Source: a virus
Lineage: Duplodnaviria > Heunggongvirae > Uroviricota > Caudoviricetes
Length of the DNA stretch: 10,106 nucleotides
IMG/VR virus record: IMGVR_UViG_2526164690_000014
Reading direction: 5' to 3' (one strand)
Shown: one piece after another, positions 1 to 10,106 of the stretch
Numbering within the stretch: the stretch's first letter is position 1
Layout of the letters: each line of letters opens with the position of its first letter
Notes under the pieces: generated by a model
The model's database searches: none
The model's input: the letters and a program-made list of their open reading frames with translations, nothing else
What the model was told of the DNA's origin: nothing
Made by a program: the position numbers and the translations under genes

Positions 1-8
1 CGCGTCAA

Positions 9-191
9 TCACCTTGTTTTCCTCGCACGATGTCTTAGCCACCGGATATCCCACAGGTGAGCCGTGTAATTGAAGGTTTTTACGTCAGATTCTTTTGGGA
101 TTGGCTTGCGTTTATTTCTGGAGCGTTTCGTTGGAAGGTATTTGCAGTTTTCGCAGATGATGTCGGTGATACTTCGTCGCTGTCGCCTCAT
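9..191 (-). CDS. ninE: NinE-like protein (60 aa)
   Basis: Minus-strand ORF, internal Met of the 9..281 track ORF; translation [60 protein letters not shown] matches lambda NinE as I recall it. GAGGG Shine-Dalgarno upstream; ATGA overlap with the stop of the upstream methyltransferase frame. A GTG at 12..10 followed by ATT GAC looks like the start of ninF running off the window edge. Confidence 0.8.
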
Positions 192-716
192 GCCGCCCTC
201 CTGACGCCCTGCCCGATCGCCATCAATGCCGCTTTGGATACAGTAGTAAACATTCGTCGAGGACTGATGAACGGTCGCCAAATCAGCAGCATGGAGCCTT
301 TGCTGTTTCCCTTCTTCTCCAGCCCTGTCGATGGTTCGATAAAATTAATCCGTCCATCAGTGATGATGCGAACTTCGTCAACACTCTCCAGAGCCTTGCT
401 GAACCATCCGACTGACATAATCCTCTGGCACAAGCATCACTACCGTCTGTCGCTGTTGTATGCACTGCTCAGCGGCTTTTTCCACCACGGCCTGATATTG
501 CTGTACGGTTGGGTTATTCCAGATTGCACCGTGGCTTACCCACTCAGAATTGAGCGCGTCGTCGGCCTCAGTTAGCCAGTGAGCGCACAGAGCATTTTTG
601 TCGCTCGCTGCTGAATCCAGCCAGAATCCAAACTCAATATCCAGCGCATCAAAAAGCCAAAGCGGCGTTTGCCAGCAGTCCTTGTCGTGTGCTGGTGTAT
701 TTGATTTGATAGTCAT
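188..716 (-). pseudogene. Phage DNA N6-adenine methyltransferase (Dam-like), interrupted by a +1 frameshift near 417-420
   Basis: N-terminal half (716 down to about 420, MTIKSNTPAHDKDCWQTPLWLFDALDIEFGFWLDSAASDKNALCAHWL...VVMLVPED) and C-terminal half (about 415 down to 188, ...[49 protein letters not shown]...) lie in different minus-strand frames but read as one protein of the prophage methyltransferase family. One extra base in the plus-strand run gacATAAtcc separates them. Confidence 0.6.
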
Positions 717-1164
717 GCAGCCCTACCTTTTCGTTGTGACCATTCATACTCTCGCCGGGAGTCATCACTCCACCGCACGTTGCGCTCTGAGCCGAACCAA
801 AACATGATTTCGATAAGCTCAGTCATGCTGGCCTTTCGCATTTTGCTGGTACGCACGCCAAGCATGACAACGCCACCATCGATACCAGGCACACTTCGTT
901 GCTCCAGTTTTTTGGTCTTAAGCCACAGGGCAGTGAACAGGTCTTTCCAGTCCTCCGGCGCAAGTCTCTGTCCATGCCAAAGCACCTGACGTGATACGTC
1001 CTGCAATAACGCCAACATAAGGCGGTTTTGAGGATTGCTCCGCTTTGGTCTTTAATGTGGACTTCGTGAGGTGACTTGTCGTCGATCGGAAGTGAGAGTA
1101 TTGCGTCTATGGCGTTGTTTCTGATTGCTTCGTTGCGAAGCATGTATATTTGCTTCATTGTCAC
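713..1164 (-). pseudogene. ninB: NinB-like (Orf family recombination mediator), interrupted by a -1 frameshift near 1050-1057
   Basis: N-terminal part MTMKQIYMLRNEAIRNNAIDAILSLPIDDKSPHEVHIK (frame of 1164) aligns with lambda NinB residues 1-37. C-terminal part ...RSNPQNRLMLALLQDVSRQVLWHGQRL...VRWSDDSRREYEWSQRKGRAA (frame of 1018) aligns with the rest of NinB. The join is in the A/T run at plus-strand tctttaat. Confidence 0.6.
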
Positions 1165-1165
1165 C

Positions 1166-1372
1166 TCAACTCACAAAACGCCACGCCATTTTTGCTACAG
1201 CGACAGGCGCAACACCGATAATCACCCACAGGAAAATGCTACCGAAAAGCACACCAACCAGGTCTTTACCTTCGCCTACCAGCCGGACAAAACTGCTGGC
1301 AACCACAATGAACGTCGCCACCATCCACATAGCACCGAGAATCCTCAATGCAGAAAAAATCAACTCAACCAC
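1166..1372 (-). CDS. Small hydrophobic protein (68 aa, two predicted transmembrane helices), function unknown
   Basis: ORF starts with GTG 7 nt after a GGGGGAGAG Shine-Dalgarno, immediately downstream of the tR2-like terminator, where lambda has the ninB start. Translation MVELIFSALRILGAMWMVATFIVVASSFVRLVGEGKDLVGVLFGSIFLWVIIGVAPVAVAKMAWRFVS has two hydrophobic stretches; I do not recognise a homolog. Confidence 0.45.
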   Translation of the reverse strand: MVELIFSALRILGAMWMVATFIVVASSFVRLVGEGKDLVGVLFGSIFLWVIIGVAPVAVAKMAWRFVS

Positions 1373-1389
1373 GATTTACTCTCCCCCAA

Positions 1390-1419
1390 ATAAAAAGGCC
1401 TGCGATTACCAGCAGGCCT
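1390..1419 (-). terminator. tR2-like rho-independent terminator downstream of ren
   Basis: On the minus strand an 8-bp stem AGGCCTGC/GCAGGCCT with an 8-nt loop is followed by TTTTTATTT; this matches the position and sequence of lambda tR2 as I recall it. Confidence 0.65.
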
Positions 1420-1444
1420 GTTATTAGCTCAGTGATGTAGATGG

Positions 1445-1735
1445 TCATCTTTTAACTCCATATACCGCCAATACCCGTTTCATCGCGGCACTCTGGCGAC
1501 ACTCCTTAAAAATTAGGTTCGTGCTCATCTTTCCTTCCCGTTCTTCCTTGGTAGCAAACCGGTAATACACCGTTCGCCAGACCTTACCTTCGATAACCAG
1601 AAGACCTGCCCGTGCCATTTTAGCCGCGGCCTGATTTATGCTGGTTACTGTTGCGCCTGTTAGCGCGGCAACGTCCGGCGCACAGAAGCTATTATGCGTC
1701 CCCAGGTAATGAATAATTGCCTCTTTGCCCGTCAT
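1445..1735 (-). CDS. ren: Ren protein (96 aa)
   Basis: Translation MTGKEAIIHYLGTHNSFCAPDVAALTGATVTSINQAAAKMARAGLLVIEGKVWRTVYYRF... is near-identical to lambda Ren as recalled; ATGA overlap with the P stop. Confidence 0.9.
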   Translation of the reverse strand: MTGKEAIIHYLGTHNSFCAPDVAALTGATVTSINQAAAKMARAGLLVIEGKVWRTVYYRFATKEEREGKMSTNLIFKECRQSAAMKRVLAVYGVKR

Positions 1736-2433
1736 ACACTTGCTCCTTTCAGTCCGAACTTAGCTTTGAGTTCTGCGATCTTCGCCAGAGCCTGTGCACG
1801 ATTTAGAGGTCTACCGCCCATGACAGGAAGTTGTTTTACTGGTTCAGGGATCGCCTCACCACGGTTAATTCTCGCAGTCATATGGACAAGCTCATCTGCG
1901 GCCTTACGGCGTAATTCCGCATCAGTAAGCGCATTGGCCCGCATGTTCTGATACAGGTTGGTAACCAGCCAGTAGTGCGCGTTTGATTTCCACGGATAAG
2001 ACTCCGCATCCGGATACAGGCCTCGCTTCCTGCAATACTCGTAAACCATATCAACCAGCTCGCTGACGTTTGGCAGTCCGGCGATAACGGATGCTTCTTC
2101 CCGGCACCATGCAACAAACTGCCCGGGTGATGGCAGGAATGGTCGATTCTGCCGACGGGCTACGCGCATTCCTGCGTTAACCTGTTCCATTGTGGTGATC
2201 CCGTTTTCCCGGAAAGCCAGAACCCACTGGCGGCGGATTTCGTTCAGTTCGTTCTGGTCACGGTTAGCCAGGCTCGCCGGGAAAGTTGCCAGTAACTGGC
2301 TGAACACACCGTTGATGATCTGCGCTACCTGTTGTACCTGCGGCTTTTCGTCGTACTGTTCCGGCATGTTGTTGGCGATCCGACGCATCTGCTCACGGTC
2401 AAAGTTAACCATCTGTGCGGCGATGTTTTTCAT
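1732..2433 (-). CDS. P: Replication protein P (DnaB helicase loader, 233 aa)
   Basis: Full-length 233-aa ORF MKNIAAQMVNFDREQMRRIANNMPEQYDEKPQVQQVAQIINGVF... is near-identical to lambda P as recalled; its start overlaps the O stop. Confidence 0.95.
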   Translation of the reverse strand: MKNIAAQMVNFDREQMRRIANNMPEQYDEKPQVQQVAQIINGVFSQLLATFPASLANRDQNELNEIRRQWVLAFRENGITTMEQVNAGMRVARRQNRPFLPSPGQFVAWCREEASVIAGLPNVSELVDMVYEYCRKRGLYPDAESYPWKSNAHYWLVTNLYQNMRANALTDAELRRKAADELVHMTARINRGEAIPEPVKQLPVMGGRPLNRAQALAKIAELKAKFGLKGASV

Positions 2434-2854
2434 AAATCCACCCCGTAAATCCAGTCAGTGTTTGTCAGGTCGAGTTTTGGTTTGCTGGCTGTCACGCCTG
2501 CCTGTTGCTTGTTACGGTTGATTTCGAGCTGGGTCCACTTGTCGCGGAGTTTGGCCGGACTCAGCACGTTACCGGACCAGAAGTTGTCCTGGCAGGCCCA
2601 GCGGAAAAGCACACACATATCGCGGTGGTTACGTCCGTCACGTTCACGCATCAGGCGGATATCGTTAGCCCACCCTGCAAAATTCGGTTTTCTGGCTGAT
2701 GGTGCGATGGTCTTCACCATGTCAAACATCCACTCTGCGGCGGTCAGGTCTTCTGCTGTTCCCCACTTGCTGCCGCTCTGAATTGCAGCATCCGGTTTAA
2801 CCACAGAAAGATCGTTTTCTGGCTGGTCAGAGGATTCGCCAGAATTCTCGGACG

Positions 2855-2953
2855 AATAATCTTTTCTTTTTCTTTTGTTATAGTGTCTTTTGTGTCCCCC
2901 TGTTTTGAGGGATCTCCCTCATTTTTAGGGGAACCTCCCTCGTTTTGAGGGAT
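2855..2953. repeat. Lambda-type replication origin inside O: three iteron-like repeats plus an AT-rich region
   Basis: Minus-strand reading gives CATCCCTCAAAACGAGGGAGG, TTCCCCTAAAAATGAGGGAG and ATCCCTCAAAACAGGGGGACAC (about 2953-2896), followed by the A-rich tract ACAAAAGAAAAAGAAAAGATTATTCG. Lambda ori has four such iterons; here I count three. Confidence 0.7.
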
Positions 2954-3030
2954 GCACCATTCTGAGATGTTTTTATTTGGTCCTAAACATGCCGCCTTGC
3001 TGCTTGATAATATTCATTCTGACGAGTTCT

Positions 3031-3039
3031 AACTTGGCT
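3031..3039. repeat. 9-bp target site duplication (AACTTGGCT), left copy
   Basis: Identical 9-mer AACTTGGCT immediately flanks both IS10 termini (3031-3039 and 4369-4377). Confidence 0.9.
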
Positions 3040-3085
3040 CTGATGAATCCCCTAATGATTTTGGTAAAAATCATTAAGTTAAGGT

Positions 3086-3154
3086 GGATACACATCTTGT
3101 CATATGATCAAATGGTTTCGCGAAAAATCAATAATCAGACAACAAGATGTGCGA
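3086..3154 (-). ncRNA. IS10 RNA-OUT antisense RNA (approximate ends)
   Basis: Placed from established IS10 biology (pOUT transcript antisense to the transposase 5' end). In the sequence, CACATCTTGT (3091-3100) and ACAAGATGTG (3142-3151) form the expected inverted repeat spanning the transposase start codon region. Confidence 0.45.
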
Positions 3155-4355
3155 ACTCGATATTTTACACGACTCTCTTTACCAATTCTGCCCCGAATTA
3201 CACTTAAAACGACTCAACAGCTTAACGTTGGCTTGCCACGCATTACTTGACTGTAAAACTCTCACTCTTACCGAACTTGGCCGTAACCTGCCAACCAAAG
3301 CGAGAACAAAACATAACATCAAACGAATCGACCGATTGTTAGGTAATCGTCACCTCCACAAAGAGCGACTCGCTGTATACCGTTGGCATGCTAGCTTTAT
3401 CTGTTCGGGCAATACGATGCCCATTGTACTTGTTGACTGGTCTGATATTCGTGAGCAAAAACGACTTATGGTATTGCGAGCTTCAGTCGCACTACACGGT
3501 CGTTCTGTTACTCTTTATGAGAAAGCGTTCCCGCTTTCAGAGCAATGTTCAAAGAAAGCTCATGACCAATTTCTAGCCGACCTTGCGAGCATTCTACCGA
3601 GTAACACCACACCGCTCATTGTCAGTGATGCTGGCTTTAAAGTGCCATGGTATAAATCCGTTGAGAAGCTGGGTTGGTACTGGTTAAGTCGAGTAAGAGG
3701 AAAAGTACAATATGCAGACCTAGGAGCGGAAAACTGGAAACCTATCAGCAACTTACATGATATGTCATCTAGTCACTCAAAGACTTTAGGCTATAAGAGG
3801 CTGACTAAAAGCAATCCAATCTCATGCCAAATTCTATTGTATAAATCTCGCTCTAAAGGCCGAAAAAATCAGCGCTCGACACGGACTCATTGTCACCACC
3901 CGTCACCTAAAATCTACTCAGCGTCGGCAAAGGAGCCATGGGTTCTAGCAACTAACTTACCTGTTGAAATTCGAACACCCAAACAACTTGTTAATATCTA
4001 TTCGAAGCGAATGCAGATTGAAGAAACCTTCCGAGACTTGAAAAGTCCTGCCTACGGACTAGGCCTACGCCATAGCCGAACGAGCAGCTCAGAGCGTTTT
4101 GATATCATGCTGCTAATCGCCCTGATGCTTCAACTAACATGTTGGCTTGCGGGCGTTCATGCTCAGAAACAAGGTTGGGACAAGCACTTCCAGGCCAACA
4201 CAGTCAGAAATCGAAACGTACTCTCAACAGTTCGCTTAGGCATGGAAGTTTTGCGGCATTCTGGCTACACAATAACAAGGGAAGACTTACTCGTGGCTGC
4301 AACCCTACTAGCTCAAAATTTATTCACACATGGTTACGCTTTGGGGAAATTATGA
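3147..4355 (+). CDS. tnp: IS10 transposase (402 aa)
   Basis: ORF MCELDILHDSLYQFCPELHLKRLNSLTLACHALLDCKTLTLTELGRNLPTKARTKHNIKRIDRLLGNRHLHKERLAVYRWHASF... matches the Tn10/IS10 transposase as recalled, inside the IS10 inverted repeats. Confidence 0.95.
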   Translation: MCELDILHDSLYQFCPELHLKRLNSLTLACHALLDCKTLTLTELGRNLPTKARTKHNIKRIDRLLGNRHLHKERLAVYRWHASFICSGNTMPIVLVDWSDIREQKRLMVLRASVALHGRSVTLYEKAFPLSEQCSKKAHDQFLADLASILPSNTTPLIVSDAGFKVPWYKSVEKLGWYWLSRVRGKVQYADLGAENWKPISNLHDMSSSHSKTLGYKRLTKSNPISCQILLYKSRSKGRKNQRSTRTHCHHPSPKIYSASAKEPWVLATNLPVEIRTPKQLVNIYSKRMQIEETFRDLKSPAYGLGLRHSRTSSSERFDIMLLIALMLQLTCWLAGVHAQKQGWDKHFQANTVRNRNVLSTVRLGMEVLRHSGYTITREDLLVAATLLAQNLFTHGYALGKL

Positions 4356-4368
4356 GGGGATCTCTCAG

Positions 4369-4377
4369 AACTTGGCT
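4369..4377. repeat. 9-bp target site duplication (AACTTGGCT), right copy
   Basis: Same 9-mer as 3031-3039, directly abutting the IS10 inside end. Confidence 0.9.
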
Positions 4378-4640
4378 TCATTGCACCGTTTGACAGGTAA
4401 CTTTGTAATCTCGCTAAGTTGAGAATCGGTGATTCTGTCCATTGGTTTATTCCACCCATAGGTTTTACGCAGAATGGCAAGCAGCACTTTAAACTGTCGC
4501 TTGGTCAGATCTGCGCCTGAATAAGCCTCAATCAGCATATTTGATAGTCTGGCGTAACCATCATCGAGATCTGCCACATTACGCTCCTGTTCGGCAAAGT
4601 TACCTCTGCCGAAGTTGAGTATTTTTGCTGTATTTGTCAT
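4369..4640 (-). pseudogene. O: Replication initiator O, 5' portion (N-terminal 90 codons), truncated by IS10
   Basis: MTNTAKILNFGRGNFAEQERNVADLDDGYARLSNMLIEAYSGADLTKRQFKVLLAILRKTYGWNKPMDRITDSQLSEITKLPVKRCNEAK matches the lambda O N-terminus; AGGAG Shine-Dalgarno upstream. The last codon and stop of the track ORF (4365..4640) are IS10 terminal bases, not native O sequence. Confidence 0.85.
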
Positions 4641-4649
4641 AATGACTCC

Positions 4650-4727
4650 TGTGGATTGATCCAGTAATTCCCTCAGAATTGCATATCAATTTGCTTAGAG
4701 TCCCCGGCGGCCACCGGGGATTTTTTC
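4650..4727 (+). ncRNA. oop: oop-like antisense RNA (antisense to the 3' end of the cII-like gene), with pO-like promoter and intrinsic terminator
   Basis: Plus-strand -35 TTGAGT (4615-4620), 17-bp spacer, -10 CATAAT (4638-4643, overlapping the O start codon on the other strand). A hairpin TCCCCGG-cggcca-CCGGGGA (4701-4720) followed by TTTTTTC ends the transcript. Arrangement matches lambda oop as recalled. Confidence 0.55.
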
Positions 4728-4969
4728 TTTGTGATTTCATCAAGCGCATACTTAAAAGCCCTGCTAATCGGACTGATGTCTGATGCCATTCCGAAAGCAC
4801 ACAAGACCGAAGCAATAAATCTCCAGTCCGTTCTGCTTATCTTCGATTCATGACAGCCAATCATCTTTGCCAGACCGCGCTGGGTAAGCGTTGACAGGTT
4901 GATGAGTAAATCTGTTTCTGCGCGATCAATTTCTCGCTGTGTTAGCTTGCTGTAACTTGCTTGTGCCAT
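4673..4969 (-). CDS. cII: CII-family transcriptional activator (P22 C1-like, 98 aa)
   Basis: ORF MAQASYSKLTQREIDRAETDLLINLSTLTQRGLAKMIGCHESKISRTDWRFIASVLCAFGMASDISPISRAFKYALDEITKKKSPVAAGDSKQIDMQF, located between cro and O as cII is in lambdoid phages. The match to P22 C1 is from memory. Confidence 0.75.
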   Translation of the reverse strand: MAQASYSKLTQREIDRAETDLLINLSTLTQRGLAKMIGCHESKISRTDWRFIASVLCAFGMASDISPISRAFKYALDEITKKKSPVAAGDSKQIDMQF

Positions 4970-5030
4970 TTGTTAATTTTCCTATATTGATATATAGCGG
5001 CACACCCAGTGGATTTGCCGCTGATGTTTG

Positions 5031-5072
5031 CTCACCCGGTTAGAGGTGAAAGGCCAGAACTGTTAAAGAGCA
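5031..5072 (-). promoter_or_regulatory. nutR-like site (boxA plus boxB hairpin)
   Basis: Minus-strand boxA-like TGCTCTTTAACA (plus 5061-5072) followed by a hairpin TCACC-tctaaccg-GGTGA (plus 5031-5049). The same boxA core GCTCTTTAACA and a CTAACC loop occur at nutL (6160-6199). Confidence 0.55.
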
Positions 5073-5078
5073 ATTTAC

Positions 5079-5264
5079 TTATGCCGCTTGGCGGTAAGCA
5101 CTTTCTTGATACTTCAGGGCGCCAGCTGTAACGATTTCCAATCGATAGGCGTCTTTCTCTGGGATAACTTCTTTCCACTGAGAGACTGCTGCATCGCTAA
5201 TGCCTAGTGCTTTAGCAACAGCACGCTGGGTTCCGAAGTGGTCAATAACATCTTTTTTGTACAT
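5079..5264 (-). CDS. cro: Cro repressor (P22/phage 21 type, 61 aa)
   Basis: MYKKDVIDHFGTQRAVAKALGISDAAVSQWKEVIPEKDAYRLEIVTAGALKYQESAYRQAA matches P22 Cro as recalled; GGAG Shine-Dalgarno; divergent from the repressor gene. Confidence 0.9.
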   Translation of the reverse strand: MYKKDVIDHFGTQRAVAKALGISDAAVSQWKEVIPEKDAYRLEIVTAGALKYQESAYRQAA

Positions 5265-5278
5265 AGACTCGCTCCGAA

Positions 5279-5344
5279 ATTAAAGAACACTTAAATTATC
5301 CACCAAAGGAATCTTAAGTCAAGTTTATTTAAGATGTCTTAACT
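5279..5344. promoter_or_regulatory. OR operator cluster with divergent PR/PRM promoters
   Basis: 18-bp sites with 7-4-7 architecture: ATTAAAG-AACA-CTTAAAT (5279-5296) and ATTTAAG-ATGT-CTTAACT (5327-5344), consistent with the P22-type half-site ATTTAAG. A third site between them is likely but I could not place it cleanly. Confidence 0.6.
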
Positions 5345-5995
5345 ATGAATACACAACTGATGGGTGAGCGTATTCGCGCTCGCAGAAAAGAACTCAAGAT
5401 TAGGCAGGCTGCCCTTGGCAAGATGGTTGGCGTGTCTAATGTTGCTATTTCCCAATGGGAGCGATCTGAAACTGAGCCCAATGGCGAAAACCTATTGGCC
5501 TTAGCCAAGGCTTTGCAGTGCTCCCCTGATTACCTGTTGAAAGGAGAGGATAGTCTTTCAAACATTGCCTATCACAGCAGGCATGATCCAAGAGGTTCGT
5601 ATCCTCTAATTAGTTGGGTAAGCGCAGGATGTTGGATGGAAGCTGTAGAGCCATATCATAGGCGTGCAATAGATAACTGGTACGACACAACGGTAGATTG
5701 TTCTGAAGACTCTTTTTGGCTCGACGTTAAAGGTGATTCAATGACTGCCCCGGCAGGACTGAGTATTCCTGAAGGGATGATTATTCTCGTCGACCCAGAA
5801 GTCGAACCACGTAATGGAAAGCTGGTAGTCGCCAAACTTGAAGGAGAAAACGAGGCGACATTCAAAAAGTTAGTTATTGATGCCGGTAGAAAATTCCTGA
5901 AACCACTCAATCCACAATACCCAATGATTGAAATCAATGGGAACTGTAAAATCATTGGCGTTGTCGTTGATGCCAAGCTAGCAAACCTTCCTTAA
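5345..5995 (+). CDS. c2: Prophage repressor, P22 C2 / phage 21 cI type (216 aa)
   Basis: MNTQLMGERIRARRKELKIRQAALGKMVGVSNVAISQWERSETEPNGENLLALAKALQCSPDYLLKG... with a helix-turn-helix N-domain and LexA-like C-domain (…GDSMTAPAGLSIPEGMIILVD…KLEGENEATFKKL…). Near-identical to P22 C2 as recalled. No Shine-Dalgarno, as expected for a PRM transcript. Confidence 0.9.
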   Translation: MNTQLMGERIRARRKELKIRQAALGKMVGVSNVAISQWERSETEPNGENLLALAKALQCSPDYLLKGEDSLSNIAYHSRHDPRGSYPLISWVSAGCWMEAVEPYHRRAIDNWYDTTVDCSEDSFWLDVKGDSMTAPAGLSIPEGMIILVDPEVEPRNGKLVVAKLEGENEATFKKLVIDAGRKFLKPLNPQYPMIEINGNCKIIGVVVDAKLANLP

Positions 5996-6017
5996 GGGGC
6001 TTTCGCCCCTTTTTTAT
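5995..6017 (+). terminator. Rho-independent terminator after the repressor gene
   Basis: Stem AGGGGC/GCCCCT with loop TTTC followed by TTTTTTATTT, directly after the repressor stop codon. Confidence 0.7.
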
Positions 6018-6029
6018 TTCCCGTTAAAA

Positions 6030-6113
6030 ATCAAAGACAAACTAAATTCGCGCCCATAAAATTAAGTTTTCTTCAAAAATGCACTTGACCAAAAAATTAA
6101 GAGGTCTTAATTT
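6030..6113 (+). promoter_or_regulatory. pL promoter with OL operators
   Basis: -35 TTGACC (6085-6090), 17-bp spacer, -10 TAATTT (6108-6113). Operator-like 7-4-7 site AATTAAG-AGGT-CTTAATT (6095-6112) overlaps the promoter; weaker sites at about 6060-6077 and 6030-6047. Confidence 0.6.
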
Positions 6114-6159
6114 TAAGCCGTCAGCAGGAGGCTGGAAGCCAAACGGAACAGATTGGCAG

Positions 6160-6199
6160 GCTCTTTAACATCGACGAACTCTCAACCTAACCGTTGAGA
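6160..6199 (+). promoter_or_regulatory. nutL-like site (boxA plus boxB hairpin)
   Basis: boxA-like GCTCTTTAACA (6160-6170) followed by a 7-bp stem hairpin TCTCAAC-ctaacc-GTTGAGA (6180-6199), between pL and N. Confidence 0.6.
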
Positions 6200-6309
6200 C
6201 CAGAACTTGAGTGGTTTTGGGGATGGCGCGAATTGCAGCTGCAAGACAGCGATCGAGAAGATAAGCACCTCGACGCGTCATGCGCCAAAGCCACTTAAAG
6301 GAGACCATC

Positions 6310-6615
6310 ATGGTAACCATTGTCTGGAAAGAATCCAAAGGTACGGCAAAAAGCCGCTACAAAGCTCGCAGAGCAGAACTTATTGCCGAGCGACGCAGTA
6401 ATGAAGCACTGGCGCGAAAAATTGCGCTAAAGCTCTCTGGTTGCGTCAGAGCAGACAAAGCAGCATCACTAGGAAGCCTTTGCTGCAAGAAGAAAGAAGA
6501 AGTTGTTCGAAAAAATAGAAGTATTTATTACAAGGATTCAAACCCATTAGGAAACAAAATACATGCAGTCCAAAAAATAAAATTGTACAGTAAACTACCG
6601 TACGGTGCTTATTGA
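6310..6615 (+). CDS. N: Antitermination protein N, phage 21 type (101 aa)
   Basis: AAGGAGA Shine-Dalgarno 5 nt before the ATG at 6310. N-terminal arginine-rich motif MVTIVWKESKGTAKSRYKARRAELIAERR matches the phage 21 N RNA-binding peptide as recalled. First gene downstream of pL/nutL. Confidence 0.8.
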   Translation: MVTIVWKESKGTAKSRYKARRAELIAERRSNEALARKIALKLSGCVRADKAASLGSLCCKKKEEVVRKNRSIYYKDSNPLGNKIHAVQKIKLYSKLPYGAY

Positions 6616-6617
6616 GT

Positions 6618-6956
6618 ATGCTTATGGTGAAAAAGACTATTTATGTTAATCCTGACCGCGGACAAAACAGAAAAGTATCTGATAGAGGTCTTACATCTCG
6701 AGACAGGAGGAGAATAGCGAGATGGGAAAAGAGGATAGCATATGCATTAAAAAACGGTGTAACACCTGGATTTAATGCTATAGATGACGGTCCTGAATAT
6801 AAGATTAATGAAGACCCAATGGACAAAGTTGACAAAGCATTAGCAACACCATTTCCTCGCGATGTCGAAAAAATTGAAGATGAAAAATATGAGGATGTAA
6901 TGCACAGAGTTGTTAATCACGCTCACCAACGAAATCCAAATAAAAAATGGTCATAG
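6618..6956 (+). CDS. Hypothetical protein (112 aa; basic N-terminal half, acidic C-terminal half), function unknown
   Basis: ORF starts 3 nt after the N stop (ATG at 6618 or 6624; weak Shine-Dalgarno, possible translational coupling). AT-rich, with many AGA/AGG/ATA codons. Translation MLMVKKTIYVNPDRGQNRKVSDRGLTSRDRRRIARWEKRIAYALKNG...EDEKYEDVMHRVVNHAHQRNPNKKWS has no homolog I recognise. Followed directly by an intrinsic terminator. Confidence 0.5.
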   Translation: MLMVKKTIYVNPDRGQNRKVSDRGLTSRDRRRIARWEKRIAYALKNGVTPGFNAIDDGPEYKINEDPMDKVDKALATPFPRDVEKIEDEKYEDVMHRVVNHAHQRNPNKKWS

Positions 6957-6977
6957 CCCACTTCGGTGGGTTTTTTA
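6957..6977 (+). terminator. Rho-independent terminator
   Basis: Stem CCCAC/GTGGG with loop TTCG followed by TTTTTTATT, immediately after the stop codon at 6954-6956. Confidence 0.7.
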
Positions 6978-7089
6978 TTGGCTGAACTAACCTAATTTAT
7001 TACAGCAAGCCACGCAGTGAAATGGGTGTGACTTGTGTTGGTCGCCAGAAAATGAAATTAGGCAGCAAACCACTTATTTGAGGTGAGAT

Positions 7090-7560
7090 ATGACAAAATC
7101 ATGGAGCGTACCTTTTCCTGAATCAGAAACTGAACATGATGGAATGCCTGTTTTCTGGAGATTCCAGGCGACAGTTGAAGAAGATGGGATAAAAATATTC
7201 GCACTTCAATATATAGCTTTTCATCAGACAGAGCATTATGCATGGTTGGTTCCTGCGCATTGGATTGTTAATTTTAAACCAGCACCAAATCAGTGGTTAC
7301 AGGAATGGAAACAAAGGAGAAATAGATATGCAATTAAGAAAGTAGCAAAAAATGCAGAAAGATCTTTTGCATTCCCAACGAAGAAACTTGCTATTGAAAG
7401 TTTATTGCGCCGGAAGAAATACCATTTAATGAGAATAAAACAAGATTTGGCTGTTGTATCAACTCTTGTTGATGGGATGAAAAATATTGATACATCAACA
7501 CCAGATATTGAATATAACTTTGGACACAACCAAGAAACAGAAAATTGGGTATTTTATTAG
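7090..7560 (+). CDS. Hypothetical protein (156 aa), function unknown; stand-alone accessory gene
   Basis: Strong Shine-Dalgarno GAGGTGA 3 nt before the ATG. AT-rich with rare AGA/AGG/ATA codons. Translation MTKSWSVPFPESETEHDGMPVFWRFQATVEEDGIKIFALQYIAFHQTEHYAWLVPAHWIVNFKPAPNQWLQEWKQRRNRYAIKK... has no transmembrane segment and no motif I recognise. Bracketed by intrinsic terminators upstream (6957-6977) and downstream (7664-7691). Confidence 0.6.
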   Translation: MTKSWSVPFPESETEHDGMPVFWRFQATVEEDGIKIFALQYIAFHQTEHYAWLVPAHWIVNFKPAPNQWLQEWKQRRNRYAIKKVAKNAERSFAFPTKKLAIESLLRRKKYHLMRIKQDLAVVSTLVDGMKNIDTSTPDIEYNFGHNQETENWVFY

Positions 7561-7620
7561 TACGAGTAAGCACTGTGTATTCATTCCAACGAGTGAATAC
7601 ACGGAGCAATGTCGCTCGTA
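7561..7620 (+). promoter_or_regulatory. Extended imperfect palindrome immediately after the 7090..7560 stop codon
   Basis: TACGAG...GTGTATTCA-ttccaacgag-TGAATACAC...CTCGTA: a 9-bp perfect inner stem (7575-7583 / 7594-7602) plus a 6-bp outer stem (7561-7566 / 7615-7620). No T-run follows, so it may be a protein-binding site, RNA processing/stability element or rho-dependent signal rather than an intrinsic terminator. Confidence 0.4.
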
Positions 7621-7663
7621 ACTAAACAGGAGCCGACTTGTTCTGATTATTGGAAATCTTCTT

Positions 7664-7691
7664 TGCCCTCTAATGTGAGGGCGATTTTTTT
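7664..7691 (+). terminator. Rho-independent terminator upstream of ea10
   Basis: Stem GCCCTC/GAGGGC with loop TAATGT followed by GATTTTTTTCT. Confidence 0.65.
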
Positions 7692-7709
7692 CTGTGAGGA
7701 TATGAACAG

Positions 7710-8079
7710 ATGTCAAACATCAAAAAATACATCATTGATTACGACTGGAAAACATCAATAGAAATTGAAATCGACCATGACTTAATGACAGAGGAAAAAC
7801 TTACACCAGATTAATAATTTCTGGTCAGACTCTGAATACCGACTCAATAAACACGGCTCTGTATTAAATGCTGTATTAATCATGCTGGCGCAACATGCTC
7901 TGCTTATAGCAATTTCAAGCGACTTAAATGCATATGGTGTTGTGTGTGAGTTCGACTGGAATGATGGAAATGGTCAGGAAGGATGGCCTCCAATGGATGG
8001 TAGCGAAGGAATAAGAATTACCGATATCGATACATCAGGAATATTTGATCCAGATGATATGACTATCAAAGCCGCCTGA
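7710..8079 (+). pseudogene. ea10: Ea10-like protein (lambda ea10/ssb region), interrupted by a +1 frameshift near 7803-7805
   Basis: N-terminal 34 codons MSNIKKYIIDYDWKTSIEIEIDHDLMTEEKLTPD end at a TAA (7812-7814); the remainder ...NNFWSDSEYRLNKHGSVLNAVLIMLAQHALLIAISSDLNAYGVVCEFDWNDGNGQEGWPPMDGSEGIRITDIDTSGIFDPDDMTIKAA continues in the +1 frame. Together they give about 122 aa matching lambda Ea10 as recalled; one extra base in cttAcacc. Confidence 0.65.
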
Positions 8080-8153
8080 GCGCGGCGTTACCGCATACCA
8101 ATTACGCTTCACTCGAGGTCGTTTTTCGTTATGTAATAAATAAGGAGCACACC

Positions 8154-8318
8154 ATGCAATATGCCATTGCAGGGTGGCCTGTTGCTGGCTGCCCTTCCGA
8201 ATCTTTACTTGAACGAATTACCCGTAAATTACGTGACGGATGGAAACGCCTTATCGACATACTTAATCAGCCAGGAGTCCCGAAAAATGGATCAAACAAT
8301 TATGGCTATCCAGACTAA
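8154..8318 (+). CDS. cIII: CIII protein (FtsH/HflB inhibitor, 54 aa)
   Basis: AAGGAG Shine-Dalgarno; [54 protein letters not shown] matches lambda CIII as recalled. Below the size cut-off of the supplied ORF track. Confidence 0.85.
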   Translation: MQYAIAGWPVAGCPSESLLERITRKLRDGWKRLIDILNQPGVPKNGSNNYGYPD

Positions 8319-8508
8319 ATTCACTATCGCCACTTTTATTGGCGATGAAAAGATGTTTCGTGAGGCCGTCGACGCTTATAAAAAATGGATATTAATACAG
8401 AAACTGAGATCAAGCAAAAGCATTCACTACCCCCTTTCCTGTTTTCCTAATCAGCCTGGCATTTCGCGGGCGATATTTTCACAGCCATTTTCAGGAGTTC
8501 AGCCATGA
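8287..8508 (+). CDS. kil: Kil-like host-killing protein, 73 codons here (lambda Kil is 47 aa as I recall)
   Basis: ATG at 8287 inside the cIII 3' end; [47 protein letters not shown] matches lambda Kil, then the frame runs 26 codons further to the gam start. At the lambda kil stop position (about 8428-8430) the sequence reads TAC. The long-form Gam frame from ATG 8385 hits a TAA at 8448-8450. Confidence 0.55.
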
Positions 8509-8801
8509 ACGCTTATTACATTCAGGATCGTCTTGAGGCTCAGAGCTGGGCGCGTCACTACCAGCAGATCGCCCGTGAAGAGAAAGAGGCAGAACTGGCA
8601 GACGACATGGAAAAAGGCCTGCCCCAGCACCTGTTTGAATCGCTATGCATCGATCATTTGCAACGCCACGGGGCCAGCAAAAAAGCCATTACCCGTGCGT
8701 TTGATGACGATGTTGAGTTTCAGGAACGCATGGCAGAACACATCCGGTACATGGTTGAAACCATTGCTCACCACCAGGTTGATATTGATTCAGAGGTATA
8801 A
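8505..8801 (+). CDS. gam: Gam (RecBCD inhibitor), short form, 98 aa
   Basis: AGGAG Shine-Dalgarno; [60 protein letters not shown]... matches lambda GamS as recalled. Confidence 0.9.
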
Positions 8802-8806
8802 AACGG

Positions 8807-9592
8807 ATGAGTACAGCACTCGCAACGCTGGCTGGGAAGCTGGCTGAACGTGTCGGCATGGATTCTGTCGACCCACAGGAACTGATCACCACTCTTCGCC
8901 AGACGGCATTTAAAGGTGATGCCAGCGATGCGCAGTTCATCGCATTGCTGATCGTCGCCAACCAGTACGGCCTTAATCCGTGGACGAAAGAAATTTACGC
9001 CTTCCCTGATAAGCAGAACGGCATCGTTCCGGTGGTGGGCGTTGATGGCTGGTCCCGCATCATCAACGAAAACCAGCAGTTTGATGGCATGGACTTTGAG
9101 CAGGACAATGAATCCTGCACATGCCGGATTTACCGCAAGGACCGTAATCATCCGATCTGCGTTACCGAGTGGATGGATGAATGCCGCCGCGAACCATTCA
9201 AAACCCGCGAAGGCAGAGAAATCACGGGGCCGTGGCAGTCGCATCCCAAACGGATGTTACGTCATAAAGCCATGATTCAGTGTGCCCGTCTCGCCTTCGG
9301 ATTTGCTGGTATCTATGACAAGGATGAAGCCGAGCGCATTGTCGAAAATACCGCATACACTGCAGAACGTCAGCCGGAACGCGACATCACTCCGGTTAAC
9401 GATGAAACCATGCAGGAAATTAACACTCTGCTGATCGCCCTGGATAAAACATGGGATGACGACTTATTGCCGCTCTGTTCCCAGATATTTCGCCGCGACA
9501 TTCGTGCATCGTCAGAACTGACACAGGCCGAAGCAGTAAAAGCTCTTGGATTCCTGAAACAAAAAGCCACTGAACAGAAGGTGGCAGCATGA
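8807..9592 (+). CDS. bet: Bet (Red-beta single-strand annealing recombinase, 261 aa)
   Basis: Full-length ORF MSTALATLAGKLAERVGMDSVDPQELITTLRQTAFKGDASDAQFIALLIVANQYGLNPWTKEIYAFPDKQNGIVPVVGVDGWSR... matches lambda Bet as recalled; its stop overlaps the exo ATG. Confidence 0.95.
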   Translation: MSTALATLAGKLAERVGMDSVDPQELITTLRQTAFKGDASDAQFIALLIVANQYGLNPWTKEIYAFPDKQNGIVPVVGVDGWSRIINENQQFDGMDFEQDNESCTCRIYRKDRNHPICVTEWMDECRREPFKTREGREITGPWQSHPKRMLRHKAMIQCARLAFGFAGIYDKDEAERIVENTAYTAERQPERDITPVNDETMQEINTLLIALDKTWDDDLLPLCSQIFRRDIRASSELTQAEAVKALGFLKQKATEQKVAA

Positions 9593-10106
9593 CACCGGAC
9601 ATTATCCTGCAGCGTACTGGGAATCGACGTGAGAGCTGTCGAACAGGGAGATGATGCGTGGCACAAATTACGGCTCGGCGTCATCACAGCTTCAGAAATT
9701 CACAACGTAATAGCAAAACCCCGATCAGGAAAGAAGTGGCCTGACATGAAAATGTCCTACTTCCACACCCTGCTGGCTGAGGTTTGCACCGGTGTGGCTC
9801 CGGAAGTTAACGCTAAGGCTCTGGCCTGGGGAAAACAGTACGAGAACGACGCCAGAACCCTCTTTGAGTTCACTTCCGGCGTGAATGTTACTGAATCCCC
9901 GATCATCTATCGCGACGAAAGTATGCGCACCGCCTGCTCTCCCGATGGTTTATGCAGTGACGGCAACGGCCTTGAACTGAAATGCCCGTTTACCTCCCGG
10001 GATTTCATGAAATTCCGGCTCGGTGGTTTCGAGGCCATAAAATCGGCTTACATGGCCCAGGTGCAGTACAGCATGTGGGTGACACGAAAAGATGCCTGGT
10101 ACTTTG
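9589..10106 (+). pseudogene. exo: Exo (Red-alpha 5'-3' exonuclease), 5' portion; +1 frameshift at codon 12 (about 9622-9623); runs off the window end
   Basis: ATG 9589 gives [11 protein letters not shown] then reads [10 protein letters not shown] and stops at 9652-9654. The +1 frame from 9650 reads [74 protein letters not shown]...[18 protein letters not shown] to the window end, near-identical to lambda Exo. One extra A in ctGGGAATCG. Confidence 0.8.

Follow-up and report, generated by a model that had tools for sequence, protein, structure and literature searches.

Lambdoid prophages rendered cryptic by insertion sequences have been described previously, an example being the O remnant of CP-933H in Escherichia coli O157:H7 EDL933. 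Frameshifts in conserved genes have also been encountered in draft genomes, where unexplained disruptions of cas3 and cse1 in the DEC9A, DEC9E, and DEC10D drafts were suspected to be sequencing or assembly errors (Delannoy et al. 2017, PMC5592225). The window analyzed here, a stretch of 10,106 nucleotides, is the reverse complement of an entire contig, AIGH01000048.1 (10,106 bp), from the draft, unfinished assembly GCA_000249835.2 of E. coli DEC8C. The contig was located through its 91-aa O fragment, and recorded protein names bear the name of this strain. It is small (10.1 kb), is bounded by prophage repeats, and may have originated from 454 or low-coverage sequencing. As in CP-933H, the O gene of the window and the origin within it are interrupted by an insertion sequence. 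The window was aligned to the same prophage in NZ_CP077567.1 (strain 88.0502, complete) and NC_013361.1 (O26:H11 strain 11368), and its features are as follows.

1 to 10106, lambdoid prophage early region spanning ninE through exo, in which N is of the phage 21 type and cro and the repressor are of the P22 type
1 to 609, contig-end patch carrying a paralogous prophage allele (ninE and the 3' two-thirds of the methyltransferase gene)
188 to 716, minus strand, phage N-6-adenine methyltransferase, disrupted by three 1-bp indels, all private
713 to 1158, minus strand, ninB, broken by a private loss of T at 1048 (TT to T, codon 37)
2430 to 3039, minus strand, C-terminal part of O with the origin iterons
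3040 to 4368, plus strand, IS10 (ISVsa5 family), 1,329 bp, inserted in O
4369 to 4640, minus strand, N-terminal part of O, in a frame open from 4365 to 4640 that stops just within IS10 and gives a 91-aa product
7710 to 8079, plus strand, ea10/DUF2528, broken by a private gain of A at 7803 (codon 31)
8119 and 8135, two private intergenic insertions in the ea10-cIII gap (gain of T and gain of A, respectively)
8287 to 8508, plus strand, kil, with a C6-to-C5 change (loss of C) at 8429
9589 to 10106, plus strand, exo, broken by a private gain of A at 9622 (codon 11) and running off the contig end

A preliminary description of this sequence had listed six single-base frameshifts, and all of them (419, 1048, 2866, 2984, 7803, and 9622) were recovered as 1-bp indels no more than 5 bp from where they had been placed. 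The count itself was too low, since alignment revealed twelve indels, the additional six being located at 484, 509, 2922, 8119, 8135, and 8429. Ten of the twelve lie in genes (three in the methyltransferase gene, three in O, and one each in ninB, ea10, kil, and exo) and two are intergenic. Each indel by itself explains the split in its reading frame, and in silico reversal of all twelve yielded full-length open reading frames that had no internal stops and showed 0 to 2 amino acid differences from the reference proteins. The changes had been characterized as mostly A or T in or next to short runs; the base involved is indeed A or T in 10 of 12 cases, and in 9 of 12 a run of 1 to 6 bases already present is lengthened or shortened, but the remaining three (2984, 7803, and 8119) are insertions without the same base alongside, such that the label "homopolymer-type" suits only part of the set. 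The genes reported to be intact (P, ren, repressor, cro, N, cIII, gam, bet, and the IS10 transposase) were confirmed as such, and cII is intact as well.

The closest relative of the window was found in the complete genome of strain 88.0502 (O111:H11), where the matching region is NZ_CP077567.1 4863118-4873216. This copy shares with the window the IS10 site and its 9-bp duplication, a 67-bp iteron deletion, and SNP 2031T, and it differs in having none of the twelve indels and in carrying the main allele rather than the paralog allele at positions 1 to 609. As far as is known, 88.0502 and DEC8C are different isolates, and private real mutations are possible at single sites. In the window, IS10 (IS4 family) lies between the two copies of a 9-bp target duplication, AACTTGGCT (3031-3039 and 4369-4377), has the inverted ends CTGATGAATCCCCTAATGAT and CTGAGAGATCCCCTCATAAT, is 99.9% identical to IS10/ISVsa5 copies, and encodes an intact transposase of 402 aa (3147-4355). 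Compared to the copy in 88.0502, it shows zero indels and one synonymous difference (4196). The same insertion was found in NZ_CP077567.1 and at the end of the draft contig AMXP01000280.1. The 67-bp deletion (junction 2901/2902) is situated in O, where it joins iteron 1 to iteron 4, eliminates three of the origin's six iterons, and shifts the reading frame; 88.0502 has it as well, and O is annotated there as "frameshifted."

The confirmed inactivating lesions of this prophage are thus two, namely the insertion of IS10 into O and the deletion of 67 bp among its iterons. Because they disrupt O and its internal origin, the prophage is predicted to be replication-defective and should be so whatever the status of the frameshifts. 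The premise that the frameshifts decide whether the element is dead was therefore wrong, as the O lesions already disrupt the replication gene. The private changes in O are a loss of T at 2866 (T6 to T5, in a T run that is an A run on the O gene strand), an A-to-T substitution at 2879, and gains of T at 2922 (T4 to T5) and at 2984. These single-base changes are not present in 88.0502, and the corresponding probes were unmatched in complete E. coli genomes. Since O was already dead, its three indels could conceivably reflect real neutral decay downstream of IS10. The 124-aa C-terminal fragment of O is identical to annotated partial O proteins on 334 contigs, but it lies downstream of all the indels and was set aside as uninformative about them.

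The same prophage, without IS10, is present in O26:H11 strain 11368 (NC_013361.1) and in about 110 other complete EHEC or aEPEC genomes, none of which has any of the twelve indels and which, like 88.0502, have the main allele at positions 1 to 609. Gene order is the same, and between the indels the window is 100% identical to this prophage in other strains from position 612 to 9975. The methyltransferase, NinB, DUF2528, Kil, and exo are annotated as intact in 88.0502, and AMXP01000280.1, a draft contig that ends at the same O/IS10 junction, lacks all five indels of the 4365-10106 interval. Moreover, 17-mers across eleven of the indels were absent from 146 fetched related loci. Indel-spanning segments were also combined into a probe having no 28-mer in common with sequences that lack the indels; neither the 5,426 complete genomes of E. 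coli nor the 50,697 records of phages contained a match to it at or above 99%, and every probe match listed was missing the inserted base. Short matches are reported in such searches, as indicated by matches of 86 to 97 bits in the complete-genome probe searches and in agreement with local tests; a kil C5 segment serving as the positive control was itself unmatched in the complete genomes, so that sensitivity was not demonstrated on that collection. A 28-mer across the 419 indel (and including 413T) had no exact match in IMG/VR or in the GTDB representatives, neither of which includes the source contig. Comparison with related strains, as the preliminary description had proposed, therefore showed eleven of the twelve indels to be private and absent from relatives, which favors an artifact, the exception being the kil change at 8429, which recurs.

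These comparisons bear directly on whether the prophage of DEC8C, after IS10 killed O, underwent real pseudogenization, with true frameshifts gained in the methyltransferase gene, ninB, O, ea10, kil, and exo. The prophage does possess genuine inactivating lesions (IS10 and the 67-bp deletion), DEC8C is an old collection strain, natural 1-bp frameshifts of ea10 are known in other lineages, and C5 is a genuine allele of kil elsewhere. However, since the common IS10 insertion the DEC8C contig has accumulated 11 private indels and 3 private substitutions, i.e., 14 private changes, compared to zero in the 88.0502 copy, and mutations do not become more frequent when selection is relaxed. A density of roughly one indel per kb would be lethal if genome-wide, and the eleven indels occur in no other assembly searched. 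Whereas the IS10 insertion and the 67-bp deletion, and possibly kil C5, were reproduced in independent isolates, the eleven indels were not. Pseudogenization of these genes is accordingly regarded as very unlikely.

The spectrum of the changes was equally informative. Once the paralog patch at the left end is removed, the private changes consist of 11 indels versus 3 substitutions, and the remaining 13 differences are natural alleles from the paralog or from other copies, mostly synonymous. Eight of the eleven private indels are gains and three are losses, and only two of them fall in runs of 4 or more. Small indels are reportedly about tenfold rarer than substitutions, a figure attributed to Lee et al. 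2012 (PNAS). Losses outnumber gains in mutation-accumulation lines of E. coli, and runs are the hotspots (bioRxiv 10.1101/2020.01.15.908301). Both the 11:3 ratio of indels to substitutions and the preponderance of gains run opposite to the natural E. coli spectrum and again speak against pseudogenization; the excess of indels is unlike natural mutation, and decay would be expected to bring substitutions along at a roughly neutral ratio and with no synonymous bias, yet only the three private ones were found. The changes at 2866, 2922, 8429, and 484 are run-length changes of a type that nature produces as well.

Similar private indels were found in other drafts of the DEC collection, which is also difficult to reconcile with pseudogenization in DEC8C. 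Sister drafts containing the same prophage have private 1-bp indels of their own (no more than three in DEC9B, one in DEC9A, and two in DEC10B), and there were zero private indels in six non-DEC sequences (88.0502, UTAK-12, AMXP01000280.1, GCA_013704385.1, and two Logan read assemblies). One of the DEC9B indels may be the same A-run event as that of DEC9A. Because the eleven indels are private, are absent from 88.0502 despite the common IS10 insertion and deletion, and show an unnatural spectrum, the artifact reading is favored: from these sequence comparisons, the indels at 419, 484, 509, 1048, 2866, 2922, 2984, 7803, 8119, 8135, and 9622 are very probably sequencing or assembly artifacts. 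They would have arisen during base-calling or consensus building of a poorly supported, repeat-flanked contig, and the three private substitutions are probably errors as well. The choice that had been posed between decay and error thus falls on error for eleven of the twelve indels, for which decay is unsupported.

The left end of the contig showed a different kind of anomaly. Positions 1 to 412 match a second site in O26 and O157 genomes at 100%. All discriminating sites through 609, apart from 438, have the base of this paralog in the window, and those from 612 onward have the base of the main allele, which places the switch from the paralog to the main prophage between 609 and 612. The patch explains the differing bases at positions 1 to 3 and all 11 apparent substitutions at 10 to 609; 7 of the 8 in the methyltransferase gene are synonymous. 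The view that these 11 are private mutations or errors was rejected, as they correspond exactly to the paralog allele and are mostly synonymous. The differences at 10 to 609 are natural alleles, so that some oddities of the contig are not noise. The hybrid of paralog and main alleles was found in no complete genome, and the left 609 bp may be a chimeric contig end with the same cause as the indels.

Within the methyltransferase gene, the private indels are a gain of T at 509 (codon 70), a loss of C at 484 (codon 78), and a gain of A at 419 (codon 100). The first two compensate for each other and alter the 8 codons between them, and the product from the native start is 112 aa long versus the 175 expected. 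None of the 17-mers across each of these indels was present in the 146 loci, and the probes had no match at or above 99% in complete E. coli genomes or phages. An exact look-up of the 112-aa fragment likewise gave no match but was uninformative, because the source gene calls omit this open reading frame; they have an antisense open reading frame of 172 aa in its place. In ninB, the private C-to-A substitution at 1014 results in W49L, and the 101-aa C-terminal fragment of NinB is recorded from AIGH01000048.1 alone. If the eleven indels were real, which is very unlikely, they would mean that, once O had been killed by IS10, single bases were gained locally in a burst of about 1 per kb, with the 88.0502 copy unchanged. 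In that event the methyltransferase hybrid would be a true recombinant allele, and a region-specific frameshift-prone process would have acted on the silenced prophage, e.g., error-prone repair or repeated gene conversion with coresident prophages. Such localized accumulation of frameshifts would be unusual.

On the right-hand side of the window, the A gained at 7803 in ea10 has no neighboring A and lies three bases after an A5 run. A 65-aa ea10 fragment is found on 14-24 other contigs, but these were rejected as confirmation of 7803, since they have different lesions or are contig-end partials; single-base pseudogenization of ea10 genuinely occurs in other lineages, with lesions different from this one. 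The substitutions at 9976 and 10012 in exo are synonymous natural variants, and a DEC10A contig shares both 9976A and 10012A. The C5 change in kil lengthens the 54-aa protein to 73 aa, and kil then overlaps the start of gam. The C5 form is also present in the drafts of DEC9A, DEC9B, DEC10A, and DEC10B, in GCA_013704385.1, and in the Logan assemblies DRR528390, DRR528392, SRR094965, and SRR094970, and the SRR0949xx assemblies (two recovered) correspond to DEC9A and DEC9B. It was not found in 88.0502, in AMXP01000280.1, or in any of the 5,426 complete genomes. Recurrence in independent isolates, which the preliminary description had named as the mark of a real variant, was therefore seen for 1 of the 12 indels only, and the change at 8429 may be a real rare allele or an undercall that coincides with that allele.

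This recurrence raises a mixed origin, in which the run-length changes (2866, 2922, 8429, and perhaps 484 and 1048) would be real slippage and the changes at 2984, 7803, and 8119, together with the single-base duplications, would be errors. Runs are natural indel hotspots, and the three O indels sit in a gene that was already dead. Nonetheless, the run-length changes other than 8429 are just as private as the rest, the closest relatives (88.0502 and AMXP01000280.1) have C6 at 8429, and sequencing errors are likewise commonest in homopolymers, which leaves a mixed origin with very little probability. Programmed ribosomal frameshifting or transcriptional slippage, by which the frameshifts would be bypassed and the genes still expressed, has nothing specific in its favor apart from two indels in T or A runs. 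It would have to operate at ten sites in six unrelated genes that have no common slippery motif, two more indels are intergenic, and the compensating pair in the methyltransferase gene scrambles its codons. No homologue among more than 5,000 genomes is interrupted or conserves a frameshift site; this possibility was dismissed as effectively refuted.

The main value of the artifact reading is in quality control. Work that takes pseudogenes, prophage integrity, or counts of decayed prophages from the draft of DEC8C or of other DEC strains would over-call gene loss here; six genes that seem dead in this draft are intact in every related genome. It is the two O lesions, the IS10 insertion and the loss of iterons, both reproducible in an independent complete genome, that govern replication of the prophage, and not the frameshifts. 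Unlike defective prophages of the CP-933H type, the early region of the window is otherwise identical to intact copies and has no confirmed decay beyond O. In having conserved genes split by single-base changes of its own, the contig resembles other drafts of the DEC collection (WGS prefixes AIG*), although its density of 11 indels in 10.1 kb is higher than that of the sister DEC drafts, in which 1 to 3 were found per 4 to 9 kb aligned.

From the listing of ORFs and from similarity searches, the window was identified as the early region of a lambdoid prophage, with the following genes on its two strands:

Minus strand: ninE, a phage N-6-adenine methyltransferase, ninB, a small ORF, ren, P, O (interrupted by IS10), cII, cro
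Plus strand: a LexA-family repressor, N, three small ORFs, ea10/DUF2528, cIII, kil, gam, bet, exo

The N protein carried an arginine-rich motif of the phage-21 type. The source was traced through exact protein matching of a 91-amino-acid O fragment. When reverse-complemented, contig AIGH01000048.1 (10,106 bp; draft GCA_000249835.2) corresponded in its entirety to the window, and NCBI names its proteins under "Escherichia coli DEC8C". The window is a single draft-genome contig, small and bounded by repeats, and not an excerpt of a finished chromosome. The closest sequence in a set of 5,426 complete E. coli genomes was that of O111:H11 strain 88.0502 (NZ_CP077567.1), which aligned in one piece, IS10 included, at 99.7% identity. 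The same prophage without IS10 was present in about 110 more complete genomes, for example, that of O26:H11 11368 (NC_013361.1).

Indels were called from a three-way alignment of the window, 88.0502, and O26:H11 11368, and twelve single-base indels were found in the window that occurred in neither reference. The preliminary description had listed six frameshifts; all six were present where it had placed them, but the count was too low, as two further indels were found in the methyltransferase, one in O, one in kil, and two in intergenic DNA.

Single-base indels of the window (position, change, location)
419, +A, methyltransferase
484, -C, methyltransferase
509, +T, methyltransferase
1048, -T, ninB
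2866, -T, O
2922, +T, O
2984, +T, O
7803, +A, ea10
8119, +T, intergenic
8135, +A, intergenic
8429, -C, kil
9622, +A, exo

When mapped to the reference annotation, 10 of the 12 indels affected coding sequence. The methyltransferase indels at 509 and 484 offset each other across 8 codons, and the kil indel at 8429 lengthened Kil from 54 to 73 amino acids. Undoing the indels returned all ORFs to full length, with 0 to 2 amino acid differences. Gene calling on the source contig was led astray by the frameshifts; its calls include a 172-amino-acid ORF antisense to the broken methyltransferase (window 57-575, plus strand) and give the repressor as a mere 84-amino-acid product.

The indel at 8429 coincides with a C6/C5 run polymorphism close to the 3' end of kil (8287-8508), and with C5 the stop codon of the 73-amino-acid Kil overlaps the start of gam. 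Four more DEC drafts carry the same change from C6 to C5, with its 73-amino-acid product, as do the unrelated NCBI draft GCA_013704385.1 and four Logan read assemblies, including two from Japanese runs whose immunity region differs. Since C5 recurred in both drafts and read assemblies, it is a real, rare allele, which DEC8C itself may carry; it occurred in 0 of the 5,426 complete E. coli genomes, and C6 was found in 88.0502 and the draft contig AMXP01000280.1, which are nearest to DEC8C.

For the other eleven indels, 17-mers across the altered sites were found in none of 146 related loci from IMG/VR, complete genomes, other drafts, and Logan read assemblies. A probe was also assembled from ten indel-spanning segments, designed (and verified locally) so that indel-free sequence had no 28-mer in common with it. 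No match of at least 99% was obtained with this probe in all 5,426 complete E. coli genomes, and likewise none in 50,697 phage records. The 348 complete-genome records that did match the probe did so through divergent alleles, at segments from exo or from upstream of cIII, and among the matches listed, all but six of which were at the exo segment, the inserted base was absent from the subject in every exo match. The NinB fragment produced by the deletion at 1048 was recorded from no contig except AIGH01000048.1. Identical indels in independent isolates, which the preliminary description had named as the mark of real pseudogenization, were thus found for 8429 only and for none of the other eleven.

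Two options had been proposed for the frameshifts, a decaying cryptic prophage or homopolymer-type errors of assembly. For the eleven indels, their private occurrence, their spectrum, and the pattern among DEC drafts favored error over decay, and they are very probably artefacts of the deposited draft contig and not features of the organism. Across the window, the 88.0502 copy had acquired no private changes after the IS10 insertion, whereas the DEC8C contig had 11 indels and 3 substitutions. This asymmetry argues against decay, because relaxed selection cannot lift the mutation rate of one copy alone. Moreover, an indel-to-substitution ratio of 11:3 is the opposite of natural mutation in E. 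coli, in which, as Lee et al. reportedly found in 2012, small indels are about 10 times rarer than substitutions. Mutation-accumulation lines of E. coli showed more losses than gains, with runs as hotspots (bioRxiv 10.1101/2020.01.15.908301); among the eleven indels, gains outnumbered losses 8 to 3, only 2 were in runs of at least four bases, and three insertions had no adjoining identical base. With a sister copy free of private changes and a spectrum unlike the natural one in both ratios, it is very unlikely that the indels are genuine mutations of a decaying prophage, although real private mutations are conceivable at single sites, chiefly as changes of run length in O, which was already dead. 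A mixture of real and erroneous indels is about as unlikely. Programmed frameshifting can be excluded for practical purposes, because there are ten sites in six genes with no common motif and the homologues are uninterrupted everywhere.

The reading as contig errors also agrees with other DEC drafts of the same prophage, as those of DEC9B, DEC9A, and DEC10B each had their own, differing private 1-bp indels and six non-DEC sequences had none. A small, repeat-bounded contig with one end in a paralog allele is, moreover, the setting of poorest consensus quality. For cas genes of DEC9A, DEC9E, and DEC10D, Delannoy et al. (2017; PMC5592225) noted frameshifts that they could not explain and suspected errors of sequencing or assembly. 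In window-equivalent positions, private 1-base deletions were located at 4726 in cII and 7289 in a 156-amino-acid ORF in DEC9B (L127, AIGL01000044.1) and at 7555 in DEC10B (L132); the DEC9A draft (L129) was also listed with a private single-base deletion in this prophage. The deletions in these sister drafts disrupt the gene calls there. Separately, ea10/DUF2528 was split by other 1-bp deletions in unrelated lambda-like prophages (L137 from SRR6112192 and L138 from SRR28957326), at the window equivalents of an A5 run at 7799 and of 7863. One of the two recurred at over 10 comparable sites, so that ea10 pseudogenes that are genuine and inherited do exist in other prophages.

Apart from the first three bases, which also differ and were left out of the count, the window differed from 88.0502 by 16 substitutions, 11 of them at 10-609. 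Since these changes were mostly synonymous (7 of 8 in the methyltransferase) and the ninE stop codon was swapped from TAA to TGA, the pattern at 10-609 is one of natural allelic variation rather than noise. Window 1-412 matched, at 100%, a paralogous prophage located elsewhere in the same O26 and O157 genomes, and site by site the paralog allele continued to 609, with 438 the sole exception, and the allele of the main prophage began at 612. The hybrid methyltransferase allele was present in no complete genome, the best match across 1-1100 being 98.7%. Because of this switch and the absence of the hybrid from complete genomes, the left end of the contig is either a unique recombinant or a chimeric consensus that crosses into a prophage module present in several copies. 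Measured against the RM10386 paralog, the switch interval between 609 and 612 was very narrow, at 2 bp. Two substitutions in exo (9976 and 10012) were synonymous and common to another DEC contig, and three private substitutions were left, at 1014, 2879, and 4196, the last within IS10. Those at 1014 (GCCCAC to GCCAAC) and 2879 (GTAATA to GTTATA) each swap the lengths of two neighboring runs, as expected of paired over- and under-calls, but with two cases this could easily be chance.

For users of DEC drafts, the frameshifts serve as a data-quality warning and represent no new biological feature. The replication gene O is interrupted by IS10 (3040-4368; 1,329 bp), which encodes an intact transposase of 402 amino acids and is flanked by a 9-bp target duplication, AACTTGGCT (window 3031-4377 with both copies); an O fragment of 91 amino acids terminates barely within it. 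The identical insertion was found in the complete genome of 88.0502, the sole carrier among about 110 complete genomes with the prophage, and AMXP01000280.1 terminates at the same junction. In both the window and 88.0502, a 67-bp deletion at 2901/2902 has fused origin iteron 1 to iteron 4 within O, shifting the frame and leaving 3 of 6 iterons. This deletion is real, since it is common to 88.0502, whose RefSeq annotation tags the O fragment "frameshifted", and it looks like the product of recombination between direct iteron repeats. Because of the IS10 insertion and the iteron deletion in O, the prophage would be defective irrespective of the status of the frameshifts; both changes are reproducible, and, judged by established lambda biology, they should suffice for a defect in O- and ori-dependent replication.

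Follow-up and report, generated by a model that had tools for sequence, protein, structure and literature searches.

A conserved nin-region gene of lambdoid prophages with a predicted membrane-hairpin product

We found that a 68-codon open reading frame directly behind the terminator tR2, here called orf68, is the first full-length cistron of the nin region in a lambdoid prophage, and that it is an already catalogued and widespread phage gene. In our best overall explanation, which we give a probability of about 0.6, orf68 is a nin-region gene whose product is a membrane hairpin, which would be made as a delayed-early protein and would act inside the membrane. As an already catalogued gene, orf68 is ordinary, and specialists would not be surprised by it.

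Gene model of orf68 and its flanking features

The window (the whole stretch of DNA that was analysed, 10,106 nucleotides) is a lambdoid prophage in reverse. Its pR operon lies on the minus strand, where the genes follow in the order cro, cII, O (split by IS10), P, ren and orf68. The range 1166-1419 comprises the orf68 coding sequence, its Shine-Dalgarno (SD) sequence and the terminator tR2. The features of this region are as follows.

1166..1372, minus strand: orf68 coding sequence, predicted two-pass membrane hairpin (PHROG 1165; under RefSeq CDS WP_000229807.1)
1379..1387, minus strand: Shine-Dalgarno sequence GGGGGAGAG, 6 nt before the orf68 GTG (sequence; alignment with lambda, HK75 and mEpX1)
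1388..1419, minus strand: intrinsic terminator tR2, stem AGGCCTGC/GCAGGCCT and then TTTTATTT (terminator scan; RNA fold centroid)
1365..1448, minus strand: NinA mini-ORF of 27 codons, MTIYITELITGLLVIAGLFIWGRVNRG, read through the tR2 hairpin (translation)
1445..1735, minus strand: ren, the gene upstream of orf68 (ORF; 'protein ren' at the identical place in O26:H11 11368)
713..1158, minus strand: ninB, HK620-type allele, the gene downstream of orf68 (ORF; comparison with O26:H11 11368)

According to the ORF listing of the window, orf68 begins with GTG and ends with TGA. The order upstream of it, read directly from the sequence, is TTTTATTT-GGGGGAGAG-TAAATC-GTG, and the spacer TAAATC puts 6 nt between the SD sequence and the start codon (8 nt from the GGAG core). 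A preliminary description of this DNA had noted a good ribosome-binding site, and this was borne out. The tR2 hairpin has a stem of 8 bp, six of them G-C, at 1419..1396, with the U-tract behind it (terminator scan and RNA fold), and the same hairpin is labelled 'terminator tR2' in HK620 and terminator in HK75. The distance from the U-tract to the orf68 start codon is 15 nt. At the other end of the gene, the ninB ATG lies 7 nt past the orf68 stop, which is overlapped by the ninB SD sequence GAGGTG. Such tight gene packing is typical of nin operons (PMC8022706). A 1-nt deletion near position 1050 disrupts the ninB frame in the window, and an intact ninB of 148 aa is present in O26:H11 11368.

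NinA is packed in the same way. The NinA ATG shares bases with the ren stop (ATGA), and at the other end the NinA TGA runs into the orf68 start (GTGGTTGA), so that NinA and orf68 have 8 nt in common. As the two adjoin, 'ninA' is listed under the tblastn matches of orf68. However, NinA is a separate ORF of 26-27 codons through the tR2 hairpin; it is annotated in HK630, HK620 and SPN9CC, in HK630 and SPN9CC apart from orf68, and P22 and lambda have a NinA as well. We rejected the identification of orf68 with NinA, since NinA is the separate ORF at 1365-1448 and orf68 has no nin name.

Conservation and status as a gene

The window holds 75 ORFs of at least 40 aa (ORF listing). Thus, the length of orf68 is by itself weak evidence, and it is conservation that decides. 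The orf68 product matched the HMM of PHROG 1165 (E = 7.5e-37, 126.9 bits), with residues 1-68 aligned to positions 1-68 of the 68 in the profile. The members of this group include HK022 gp58, HK75 gp43, mEpX1_049, orf69 of Stx2-converting phage 86 and SPN9CC_0027, with WP_000229807.1 in RefSeq. The preliminary description could not assign the protein to a family, and this statement no longer holds: orf68 is a full-length member of PHROG 1165, the position next to tR2 and the SD sequence is the same in every phage examined, and nothing material differs. The members are annotated as 'hypothetical', 'phage protein' or 'membrane protein', and the group is catalogued without a function. In addition, many STEC genomes match the 401-nt stretch 1100-1500 at 100% identity, among them O26:H11 11368, where PGAP gives WP_000229807.1, "hypothetical protein", at the identical place.

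There were 199 homologue clusters in 5.8 billion proteins, and 113 of the 120 listed are exactly 68 aa long. At least 995 contigs of E. coli and other Enterobacteriaceae carry the exact protein, and close relatives are also found in E. albertii, Shigella and Salmonella. By tblastn, orf68 was located in 107 phage records. These include HK022, HK75, HK629/630/633, HK620, mEp213/235/X1 and H-19B, and the gene was also found in Stx1a and Stx2a converting phages and in P22-like Salmonella phages. The preliminary description would have been refuted by a lack of conservation as an ORF in related prophages; the opposite was clearly seen, as the frame is kept in lambdoid phages of both E. coli and Salmonella.

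The gene is accessory, because it is absent from lambda (sequence comparison) and from P22 (gene table, PMC4837284), and because it was present in only 107 of the 419 phage records with a match to this tR2 region, about a quarter. Among 5426 complete E. coli genomes, a full-length A-type orf68 was present in 416 (~8%), and any match in 529. It is very common in prophage-rich STEC genomes, where it can occupy up to four places per genome.

Three allele groups of orf68 were seen, namely A (window), B (HK620, ~55% identity) and C (SPN9CC, 46%). At 45-55% identity, all 68 codons, the start position and the stop are kept in these groups; codon 1 is GTG in groups A and B and ATG in group C. The dN/dS values between the groups were 0.21-0.42, with dS saturated (1.1-2.1). 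Between the window and HK620, the substitutions in codons 2-45 numbered 19, 16 and 30 at codon positions 1, 2 and 3. An exhaustive HMMER search of 1.84 billion representatives gave 16 matches, including homologues of 63-68 aa at 30-41% identity; the remaining ones were truncated or frameshifted copies and a repetitive 375-aa protein, P0130, which is likely spurious. W16, W49, G53, K61 and W64 are invariant across the homologues, including those at 30-41% identity. Furthermore, V32, G35, D37, F43, P56 and V57 are nearly invariant, and position 10 is always K or R. Judged from these sequence patterns, orf68 is almost certainly a real translated gene.

Two other readings of the frame were weighed against these data. 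First, orf68 could be no functional gene at all, that is, a hydrophobic ORF kept open by constraints at the DNA level, for example a recombination 'linker' between mosaic modules. Between allele groups, identity is 90-100% over the 3' 63 nt but only ~50% over the 5' 140 nt, a contrast which suggests recombination joints. In addition, none of the nine sequences tested has a stop in the complementary antisense frame, and orf68 was skipped in the original annotations of HK620, H-19B and NC_002166. However, dN/dS is 0.2-0.4 at saturated dS, the exact length is kept at 45-55% identity (and 63-68 aa at 30-41%), specific residues are invariant, the codon-position pattern favours the sense frame, and the place behind the replication genes is kept in a distant lambdoid locus. 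The linker reading is thus largely refuted, and it is the most improbable of the readings that we considered.

The openness of one antisense frame is easy to understand, since the sense strand is without TTA, CTA and TCA codons. The antisense ORFs on the plus strand, at 1076-1393 and 1125-1427, were rejected as candidates: substitutions are most frequent where antisense codons would have their first base, and stop codons interrupt the second frame in groups B and C.

Second, the true product could be shorter, with 52 aa from an internal ATG at codon 17 and only part of the first helix. HK630_052 and mEp235_046 are indeed annotated as CDSs of 159 nt, Met15 and Met17 are both in frame, and the first start is a GTG in groups A and B. 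Nevertheless, the strong SD sequence is correctly spaced for codon 1 and not for codon 17, and codon 1 is ATG at the same position in group C. Furthermore, the region before codon 17 is open and similar even at 30-41% identity, with the basic residue 10 and W16, while Met15 is not conserved and Met17 is Ile in groups B and C. The 52-aa product is therefore very improbable.

Comparison with lambda and expected expression

The alignment with lambda (NC_001416) shows where the two sequences part. From the ren stop through the tR2 hairpin to the end of GGGGGAGAG, lambda and the window do not differ. Past this point lambda continues with GGAAGTC-ATG into ninB, whereas the window continues with TAAATC-GTG into orf68; the SD sequence used by orf68 here is thus the ninB SD sequence in lambda. 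This agrees with the placement given in the preliminary description, between tR2 and ninB where lambda has only the ninB start. Its word 'inserted' stands in part. There is an extra ORF at the SD sequence, but the ninB that follows orf68 is the HK620-type allele and differs from lambda ninB. Because of this different allele, the alignment points to a module swap jointed at the SD sequence and not to a clean insertion.

In all 11 phage and prophage loci examined, orf68 lies directly behind the same tR2 hairpin and the identical SD sequence. The order of tR2, SD sequence and orf68 was constant in these loci whether the upstream gene was ren, a DnaB-type P or HK022_57, while the gene after orf68 was either ninB or another ORF. 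No correlation was seen between the allele group and the downstream neighbour, as A and B both precede ninB and the 'MDESRKQ' ORF. Another lambdoid early-right operon contains a distant homologue, downstream of its O and DnaC genes and upstream of NinX and NinF.

Separately, the neighbourhood of orf68 was seen to be rich in counter-exclusion and accessory genes, such as ren, a Dam methylase and, in locus L019, a Lar-like gene.

A simple consensus scan found no sigma-70-like promoter on either strand in 600-2000, although a promoter within ren or P that is weak or not of the sigma-70 type could escape such a scan. With no promoter of its own found and a start codon 15 nt behind the tR2 U-tract, orf68 would depend on pR alone for its transcription, once N has allowed read-through of tR2, and its translation would use the SD sequence that serves ninB in lambda. 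It would be a delayed-early lytic protein; lying inside the pR operon behind tR2, it should be silent in a lysogen with cI at oR. We consider N-dependent, delayed-early expression likely, as the layout suggests.

This layout bears on the proposal that orf68 is a moron-like factor for lysogenic conversion or superinfection exclusion that is made in the lysogen, as P22 SieA or HK97 gp15. Like these two, orf68 is an optional membrane protein of temperate enterobacterial phages; it is small and horizontally mobile, and its frequency in prophage-rich STEC genomes, at up to four places each, would fit as well. HK97 gp15 and P22 SieA are described as optional inner-membrane proteins of temperate enterobacterial phages in passages of PMC3594210 and PMC10883804, and the inner-membrane nature of known exclusion proteins of this kind (PMC10883804, PMC11436027) also counts for the proposal. 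However, the two proteins are prophage-expressed, whereas orf68 lies 15 nt behind the tR2 U-tract, has no promoter-like site on either strand in 600-2000, shows no Pfam or PADLOC similarity and should be silent with cI bound at oR. Morons classically have their own promoter and terminator. In orf68, by contrast, the terminator is upstream and not downstream, the ninB start follows 7 nt past the stop, and stop and start signals overlap or nearly do so. A description of morons as independent transcription units, given in a passage of PMC3594210, counts against the proposal too. Thus, we regard a moron role as improbable.

Predicted membrane hairpin and candidate roles

The preliminary description had reported two hydrophobic helices in the 68-aa ORF, and both the hydropathy profile and the structure prediction confirm this picture. 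Kyte-Doolittle means over 19 residues exceeded 1.6 in two segments, ~11-31 and ~38-60, and the GRAVY value was 1.53. AlphaFold2, with 23 homologues, predicted a helical hairpin with helices H2-33 and H38-67 (mean pLDDT 90.5). From these predictions, orf68 is very probably an integral two-pass membrane protein.

In 31 homologues, there is one conserved basic residue in the N-terminal 10, the C-terminal 8 residues carry a charge of +1 to +3 with almost never an acidic residue, and the turn V-x-x-G-K-D is net acidic. The hydrophobic moments were 0.24 for TM1 and 0.06 for TM2. In addition, neither helix contains a conserved polar residue, and there is no polar face. By the positive-inside rule, positive termini and an acidic turn predict an N-in/C-in topology. 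Together with the hydropathy profile and the AlphaFold2 model, this indicates that orf68 is probably N-in/C-in with a periplasmic turn of 5-6 residues. A short cytoplasmic N-terminus would close with the conserved K/R at position 10, followed by TM1 at about residues 11-31, a tight acidic periplasmic turn (V32-x-x-G35-K-D37), TM2 at about residues 38-60 and a basic cytoplasmic tail of 8 residues (K61-x-x-W64-R). The protein is predicted to be almost wholly buried in the membrane, without an obvious pore-lining face.

In some Salmonella prophages, NinA and orf68 are occasionally fused in frame. An AlphaFold2 model of such a natural fusion, in which the packing of NinA on the hairpin was considered, had pLDDT 59 and pTM 0.35, values too low for the model to be informative.

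A small hydrophobic hairpin could also oligomerise and permeabilise or depolarise the inner membrane, as a Hok/GhoT-like toxin, a holin- or antiholin-like factor of lysis timing or an abortive-infection effector. The likeness to class II holins such as S21-68 lies in the size (~68-71 aa), two helices, an N-in/C-in topology, which in orf68 is predicted, and the lambdoid host phage. Similarly, Hok/Gef (type I) and GhoT (type V) are small, very hydrophobic inner-membrane peptides found in prophages, and GhoT has two helices. Moreover, orf68 is doubly locked behind pR repression and tR2, although so is every nin gene. Depolarisation of a membrane by a small, very hydrophobic protein does not require an obvious polar face.

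However, several features stand against membrane damage. orf68 lies in the early-right nin operon, between ren/tR2 and ninB, and not in a late lysis cassette by an endolysin; the related O26 prophage has its own holin beside the lysozyme, ~8.3 kb downstream. A comparison of orf68 with this class II holin by hhalign gave a probability of 2%. No Pfam match was found with a library that includes holin, Hok/Gef and GhoT/OrtT models. The TM2 moment is 0.06, no polar residue is conserved within either helix and no polar face is formed, and the C-terminal tail is weakly charged, with 8 residues and only +2, in contrast to the long, charged tail of holins. For orf68, which is embedded in the nin operon, the simple consensus scan also showed no own promoter or antisense promoter as in type I loci, and there is no long leader or antisense RNA, no match in Rfam and no adjacent antitoxin gene. 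We consider a membrane-damaging role unlikely. Of the three roles named in the preliminary description (toxin, holin-like protein and superinfection exclusion), the first two are thus disfavoured by the sequence comparisons and the gene layout. The moron role is disfavoured by the layout.

Searches for a function gave the following results. For the orf68 protein of the window, no family was found in Pfam at E ≤ 10; seven homologues gave only sub-threshold hydrophobic matches at E ≤ 1, to T4SS_pilin and DUF6773. No NCBIfam model scored above threshold. PADLOC-DB returned no family at E ≤ 1 for orf68 and five distant homologues, and a search of the whole window against Rfam at E ≤ 1 gave nothing within 1100-1450. 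The profile search of 5.8 billion proteins yielded 240 matches, with no functional name among the 120 listed. A sequence profile search of the PDB gave no match. With Foldseek against BFVD and the PDB, none was obtained at E ≤ 0.001, and only generic helical hairpins appeared, for example the ATP-synthase c subunit. A literature search by accession or locus tag, peptide strings and topic found nothing on orf68.

With regard to its role, we propose that, inside the bilayer, orf68 would contact a membrane-embedded partner helix to helix and would not form an aqueous pore. This proposal comes from the apolar buried helices, from the invariance of Trp, Gly, Pro and Lys residues, from the expected lytic-only expression and from the neighbourhood with its counter-exclusion and accessory genes. 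Invariant Trp, Gly, Pro and Lys are the kinds of residue that mediate helix packing and interface anchoring. However, the conserved Trp, Gly and Pro could serve only the intramolecular packing of the hairpin or homo-oligomerisation.

One candidate role would be to close the inner-membrane route of DNA entry to a superinfecting phage during lytic growth, and another would be to neutralise a membrane-acting exclusion effector of the host or of a prophage. The first follows the logic of T4 Imm, and the likeness goes no further than this logic: in both cases a small membrane protein would be produced in the early lytic phase and not by a prophage. The phage type differs, and orf68 has no Pfam match in a library which we take to include an Imm model. 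T4 Imm, a small membrane protein made early, prevents superinfecting phages from injecting their DNA (PMC11436027). That orf68 is an accessory in-membrane modulator during lytic growth is argued by analogy and from missing features, namely a polar face, a charged tail and an own promoter, and we put it forward tentatively and with low certainty, as one possibility.

A bolder form of this proposal is that orf68 stands for a class of lytic-phase membrane micro-proteins that has so far gone unrecognised and whose action is confined to the bilayer. After induction, such proteins might bar superinfecting phages from the DNA-entry route through the inner membrane. Alternatively, they might neutralise membrane-acting effectors of exclusion or abortive infection, which would make orf68 a membrane counterpart of the neighbouring anti-Rex gene ren, and orf68 might work together with the hydrophobic NinA peptide. 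We consider this form rather doubtful.

For the annotation of lambdoid prophages, the present result confirms the start codon of orf68, adds a model of its topology and a set of invariant residues, and leads to the expectation of lytic-phase-only expression. It is a solid annotation point and not a discovery. Nevertheless, orf68 is among the commonest unannotated or 'hypothetical' cistrons of lambdoid prophages, and it is present in the Stx1 and Stx2 converting phages of EHEC and in the classic laboratory phages HK022, HK620 and H-19B. If it is true that orf68 controls superinfection, host membrane function or exclusion sensitivity during induction, this would bear on the spread of Stx phages, and the same control would also bear on the coexistence of prophages in multi-prophage STEC genomes.

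Mosaic structure and antisense frame of orf68

We found a mosaic joint inside orf68, the 68-codon ORF for a predicted two-pass membrane hairpin, and its 3′ 63 nt correspond to window 1166-1228. Between allele groups A (window) and B (HK620), identity was 90-100% in the last 63 nt and only about 50% in the first 140 nt. At third codon positions, the 3′ part had 5 differences among 23 sites and the 5′ part had 30 among 44. Since identity is high at the 3′ end and low in the first 140 nt, the variable part, which takes in TM1 together with the turn and the beginning of TM2, lies between two conserved stretches, tR2 with the SD on one side and the 3′ end on the other.

In addition, the codon-complementary antisense frame of orf68 was open in all nine alleles tested.

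1076-1393 (+), antisense ORF, codon-complementary to orf68, 105 aa

This frame is open because the sense strand has no TTA, CTA or TCA codons. By a rough estimate, the chance of such a sense strand across lineages is a few per cent. Coding on the + strand opposite orf68 was considered, and the substitution pattern argues against it.

NinA mini-ORF, fusions and neighbouring genes

A NinA mini-ORF, whose frame runs through the tR2 hairpin sequence, shows stop/start coupling with ren and overlaps the orf68 start. Its product is a hydrophobic helix too.

1365-1448 (-), NinA mini-ORF, 27 codons, MTIYITELITGLLVIAGLFIWGRVNRG

In Salmonella prophages, either of two distinct indels in the G-run downstream of tR2 joins NinA and orf68 in one frame, and these fusions are called ORFs of 93-94 aa. 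The AF2 model built for the fusion had a pLDDT of 59 and was uninformative.

L017 2501-2785, NinA-orf68 fusion, GGGGG to GTGGTGG in the G-run
L019 2501-2782, NinA-orf68 fusion, loss of one G in the G-run

Directly downstream of orf68 lies ninB in the window, and a DUF7301 gene occupies this place in Salmonella phages. Furthermore, a gene of PF26207 (Phage_phiTE_015, a Pfam family of unknown function) was located 0-3 genes from the orf68 homologue in 5 of the 5 additional loci, distant ones included.

PF26207 genes
L014 1600-1890
L015 4189-4452
L016 1287-1592
L017 3006-3284
L019 3003-3266

State of the window prophage

A thermoregulator element lies 5′ of a cIII-like ORF and overlaps the same ORF; it is a known element and expected for prophages of this type.

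8141-8199 (+), lambda cIII thermoregulator element, RF01804 (Rfam match, 88.5 bits)

The window prophage is near-identical to that of E. coli O26:H11 11368, and orf68 is intact and identical in both. However, compared with that prophage, ninB is frameshifted by a 1-nt deletion at about 1050, and the Dam (N-6-adenine methyltransferase) gene (378-716 region) carries three 1-nt indels at about 420, 487 and 510. The deletion and the indels may stem either from decay of the prophage or from assembly errors in homopolymers. An IS10 element splits replication gene O.

about 3040-4370, IS10 element (transposase and RNA-OUT)
3085-3154 (-), RNA-OUT (Rfam match, 98.8 bits)
3147-4355 (+), IS10 transposase, 402 aa
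4365-4640 and 2430-2804 (-), O fragments

Because O is split by IS10 here and intact in the O26:H11 11368 prophage, the prophage in the window is probably defective in replication.

Follow-up and report, generated by a model that had tools for sequence, protein, structure and literature searches.

The window, that is, the whole stretch of DNA analysed (10,106 bp), corresponds to the entire draft contig AIGH01000048.1 (assembly GCA_000249835.2) and represents the early part of a lambda-like prophage from an E. coli O111:H11 lineage. On its minus strand the gene O begins with the ATG at 4640 and ends with the stop at 2430, where the O stop overlaps the start of P (ATGA), and the following features can be listed:

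1445-1735, minus strand: ren, intact, 96 aa, ORF with 94/96 residues identical to lambda Ren
1732-2433, minus strand: P (helicase loader), intact, 233 aa, ORF matching the full Phage_lambda_P profile (PF06992, E 5e-62)
2430-3039, minus strand: 3' part of O, which holds the residual origin, from the ORF list and alignments
2867-2871, minus strand: run of five A, against six in relatives (-1), in the AT-rich part of the origin, probable sequencing error
2895-2953, minus strand: remaining iterons 1 (2953-2936), 2 (2933-2915) and a 3/6 hybrid (2913-2895), from alignment with 933W and the O26 prophage and from the 933W iteron annotation
2922-2926, minus strand: run of five A in iteron 2 where relatives have four (+1), found only in this contig, probable sequencing error
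2984, minus strand: additional A following ATGTTT (+1), private to this contig on comparison with relatives, probable sequencing error
3031-3039, unstranded: second copy of the 9-bp target-site duplication, AACTTGGCT, a direct repeat
3040-4368, plus strand: complete IS10 (ISVsa5 family in RefSeq), 1329 bp, from its length and end sequences
3085-3154, minus strand: antisense RNA-OUT (from pOUT), full-length match to Rfam RF00240 (98.8 bits, gathering score 41)
3147-4355, plus strand: IS10 transposase, intact, 402 aa, ORF with a DDE_Tnp_1 match (E 1.5e-24)
4369-4377, unstranded: first copy of the 9-bp target-site duplication, AACTTGGCT (AGCCAAGTT on the O strand), a direct repeat
4369-4640, minus strand: 5' fragment of O (codons 1-90 and two bases of codon 91), from ORF, Pfam and alignment

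IS10 interrupts the reading frame of O in codon 91, in the part that encodes the N-terminal DNA-binding domain. The 5' ORF (4365-4640, 91 aa) continues for 4 bases into the element and then stops, and its match to Phage_rep_O (PF04492, E 7e-25) covers only profile positions 2-70 of 95, the domain being cut by IS10. At the other side the original frame has no stop over the final 124 codons of O (2430-2804), and this 124-aa C-terminal ORF is a separate gene call in 658 blocks of the collection. In RefSeq this O already has pseudogene status, being split by an IS element.

The outside end of the element lies at 3040 and the inside end at 4368, with the sequences CTGATGAATCCCC... and ...GGGGATCTCTCAG, which we take to be those of IS10. 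Its anatomy is that of IS10R of Tn10 (RefSeq ISVsa5) without notable difference: it is 1329 bp long, encodes RNA-OUT and a 402-aa DDE transposase that starts at IS nucleotide 108, and has duplicated 9 bp of a target that fits the consensus. The transposase gene has one synonymous difference from that of WP_001339197.1 in the complete genome of E. coli O111:H11 88.0502 (NZ_CP077567.1, hereafter the sibling genome), where the RefSeq label is “IS4-like element ISVsa5 family transposase”. The target duplication AGCCAAGTT agrees with the classical consensus NGCTNAGCN in 4 of the 6 core bases and is compatible with the redefined consensus NPuCNNNGPyN quoted in PMC4574204. RNA-OUT is transcribed toward the outside end of the element, codirectionally with the O remnant, P, and ren; a simple promoter scan of the window did not detect pOUT, the orientation of which was set by the Rfam match.

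The identical IS10 site, orientation, and 9-bp duplication are present in the sibling genome, and the O-IS10 junction was found in a third assembly (GCA_000313425.1), where the contig ends exactly at the IS. These two occurrences together with the expected anatomy of the element establish that the IS10 insertion in O, which had been recognized in the earlier note, is real. Among 5,426 complete genomes of E. coli only one carries it.

Alignment of O with the intact O of 933W and with the O26 prophage revealed four length changes in the window: +1, +1, -67, and -1. The largest of them fuses iteron 3 to iteron 6, the junction lying inside the shared ATCCCTCAAAAC (2902-2913), and removes the right half of iteron 3 together with iterons 4 and 5, leaving three iterons, each of about 18 bp, of a six-iteron origin and an AT-rich stretch that is kept downstream of them, inside the O coding sequence. 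Alone, this deletion shifts the frame of O by -1. About 110 related prophages have the six-iteron form, which is 67 bp longer, while the sibling genome carries the same 67-bp deletion with the -1 frameshift, so that O is frameshifted even in clean sibling sequence. The deletion is real, since it is found in the window, in the sibling genome, and in the complete genome of strain SLK172; carriers thus include at least two complete genomes (NZ_CP077567.1 and SLK172), and the suggestion that the deletion is unique to one complete genome was ruled out by SLK172.

In SLK172, which is an unrelated strain, the same 67 bp are missing in the absence of IS10.

It could be supposed that the contig is chimeric and that everything described, even IS10, arose in assembly, considering that the contig is small and indel-rich and that its left end is a mosaic with the allele of another prophage. 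But an independent complete genome shows IS10 at this site, in this orientation, and with these 9 bp duplicated, the junction recurs in a third assembly with the contig ending exactly at the IS, and the 67-bp deletion is present in two independent complete genomes, which leaves this supposition with hardly any probability at all.

The one-base changes in O are of a different kind. None of the three is present in the sibling genome, which shares both IS10 and the deletion, and none is present in SLK172. All close relatives with the same O allele are devoid of the indels at 2984 and 2922-2926, while the change at 2867-2871 is known from one other strain only, O26 strain 2313, whose O is annotated as “frameshifted”; a substitution at 2879 is private to this contig. 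The earlier note had described two apparent frameshifts bracketing the iterons, and when IS10 is removed in silico the frame indeed passes from 0 to +1 after 2984 and returns to 0 at 2867-2871; yet there are four length changes and not two, and those of one base are most likely errors of the contig. The second real hit to O is not a pair of point frameshifts, as was proposed there, but the 67-bp iteron deletion, which had been missed.

Since the four length changes sum to -66, an in-frame functional allele with three iterons was also considered. This candidate was rejected: the original frame stops right after 2984, and in the clean sibling sequence the total is -67.

Alignment over the window gave 12 one-base indels and 16 substitutions relative to the sibling genome, an indel density of 1.19 per kb. 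Eleven of the 16 substitutions lie within positions 1-609, all of them corresponding to the allele of a different prophage, and three differences at positions 1-3 likewise carry that allele; in the methyltransferase gene 8 of 9 substitutions are synonymous, which indicates real alleles in 1-609. The left contig end (1-609) is thus, as judged from these alignments, a mosaic with the allele of another prophage, and only about five substitutions (1014, 2879, 4196, 9976, and 10012) are left unexplained. Genuine divergence of the whole contig was tried as an explanation and rejected, the alleles in 1-609 matching another prophage's copy and being irrelevant to the indels. All 12 one-base indels are missing in every comparator, with the sole exception of the A6 to A5 change in strain 2313, and 9 of the 12 alter the length of a homopolymer. 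They break the frames of the methyltransferase (three times), NinB, DUF2528, kil, and exo genes, which are unbroken in about 110 relatives. In the collection no second contig carries the truncated NinB product. A look-up of the 65-aa DUF2528 fragment (indel at 7803) returned other prophages with different gene neighbours and carries no weight for that indel. Because 12 indels stand against about 5 unexplained substitutions, and because five other genes are broken, the one-base indels of the contig, including the three in O, are very probably errors of sequencing, base calling, or assembly. The A6 to A5 change could alternatively be a real, recurrent homopolymer slip.

The genes P and ren are intact. 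P is identical to lambda P in 230 of 233 residues and shows no difference from the sibling genome, ren is annotated there as “protein ren”, and the P and ren protein accessions are the same in relatives. The full length of both genes, stated in the earlier note, was thereby confirmed; the contrast between a damaged O and intact P and ren, which had been regarded there as telling, was not, because at 1.19 indels per kb the probability of finding no indel in P and ren is 0.31, which is not significant, while that of finding three or more in O is 0.087.

According to these data it is very improbable that every lesion is real, that is, that O received IS10 and accumulated point frameshifts while P and ren were preserved. 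The indels are present in the deposited sequence, and the A6 to A5 change recurs in strain 2313 with its “frameshifted” O. On the other side are the sibling with the same IS10 and deletion and with none of the three indels, SLK172, which likewise lacks all three, a ratio of indels to unexplained substitutions that, with five other genes broken, is far from natural decay, and the P and ren contrast that chance can explain.

The preferred reading, to which we assign a probability of roughly 85% on the basis of the sequence comparisons, is that two real lesions, IS10 and the 67-bp deletion, destroyed O, the extra one-base indels in this gene being most probably errors of the contig. Iterons 3 and 6 have identical left halves (ATCCCTCAAAAC), and on this reading slippage or recombination between these halves removed 67 bp, which left the two distal, weakly bound iterons and iteron 4 and shifted the O frame by -1; IS10 entered inside codon 91, in the DNA-binding domain, with duplication of 9 bp. 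Since the origin is located inside O, the deletion harms both the protein, in trans, and the binding sites, in cis. As judged from lambda biology, no O-some would be formed at the origin without O, and P would be unable to deliver the DnaB helicase; P and ren would be intact simply because they have so far not been hit. The induced prophage therefore probably no longer replicates autonomously, by this analysis. Repeated inactivation of O, as stated in the earlier note, is sustained, by IS10 and the iteron deletion, and the proposed recency of the damage is upheld as well, since the O fragments are identical to 933W O in 90 of 90 (5') and 122 of 123 (3') residues and the insertion is so rare among the complete genomes.

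The damaged module might still replicate on induction if O of the same specificity, supplied by co-resident lambda-like prophages, acted on the three iterons and the AT-rich region. The origin region is matched at 3 places in the sibling genome, that is, at two besides this prophage, as many as 6 copies of O occur in a single genome among the relatives, P is intact, and three iterons were sufficient for the growth of lambda itself according to the account of Moore 1981 cited in PMC7466680. But O binds iterons 2 and 3 best and the two distal iterons weakly (PMC7466680), and, in terms of the same study, the best-bound iterons are deleted here, while the distal pair, to which O binds poorly, is kept together with iteron 4, which among the proximal four is the weakest. 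O supplied in trans might fail to rescue replication because the deletion harms the origin in cis as well; and the sibling prophage bears further structural lesions: its J gene is interrupted by ISEc22, its large terminase has an internal stop, and it contains another copy of IS10. Replication with borrowed O is accordingly considered unlikely, and loss of O function through IS10 and the deletion is retained as the explanation.

In comparison with known systems the O-P modules of 933W, H-19B, and the O26 prophages are closest, being 98.4-99.6% identical in DNA and having the same iteron sequences, AT-rich region, and overlap of the O stop with the P start; they differ in that O of the window is split by IS10 and has lost iterons 3-5, with three iterons remaining versus six. 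Phage lambda has the same O/ori/P/ren order, an origin in the middle of O, and a conserved oop/pO region, but possesses four iterons and an intact O of 299 aa. The lambda ori- deletion mutants r93, r96, r99, and ti12 have small inter-iteron deletions that cripple the origin in cis; these are in frame and the O protein stays functional, whereas in the window the spacing between iterons 3 and 6 is 67 bp and O is frameshifted too. Since the origin lies inside O and most distances between iterons are not divisible by three, one deletion between repeats can put the origin and the initiator out of action together.

It was also considered that the dead module is not inert. The promoter pOUT reads outward into neighbouring DNA and is able to activate genes (PMC2744996); it could transcribe the O remnant, P, ren, and the nin genes in a repressed lysogen, and/or the retained iterons with the intact oop/pO region could be a sink for O of incoming related phages. 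Through either effect the host would exclude related phages, which could explain the commonness of split O with intact P, but we regard this idea as a long shot.

As to practical meaning, one-base frameshifts in small draft contigs need checking against sibling assemblies before they are read biologically, and compensating frame shifts can mask a missing repeat block; beyond such good bookkeeping the importance of the locus is small. It belongs to an ordinary decaying, defective prophage, with the pseudogene status of O already known from RefSeq. In the sibling genome the prophage lies beside yfaT/rcsC and includes nleA and nleG, which encode type III effectors, and its several IS insertions and terminase stop resemble those of the effector-carrying defective lambda-like prophages of enterohaemorrhagic E. 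coli, from which it differs only in the combination of lesions, which is lineage-specific.

According to the ORF map the window contains the early region of a lambda-like prophage, to which reading of the sequence and Rfam search added several elements:

1445-1735, minus strand: ren
1732-2433, minus strand: P
4640 down to 2430, minus strand: O
4673-4969, minus strand: cII
5079-5264, minus strand: cro
minus strand: nin genes
5345-5995, plus strand: P22-c2-like repressor
plus strand: pL operon, including gam and bet
4615-4735, plus strand: pO promoter-like site and oop-like antisense RNA with terminator hairpin, between cII and O, intact and identical to 933W
6280-6615, plus strand: ORF of an N-like protein with arginine-rich motif GTAKSRYKARRAELIAERR (reading of the sequence)
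8141-8199, plus strand: lambda cIII thermoregulator element at the cIII start (Rfam, full-length, 88.5 bits)
3154-3085, minus strand: RNA-OUT of IS10 (Rfam, full-length, 98.8 bits against a gathering score of 41)
3031-3039 and 4369-4377: 9-bp direct repeat AACTTGGCT flanking IS10

Pfam search assigned the first 91-aa O fragment to Phage_rep_O, P over the whole profile to Phage_lambda_P, and a 402-aa ORF to a DDE transposase. The motif GTAKSRYKARRAELIAERR resembles the RNA-binding motif of lambdoid N antiterminators; in the genome of E. coli O111:H11 strain 88.0502 (NZ_CP077567.1) this ORF is annotated merely as hypothetical.

The IS10 insertion in O, which had been reported in the earlier note, is real and canonical, spans 3040-4368 (exactly 1329 bp) with a 9-bp duplication, and is found at the same site in NZ_CP077567.1. 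On the O strand the duplicated site is AGCCAAGTT, in agreement with the IS10 target consensus quoted in PMC4574204, and the full-length RNA-OUT match places the outside end of the element at 3040. Insertion occurred past the second base of O codon 91, within the DNA-binding domain, and the Phage_rep_O match ends at profile position 70 of 95. Both pOUT and RNA-OUT are oriented into the O remnant, P, and ren; pOUT reads outward and can activate neighbouring genes (PMC2744996), and P and ren could be transcribed in the repressed lysogen via IS10 read-through. Within the IS10 end, an ATG at 3095 opens a frame that continues across the junction in register with O (ORF 2973-3095, minus strand).

After in-silico removal of IS10 and one repeat copy the original O frame reaches ...QQGGMF and then RTK-stop, the +1 frame continues as GPNKNISEWCIPQNEGGSPK-NEGD-PSKQGDTKDTITKEK, and the original frame returns at KRKDYSSENSG..., open to the normal stop. 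Aligned with phage 933W, which has an intact 312-aa O and six annotated iterons, and with the closest O26 prophage, the window O shows four length differences:

2984: (a) extra A after ATGTTT
2922-2926: (b) A5 instead of A4, in iteron 2
(c) 67-bp deletion, joining iterons 3 and 6 at their identical left halves (ATCCCTCAAAAC)
2867-2871: (d) A5 instead of A6, in the AT-rich stretch

Thus both frame switches noticed earlier are present in the sequence, but they are underlain by four differences, including a 67-bp iteron deletion that had been missed. The middle frame does look O-like; however, this is the product of (b) and (c) summing to -66, which is also why the loss of three iterons was overlooked. 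The same A6 to A5 change is found in the O gene of O26 strain 2313 (locus L001, 3081-4018), annotated as 'frameshifted', and other O26 genomes have A6.

When the iteron/IS10 junction was searched against 5,426 complete genomes, the same arrangement was found in one, strain 88.0502, where the 1329-bp IS10, its site, the duplication, and the 67-bp deletion are all as in the window. In comparison with the window, (a), (b), and (d) are absent from this genome; the 67-bp deletion by itself produces a -1 shift of O, which RefSeq labels 'frameshifted; incomplete'. Looked up as an exact protein, the 91-aa product of the O/IS10 junction matched two contigs, the first being the window itself, that is, the whole 10,106-bp AIGH01000048.1 of draft GCA_000249835.2 (window reversed), and the second (GCA_000313425.1) terminating exactly at the IS junction. 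The full IS10 is spanned by the window contig, whereas the GCA_000313425.1 contig breaks there; the IS10-containing window matches at about 39 places in the 88.0502 genome.

E. coli SLK172 (NZ_CP017631.1; loci L019/L021, 1004-1875) carries the same iteron 3-to-6 67-bp deletion with no IS10, and (a), (b), and (d) are absent from it as well. Its prophage has a different immunity region (other repressor, cro, and cII), its P and ren have the same RefSeq accessions as those of 88.0502, and the O-P-ren DNA of the two strains differs at two positions only. The full six-iteron form is found in about 110 related prophages of O26, O111, and O103 strains. Since IS10 and the 67-bp deletion are present in independent genomes, both are real, and the proposal of a recently and multiply inactivated replication module holds on these two lesions, both shared with 88.0502. 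The deletion either preceded the IS10 insertion or arose more than once; its presence in both SLK172 and 88.0502 reflects either recurrence or spread by module exchange.

The one-base differences have another character. Over 10.1 kb the window differs from 88.0502 by 16 substitutions and 12 single-base indels. Eleven of the substitutions lie in 1-609, each corresponding to the ninE/methyltransferase allele that another prophage carries (strain 143, locus L009), as do three further differences at positions 1-3; the switch from this allele type at 609-612 indicates a mosaic contig end (1-612), due either to chimeric assembly or to genuine recombination of co-resident prophages. This leaves about five substitutions without explanation (1014, 2879, 4196, 9976, 10012) as against twelve indels, of which eleven are contradicted by every comparator and the twelfth, (d), is shared with O26 strain 2313 only. 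Besides those in O, nine are private to the window contig:

419, 484, 509, 1048, 7803, 8119, 8135, 8429, 9622: single-base indels

Three of these, within 90 bp, frameshift the N6-adenine methyltransferase, and others frameshift NinB, DUF2528, kil, and exo, all of which are intact in relatives; two lie between genes, upstream of cIII. No other contig in the collection has the truncated NinB product. In nine of the twelve cases the indel lengthens or shortens a homopolymer run. Natural decay does not give an indel-to-substitution ratio above 2, whereas a poorly polished small contig does, so error is the most likely source of the one-base indels. With 1.19 indels per kb, finding three in O is unremarkable (p = 0.087). 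P and ren are indeed intact (230/233 and 94/96 identical to lambda), but their contrast with O is weak, since zero indels in both are expected 31% of the time; the earlier note's evidence, two point frameshifts set against them, is built largely on sequencing noise, and the real second lesion was the 67-bp deletion.

In lambda, O dimers assemble on the iterons into the O-some, and the O C-terminal domain brings P-DnaB to the adjacent AT-rich DNA. In the window the N-terminal domain of O ends at residue 90 and the C-terminal domain lies out of frame behind the 67-bp deletion, so that, by analogy with this established biology, no initiator would be made. The origin would be damaged in cis too: the four iterons adjoining the AT-rich region are bound efficiently, iterons 2 and 3 best, and the two distal ones weakly (PMC7466680), and in the numbering of that study the deletion removes iterons 1, 2, and 3, leaving the two weak distal ones and iteron 4. 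Nevertheless, O supplied in trans may rescue prophage replication, because three iterons are reported to suffice in lambda (Moore 1981, as cited in PMC7466680) and the 88.0502 genome has two more places matching the window origin region. With N antitermination, pR transcription can probably still get across IS10, an N-like protein being encoded at 6280-6615, and hence P, ren, and the late genes may still be expressed on induction.

The 88.0502 prophage (NZ_CP077567.1 4815000-4860500) adjoins rcsC and the yfaP-yfaT genes, carries the effector genes nleA and an nleG, and is damaged in three more places: a second copy of IS10 lies downstream of Q, ISEc22 sits in tail gene J (gpJ), and the large terminase contains an internal stop. 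It is an effector-carrying prophage with multiple defects rather than an Stx phage. All components are of well-known families, namely the O-P-ren module of lambda and 933W, IS10, and the defective prophages with effector genes found in enterohaemorrhagic E. coli. The iteron deletion of the window is similar to the classical lambda ori- deletions, but its 67 bp are out of frame. The O locus of 88.0502 is already a RefSeq pseudogene interrupted by an IS, and there is nothing new in kind at this locus.

O breakage in the repeat region is common. In the public collection 658 blocks have the exact 124-aa O C-terminal ORF called as a gene of its own, and in ten split-O examples (loci L010-L019) the causes include iteron duplication (23 bp), iteron loss, IS66, one-base changes, and a different O type with TTTACC..GGTAAA repeats, P being mostly still 233 aa.

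Follow-up and report, generated by a model that had tools for sequence, protein, structure and literature searches.

The window analyzed here very probably records the insertion of an ordinary IS10 element of the IS10-Right type into the replication gene O of a decaying lambdoid prophage, which this insertion and a deletion in the same gene would together leave grounded, and we hold this interpretation with high confidence. By the window we mean the entire stretch of 10,106 bp, which corresponds to the whole of draft contig AIGH01000048.1 (GCA_000249835.2) in reverse orientation. A preliminary description of this DNA had reported a complete IS10 with an intact transposase reading frame and both terminal repeats. 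Alignment to the reference element of R100, the open reading frame and the two ends all agreed with that report, and the interval of 3031 to 4377 that had been given for the element plus its flanking duplications proved to be exact both by re-reading and by script. The finding is real and well understood; it represents a textbook event and no new kind of element. The features that make up the insertion are the following.

3031 to 3039, no strand: left 9-bp target-site duplication, AACTTGGCT, established by direct check
3040 to 4368, plus strand: IS10, complete, 1329 bp, IS10-Right type; outside end at 3040, inside end at 4368
3040 to 3062, no strand: outside-end terminal inverted repeat, matching the reverse complement of 4346-4368 at 17 of 23 positions
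3085 to 3154, minus strand: RNA-OUT antisense RNA gene (Rfam RF00240 over the whole model, positions 1-70 of 70; 98.8 bits, gathering score 41)
3147 to 4355, plus strand: IS10 transposase, 402 aa, reading frame open, ATG at IS10 bp 108
4346 to 4368, no strand: inside-end terminal inverted repeat, with a GATC at 4359-4362 within it
4369 to 4377, no strand: right 9-bp target-site duplication, AACTTGGCT, established by direct check

To identify the element, we used as a reference the Tn10 copy in R100, which is annotated in the order IS10, gltS-like, tetR(B), tet(B), tetC, tetD-like, IS10. The arm adjoining tetD was taken to be IS10-Right, in accordance with the published Tn10 map. The window copy is identical to this arm at 1327 of 1329 nucleotides, with two mismatches and no indels, and to IS10-Left at 1312 of 1329 nucleotides (17 differences, no indels). 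Both mismatches to IS10-Right, at IS10 positions 203 and 1157, are silent, and the substitution at position 1157 is private to the AIGH01000048.1 contig. Terminal repeats of about 23 bp that begin with CTGA are present, with the outside-end and the inside-end sequence each in place: the element starts with CTGATGAATCCCCTAATGATTTT and its other end reads CTGAGAGATCCCCTCATAATTTC in reverse complement, the two arms being imperfect repeats (17 of 23 positions identical). The transposase scored 404 bits against the NCBIfam IS4-family model NF033591, matched Pfam DDE_Tnp_1 (PF01609) as well, and carries the DDE triad (D97, D161, E292) together with the YREK residues Y285, R288 and K299. It is identical to the protein WP_001339197.1 of strain 88.0502, and the IS10-Right protein of R100 has the same accession. 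The RNA-OUT gene overlaps the transposase start (ATG at 3147), and its transcription begins at pOUT and runs towards the outside end; GATC sites are located at 3106-3109 (IS10 bp 67-70) and, at the inside end, at 4359-4362. Every testable hallmark of IS10 (IS4 family) was found, namely its length, its ends, the 9-bp duplication, the transposase and RNA-OUT. In these respects, and in its GATC sites, the window copy equals IS10-Right of Tn10, an IS4-family element that NCBI PGAP names as ISVsa5 family; it differs from IS10-Right in Tn10 in being free-standing instead of forming an arm of Tn10, and in its two silent substitutions. Judged by its sequence, the element should be functional. An indirect sign of transposition is that the sister genome, with 40 or more IS10 matches, has identical copies at other sites, each flanked by a duplication of its own. 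Copies that are at least 99% identical to it are present in 2823 plasmid records.

The 9-bp duplication was verified directly by script. The sequence AACTTGGCT occurs just twice in the window when both strands are considered, and the probability that a given 9-mer recurs by chance at one fixed position is 3.8e-6. Both copies were present on re-inspection, as the preliminary description had maintained when it reported an intact flanking direct repeat. The target agrees at 4 of the 6 specified positions with NGCTNAGCN, the IS10 hotspot consensus. It also fits NPuCNNNGPyN, the IS10 integration consensus as quoted in PMC2758499. The junction between IS10 and O reads TTCTAACTTGGCTCTGATGAATCC. A direct transposition with no later rearrangement had been deduced from the intact duplication; this deduction stands for the flanks of IS10 and falls for O beyond them, where 67 bp have been deleted.

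The interrupted gene is a lambdoid O on the minus strand, which IS10 splits after nucleotide 272 (codon 91 of 312), at a point within the origin-binding N-terminal domain and upstream of the iterons. The pieces of O and the adjoining gene P are arranged as follows.

1732 to 2433, minus strand: replication gene P, intact, 233 aa (Pfam PF06992), its start overlapping the O stop codon
2430 to 3039, minus strand: distal O remnant comprising the iteron region, an A/T-rich region and the P-interacting C-terminal domain, as determined by alignment to intact O
2895 to 2913, 2914 to 2933 and 2935 to 2953, minus strand: the three remaining ori iterons, as determined by repeat family and alignment
4365 to 4640, minus strand: truncated O' reading frame, 91 aa, comprising O residues 1-90 followed by a Phe and a stop codon from the IS10 inside end

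The 91-aa O' matches Pfam Phage_rep_O (PF04492) at profile positions 2-70 of 95, as well as TIGR01610, and the distal remnant lies in a different frame from the N-terminal part. Reading frame, profile match and alignment agree in placing IS10 within the N-terminal coding part of O, with the start of the gene separated from the iterons and the C-terminal domain, exactly as had been proposed. In NZ_CP077567.1, PGAP annotates the equivalents of both O pieces as pseudogenes, one of them as "frameshifted; incomplete".

For comparison with an intact gene, IS10 and one copy of the duplication were removed and the repaired O was aligned to the 939-nt, 312-aa O of O26:H11 11368. O carries a 67-bp deletion between copies of the 12-bp direct repeat atccctcaaaac; it shifts the frame and takes iterons 3-5 of 6 so that three are left, and its junction falls at the 12-bp repeat GTTTTGAGGGAT (2902-2913) or inside it. 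The preliminary description had missed this deletion and the three iterons lost with it; apart from the insertion, O and ori are thus far from intact. IS10 is one of at least two lesions in O, and its precise excision would fail to restore the gene because the 67-bp deletion and the frameshift would persist. A continuous O frame that joins the N-terminal iteron-binding domain to the C-terminal domain is absent as a consequence of IS10 and the frameshifting deletion, and the full six-iteron array of the closest intact relatives is reduced to three iterons. The iteron part of O furthermore contains three window-private 1-nt indels (at 2866, 2922 and 2984) and one substitution; these indels may be sequencing errors. 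The locus shares with the lambda-type O/P module (as in lambda, phage 21 and 933W-like Stx phages) the order cII-O-P-ren-nin, the Phage_rep_O domain, iterons of the type ATCCCTCAAAACGAGGGA inside the O coding sequence, and a P start that overlaps the O stop. Unlike this module, O in the window is split at codon 91, retains 3 of the 6 iterons and is shifted in frame.

A 124-aa C-terminal O reading frame at 2430-2804 (minus strand) is a gene of its own in 658 blocks of the protein collection, and prophages of E. coli very often have a split O. Looking up this reading frame returned hundreds of unrelated prophages with a split O (loci L012-L021 are among the matches), and at one of these loci, L016 (CP043262.1), an IS66-family element is located directly upstream of the 124-aa frame, which represents an independent IS hit in O.

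The neighborhood of the insertion is a lambdoid early region with ninE, dam, ninB, ren, P, O, cII, cro and a LexA-like cI, which continues with cIII, kil, gam, bet and exo. It is nearest to prophages of O26:H11 and O111 strains, and 63-74% of its length is common to Stx1 phages, phage 21 and 933W at 96-97% identity; the immunity region of the prophage resembles that of phage 21. The proteins encoded by cI, cro, cII, P, ren, gam and bet, like the transposase, are identical to their counterparts in 88.0502. The lambda cIII RNA thermometer is matched over its full length at 8141-8199 on the plus strand, at the start of cIII (Rfam RF01804, 88.5 bits).

Compared with 88.0502, the window differs at about 30 positions, 13 of which are single-base indels, and the substitutions fall mostly within the first 610 bases. 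Differences private to the window (at 1-1048, 7803, 8119, 8135, 8429, 9622, 9976 and 10012) break the frames of dam, ninB, DUF2528, kil and exo; ninE is altered and still forms a 90-aa reading frame. Between 4369 and 10106, 88.0502 and the AMXP01000280.1 contig agree against the window at all 7 differing sites. Since two related assemblies agree against the window, its private differences are most likely draft-assembly errors, and they are distributed as one would expect from such errors or from the collapse of repeats at the end of a contig.

The left junction was found in one of 5426 complete E. coli genomes, that of the O111:H11 strain 88.0502 (NZ_CP077567.1; bovine, South Dakota). The insertion is already public, as it is present in this record and annotated there as a pseudogene, and the host lineage is cattle-associated pathogenic E. 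coli. The 67-bp deletion was likewise found as a continuous match only in 88.0502, the other genomes listed carrying a segment that is 67 bp longer. An exact look-up placed the identical 91-aa truncated product at the very end of contig AMXP01000280.1 (GCA_000313425.1). The wider context of the prophage was taken from 88.0502 and not from the genome to which the window belongs. In 88.0502, the prophage adjoins the yfaQ and alpha-2-macroglobulin genes and carries nleA and an nleG-family effector gene, with no stx annotated; its other lesions are an ISEc22 in gpJ (J) and a stop codon within the large terminase gene. The regions with this effector cargo and these lesions (nleA, nleG, terminase, gpJ) are found at 5725-8274 and 29807-31735 of locus L004 (NZ_CP077567.1). 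A second, identical IS10 lies in the same orientation in the gene just downstream of Q, where it has its own duplication, AGCATGATA. Its sister strain 88-19539 (NZ_CP077491.1) has a single IS10, whose flanks are hybrid (left AGCATGATA, right AACTTGGCT), and the segment between the two 88.0502 copies is missing, including Q, ninG, nin, ren, P and the O remnant with ori. The IS10 copies compared were those at L007 9001-10329 (NZ_CP077491.1) and, in 88.0502, at L004 35819-37147 and L001 6036-7364. Because the hybrid flanks match the duplications of the two direct 88.0502 copies, the loss from Q to O' in 88-19539 is, judging from these flanks, the product of homologous recombination between two direct IS10 copies.

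IS10 matches were detected in 1968 of the 5426 complete E. coli genomes (36%). The 88.0502 chromosome has at least 40, compared with a median of 2 among the E. coli genomes that have any, which indicates a lineage-specific expansion of IS10 in O111:H11. One of the phage-like plasmids of 88.0502 carries IS10 too (L009 48991-50000). Strain UTAK-12 (NZ_CP168981.1; L003 11523-12851) harbors the same type of prophage with O intact and an IS10 in the ead/Ea22 region, flanked by the duplication TGCCGTGCA; this copy shows all 17 IS10-Left-type differences from the window copy and represents an independent insertion of the other Tn10 arm variant.

The draft contig that makes up the window is short (10,106 bp), the genome it comes from is likely rich in IS10, and private single-base indels in the window suggest a noisy consensus, which raises the question of whether the junctions are an assembly chimera that runs through one of the many IS10 copies in the draft. 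Against this, the two flanks adjoin each other within a single gene and carry matching 9-bp duplications, NZ_CP077567.1, an independent complete genome, shows both junctions in identical form, a separate assembly encodes precisely the 91-aa truncated product at one contig end (AMXP01000280.1), and the right junction alone is seen in a fourth assembly, NZ_CP077491.1. Since the junctions recur in independently assembled genomes, we rejected a chimera, the probability of which we regard as negligible. The same applies to the idea that the element is an arm of Tn10 or an artefact of a cloning host, for which there is hardly any chance left. This idea draws on the facts that IS10 is the insertion sequence of Tn10, that this copy is of the IS10-Right type, and that IS10 of laboratory strains with Tn10 is known to transpose into cloned DNA, with documented cloning artefacts as a result (PMC2758499). 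It is opposed by the presence of O sequence on both sides together with the target duplication, which amounts to a simple insertion, by a window without tet genes, and by the sharing of the insertion among independently assembled field isolates. Moreover, the nearest IS10 in 88.0502 is in direct orientation with phage genes in between, and IS10 matches exist in 36% of complete E. coli genomes. The Tn10 arrangement of two inverted IS10 copies around tetR/tetA(B), with the jem genes, was absent at the locus, where both flanks are O, and the window contains neither tet genes nor an inverted partner IS10. Likewise, no tet genes were found among the window reading frames or in the annotation of the matching 88.0502 region, and no Tn10 or tet genes in the first 50 kb of each of the phage-like plasmids p88_0502-1 and p88_0502-2. 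A Tn10 arm or cloning artefact was rejected on account of the simple-insertion flanks and their occurrence in several field isolates. The suggestion in the preliminary description that IS10 may point to a strain with a Tn10 history is weak, as IS10 occurs in 1968 of 5426 genomes and at least 40 times in the sister genome; Tn10 ancestry is neither needed nor shown, and IS10 in a natural isolate should not be taken to indicate laboratory Tn10 mutagenesis.

A weightier question is whether O was already dead when IS10 arrived. If the 67-bp deletion came first, IS10 would be a neutral hit in an O pseudogene and not the event that grounded the prophage, a possibility to which we assign a substantial probability that stays somewhat short of even. 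The deletion by itself shifts the O frame and removes three iterons, the related prophage has several other lesions, neutral hits are to be expected where a lineage carries 40 or more IS10 matches, and O is very often split, the 124-aa frame standing alone in 658 blocks. On the other hand, among the genomes compared, the deletion was never found without IS10, nor IS10 without the deletion. No genome with one O lesion and not the other was found among the matches listed for the 5426 complete E. coli genomes searched; neither lesion being found alone, IS10 may therefore have hit an already dead gene. A different reading, which we consider very unlikely, is that the insertion has been kept for a regulatory effect, with pOUT driving the O remnant, P, ren and nin; this would result in expression of P-ren-nin, or in transcription across ori, in the repressed lysogen. 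The intact RNA-OUT/pOUT unit is indeed on the same strand as P and directed towards the O remnant and P, no terminator-like site is present on the minus strand from 3040 to the P start, and IS10 is known to bring a promoter that is able to activate adjacent genes (PMC2922620). Yet 88-19539 has lost the whole segment, which argues against selection for keeping it. Overproduction of P is, in addition, toxic in lambda. A scan for promoter and terminator consensus sequences around the element gave nothing above the shuffled expectation. Read-through expression of P from pOUT is possible as far as the arrangement of the sequence goes.

As regards replication, lambda O depends on two domains, an N-terminal one that binds the iterons and a C-terminal one that binds P and recruits the P-DnaB complex, and the lambda iterons act in cis. 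Because O needs both domains and the iterons act in cis, we infer that a prophage with its own initiator lost and its origin crippled would have lost its replication competence; the preliminary description had expected lambda-type replication initiation to be abolished. The genome of 88.0502 contains three matches to the O/iteron segment, that is, two besides this prophage, and other lambdoid prophages in the same host that have this O type could provide the three iterons with O in trans. Complementation by co-resident prophages has been documented for defective lambdoid prophages of EHEC (PMC2669165). The prophage is best annotated as replication-defective.

Based on the present data, the probable history is that a free-standing IS10 transposed by cut-and-paste into O of a lambdoid prophage and that repair of the staggered 9-bp target cut gave rise to the AACTTGGCT duplication. 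O would thereby have been truncated at residue 90, within the origin-binding domain, and its promoter and start codon would have been uncoupled from the iterons and the C-terminal domain. A separate event of slippage or recombination between iterons would have removed the 67 bp. Insertion and iteron deletion with frameshift would together leave a prophage that has no initiator of its own and half an origin, while cI, cro, cII and P are intact. A prophage grounded in this manner would be of the kind that accumulates in EHEC/EPEC lineages, and its IS10 copies could serve as portable homology for further deletions, as probably seen in 88-19539. One may go further and envisage a burst in O111:H11 (at least 40 IS10) that dismantles effector-carrying lambdoid prophages stepwise, with hits in O and downstream of Q followed by deletion of the replication and late-regulation block that two direct IS10 copies enclose, while nleA/nleG and immunity are kept and pOUT may transcribe P-ren-nin constitutively in the state represented by the window; this extended scenario is speculative and, in our judgement, rather unlikely.

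The decay of lambdoid prophages in EHEC through insertion sequences is well documented, the pool of defective prophages of O157 Sakai being the reference case (PMC2669165). The 88.0502 prophage resembles this pool in that virulence cargo and immunity are kept despite multiple inactivating lesions, and it differs in that the agent is IS10 and in the unusually high load of the lineage (at least 40 matches against a median of 2). Our literature search found no paper on IS10 in a lambdoid O gene or on an IS10 burst in O111. The insertion is of little importance beyond annotation. It provides a clean, documented case of IS10 inactivating a phage replication gene. The locus is also a marker of the unusually IS10-rich O111:H11 lineage, and the window and the two sister genomes together offer a snapshot of three steps in prophage decay, namely insertion, iteron deletion and deletion between two IS10 copies.

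Follow-up and report, generated by a model that had tools for sequence, protein, structure and literature searches.

The DNA analysed here, referred to as the window, is a stretch of 10,106 nucleotides that holds the early region of a lambdoid prophage, reversed relative to the usual lambda map. The minus strand carries ninE, a methyltransferase gene, ninB, ren, P, O (split), cII and cro. The plus strand carries a gene for a LexA-family repressor, an N-like gene, cIII, kil, gam, bet and exo. The segment around the start of O and the end of cII holds a promoter, a predicted small RNA and a terminator, all on the plus strand. The features at this segment and the insertion next to it are listed below.

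3040-4368: complete IS10 of 1329 bp, annotated as an ISVsa5 family transposase, which splits O
4369-4640, minus strand: lambda-type 5′ fragment of O (ORF 4365-4640; Phage_rep_O), cut by IS10 and annotated as a pseudogene, which carries pO
4557-4650, plus strand: full pO region, -94 to -1, within the 5′ end of the O gene, identical to lambda at 93 of 94 positions
4615-4620, plus strand: pO -35 hexamer TTGAGT, from the promoter scan, the same as in lambda pO
4635-4643, plus strand: pO extended -10 element TGtCATAAT (CATAAT at 4638-4643), with a 17-bp spacer from the -35 hexamer
4649-4664, no strand assigned: LexA-box-like site CTGTGGATTGATCCAG (CTGT-N8-ACAG with one mismatch), across the predicted start of the RNA
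4651-4727, plus strand: predicted oop RNA of 77 nt, G4651 to C4727, with ends taken from the ungapped alignment with lambda oop
4651-4694, plus strand: 5′ stem-loop I from folding, with a 10-bp outer and a 7-bp inner stem
4697-4726, plus strand: tO intrinsic terminator, with stem 4697-4707/4714-4724, loop 4708-4713 and T6 at 4721-4726
4673-4969, minus strand: cII of the phage 21 / VT1-Sakai type, 98 aa (Pfam Phage_CII PF05269, E = 2.7e-32), the predicted antisense target

Over its full length the window is 99.7% identical to a chromosomal prophage of E. coli O111:H11 strain 88.0502. Matches to O26:H11 strains cover 87% of it, and the insertion sequence has no counterpart there. The host of the oop module here is an imm21-like, non-Stx prophage of O111:H11 / O26:H11 STEC. 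The block from N through the repressor gene and cro to cII is 97.5% identical to phage 21, lambda imm21 and DE3, and the window Cro is identical to P22 Cro at 60 of 61 residues (98%). The N-like ORF starts like phage 21 N, and cro and the repressor gene are P22-like (6280-6615, 5079-5995); P22-like cro and repressor genes beside a phage 21-like N are consistent with the known relatedness of imm21 and P22 immC. A lambda imm21 or DE3 laboratory construct had been suspected from this combination. That origin was rejected on the end-to-end STEC prophage match, on the O26:H11 matches that lack the IS, and on the oop body, which is unlike that of phage 21 and DE3. The closest phage match for 4629-7000 is mEp235 (98.4%). 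Further along the window, Rfam places Lambda_thermo, the cIII thermoregulator, over the cIII start (8141-8199, 88.5 bits).

IS10 is inserted 272 bp into O, and a 9-bp target duplication, AACTTGGCT, borders it on either side (3031-3039 and 4369-4377). Inside the element, Rfam RNA-OUT lies at 3085-3154 on the minus strand (98.8 bits), and the outside end of IS10, with pOUT, is directed at the O remnant and P. The C-terminal O remnant (2427-3034) is frameshifted according to PGAP in the matching genome, and about three iteron-like repeats (..TTTTGAGGGA..) are visible at ~2893-2955, compared with the four that the phage 21 annotation lists. Replication of the prophage is probably defective. The oop–cII module itself is intact.

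The cII stop codon (TGA, 4673-4675) lies 22 nt from the oop start, and the last 55 nt of this CII-family gene, stop codon included, lie under oop. The overlap between lambda oop and cII is likewise 55 nt (PMC3349717). The 22-nt spacing recurs in 75 of the 76 lambda-type and 933W-type loci among the matches listed. The initial annotation had described the partner gene as P22 C1-like, and this label did not survive comparison of the proteins. BLASTP of the window CII against P22 C1 gave no alignment at E <= 100, and a forced MAFFT alignment of the two gives 28%. The same protein is 33% identical to lambda CII (BLASTP, E = 5e-9) and 98% identical to VT1-Sakai CII, and it is near-identical to the CII proteins of phage 21 and HK629 save for the C-terminal ~20 residues. 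The window protein is therefore not nearer P22 C1 than lambda CII, and a P22 C1-type partner was rejected; the gene is of the phage 21 type. The P22 label probably came from extrapolating the neighbours, of which cro is P22-like. Inside the 5′ end of cII, the sequence TTGCTGTAACTTGC (TTGC-N6-TTGC) at 4947-4960 corresponds to the CII site/pRE annotated in VT1-Sakai and phage 21. Divergent as it is, the window CII appears to keep the lambda-type recognition repeat.

The predicted promoter overlaps the O start codon, and the CAT of its -10 hexamer (4638-4640) is the complement of the O ATG. It is thus a sigma-70 promoter placed over the start of the gene downstream of cII and directed opposite the pR operon. 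In lambda, the oop 5′ end lies at 38675 and the -10 element covers the positions 8-13 nt before it. A mutation in the -10 element eliminates oop expression, and pO function also draws on sequences 45-94 nt upstream of the start (PMC5869508). These lambda-defined positions are all conserved in the window. The LexA-box-like site at 4649-4664 falls within a 33-bp block that is conserved among lambdoid phages. A LexA site has been reported in lambda oop-pO (PMC5869508, citing Lewis et al. 1994), and from its sequence the window site may be the equivalent. Consensus scans are not significant alone, either for promoter-like sites (2 found, 1.8 expected) or for terminator-like sites (3 found, 0.9 expected). 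The element stands above chance because of its homology to lambda, namely the near-identity of pO and the ungapped alignment along the 77-nt oop.

In that alignment, the predicted RNA is identical to lambda oop at 56 of 77 positions, and the conserved 33-bp block at pO and the oop 5′ end is present as well. The 78 nt at 4650-4727 fold into two hairpins with an energy of -31.2 kcal/mol (z = -4.5), a stability that no shuffled sequence out of 200 reaches. In silico, the segment therefore specifies a self-terminating RNA in the range of ~60-80 nt, with a 5′ hairpin and an intrinsic terminator. The tO hairpin (4697-4724) has 11 pairs, six of them G-C, closed by a 6-nt loop. It begins 47 nt past the predicted start at G4651, and its T-run ends at +76.

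Much of what the initial annotation had proposed for this interval holds. The TTGAGT/CATAAT promoter that it placed over the O start is present at 4615-4643, the RNA is directed into the 3′ end of a minus-strand cII-like gene (ORF 4673-4969, 55-nt overlap), and the hairpin that it drew is borne out by RNA folding. Its GC-rich hairpin with a T-run is found at 4697-4726, but the distance that it gave, 65-75 nt downstream, fits the end of the RNA and not the start of the hairpin. The likeness to the lambda oop arrangement is also confirmed, as promoter, length, two hairpins, terminator and the overlap with a CII-family gene all match, and the two RNAs align without gaps.

The terminator is the part of the fold that is shared among related loci. 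In 19 distinct sequences of the lambda and 933W types, its helix stays 100% paired. Both partners have changed in two of the pairs, C-G to U-A and G-C to C-G, and a single partner has changed in three. Sliding the partner columns as a control lowered pairing to 37-68%. RNAalifold returns the same tO helix for the lambda-type and 933W-type RNAs. It recovered the terminator alone, with no stem-loop I common to the two types. Each variant forms its own 5′ hairpin, and the register of stem-loop I differs between the lambda type and the window type.

A hairpin at this position might instead serve the minus-strand pR transcript, for example by terminating it or marking a site for processing between cII and O, and not form the end of a plus-strand RNA. 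Judging from the fold, the complementary RNA would form an equally stable hairpin. However, the minus strand has an A-run before the hairpin and no T-run after it, and the structure is not an intrinsic terminator in that direction. The hairpin also falls within cII itself, spanning the positions 22 to 49 nt ahead of the stop codon, and every variant has its T-run on the plus strand. We find a role in the pR transcript barely credible and read the hairpin as tO, the end of the plus-strand oop RNA.

Searches of Rfam returned no oop match at the gathering thresholds. At E <= 10 they returned chance-level matches alone (His_leader, ctRNA_p42d and others), far under the cut-offs. Rfam appears to hold no oop family, and the absent match says nothing against membership. 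A literature search for a transcript of the window-type oop in O157 or Stx phage RNA-seq gave reviews alone.

Sliding identity along the region changes twice. The O 5′ fragment and pO are lambda-like, at 97-100% identity. Between ~+3 of oop and the terminator end (4669-4728), the window is ~70% identical to lambda, phage 21 and HK629, and 100% identical to VT1-Sakai. The cII body upstream of the terminator is again the same as in phage 21 and HK629. These three segments indicate that the oop and CII C-terminus segment is a small exchangeable module. The phage 21-type cII body is seen with two alternative C-terminus/oop modules, one lambda-like (..KKRP..TERSEQIQMEF) and one 933W-like (..KKKSPVAAGDSKQIDMQF). 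Phage 21 departs from lambda both within the terminator, where its loop is longer by 3 nt, and just after it, where window-type bases follow the T-run.

To place the window among related phages, IMG/VR was scanned for the conserved -10/5′-oop block. The scan gave at least 119 loci, a sample that is selected on the block and is uninformative on oop genes that lack it. The oop bodies among the matches listed are of the following types.

Lambda-like body: 48 loci, with a lambda-type cII body in ~26 and a phage 21-type body in 21
933W-like body: 28 loci, with a phage 21-type cII body in 28/28
P22-like body: 39 loci, mostly with a C1-like partner; 2/39 gave unrelated ORFs

Among these matches, at least four different -35/upstream contexts combine with the body types, and not every combination was seen. 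The 5′ hairpin and the hairpin with a U-run are kept in all three body types of the same set. As the RNA is cis-encoded, its complementarity to the target is automatic, and the promoter and terminator alone must survive recombination. The idea that antisense control is conserved across the mosaic junction, put forward in the initial annotation, was right in spirit but is not new (Hayes et al. 2012, PMC3349717).

The conservation of the element could also be passive. Its motifs may persist within the coding sequences for the O N-terminus and the CII C-terminus and within a 33-bp recombination linker, with no functional RNA made from a defective prophage. The element does overlap coding sequence on the opposite strand, and its position in or beside coding sequence means that part of the conservation could stem from protein constraints. 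The conserved 33-bp stretch has been described as a module boundary sequence (PMC3349717), O is broken by IS10 and frameshifted, and the consensus scans alone are, as noted above, not significant. Yet the terminator pairing is held by compensatory changes though the CII C-terminus differs, and three unrelated bodies keep a hairpin and U-run at this position. Lambda, P22 and BTP1 all transcribe an element of this architecture, and pO differs from a functional lambda promoter at one position of 94. Weighing these points, we judge a passive relic highly improbable.

oop is the textbook antisense regulator of the lambda lysis–lysogeny decision. The interval is, with high confidence on the sequence comparisons above, the oop gene of a lambdoid prophage, in which lambda pO would drive a 77-nt non-coding RNA (~4651-4727) ending at tO, opposite the pR operon cro-cII-O. 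The RNA would be made from pO, which is reported to be LexA-limited in lambda, and would end at tO. It would then pair perfectly with the cII-O mRNA, across the last 55 nt of cII and the 22-nt cII-O spacer. Cleavage of the duplex by RNase III would lower CII synthesis and favour lytic growth, as in lambda. Pairing, the action of RNase III, lowered CII and lysis are the steps of the lambda oop mechanism (PMC5869508, PMC2327240, PMC12197685). For this strain we infer transcription, the exact RNA ends, the dependence on RNase III and the effect on lysogeny by analogy. In lambda, the effect of oop on CII after SOS induction is small (PMC2327240), which suggests that the physiological weight of the RNA is modest.

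Of 5426 complete E. coli genomes, 769 (~14%) carry the 92-nt oop/cII-3′ module, with up to four copies in each. Many Stx1a phages share it at 98.6% identity over 434 bp, and it is found three times in O26 RM10386, which also holds the IS-less version of the prophage. In this damaged prophage, oop might act mainly in trans, targeting the cII mRNA of lambdoid or Stx prophages that reside in the same cell and have the same cII 3′ end, and bias them to the lytic course on induction or superinfection. Plasmid-borne lambda oop does act in trans on infecting phages, including lambda imm21 (PMC3349717). However, those trans effects were obtained with multicopy plasmids and the output of a single-copy pO may be too low, and each co-resident phage carries its own oop copy. 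A main role in trans is a tentative proposal that we consider unlikely. A further proposal, quite improbable as a whole, is that the intact pO-oop of this replication-defective, IS10-split prophage might target, in trans, cII 3′ ends of identical sequence in co-resident Stx1a-type prophages. If so, the prophages would be linked in a small antisense network that shifts Stx phages towards lysis. Separately, the proposal holds that the 933W-type oop/CII C-terminus would be an exchangeable sub-gene module, with the recombination junction inside the terminator. Our preferred reading remains the oop gene acting on the cII-O mRNA that it overlaps.

No ncRNA feature lies over the module in the RefSeq records listed, in which the sole feature is a CDS for a CII family transcriptional regulator. 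This and the lack of an Rfam model amount to an annotation gap, one that could be closed with a covariance model of the three body types. As a discovery the element counts for little, and it is mainly an annotation point. Such a model could aid studies of Stx phage induction, where the CII level influences lysis versus lysogeny.

Of the systems known, lambda OOP (pO-oop-tO, 38675-38599) has the same plan as the window element. Both RNAs are 77 nt long, with pO over the O start, a 5′ hairpin and an intrinsic terminator, a CII-family gene overlapped by 55 nt and a LexA-box-like site at the start. They differ past ~+3, where the bodies are just ~70% identical. The registers of stem-loop I are different, GGAUUGAU/AUCAAUUU compared with AGAUCCAG/CUGGAUUU, two compensated pairs differ in the terminator stem, and the partner CII proteins share only a third of their residues.

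The closest oop bodies are found in Stx phages. VT1-Sakai is 100% identical to the window over 4669-4728, with a cII that is 98% identical, and the Stx1a phages and PA28 share the 434-bp stretch at 98.6%. An identical 77-mer is present in seven fetched loci. For 933W and BP-4795, the window-type body rests on a database match (95.9-96.8%) and was not read directly. Compared with these Stx phages, the window is an imm21-like non-Stx prophage with IS10 in O. Phage 21, lambda imm21 and HK629 share the cII body with the window at 100% over ~4759-4908 and have the same cro, repressor and N neighbours. Their oop body is of the lambda type and their CII C-terminus is lambda-like, whereas those of the window are of the 933W type. 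The HK629 record carries an annotated oop feature opposite the same cII body.

P22 oop, which is antisense to c1, and BTP1 OOP are more distant. The window does not have a P22-type oop body, and what it has in common with these RNAs is the -10 element, the first ~16 nt (GUGGAUUGAUCCAGU) and the antisense layout. Their body and terminator are unrelated to those of the window, the RNA is shorter (~63 nt), and orf48 separates oop from the replication gene. The P22 record annotates a promoter and a terminator for oop, and both P22 oop and BTP1 OOP have been detected by RNA sequencing (PMC13397905, PMC7067206).

The wider family has been described before. Hayes et al. 2012 aligned the cII-like/oop/O-like regions of more than 20 lambdoid phages (PMC3349717, Figs S1/S2), including lambda, 434, 21, 933W, Stx1, Stx2, VT2-Sa, H-19B, phi4795, HK97, HK022, P22, ES18, HK620 and Sf6, and relied on the 33-bp block that is conserved at pO and the oop 5′ end. 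A 2017 review, which cites Nejman-Falenczyk et al. 2015, reports that the cII-O regions of Stx phages contain oop-like sequences (PMC5488031). The element in the window is thus one that is already known, and the retention of oop across lambdoid mosaic modules is already published (PMC3349717; PMC5488031).

Follow-up and report, generated by a model that had tools for sequence, protein, structure and literature searches.

What is the open reading frame (ORF) of 112 codons that lies directly behind the antitermination gene N in the early region of a lambdoid prophage, and under which conditions is it expected to be expressed? We addressed this question for a stretch of DNA of 10,106 nt, which is called the window in the following. 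The first-pass annotation had taken the ORF for a charged, AT-rich and possibly foreign immediate-early pL gene, for which it recognised no homolog and considered an anti-restriction, DNA-mimic or host-takeover role. The ORF is on the + strand and does follow N immediately: the stop codon TGA of N occupies 6613-6615, the first ATG of the ORF is at 6618 and the frame extends over 112 codons to the TAG at 6954-6956. Judged by its sequence, this ORF is nun, the orthologue of the transcription-arrest and superinfection-exclusion factor of phage HK022, and the gene is already known. Taken as a whole, the locus is very probably explained by a Nun orthologue with an HK022-like operation, in a lambdoid prophage of enterohaemorrhagic E. 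coli (EHEC; O111/O26 lineage). Within this explanation, the identity of the protein, the conserved residues, the identity of promoter and terminator, the type of the nut sites and the cassette structure are taken from the sequence, and the mechanism of binding and arrest is taken from the HK022 literature; we infer that Nun would operate in the present prophage as it does in HK022.

The window represents the early region of the prophage. On the + strand, a gene for a P22-C2-like repressor (5345-5995) is followed by its own terminator and by the pL/operator region (about 6085-6113), which precedes nutL; behind pL the order is nutL, N, nun, orf156, cIII, kil, gam and bet. The - strand carries cro, cII, O, P, ren and ninB. 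The replication gene O is split by an IS10-type element of 1329 bp (annotated as ISVsa5; 3040-4368) with a transposase of 402 aa (3147-4355), flanked by the 9-bp direct repeat AACTTGGCT at 3031-3039 and 4369-4377. Since otherwise identical O26:H11 prophages are free of this element, the present copy of the prophage is probably replication-defective.

The protein encoded by the ORF is identical in 108 of 109 residues to Nun in the cryo-EM structure of the arrested E. coli RNA polymerase (PDB 6ALG chain N; E = 2.6e-71 in a PDB sequence search). The sole residue that differs from HK022 Nun (6ALG chain N; 1HJI; X16093 / AF069308) is S11R, located outside the arginine-rich motif (ARM) and the C-terminal segment, so that the ARM and the C-terminal residues that bind RNA polymerase are the same in both proteins. 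The first-pass annotation had called for profile searches, and these gave a match to PHROG 5632, 'Nun-like transcription termination factor', over 112 of 112 profile positions (E = 4.8e-71). Pfam, PADLOC and NCBIfam gave no match, including the N-protein profiles N_peptide and N36 of Pfam, and the match to PHROG 271 belongs to the neighbouring N ORF; nun was thus identified only through PHROGs and the PDB sequence search. At the DNA level, nun is 96.6% identical to HK022, O276 and HK75 and 98-99.7% identical to mEp235, mEpX1, Kapi1 and PDP110P1. In the records of HK022, HK75, mEp235 and mEpX1 the gene is annotated as Nun. The view that the ORF has no recognisable homolog had therefore to be abandoned, since a near-identical protein has two solved structures (6ALG and 1HJI).

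Besides the ATG at 6618, the frame contains an ATG at 6624, which would give 110 codons. Counting from the V after ATG 6624 puts S24, Y39, H93, R94, N97, H98, H100, R102, K106, K107 and W108 at their literature positions (PMC5386594), and the literature numbering, with 109 residues and W108 as the penultimate one, is compatible only with this start. The HK022 record AF069308 annotates nun as 110 codons, and the diverged Nun homologues all start with MxKKT, which corresponds to the start at 6624. The ribosome-binding site is weak and consists only of a GAG, which precedes ATG 6624 by 7 nt and ATG 6618 by just 1 nt. On these grounds ATG 6624 is favoured as the real start, and the nun coding sequence is placed at 6624..6956 on the + strand (110 codons plus stop). 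The mature protein would have 109 residues and begin with V after removal of Met.

The defining features of Nun that can be read from a sequence are all present at the locus. The ARM (Nun residues 20-44, RGLTSRDRRRIARWEKRIAYALKNG; 6684..6758, + strand) is identical in 26 of 26 residues to the Nun peptide that was solved by NMR in complex with lambda boxB RNA (PDB 1HJI). By this identity and by the role described for HK022 Nun (PMC5386594), the basic N-terminal part of the protein is the putative boxB-RNA-binding helix, and the nucleic-acid binding that had been proposed for this half would be directed to an RNA hairpin. The C-terminal segment (residues 93-109, HRVVNHAHQRNPNKKWS; 6903..6953, + strand) is assigned to the insertion into the RNA polymerase cleft, based on 6ALG and PMC5386594. 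The cleft residues H93, R94, N97, H98, H100, R102, K106, K107 and W108, which have been mapped in 6ALG and through mutagenesis (PMC5386594), are all present. For arrest, H93, H98, H100, K106, K107 and the penultimate aromatic residue W108 are needed (PMC5386594). The charge pattern that had drawn attention to the ORF was confirmed, with net charges of +10 for residues 1-52, -8 for residues 53-92 and +4 for residues 93-109. In every full-length family member the C-terminal segment is kept, down to 44% identity, and it is missing in two truncated members. This conservation points to selection on the gene, as does the number of complete E. coli genomes with an intact nun (219, of which 156 show at least 99% identity).

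In HK022, Nun is expressed in the lysogen from a constitutive promoter just upstream, PNun, according to King et al. (2000) as cited in PMC5386594. The corresponding site in the window is a predicted constitutive prophage promoter at 6563..6591 on the + strand (-35 ATGCAG, 6563-6568; -10 TACAGT, 6586-6591; spacer of 17 nt), which lies within the final codons of N. These hexamers are marked as 'nun gene promoter' in the record of phage O276 (MH547045), and the 80 bases at 6535-6614 that include them are 100% identical to HK022 and O276. A generic sigma-70 scan of 5950-7150 reported one site only (6034-6062), no more than expected by chance, and did not flag PNun, which is attributable to its weak -35 element; the assignment of PNun thus derives from annotation transfer and sequence identity. 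The 80 identical bases point to expression of nun from the repressed prophage rather than mainly from pL in the immediate-early phase. A terminator scan of the + strand detected no terminator-like site between N and nun, as the first-pass annotation had stated, and co-transcription of the two genes from pL therefore remains plausible.

The same scan placed an intrinsic terminator directly at the end of nun (6955..6977, + strand), in agreement with the earlier proposal that the ORF ends at its own terminator. It consists of the hairpin AGCCCAC-TTCG-GTGGGTT (6955-6972; fold energy -10.3 kcal/mol, z = -2.2) followed by the T-run TTTTTATT. Compared with HK022 the stem is kept through a compensatory A-T/G-C change, being CCCAC/GTGGG in the window and CCCGC/GCGGG in HK022. 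HK022 also resembles the window in the 120 bp upstream of nun including PNun, in the kind of terminator and in the map position of nun just downstream of cI and pL.

The preceding gene N (6310..6615, + strand; 101 codons) belongs to PHROG 271, 'N-like' (E = 1e-31), has an AGGAG 7 nt upstream of its ATG at 6310 and is annotated as N in the mEp235 record. This gene is chimeric. Its 5' part (6310-6497) is of the phage-21 type, with the ARM GTAKSRYKARRAELIAERR, and shares 97% identity with the N of phiv205-1, which is uninterrupted. Its tail from 6498 to the stop codon (ending in KKKEEVVRKNRSIYYKDSNPLGNKIHAVQKIKLYSKLPYGAY) is divergent and AT-rich, with only 83% identity over 48 nt to the N of phiv205-1. 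The homology to HK022, HK75 and O276 spans exactly 6498 to 6973. Behind the nun terminator, at approximately 6988..7081 on the + strand, follows a relic of the 3' end of a phage-21-type N, which reads ..IYYSKPRSEMGVTCVGRQKMKLGSKPLI* and has no start codon. Over 105 nt, the relic shares 94% identity with the 3' end of the intact N in phiv205-1, and this similarity includes the ribosome-binding site of the next gene. Hence, a cassette has replaced the end of N, and the old end has been displaced downstream as the relic. In lambda DE3 (imm21) of C41(DE3), both halves of N are contiguous and form a 300-bp gene.

We describe this cassette, an AT-rich unit of about 480 bp at 6498..6977 (+ strand), as a moron that comprises the substitute N tail (6498-6615), PNun, nun and the terminator. 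It has a predicted promoter and a terminator of its own, its G+C content (36% over 6498-6977) is lower than that of the 5' part of N (48%) and of the window as a whole (47%), and N is uninterrupted in phiv205-1 and lambda DE3. The foreign origin that had been suspected for the AT-rich ORF holds, in the form of such a self-contained cassette. The tail (6498-6617) and nun were each found in 29 phage records with the same accessions. We also considered a simple insertion with target-site duplication, in view of the 10-bp direct repeat ATTTATTACA at 6523-6532 and 6995-7004. This repeat is better read as the homologous, duplicated IYY codons of the two N tails, and the divergence from the phage-21-type N begins upstream of it, at about 6498. 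In mEpX1 (L006, about 2050-2340), a further insertion of about 200 bp with a small ORF similar to gene 36 of Sf6 is located inside the relic N tail, which makes the 3' end of N look like a recurrent point of insertion or recombination.

Neither HK022 nor HK75 has an N gene, and in both nun lies behind putL, whereas in the window it follows, and is nested in the 3' end of, a phage-21-type N that looks functional. The two N-less phages keep only the N-like tail, as the leader of nun; in HK022 (L001 1501-1626) this non-coding leader corresponds to the last 118 bp or so of the tail, and the stop codon TGA of N reads TGG. The leader thus resembles a fossil of N, and the comparison suggests that the HK022 nun leader is a remnant of such a gene. 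We found no literature on such a fossil leader or on the co-residence of N and Nun (mEp235, imm21), with the older literature covered only in part. In nature, nun occurs mostly in N-dependent phages with phage-21-type nut sites, and the N-less HK022, in which Nun has been studied, is the exception.

Can one prophage carry both an antiterminator and an anti-antiterminator? The nut sites, as read from the sequence, offer an answer. The nutL site (6160..6199, + strand) consists of the boxA GCTCTTTAAC at 6160-6169 and a phage-21-type boxB, TCTCAAC-CTAACC-GTTGAGA, at 6180-6199, and the mEp235 record has a 'putative Nut boxA' in the equivalent position. The nutR site (5031..5072, - strand) has the boxA TGCTCTTTAACA and the boxB TTCACCTCTAACCGGGTGAG, with the same CTAACC loop as in nutL. 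No lambda-type boxB (GCCCTGAARAAGGGC) was found in the window, even when two mismatches were allowed. Robert et al. (1987) reportedly observed that Nun spares phage-21-type nut sites. With N and nut sites of the phage-21 type and without a lambda-type boxB, the prophage's own transcripts should be spared by Nun; its boxB hairpins are not expected to be recognised, which would allow the antiterminator and the anti-antiterminator to reside together.

Regarding the natural targets, it is known that Nun excludes lambda and lambda imm434, which share their nut sites (PMC4124055). We found a lambda-type nutR in 51 phage records, including lambda, 434, HK542, HK544, HK446, HK633, Sf6, SfI, mEp213 and mEp043, and none of the 40 such records listed carries nun. 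Phages with a lambda-type nutR are therefore plausible natural targets of Nun. An action of Nun on Stx phages was considered as well and set aside, as none of the 51 records is named as an Stx phage.

Nun has been under study since 1987. Its single known function is the exclusion of superinfecting lambda and lambda imm434 by an HK022 lysogen (PMC5386594, PMC4496710, PMC4124055). Through its ARM, Nun attaches to the boxB hairpin on newly made nut RNA, where it competes with lambda N, and its C-terminus occupies the cleft of the polymerase, which at pause sites can then move neither forward nor backward (PMC5386594). In vivo, NusA, NusB, NusE and NusG are required, and Mfd releases the Nun-arrested complex (PMC5386594, PMC4496710, PMC4124055).

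For the present prophage we propose a corresponding sequence of events. In the repressed state, PNun, a weak constitutive promoter located within the final codons of N, would drive the transcription of nun. This transcript would stop at the terminator right after nun, so that no other phage gene is switched on; it should start near 6598, downstream of nutL, and is therefore not expected to be modified by N or to pass the terminator. If the lysogen is infected by a phage whose nut sites are of the lambda type, the helix formed by residues 20-44 of Nun would bind the nascent boxB in competition with lambda N. Together with NusA/NusB/NusE/NusG, the C-terminal segment (H93 to W108) would wedge into the polymerase cleft and block translocation at pauses. 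Mfd would then remove the stalled polymerase, so that the early lambda transcripts end prematurely, early transcription is cut off and the invader is excluded. Upon induction of the prophage, polymerases that start at pL and are modified by N at nutL are expected to continue across nun and past its terminator.

Against this has to be weighed a reading along the lines of the first-pass annotation, in which the ORF is expressed solely along with N, as an immediate-early pL gene, and acts in the lytic cycle as an anti-restriction, DNA-mimic or host-takeover factor. Transcripts from pL must indeed cross the ORF, since no terminator follows N and the gap between the genes is only 2-8 nt; the middle part of the protein is acidic (net charge -8 over residues 53-92), and over-produced Nun is toxic through non-specific arrest of RNA polymerase (PMC5386594). 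However, PNun is conserved base for base, and HK022 nun mutants show normal lytic growth and lysogenisation (PMC4496710), which argues against an essential early function. While co-transcription with N stands as a plausible part of this proposal, a primary immediate-early role does not. No family of anti-restriction or defence proteins in Pfam, PADLOC or NCBIfam matched the ORF, and the solved structures show an RNA-bound helix and a C-terminal tail bound in the polymerase cleft, with no DNA mimicry. The identity with Nun also refutes a protein of the kind of Ocr or ArdA. The first-pass annotation had stated that its proposal would be refuted if the ORF clearly matched a phage protein already known for an unrelated function, and HK022 Nun, a lambda exclusion factor, is such a match. 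Overall, we regard the lytic-factor role as very unlikely.

A milder form of the host-takeover idea gives Nun two modes of action. The low level of protein made from PNun would serve in lambda exclusion, and read-through from pL upon induction would raise the amount of Nun and arrest the transcription of the host or of rival prophages, with polymerases modified by the phage-21-type N being spared. The position of nun in the pL operon without an upstream terminator would permit this, and arrest by Nun becomes non-specific at high concentration (PMC5386594). EHEC hosts are rich in lambdoid prophages, with matches to the window at up to 44 places per genome. If true, this model would explain why 213 of the 221 nun-bearing complete E. 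coli genomes (96%) keep nun directly behind N, unlike the arrangement in HK022. On the other hand, decades of work on HK022 have revealed no function of Nun beyond lambda exclusion (PMC4496710, PMC4124055), there is no evidence that N21-modified polymerase resists Nun, the GAG in front of nun is a weak ribosome-binding site and none of the 51 phage records with a lambda-type nutR bears the name of an Stx phage. We therefore consider a second mode improbable. Finally, nun could be a decaying passenger, intact in appearance but unexpressed, in a prophage crippled by the IS10 in O, and in phages of the PA28 type the nun terminator and the stop codon of N are indeed degraded. Yet the ORF, PNun and the terminator are intact in the window and recur with 100% identity in a large number of independent EHEC genomes in which the prophage is free of the IS, and exclusion genes function equally well from defective prophages. 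This possibility can hardly be upheld, and a Nun orthologue with an HK022-like operation is the reading that we prefer.

Nun shares several properties with the N proteins of lambda and phage 21. They are small proteins with an N-terminal arginine-rich helix for boxB and a C-terminal contact to the polymerase, and they depend on Nus factors (PMC5386594). In contrast to these N proteins, Nun brings about arrest and termination instead of antitermination and is expressed from the prophage, and no sequence similarity between Nun and either N could be detected outside the ARM. The nun cassette can also be compared with other morons and exclusion genes, such as rexAB and sieB of lambda or gp15 of HK97. 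As these, it is AT-rich and self-contained, with a terminator and a predicted promoter of its own; it is absent from otherwise collinear relatives and would be expressed by the prophage to the benefit of the lysogen. Unlike other morons, which are placed between genes, the cassette sits inside a gene (N) and brings along a replacement for its 3' end. Whereas other exclusion genes act broadly, Nun is aimed at one class of rivals, the phages with lambda-type nut sites (PMC4496710).

The closest relatives of the locus are mEp235, mEpX1, Kapi1, PDP110P1 and prophages of O26/O111/O103 EHEC strains, which are 98-100% identical to the window over N, nun and the relic. The mEp235 record gives the pair the names 'antitermination protein N' and 'transcription termination factor Nun'. 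The block in these tandem phages shows essentially no difference from that of the window, and divergence begins only beyond the stop codon of the relic.

As stated here, the identification of nun carries little scientific weight of its own, since NMR and cryo-EM structures of the protein already exist; what remains of interest is the structure of the cassette and a gap in annotation. Of 5426 complete E. coli genomes, 213 contain the whole block of N, tail, nun and relic, and both N and Nun are labelled there by RefSeq as 'hypothetical protein' (e.g. NZ_CP077567.1, 4869423-4870069, corresponding to 6310-6956 of the window). Likewise, a large protein collection names Nun only as 'transcriptional regulator'. 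In NCBIfam, neither Nun nor the present N matches any model, and nun goes unnamed in genomes because neither NCBIfam nor Pfam nor PADLOC has a model for it. Consequently, about 4% of complete E. coli genomes, including many from EHEC O26/O103/O111, carry a known exclusion gene under no name of its own.

Several observations concern the surroundings of nun and its more distant versions. Right after the relic lies an ORF of 156 aa (7090-7560), which had no match in Pfam, NCBIfam or PADLOC and matches PHROG 1636 (function unknown; E = 3e-112). It is AT-rich (33-40% G+C) and shared with PA28 and the Stx1a phages. PA28 (L005, 1653-2050) and Stx1a-converting phages carry a version of the block that is 91% identical to that of the window. 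In this version, a 1-nt deletion removes the stop codon of N, so that N extends 28 codons into nun; there are about seven substitutions in Nun, and the hairpin of the nun terminator is degraded. The run-on of N and the degraded terminator indicate that the regulation of nun is not uniform across its carriers.

Diverged Nun homologues with 61-65% identity were found at two further loci (L008, 3001-4440; L012, 594-1603), for example in Citrobacter braakii, where they are located upstream of N. The order at these loci is cI, the nun-like gene, one or more small ORFs and N, and the N of L008 has a lambda-type N36 motif. Co-residence of N with a member of the Nun family thus appears to be the rule, with a variable gene order. 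A metagenome contig (ERR3481970_7033; L010, 2842-3267) encodes a protein of 88 aa (P0022) that combines a lambda-N-type ARM (MDAQARRREKRKEKQEEWKRQN, Pfam N36) with a Nun-type C-terminus (HEDVMHRVVNHAHQRNPKLKW). Its gene begins 3 nt after the stop codon of an N-like ORF of 51 aa that bears an ARM, so that the two form a tandem of N and a Nun-like gene as in the window. P0022 may be a relative of Nun that copies the N motif of a rival phage.

Follow-up and report, generated by a model that had tools for sequence, protein, structure and literature searches.

The locus between N and ea10 in a lambdoid prophage raises two questions: what is the small open reading frame (ORF) of 156 amino acids, here called orf156, that lies there, and which of the signals around it belong to it? 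A preliminary description of the region, made from the letters alone, had read the ORF together with its flanking signals as a single accessory cassette. We examined the surrounding genes, the exchange of this slot among related phages, the downstream RNA element, the coding status and family of the ORF, its predicted fold and its likely expression, and we weighed what the protein may do.

Setting of the locus

The window, by which we mean the whole 10,106-nt stretch that was analysed, covers the early region of a lambdoid E. coli prophage that resembles Stx phages. Its closest match was the chromosome of O111:H11 strain 88.0502, with 99.7% identity. The + strand of the window is the pL direction. 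On this strand orf156 is followed, in order, by ea10 (DUF2528), cIII, kil, gam, bet and exo, while cro, cII, O (split by IS10), P, ren, ninB, a methylase gene and ninE are encoded on the - strand. The features around orf156 are listed in Table 1. The arginine-rich motif of the window N is presumably of the phage 21 type. The ORF had been placed between N and ea10; ea10 does lie downstream, but the direct upstream neighbour is a Nun-like gene and not N. A scan of the window against Rfam 15 returned only RNA-OUT and the cIII thermoregulator, and no model for the hairpin or the PreS element described below.

We found that the ea10 frame is broken in the window by one extra base near 7803, which appears as a 1-nt insertion in the alignment with the closest genome, and that the window differs from that genome by 12 single-base indels in all. 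Because IS10 disrupts O, orf156 may be silent cargo in this particular prophage.

Table 1. Features of the window at and around orf156.
Feature	Position	Strand	Basis or remarks
P22 c2-like repressor	5345-5995	+	gene order
N gene	~6310-6615	+	PHROG 271
Nun-like gene	6612-6956	+	PHROG 5632, E 4.8e-71
Intrinsic terminator after Nun-like gene	6955-6979	+	stem-loop AGCCCACTTCGGTGGGTT (6955-6972), then TTTTATT
N-gene 3' remnant, lambda/21 type	6989-7081	+	reads ...KPRSEMGVTCVGRQKMKLGSKPLI, then stop; conserved 5' flank of the slot
Shine-Dalgarno GAGGTGA	7080-7086	+	read from the sequence; also present before the alternative ORF of Sakai Sp5
orf156	7090-7560	+	156 aa, ATG start; PHROG 1636, E 2.7e-112
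Hairpin	7570-7607	+	17-nt arms 7570-7586 and 7591-7607; 4-nt loop; overlaps the PreS start
PreS (LPR1) homologue ending at tL2a	7604-7691	+	85/88 (96.6%) identical to lambda 34011-33924
ea10 (DUF2528)	7710-8079	+	Pfam DUF2528, E 5.5e-23, 3' part

A variable slot between N and the downstream flank

We compared 80 viral contigs that carry orf156 by BLAST, and identified homology breakpoints at 6989-7074 on the left and at 7688-7706 on the right. The N remnant in front of orf156 ends in ...GVTCVGRQKMKLGSKPLI followed by the stop, and the intact N of other carriers has the same ending. When that N is of the lambda/21 type, its stop lies 8 nt before the orf156 ATG, and N of the 933W/HK97 type ends 59 nt before it. 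Altogether, orf156 was found to start 3-59 nt after N behind at least four N types. Its downstream neighbours in other carriers were ea10, cIII, a homologue of P22 gp17 (PF17420) and several uncharacterised ORFs.

The exchange of the ORF itself was clearest in Sakai Sp5. Its 5' flank matches the window from 7028 through the ATG with one base different, and its 3' flank matches from AGCACTGTG (7570) on with single-base differences only, while the cargo between them is an unrelated ORF of 83 aa (ECs_1180, PHROG 2471). The same 83-aa ORF fills the slot of mEp234; mEpX1 carries a 60-aa ORF there, and 2B8 one of 40 aa whose annotation is antirestriction protein. A search with the flanks only showed that the length of the slot insert ranges between about 380 and 674 nt among phages, and it recovered the 3' flank without orf156 in lambda, SfI and HK629/630. 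Sakai Sp5, mEp234 and 2B8 have both the 5' and the 3' flank in common with the window, whereas lambda shares the 3' flank only.

In lambda, the counterpart of window 7570-8600 is the stretch 34045-33017, which is 97.6% identical and starts 42 nt past the ral stop. Since this flank begins right after ral, the lambda slot is filled by sieB-orf28-ral, as the earlier placement of the ORF in the sieB/ral position had it. Moreover, the slot is differently filled in Sakai Sp5, mEp234, 2B8, mEpX1 and lambda. This slot comparison confirms the positional claim, and with an unrelated ORF between the same flanks in Sakai Sp5, "cassette", in the sense of a discrete exchangeable unit, describes the ORF itself fairly. 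Judging from the aligned flanks, orf156 is the cargo of a hypervariable slot, with the end of N as its 5' edge and a hairpin/PreS/tL2a block as its 3' edge.

The lambda genes sieB-orf28-ral and orf156 thus occupy the same slot, and each of them is accessory cargo of the pL operon and not essential. The family searches (PHROGs, Pfam, NCBIfam) gave no link between SieB or Ral and orf156. Ral has 66 aa, whereas the orf156 product has 156 aa, and SieB is a membrane protein, whereas the orf156 product has no membrane segment.

As a side observation, orf156 shares its slot with sieB and ral and has gp17 nearby in other carriers. Any argument from the slot is one of guilt by location, and most of the other slot cargo is uncharacterised.

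The downstream palindrome and terminator

The region 6000-8500 contained five terminator-like sites, against 2.0 +/- 1.6 in shuffled sequences. The terminator at 6955-6979 is the upstream boundary of the orf156 region in the window prophage; it is absent in 933W and HK97, in which N directly precedes orf156. The downstream terminator corresponds to tL2a and consists of a stem at 7663-7684 with 8 pairs, 5 of them G-C, and a run of seven T (7685-7691).

Folding of the 146 nt at 7555-7700 gave -51.5 kcal/mol (z = -4.8 against shuffles). An extended palindrome had been described here, and its inner part, the hairpin with 17-nt arms at 7570-7607, was upheld. Pairing in its proposed outer stem (7561-7566 with 7620-7625) is not conserved, since one base pair is lost in TACGAA, the commonest allele. 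Support is therefore limited to the inner hairpin.

The hairpin leads into an element that is already known from lambda. The small RNA (sRNA) LPR1, or PreS, of lambda lies between ral and ea10, and its 3' end is tL2a (bioRxiv 10.1101/2024.10.31.621285). It is about 88 nt long, is processed to about 68 nt and is bound by Hfq (bioRxiv 10.1101/2024.10.31.621285; PMC12197685). PreS can be detected from 10 min of induction onward but is not seen in lysogens (bioRxiv 10.1101/2024.10.31.621285), and it up-regulates host dnaN, which supports phage replication (bioRxiv 10.1101/2024.10.31.621285; PMC12197685).

We placed the start of the window copy at 7604 from the published length of about 88 nt. The authors of LPR1 assign homologues at 92% or more identity to lambda LPR1 (bioRxiv 10.1101/2024.10.31.621285); the window copy has 96.6% and is positioned directly upstream of ea10. 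Over the 122 nt from 7570, 119 are identical to lambda, and the core of the block (7570-7662) is identical in the window, lambda, HK97 and 933W. Within PreS, the window copy departs from lambda by three substitutions, two of which lie in the loop of the terminator and the third where the T-run ends. Like the window copy, lambda PreS lies upstream of ea10 and has a GC-rich stem followed by poly-U; the gene 5' of it is ral in lambda and orf156 in the window. The hairpin/PreS/tL2a block was also present in phages without orf156.

On the evidence of this identity and of its occurrence apart from the ORF, the palindrome and the second terminator are lambda backbone, namely PreS/tL2a, and not orf156's own. 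They had been assigned to the cassette, which does not agree with their presence in lambda and in phages that lack the ORF, and the span 7090-7691 taken as one cassette merges the ORF with a separately described element. Given that the downstream element is PreS, the 3' end of the orf156 mRNA and PreS would share one transcript region.

Coding status and selection

The 156-aa ORF, the strong ribosome-binding site and the two flanking terminators of the preliminary description were all present (8-nt Shine-Dalgarno match; stems at 6955-6972 and 7663-7684). Adding the base that follows the Shine-Dalgarno sequence (GAGGTGAT, to 7087) gives 8 nt that match the complement of the 16S rRNA 3' end, and two bases separate them from the orf156 ATG. 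We estimated that an open frame of 156 codons would arise by chance in DNA of such composition with a probability of roughly 1e-6 per start.

The GC content of orf156 is 0.352, and 0.25 at third codon positions (GC3). The ORF had been described as AT-rich and unlike its flanking genes; the AT-richness is present, as is the contrast to cI, gam, bet and P, but the contrast is absent against the immediate neighbours, which are just as AT-rich. The AT-richness is in fact regional and extends over 6450-7950, with a GC content of 0.415 in N, 0.375 in the Nun-like gene and 0.43 in ea10. Nor do rare codons set the ORF apart from the flanking genes, as had been thought: their share is 7.1% in orf156, lower than in N (10.9%) and in the Nun-like gene (11.6%).

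Where synonymous sites were unsaturated, dN/dS of orf156 was 0.05-0.19, and the frame taken as coding in the preliminary description proved to be conserved as such under purifying selection. Homologues at 56-85% identity had pN of 0.09-0.28 against pS of 0.37-0.9, and in distant pairs pS reached 0.8-0.9, which is saturated, with pN of 0.10-0.28. Many distinct DNA sequences encoded the identical protein among the best 80 of 260 viral contigs; all 80 are 100% identical in the orf156 protein, and because the set was chosen for this identity, the observation is supportive only. Taken together, the substitution patterns indicate that orf156 is a real protein-coding gene under strong purifying selection.

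Family and distribution

The orf156 product matched PHROG 1636, annotated as function unknown, over its entire length (E 2.7e-112; residues 1-156 to profile positions 1-156 of 156). HK97 gp45 has the same length and is one residue apart, through one non-synonymous difference, and the proteins L0079 (ST933Wp19) of 933W and vb_24B_11c of phi24B are identical to it. A further homologue is an unannotated ORF downstream of N in H-19B. In these four phages the ORF is placed as orf156 is, preceded by N and followed by the hairpin, PreS and the terminator; the window differs from them in having the Nun-like gene with its own terminator between N and orf156.

We identified orf156 in 598 of 5,426 complete E. 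coli genomes (about 11%), with at most four copies per genome. A query somewhat wider than the gene (6900-7800) matched 332 phage records. Close relatives, at 56-85% identity, were found only in a few other Enterobacterales, namely Pectobacterium, Brenneria, Rosenbergiella, Cronobacter and Symbiopectobacterium. A profile search against 1.84 billion representative proteins gave 87 matches at E <= 0.001, mostly single-domain proteins of 130-160 aa, a few of the matches being fragments or low-complexity artefacts. The aligned relatives also matched PHROGs 13631, 25384 and 28215, all annotated as function unknown. No domain fusions of the family were found among the relatives, and two apparent fusions (P0059 and P0081) turned out to be low-complexity artefacts.

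Searches of orf156 and 68 diverse relatives against Pfam, NCBIfam, PADLOC and PDB sequences found no characterised family. In PADLOC-DB v2, orf156 had only a chance-level match to Cas1_II (E 0.018), and its 68 relatives gave nothing consistent. A literature search on L0079, WP_000167595, phrog_1636, vb_24B_11c and HK97 gp45 found nothing about function. Both orf156 and the PreS sRNA are already in databases or in the literature, so the window adds no new sequence.

The suggestion that the gene is a recently acquired moron was not supported, since it is widespread (HK97, H-19B, 933W, 11% of E. coli genomes and other Enterobacterales) and no promoter was found; orf156 is an old, widespread gene. 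Morons, as reportedly defined by Hendrix and co-workers, sit between backbone genes as units of promoter, gene and terminator, and the prophage expresses them. Like such elements, orf156 is a discrete insert with alternative or empty states in relatives, has a lower GC content than much of the genome and is followed by a terminator. However, morons have their own promoter and terminator, whereas no promoter was found for orf156; its terminator in the window is the tL2a/PreS terminator of the backbone, and other carriers have a separate terminator right after its stop codon. Moreover, morons are prophage-expressed, whereas the inferred expression of orf156 is from pL in lytic growth.

Predicted fold of the protein

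Orf156 is predicted to be a soluble protein of 18.6 kDa with a pI of 9.1; no transmembrane segment was found (maximal 19-residue Kyte-Doolittle score 0.56). AlphaFold2 gave a confident model (pLDDT 95.6, pTM 0.82) from an alignment of 68 diverse relatives, while an alignment of 22 close homologues gave a pLDDT of 62. In the model, a single alpha/beta domain is built of a three-stranded beta-meander, two short helices, a beta-hairpin and a 33-residue helix. The strands span residues 19-30, 33-46, 50-55 and 83-86, the short helices 56-59 and 66-74, and the long helix 98-130. The C-terminal tail is ordered in the model and carries an invariant FGHNxETxxWxF motif.

No solved structural relative of orf156 was found. 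In BFVD there were 12 matches at E <= 0.001, all of them uncharacterised phage proteins, with hosts that include Erwinia, Achromobacter, Delftia, Sinorhizobium, Rhizobium, Tenacibaculum and Cellulophaga. Among these relatives are proteins of Erwinia phiEa2809, Achromobacter phiAxp-3 and Delftia RG-2014, which are virulent phages. The earlier statement that the protein cannot be assigned to any family therefore stood after homology and structure searches, neither of which gave a characterised relative.

Near-invariance in the wider family is limited to G33, T47, K87 and A101. Four such residues do not make a conserved catalytic constellation, and we read this as arguing against an enzyme. Residues 61-130 contain 17 Lys/Arg and have a segment pI of 10.9, a feature that is conserved (K84, K87, R91, R107, K109 and R115 are among the conserved basic residues), and both termini are acidic. 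A basic surface of this kind fits the phage's own DNA transactions equally well. The conservation pattern, the charge distribution and the absence of domain fusions point to a binding protein rather than an enzyme. A motif in orf156 (R-F-A-F-x-T-K-x-x-A) was taken by us to resemble AP2/Int-arm domains; an AP2 or lambda-Int arm-type DNA-binding domain was rejected by profile-profile comparison with hhalign.

Probable expression together with N

A crude consensus scan of the + strand at 6973-7090 found no sigma-70-like promoter, although a weak or non-canonical promoter in the N remnant would be possible. Most carriers have N coding sequence in this space, and orf156 starts 8-59 nt after it. The layout suggests that orf156 is transcribed from pL.

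No ORFs other than N and orf156 precede the first convincing predicted intrinsic terminator in HK97, in 933W or in two divergent lambdoid contigs whose versions of the protein are 83% and 71% identical. Between pL and PreS/tL2a of 933W, the one other predicted site lies inside N and has a weak stem of 5 bp that lacks a T tract. Contig L086 has no predicted intrinsic terminator from the pL region until the one directly after orf156. A terminator follows orf156 in nearly all contexts, and in some carriers a separate GCCGCATAGTCGGCC plus T-run terminator lies directly after the orf156 stop codon. In HK97, 933W and the two contigs, N and Orf156 would accordingly be the two proteins of the immediate-early pL transcript; as no convincing intrinsic terminator comes earlier, orf156 would be expressed alongside N, right at the onset of lytic growth. 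In the window prophage, the interposed Nun-like gene and its terminator should make orf156 depend more on N antitermination.

Possible function of Orf156

Based on the above results, we favour the reading that Orf156 is a non-enzymatic early binding protein in phage-host conflict, a counter-defence or host-takeover factor, and we put its probability at about 0.4. Early in infection the protein would, without catalysis, bind nucleic acid or else an acidic protein of the host or of a competitor, and this binding would help lytic development. A binding protein of lytic growth is favoured by the predicted early pL expression, the relatives in phages of many genera, the dispensability of the gene, the conserved basic segment with no catalytic motif and the slot. 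Nor do the relatives look specific to lysogeny: each one examined is co-directional with the genes of the early, recombination or replication block that surrounds it. The neighbouring lambdoid recombination locus has been described as a hotspot, both for anti-defence genes and for triggers of defence (bioRxiv 10.64898/2026.07.10.737580), which supports the concept only and is no evidence about orf156.

It is possible, though somewhat less probable, that Orf156 is instead an accessory factor in the phage's own DNA or RNA transactions and is not aimed at host immunity. It could then assist recombination, excision or replication as an architectural or regulatory partner, or modulate transcription that depends on N/Nus. 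The gene context of some relatives speaks for this: those of Pectobacterium, of Brenneria and of a distant gammaproteobacterial prophage, three lineages in all, lie directly upstream of xis/int. Others are found among methylase, RdgC, YqaJ and SSB genes, and the relatives in Pseudomonas and Vibrio phages lie near RecE or replication genes, so that across diverse phages the family adjoins genes for RecE/YqaJ, RecT, SSB or replication initiators. The tight coupling of orf156 to N in lambdoid phages and the conserved basic central segment would also suit such a role. However, orf156 is not linked to any single type of recombinase, integrase or N, and the comparison with AP2 and Int-arm DNA-binding domain profiles was negative. 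Furthermore, it is absent from lambda and Sakai Sp5 despite the same backbone, indicating that it is dispensable and swappable. In Pseudomonas phage 8P the relative lies among unannotated small ORFs near the genome end. We also considered a ParB-like partner, given that in one phage type the relative is the first gene before a ParB-like gene; this arrangement was not conserved elsewhere, and the candidate was dropped.

A moron that is expressed in the repressed prophage and, like lambda SieB, protects the lysogen against other phages through superinfection exclusion or abortive infection seems improbable. The occupied sieB slot, the terminators on both sides in the window, the AT-richness and the position behind a Nun-like exclusion gene would all fit it. 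Against this, the space upstream holds no promoter-like site and is N coding sequence in most carriers, and the downstream terminator is that of PreS, which is undetected in lambda lysogens. Unlike SieB, the protein has no transmembrane segment; neither orf156 nor its 68 relatives had a PADLOC match, and structural relatives occur in phages of many genera, some of them virulent. Because of the predicted pL expression and these many-genera relatives, defence expressed in the lysogen is less likely than counter-defence or host takeover.

That orf156 is non-functional, being either open by chance or a gene in decay within a defective prophage, has the damage to this prophage in its favour (IS10 in O, the ea10 frameshift, 12 single-base indels) but is extremely unlikely, and at the level of the family it is already refuted by the intact frame, the low dN/dS, the saturated pS beside a pN of 0.1-0.28 in distant homologues and the confident structure prediction, with the distinct DNAs that encode one protein (best 80 of 260 contigs) as supportive evidence only.

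A bolder extension of the counter-defence reading, which we regard as unlikely although worth stating, is that orf156 founds a structurally novel superfamily of early proteins that neutralise bacterial immunity or are sensed by it, and that the junction of N and PreS is a dedicated swap site for counter-defence genes, expressed with N before all else. The proposed superfamily would comprise PHROGs 1636, 13631, 25384 and 28215, from temperate phages as well as others and from many host genera in Proteobacteria and Bacteroidota.

The correction of the palindrome and terminator matters for how this locus is read, as apparent parts of the cassette are the recently described PreS sRNA. The gene itself has been catalogued for about 25 years. 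It is widespread, occurring in HK97, in the Shiga-toxin phages 933W and phi24B and in about 11% of complete E. coli genomes; it is tractable, with a confident fold and no solved structural neighbour; and its location is suggestive, in the sieB/ral slot and apparently co-transcribed with N in most carriers examined. Altogether, these properties make orf156 a cheap and well-defined target for anti-defence and host-takeover screens.

Flanks of orf156 in the cargo slot

Besides its N antiterminator gene, the prophage has a Nun-like gene that overlaps the N stop codon. In HK022, Nun is found in place of N. The N motif in the window is of the phage-21 type. The stretch spanning the two genes (6310-6956) is also matched by Stx1 phages and by PA28, whose copy carries the annotation Nun-like. 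A fragment of a further N gene has been kept upstream of orf156, the 156-aa ORF homologous to HK97 gp45 and 933W L0079, although the prophage's own N sits 400 nt farther upstream; this fragment is the mark of a recombination joint. The ribosome-binding site of orf156 overlaps the stop codon of the fragment.

On the 3' side, the homologue of PreS/LPR1 is identical to lambda 34011-33924 at 85 of 88 positions, and an Rfam 15 search with this stretch returned no match. The conserved hairpin just upstream, which adjoins the inferred PreS 5' end, may act as a determinant of processing. We also observed a promoter-like site within the hairpin (TACACA, 17-nt spacer, TAAAAT), running in antisense orientation into the orf156 3' end; it is a weak match, with 9 of 12 consensus positions, and 933W has an identical site.

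In some carriers (the viral contigs L029, L056, L086, L087, L037 and L038), an alternative, short terminator lies directly 3' of the orf156 stop; it consists of GCCGCATAGTCGGCC and a T run. Related sequence was found after ral in lambda and after ECs_1180 in Sakai. The short terminator and the PreS block occur together at two loci.

Features of the window and the alternative cargo (window positions unless stated)
Feature	Position	Remark
IS10, complete	3040-4368	inserted in replication gene O
RNA-OUT	3085-3154	within IS10; Rfam E 3e-20
ISVsa5 transposase	3147-4355	within IS10
N antiterminator gene	6310-6615	
Nun-like transcription-termination (exclusion) gene	6612-6956	C-terminal ...NPNKKWS
Strong terminator	6955-6972	after Nun-like gene
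Lambda/21-type N gene fragment	6989-7081	3' end, ...KPRSEMGVTCVGRQKMKLGSKPLI*; upstream of orf156
Promoter-like site	7579-7551, minus	
Conserved hairpin	7570-7607	
PreS/LPR1 homologue (lambda Hfq-dependent sRNA)	7604-7691	3' end = terminator tL2a
ea10	7710-8079	
cIII thermoregulator RNA element	8141-8199	Rfam RF01804, 88.5 bits
ECs_1180 (Sakai Sp5)	L098 4721-4972	83-aa acidic ORF, PHROG 2471 (function unknown)

State of the prophage

IS10 is flanked on both sides by a 9-bp target duplication, AACTTGGCT, and the prophage with this insertion in O is probably replication-defective. Compared with the closest genome, the chromosome of E. coli O111:H11 strain 88.0502, the ea10 frame is broken by one extra A at about 7803, and the window shows 12 single-base indels across 10 kb, which may reflect either errors in sequencing or genuine decay. 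The lambda cIII thermoregulator is intact.

Alternative cargo in the slot

In Sakai Sp5, exactly the same slot, with the same flanks, is filled by an 83-aa ORF unrelated to orf156, which uses the same ribosome-binding site. An ORF of this kind fills the slot in VT2-Sakai as well, and in mEp234 (mEp234_034). The 83-aa ORF is a second uncharacterised slot cargo, worth testing beside orf156.
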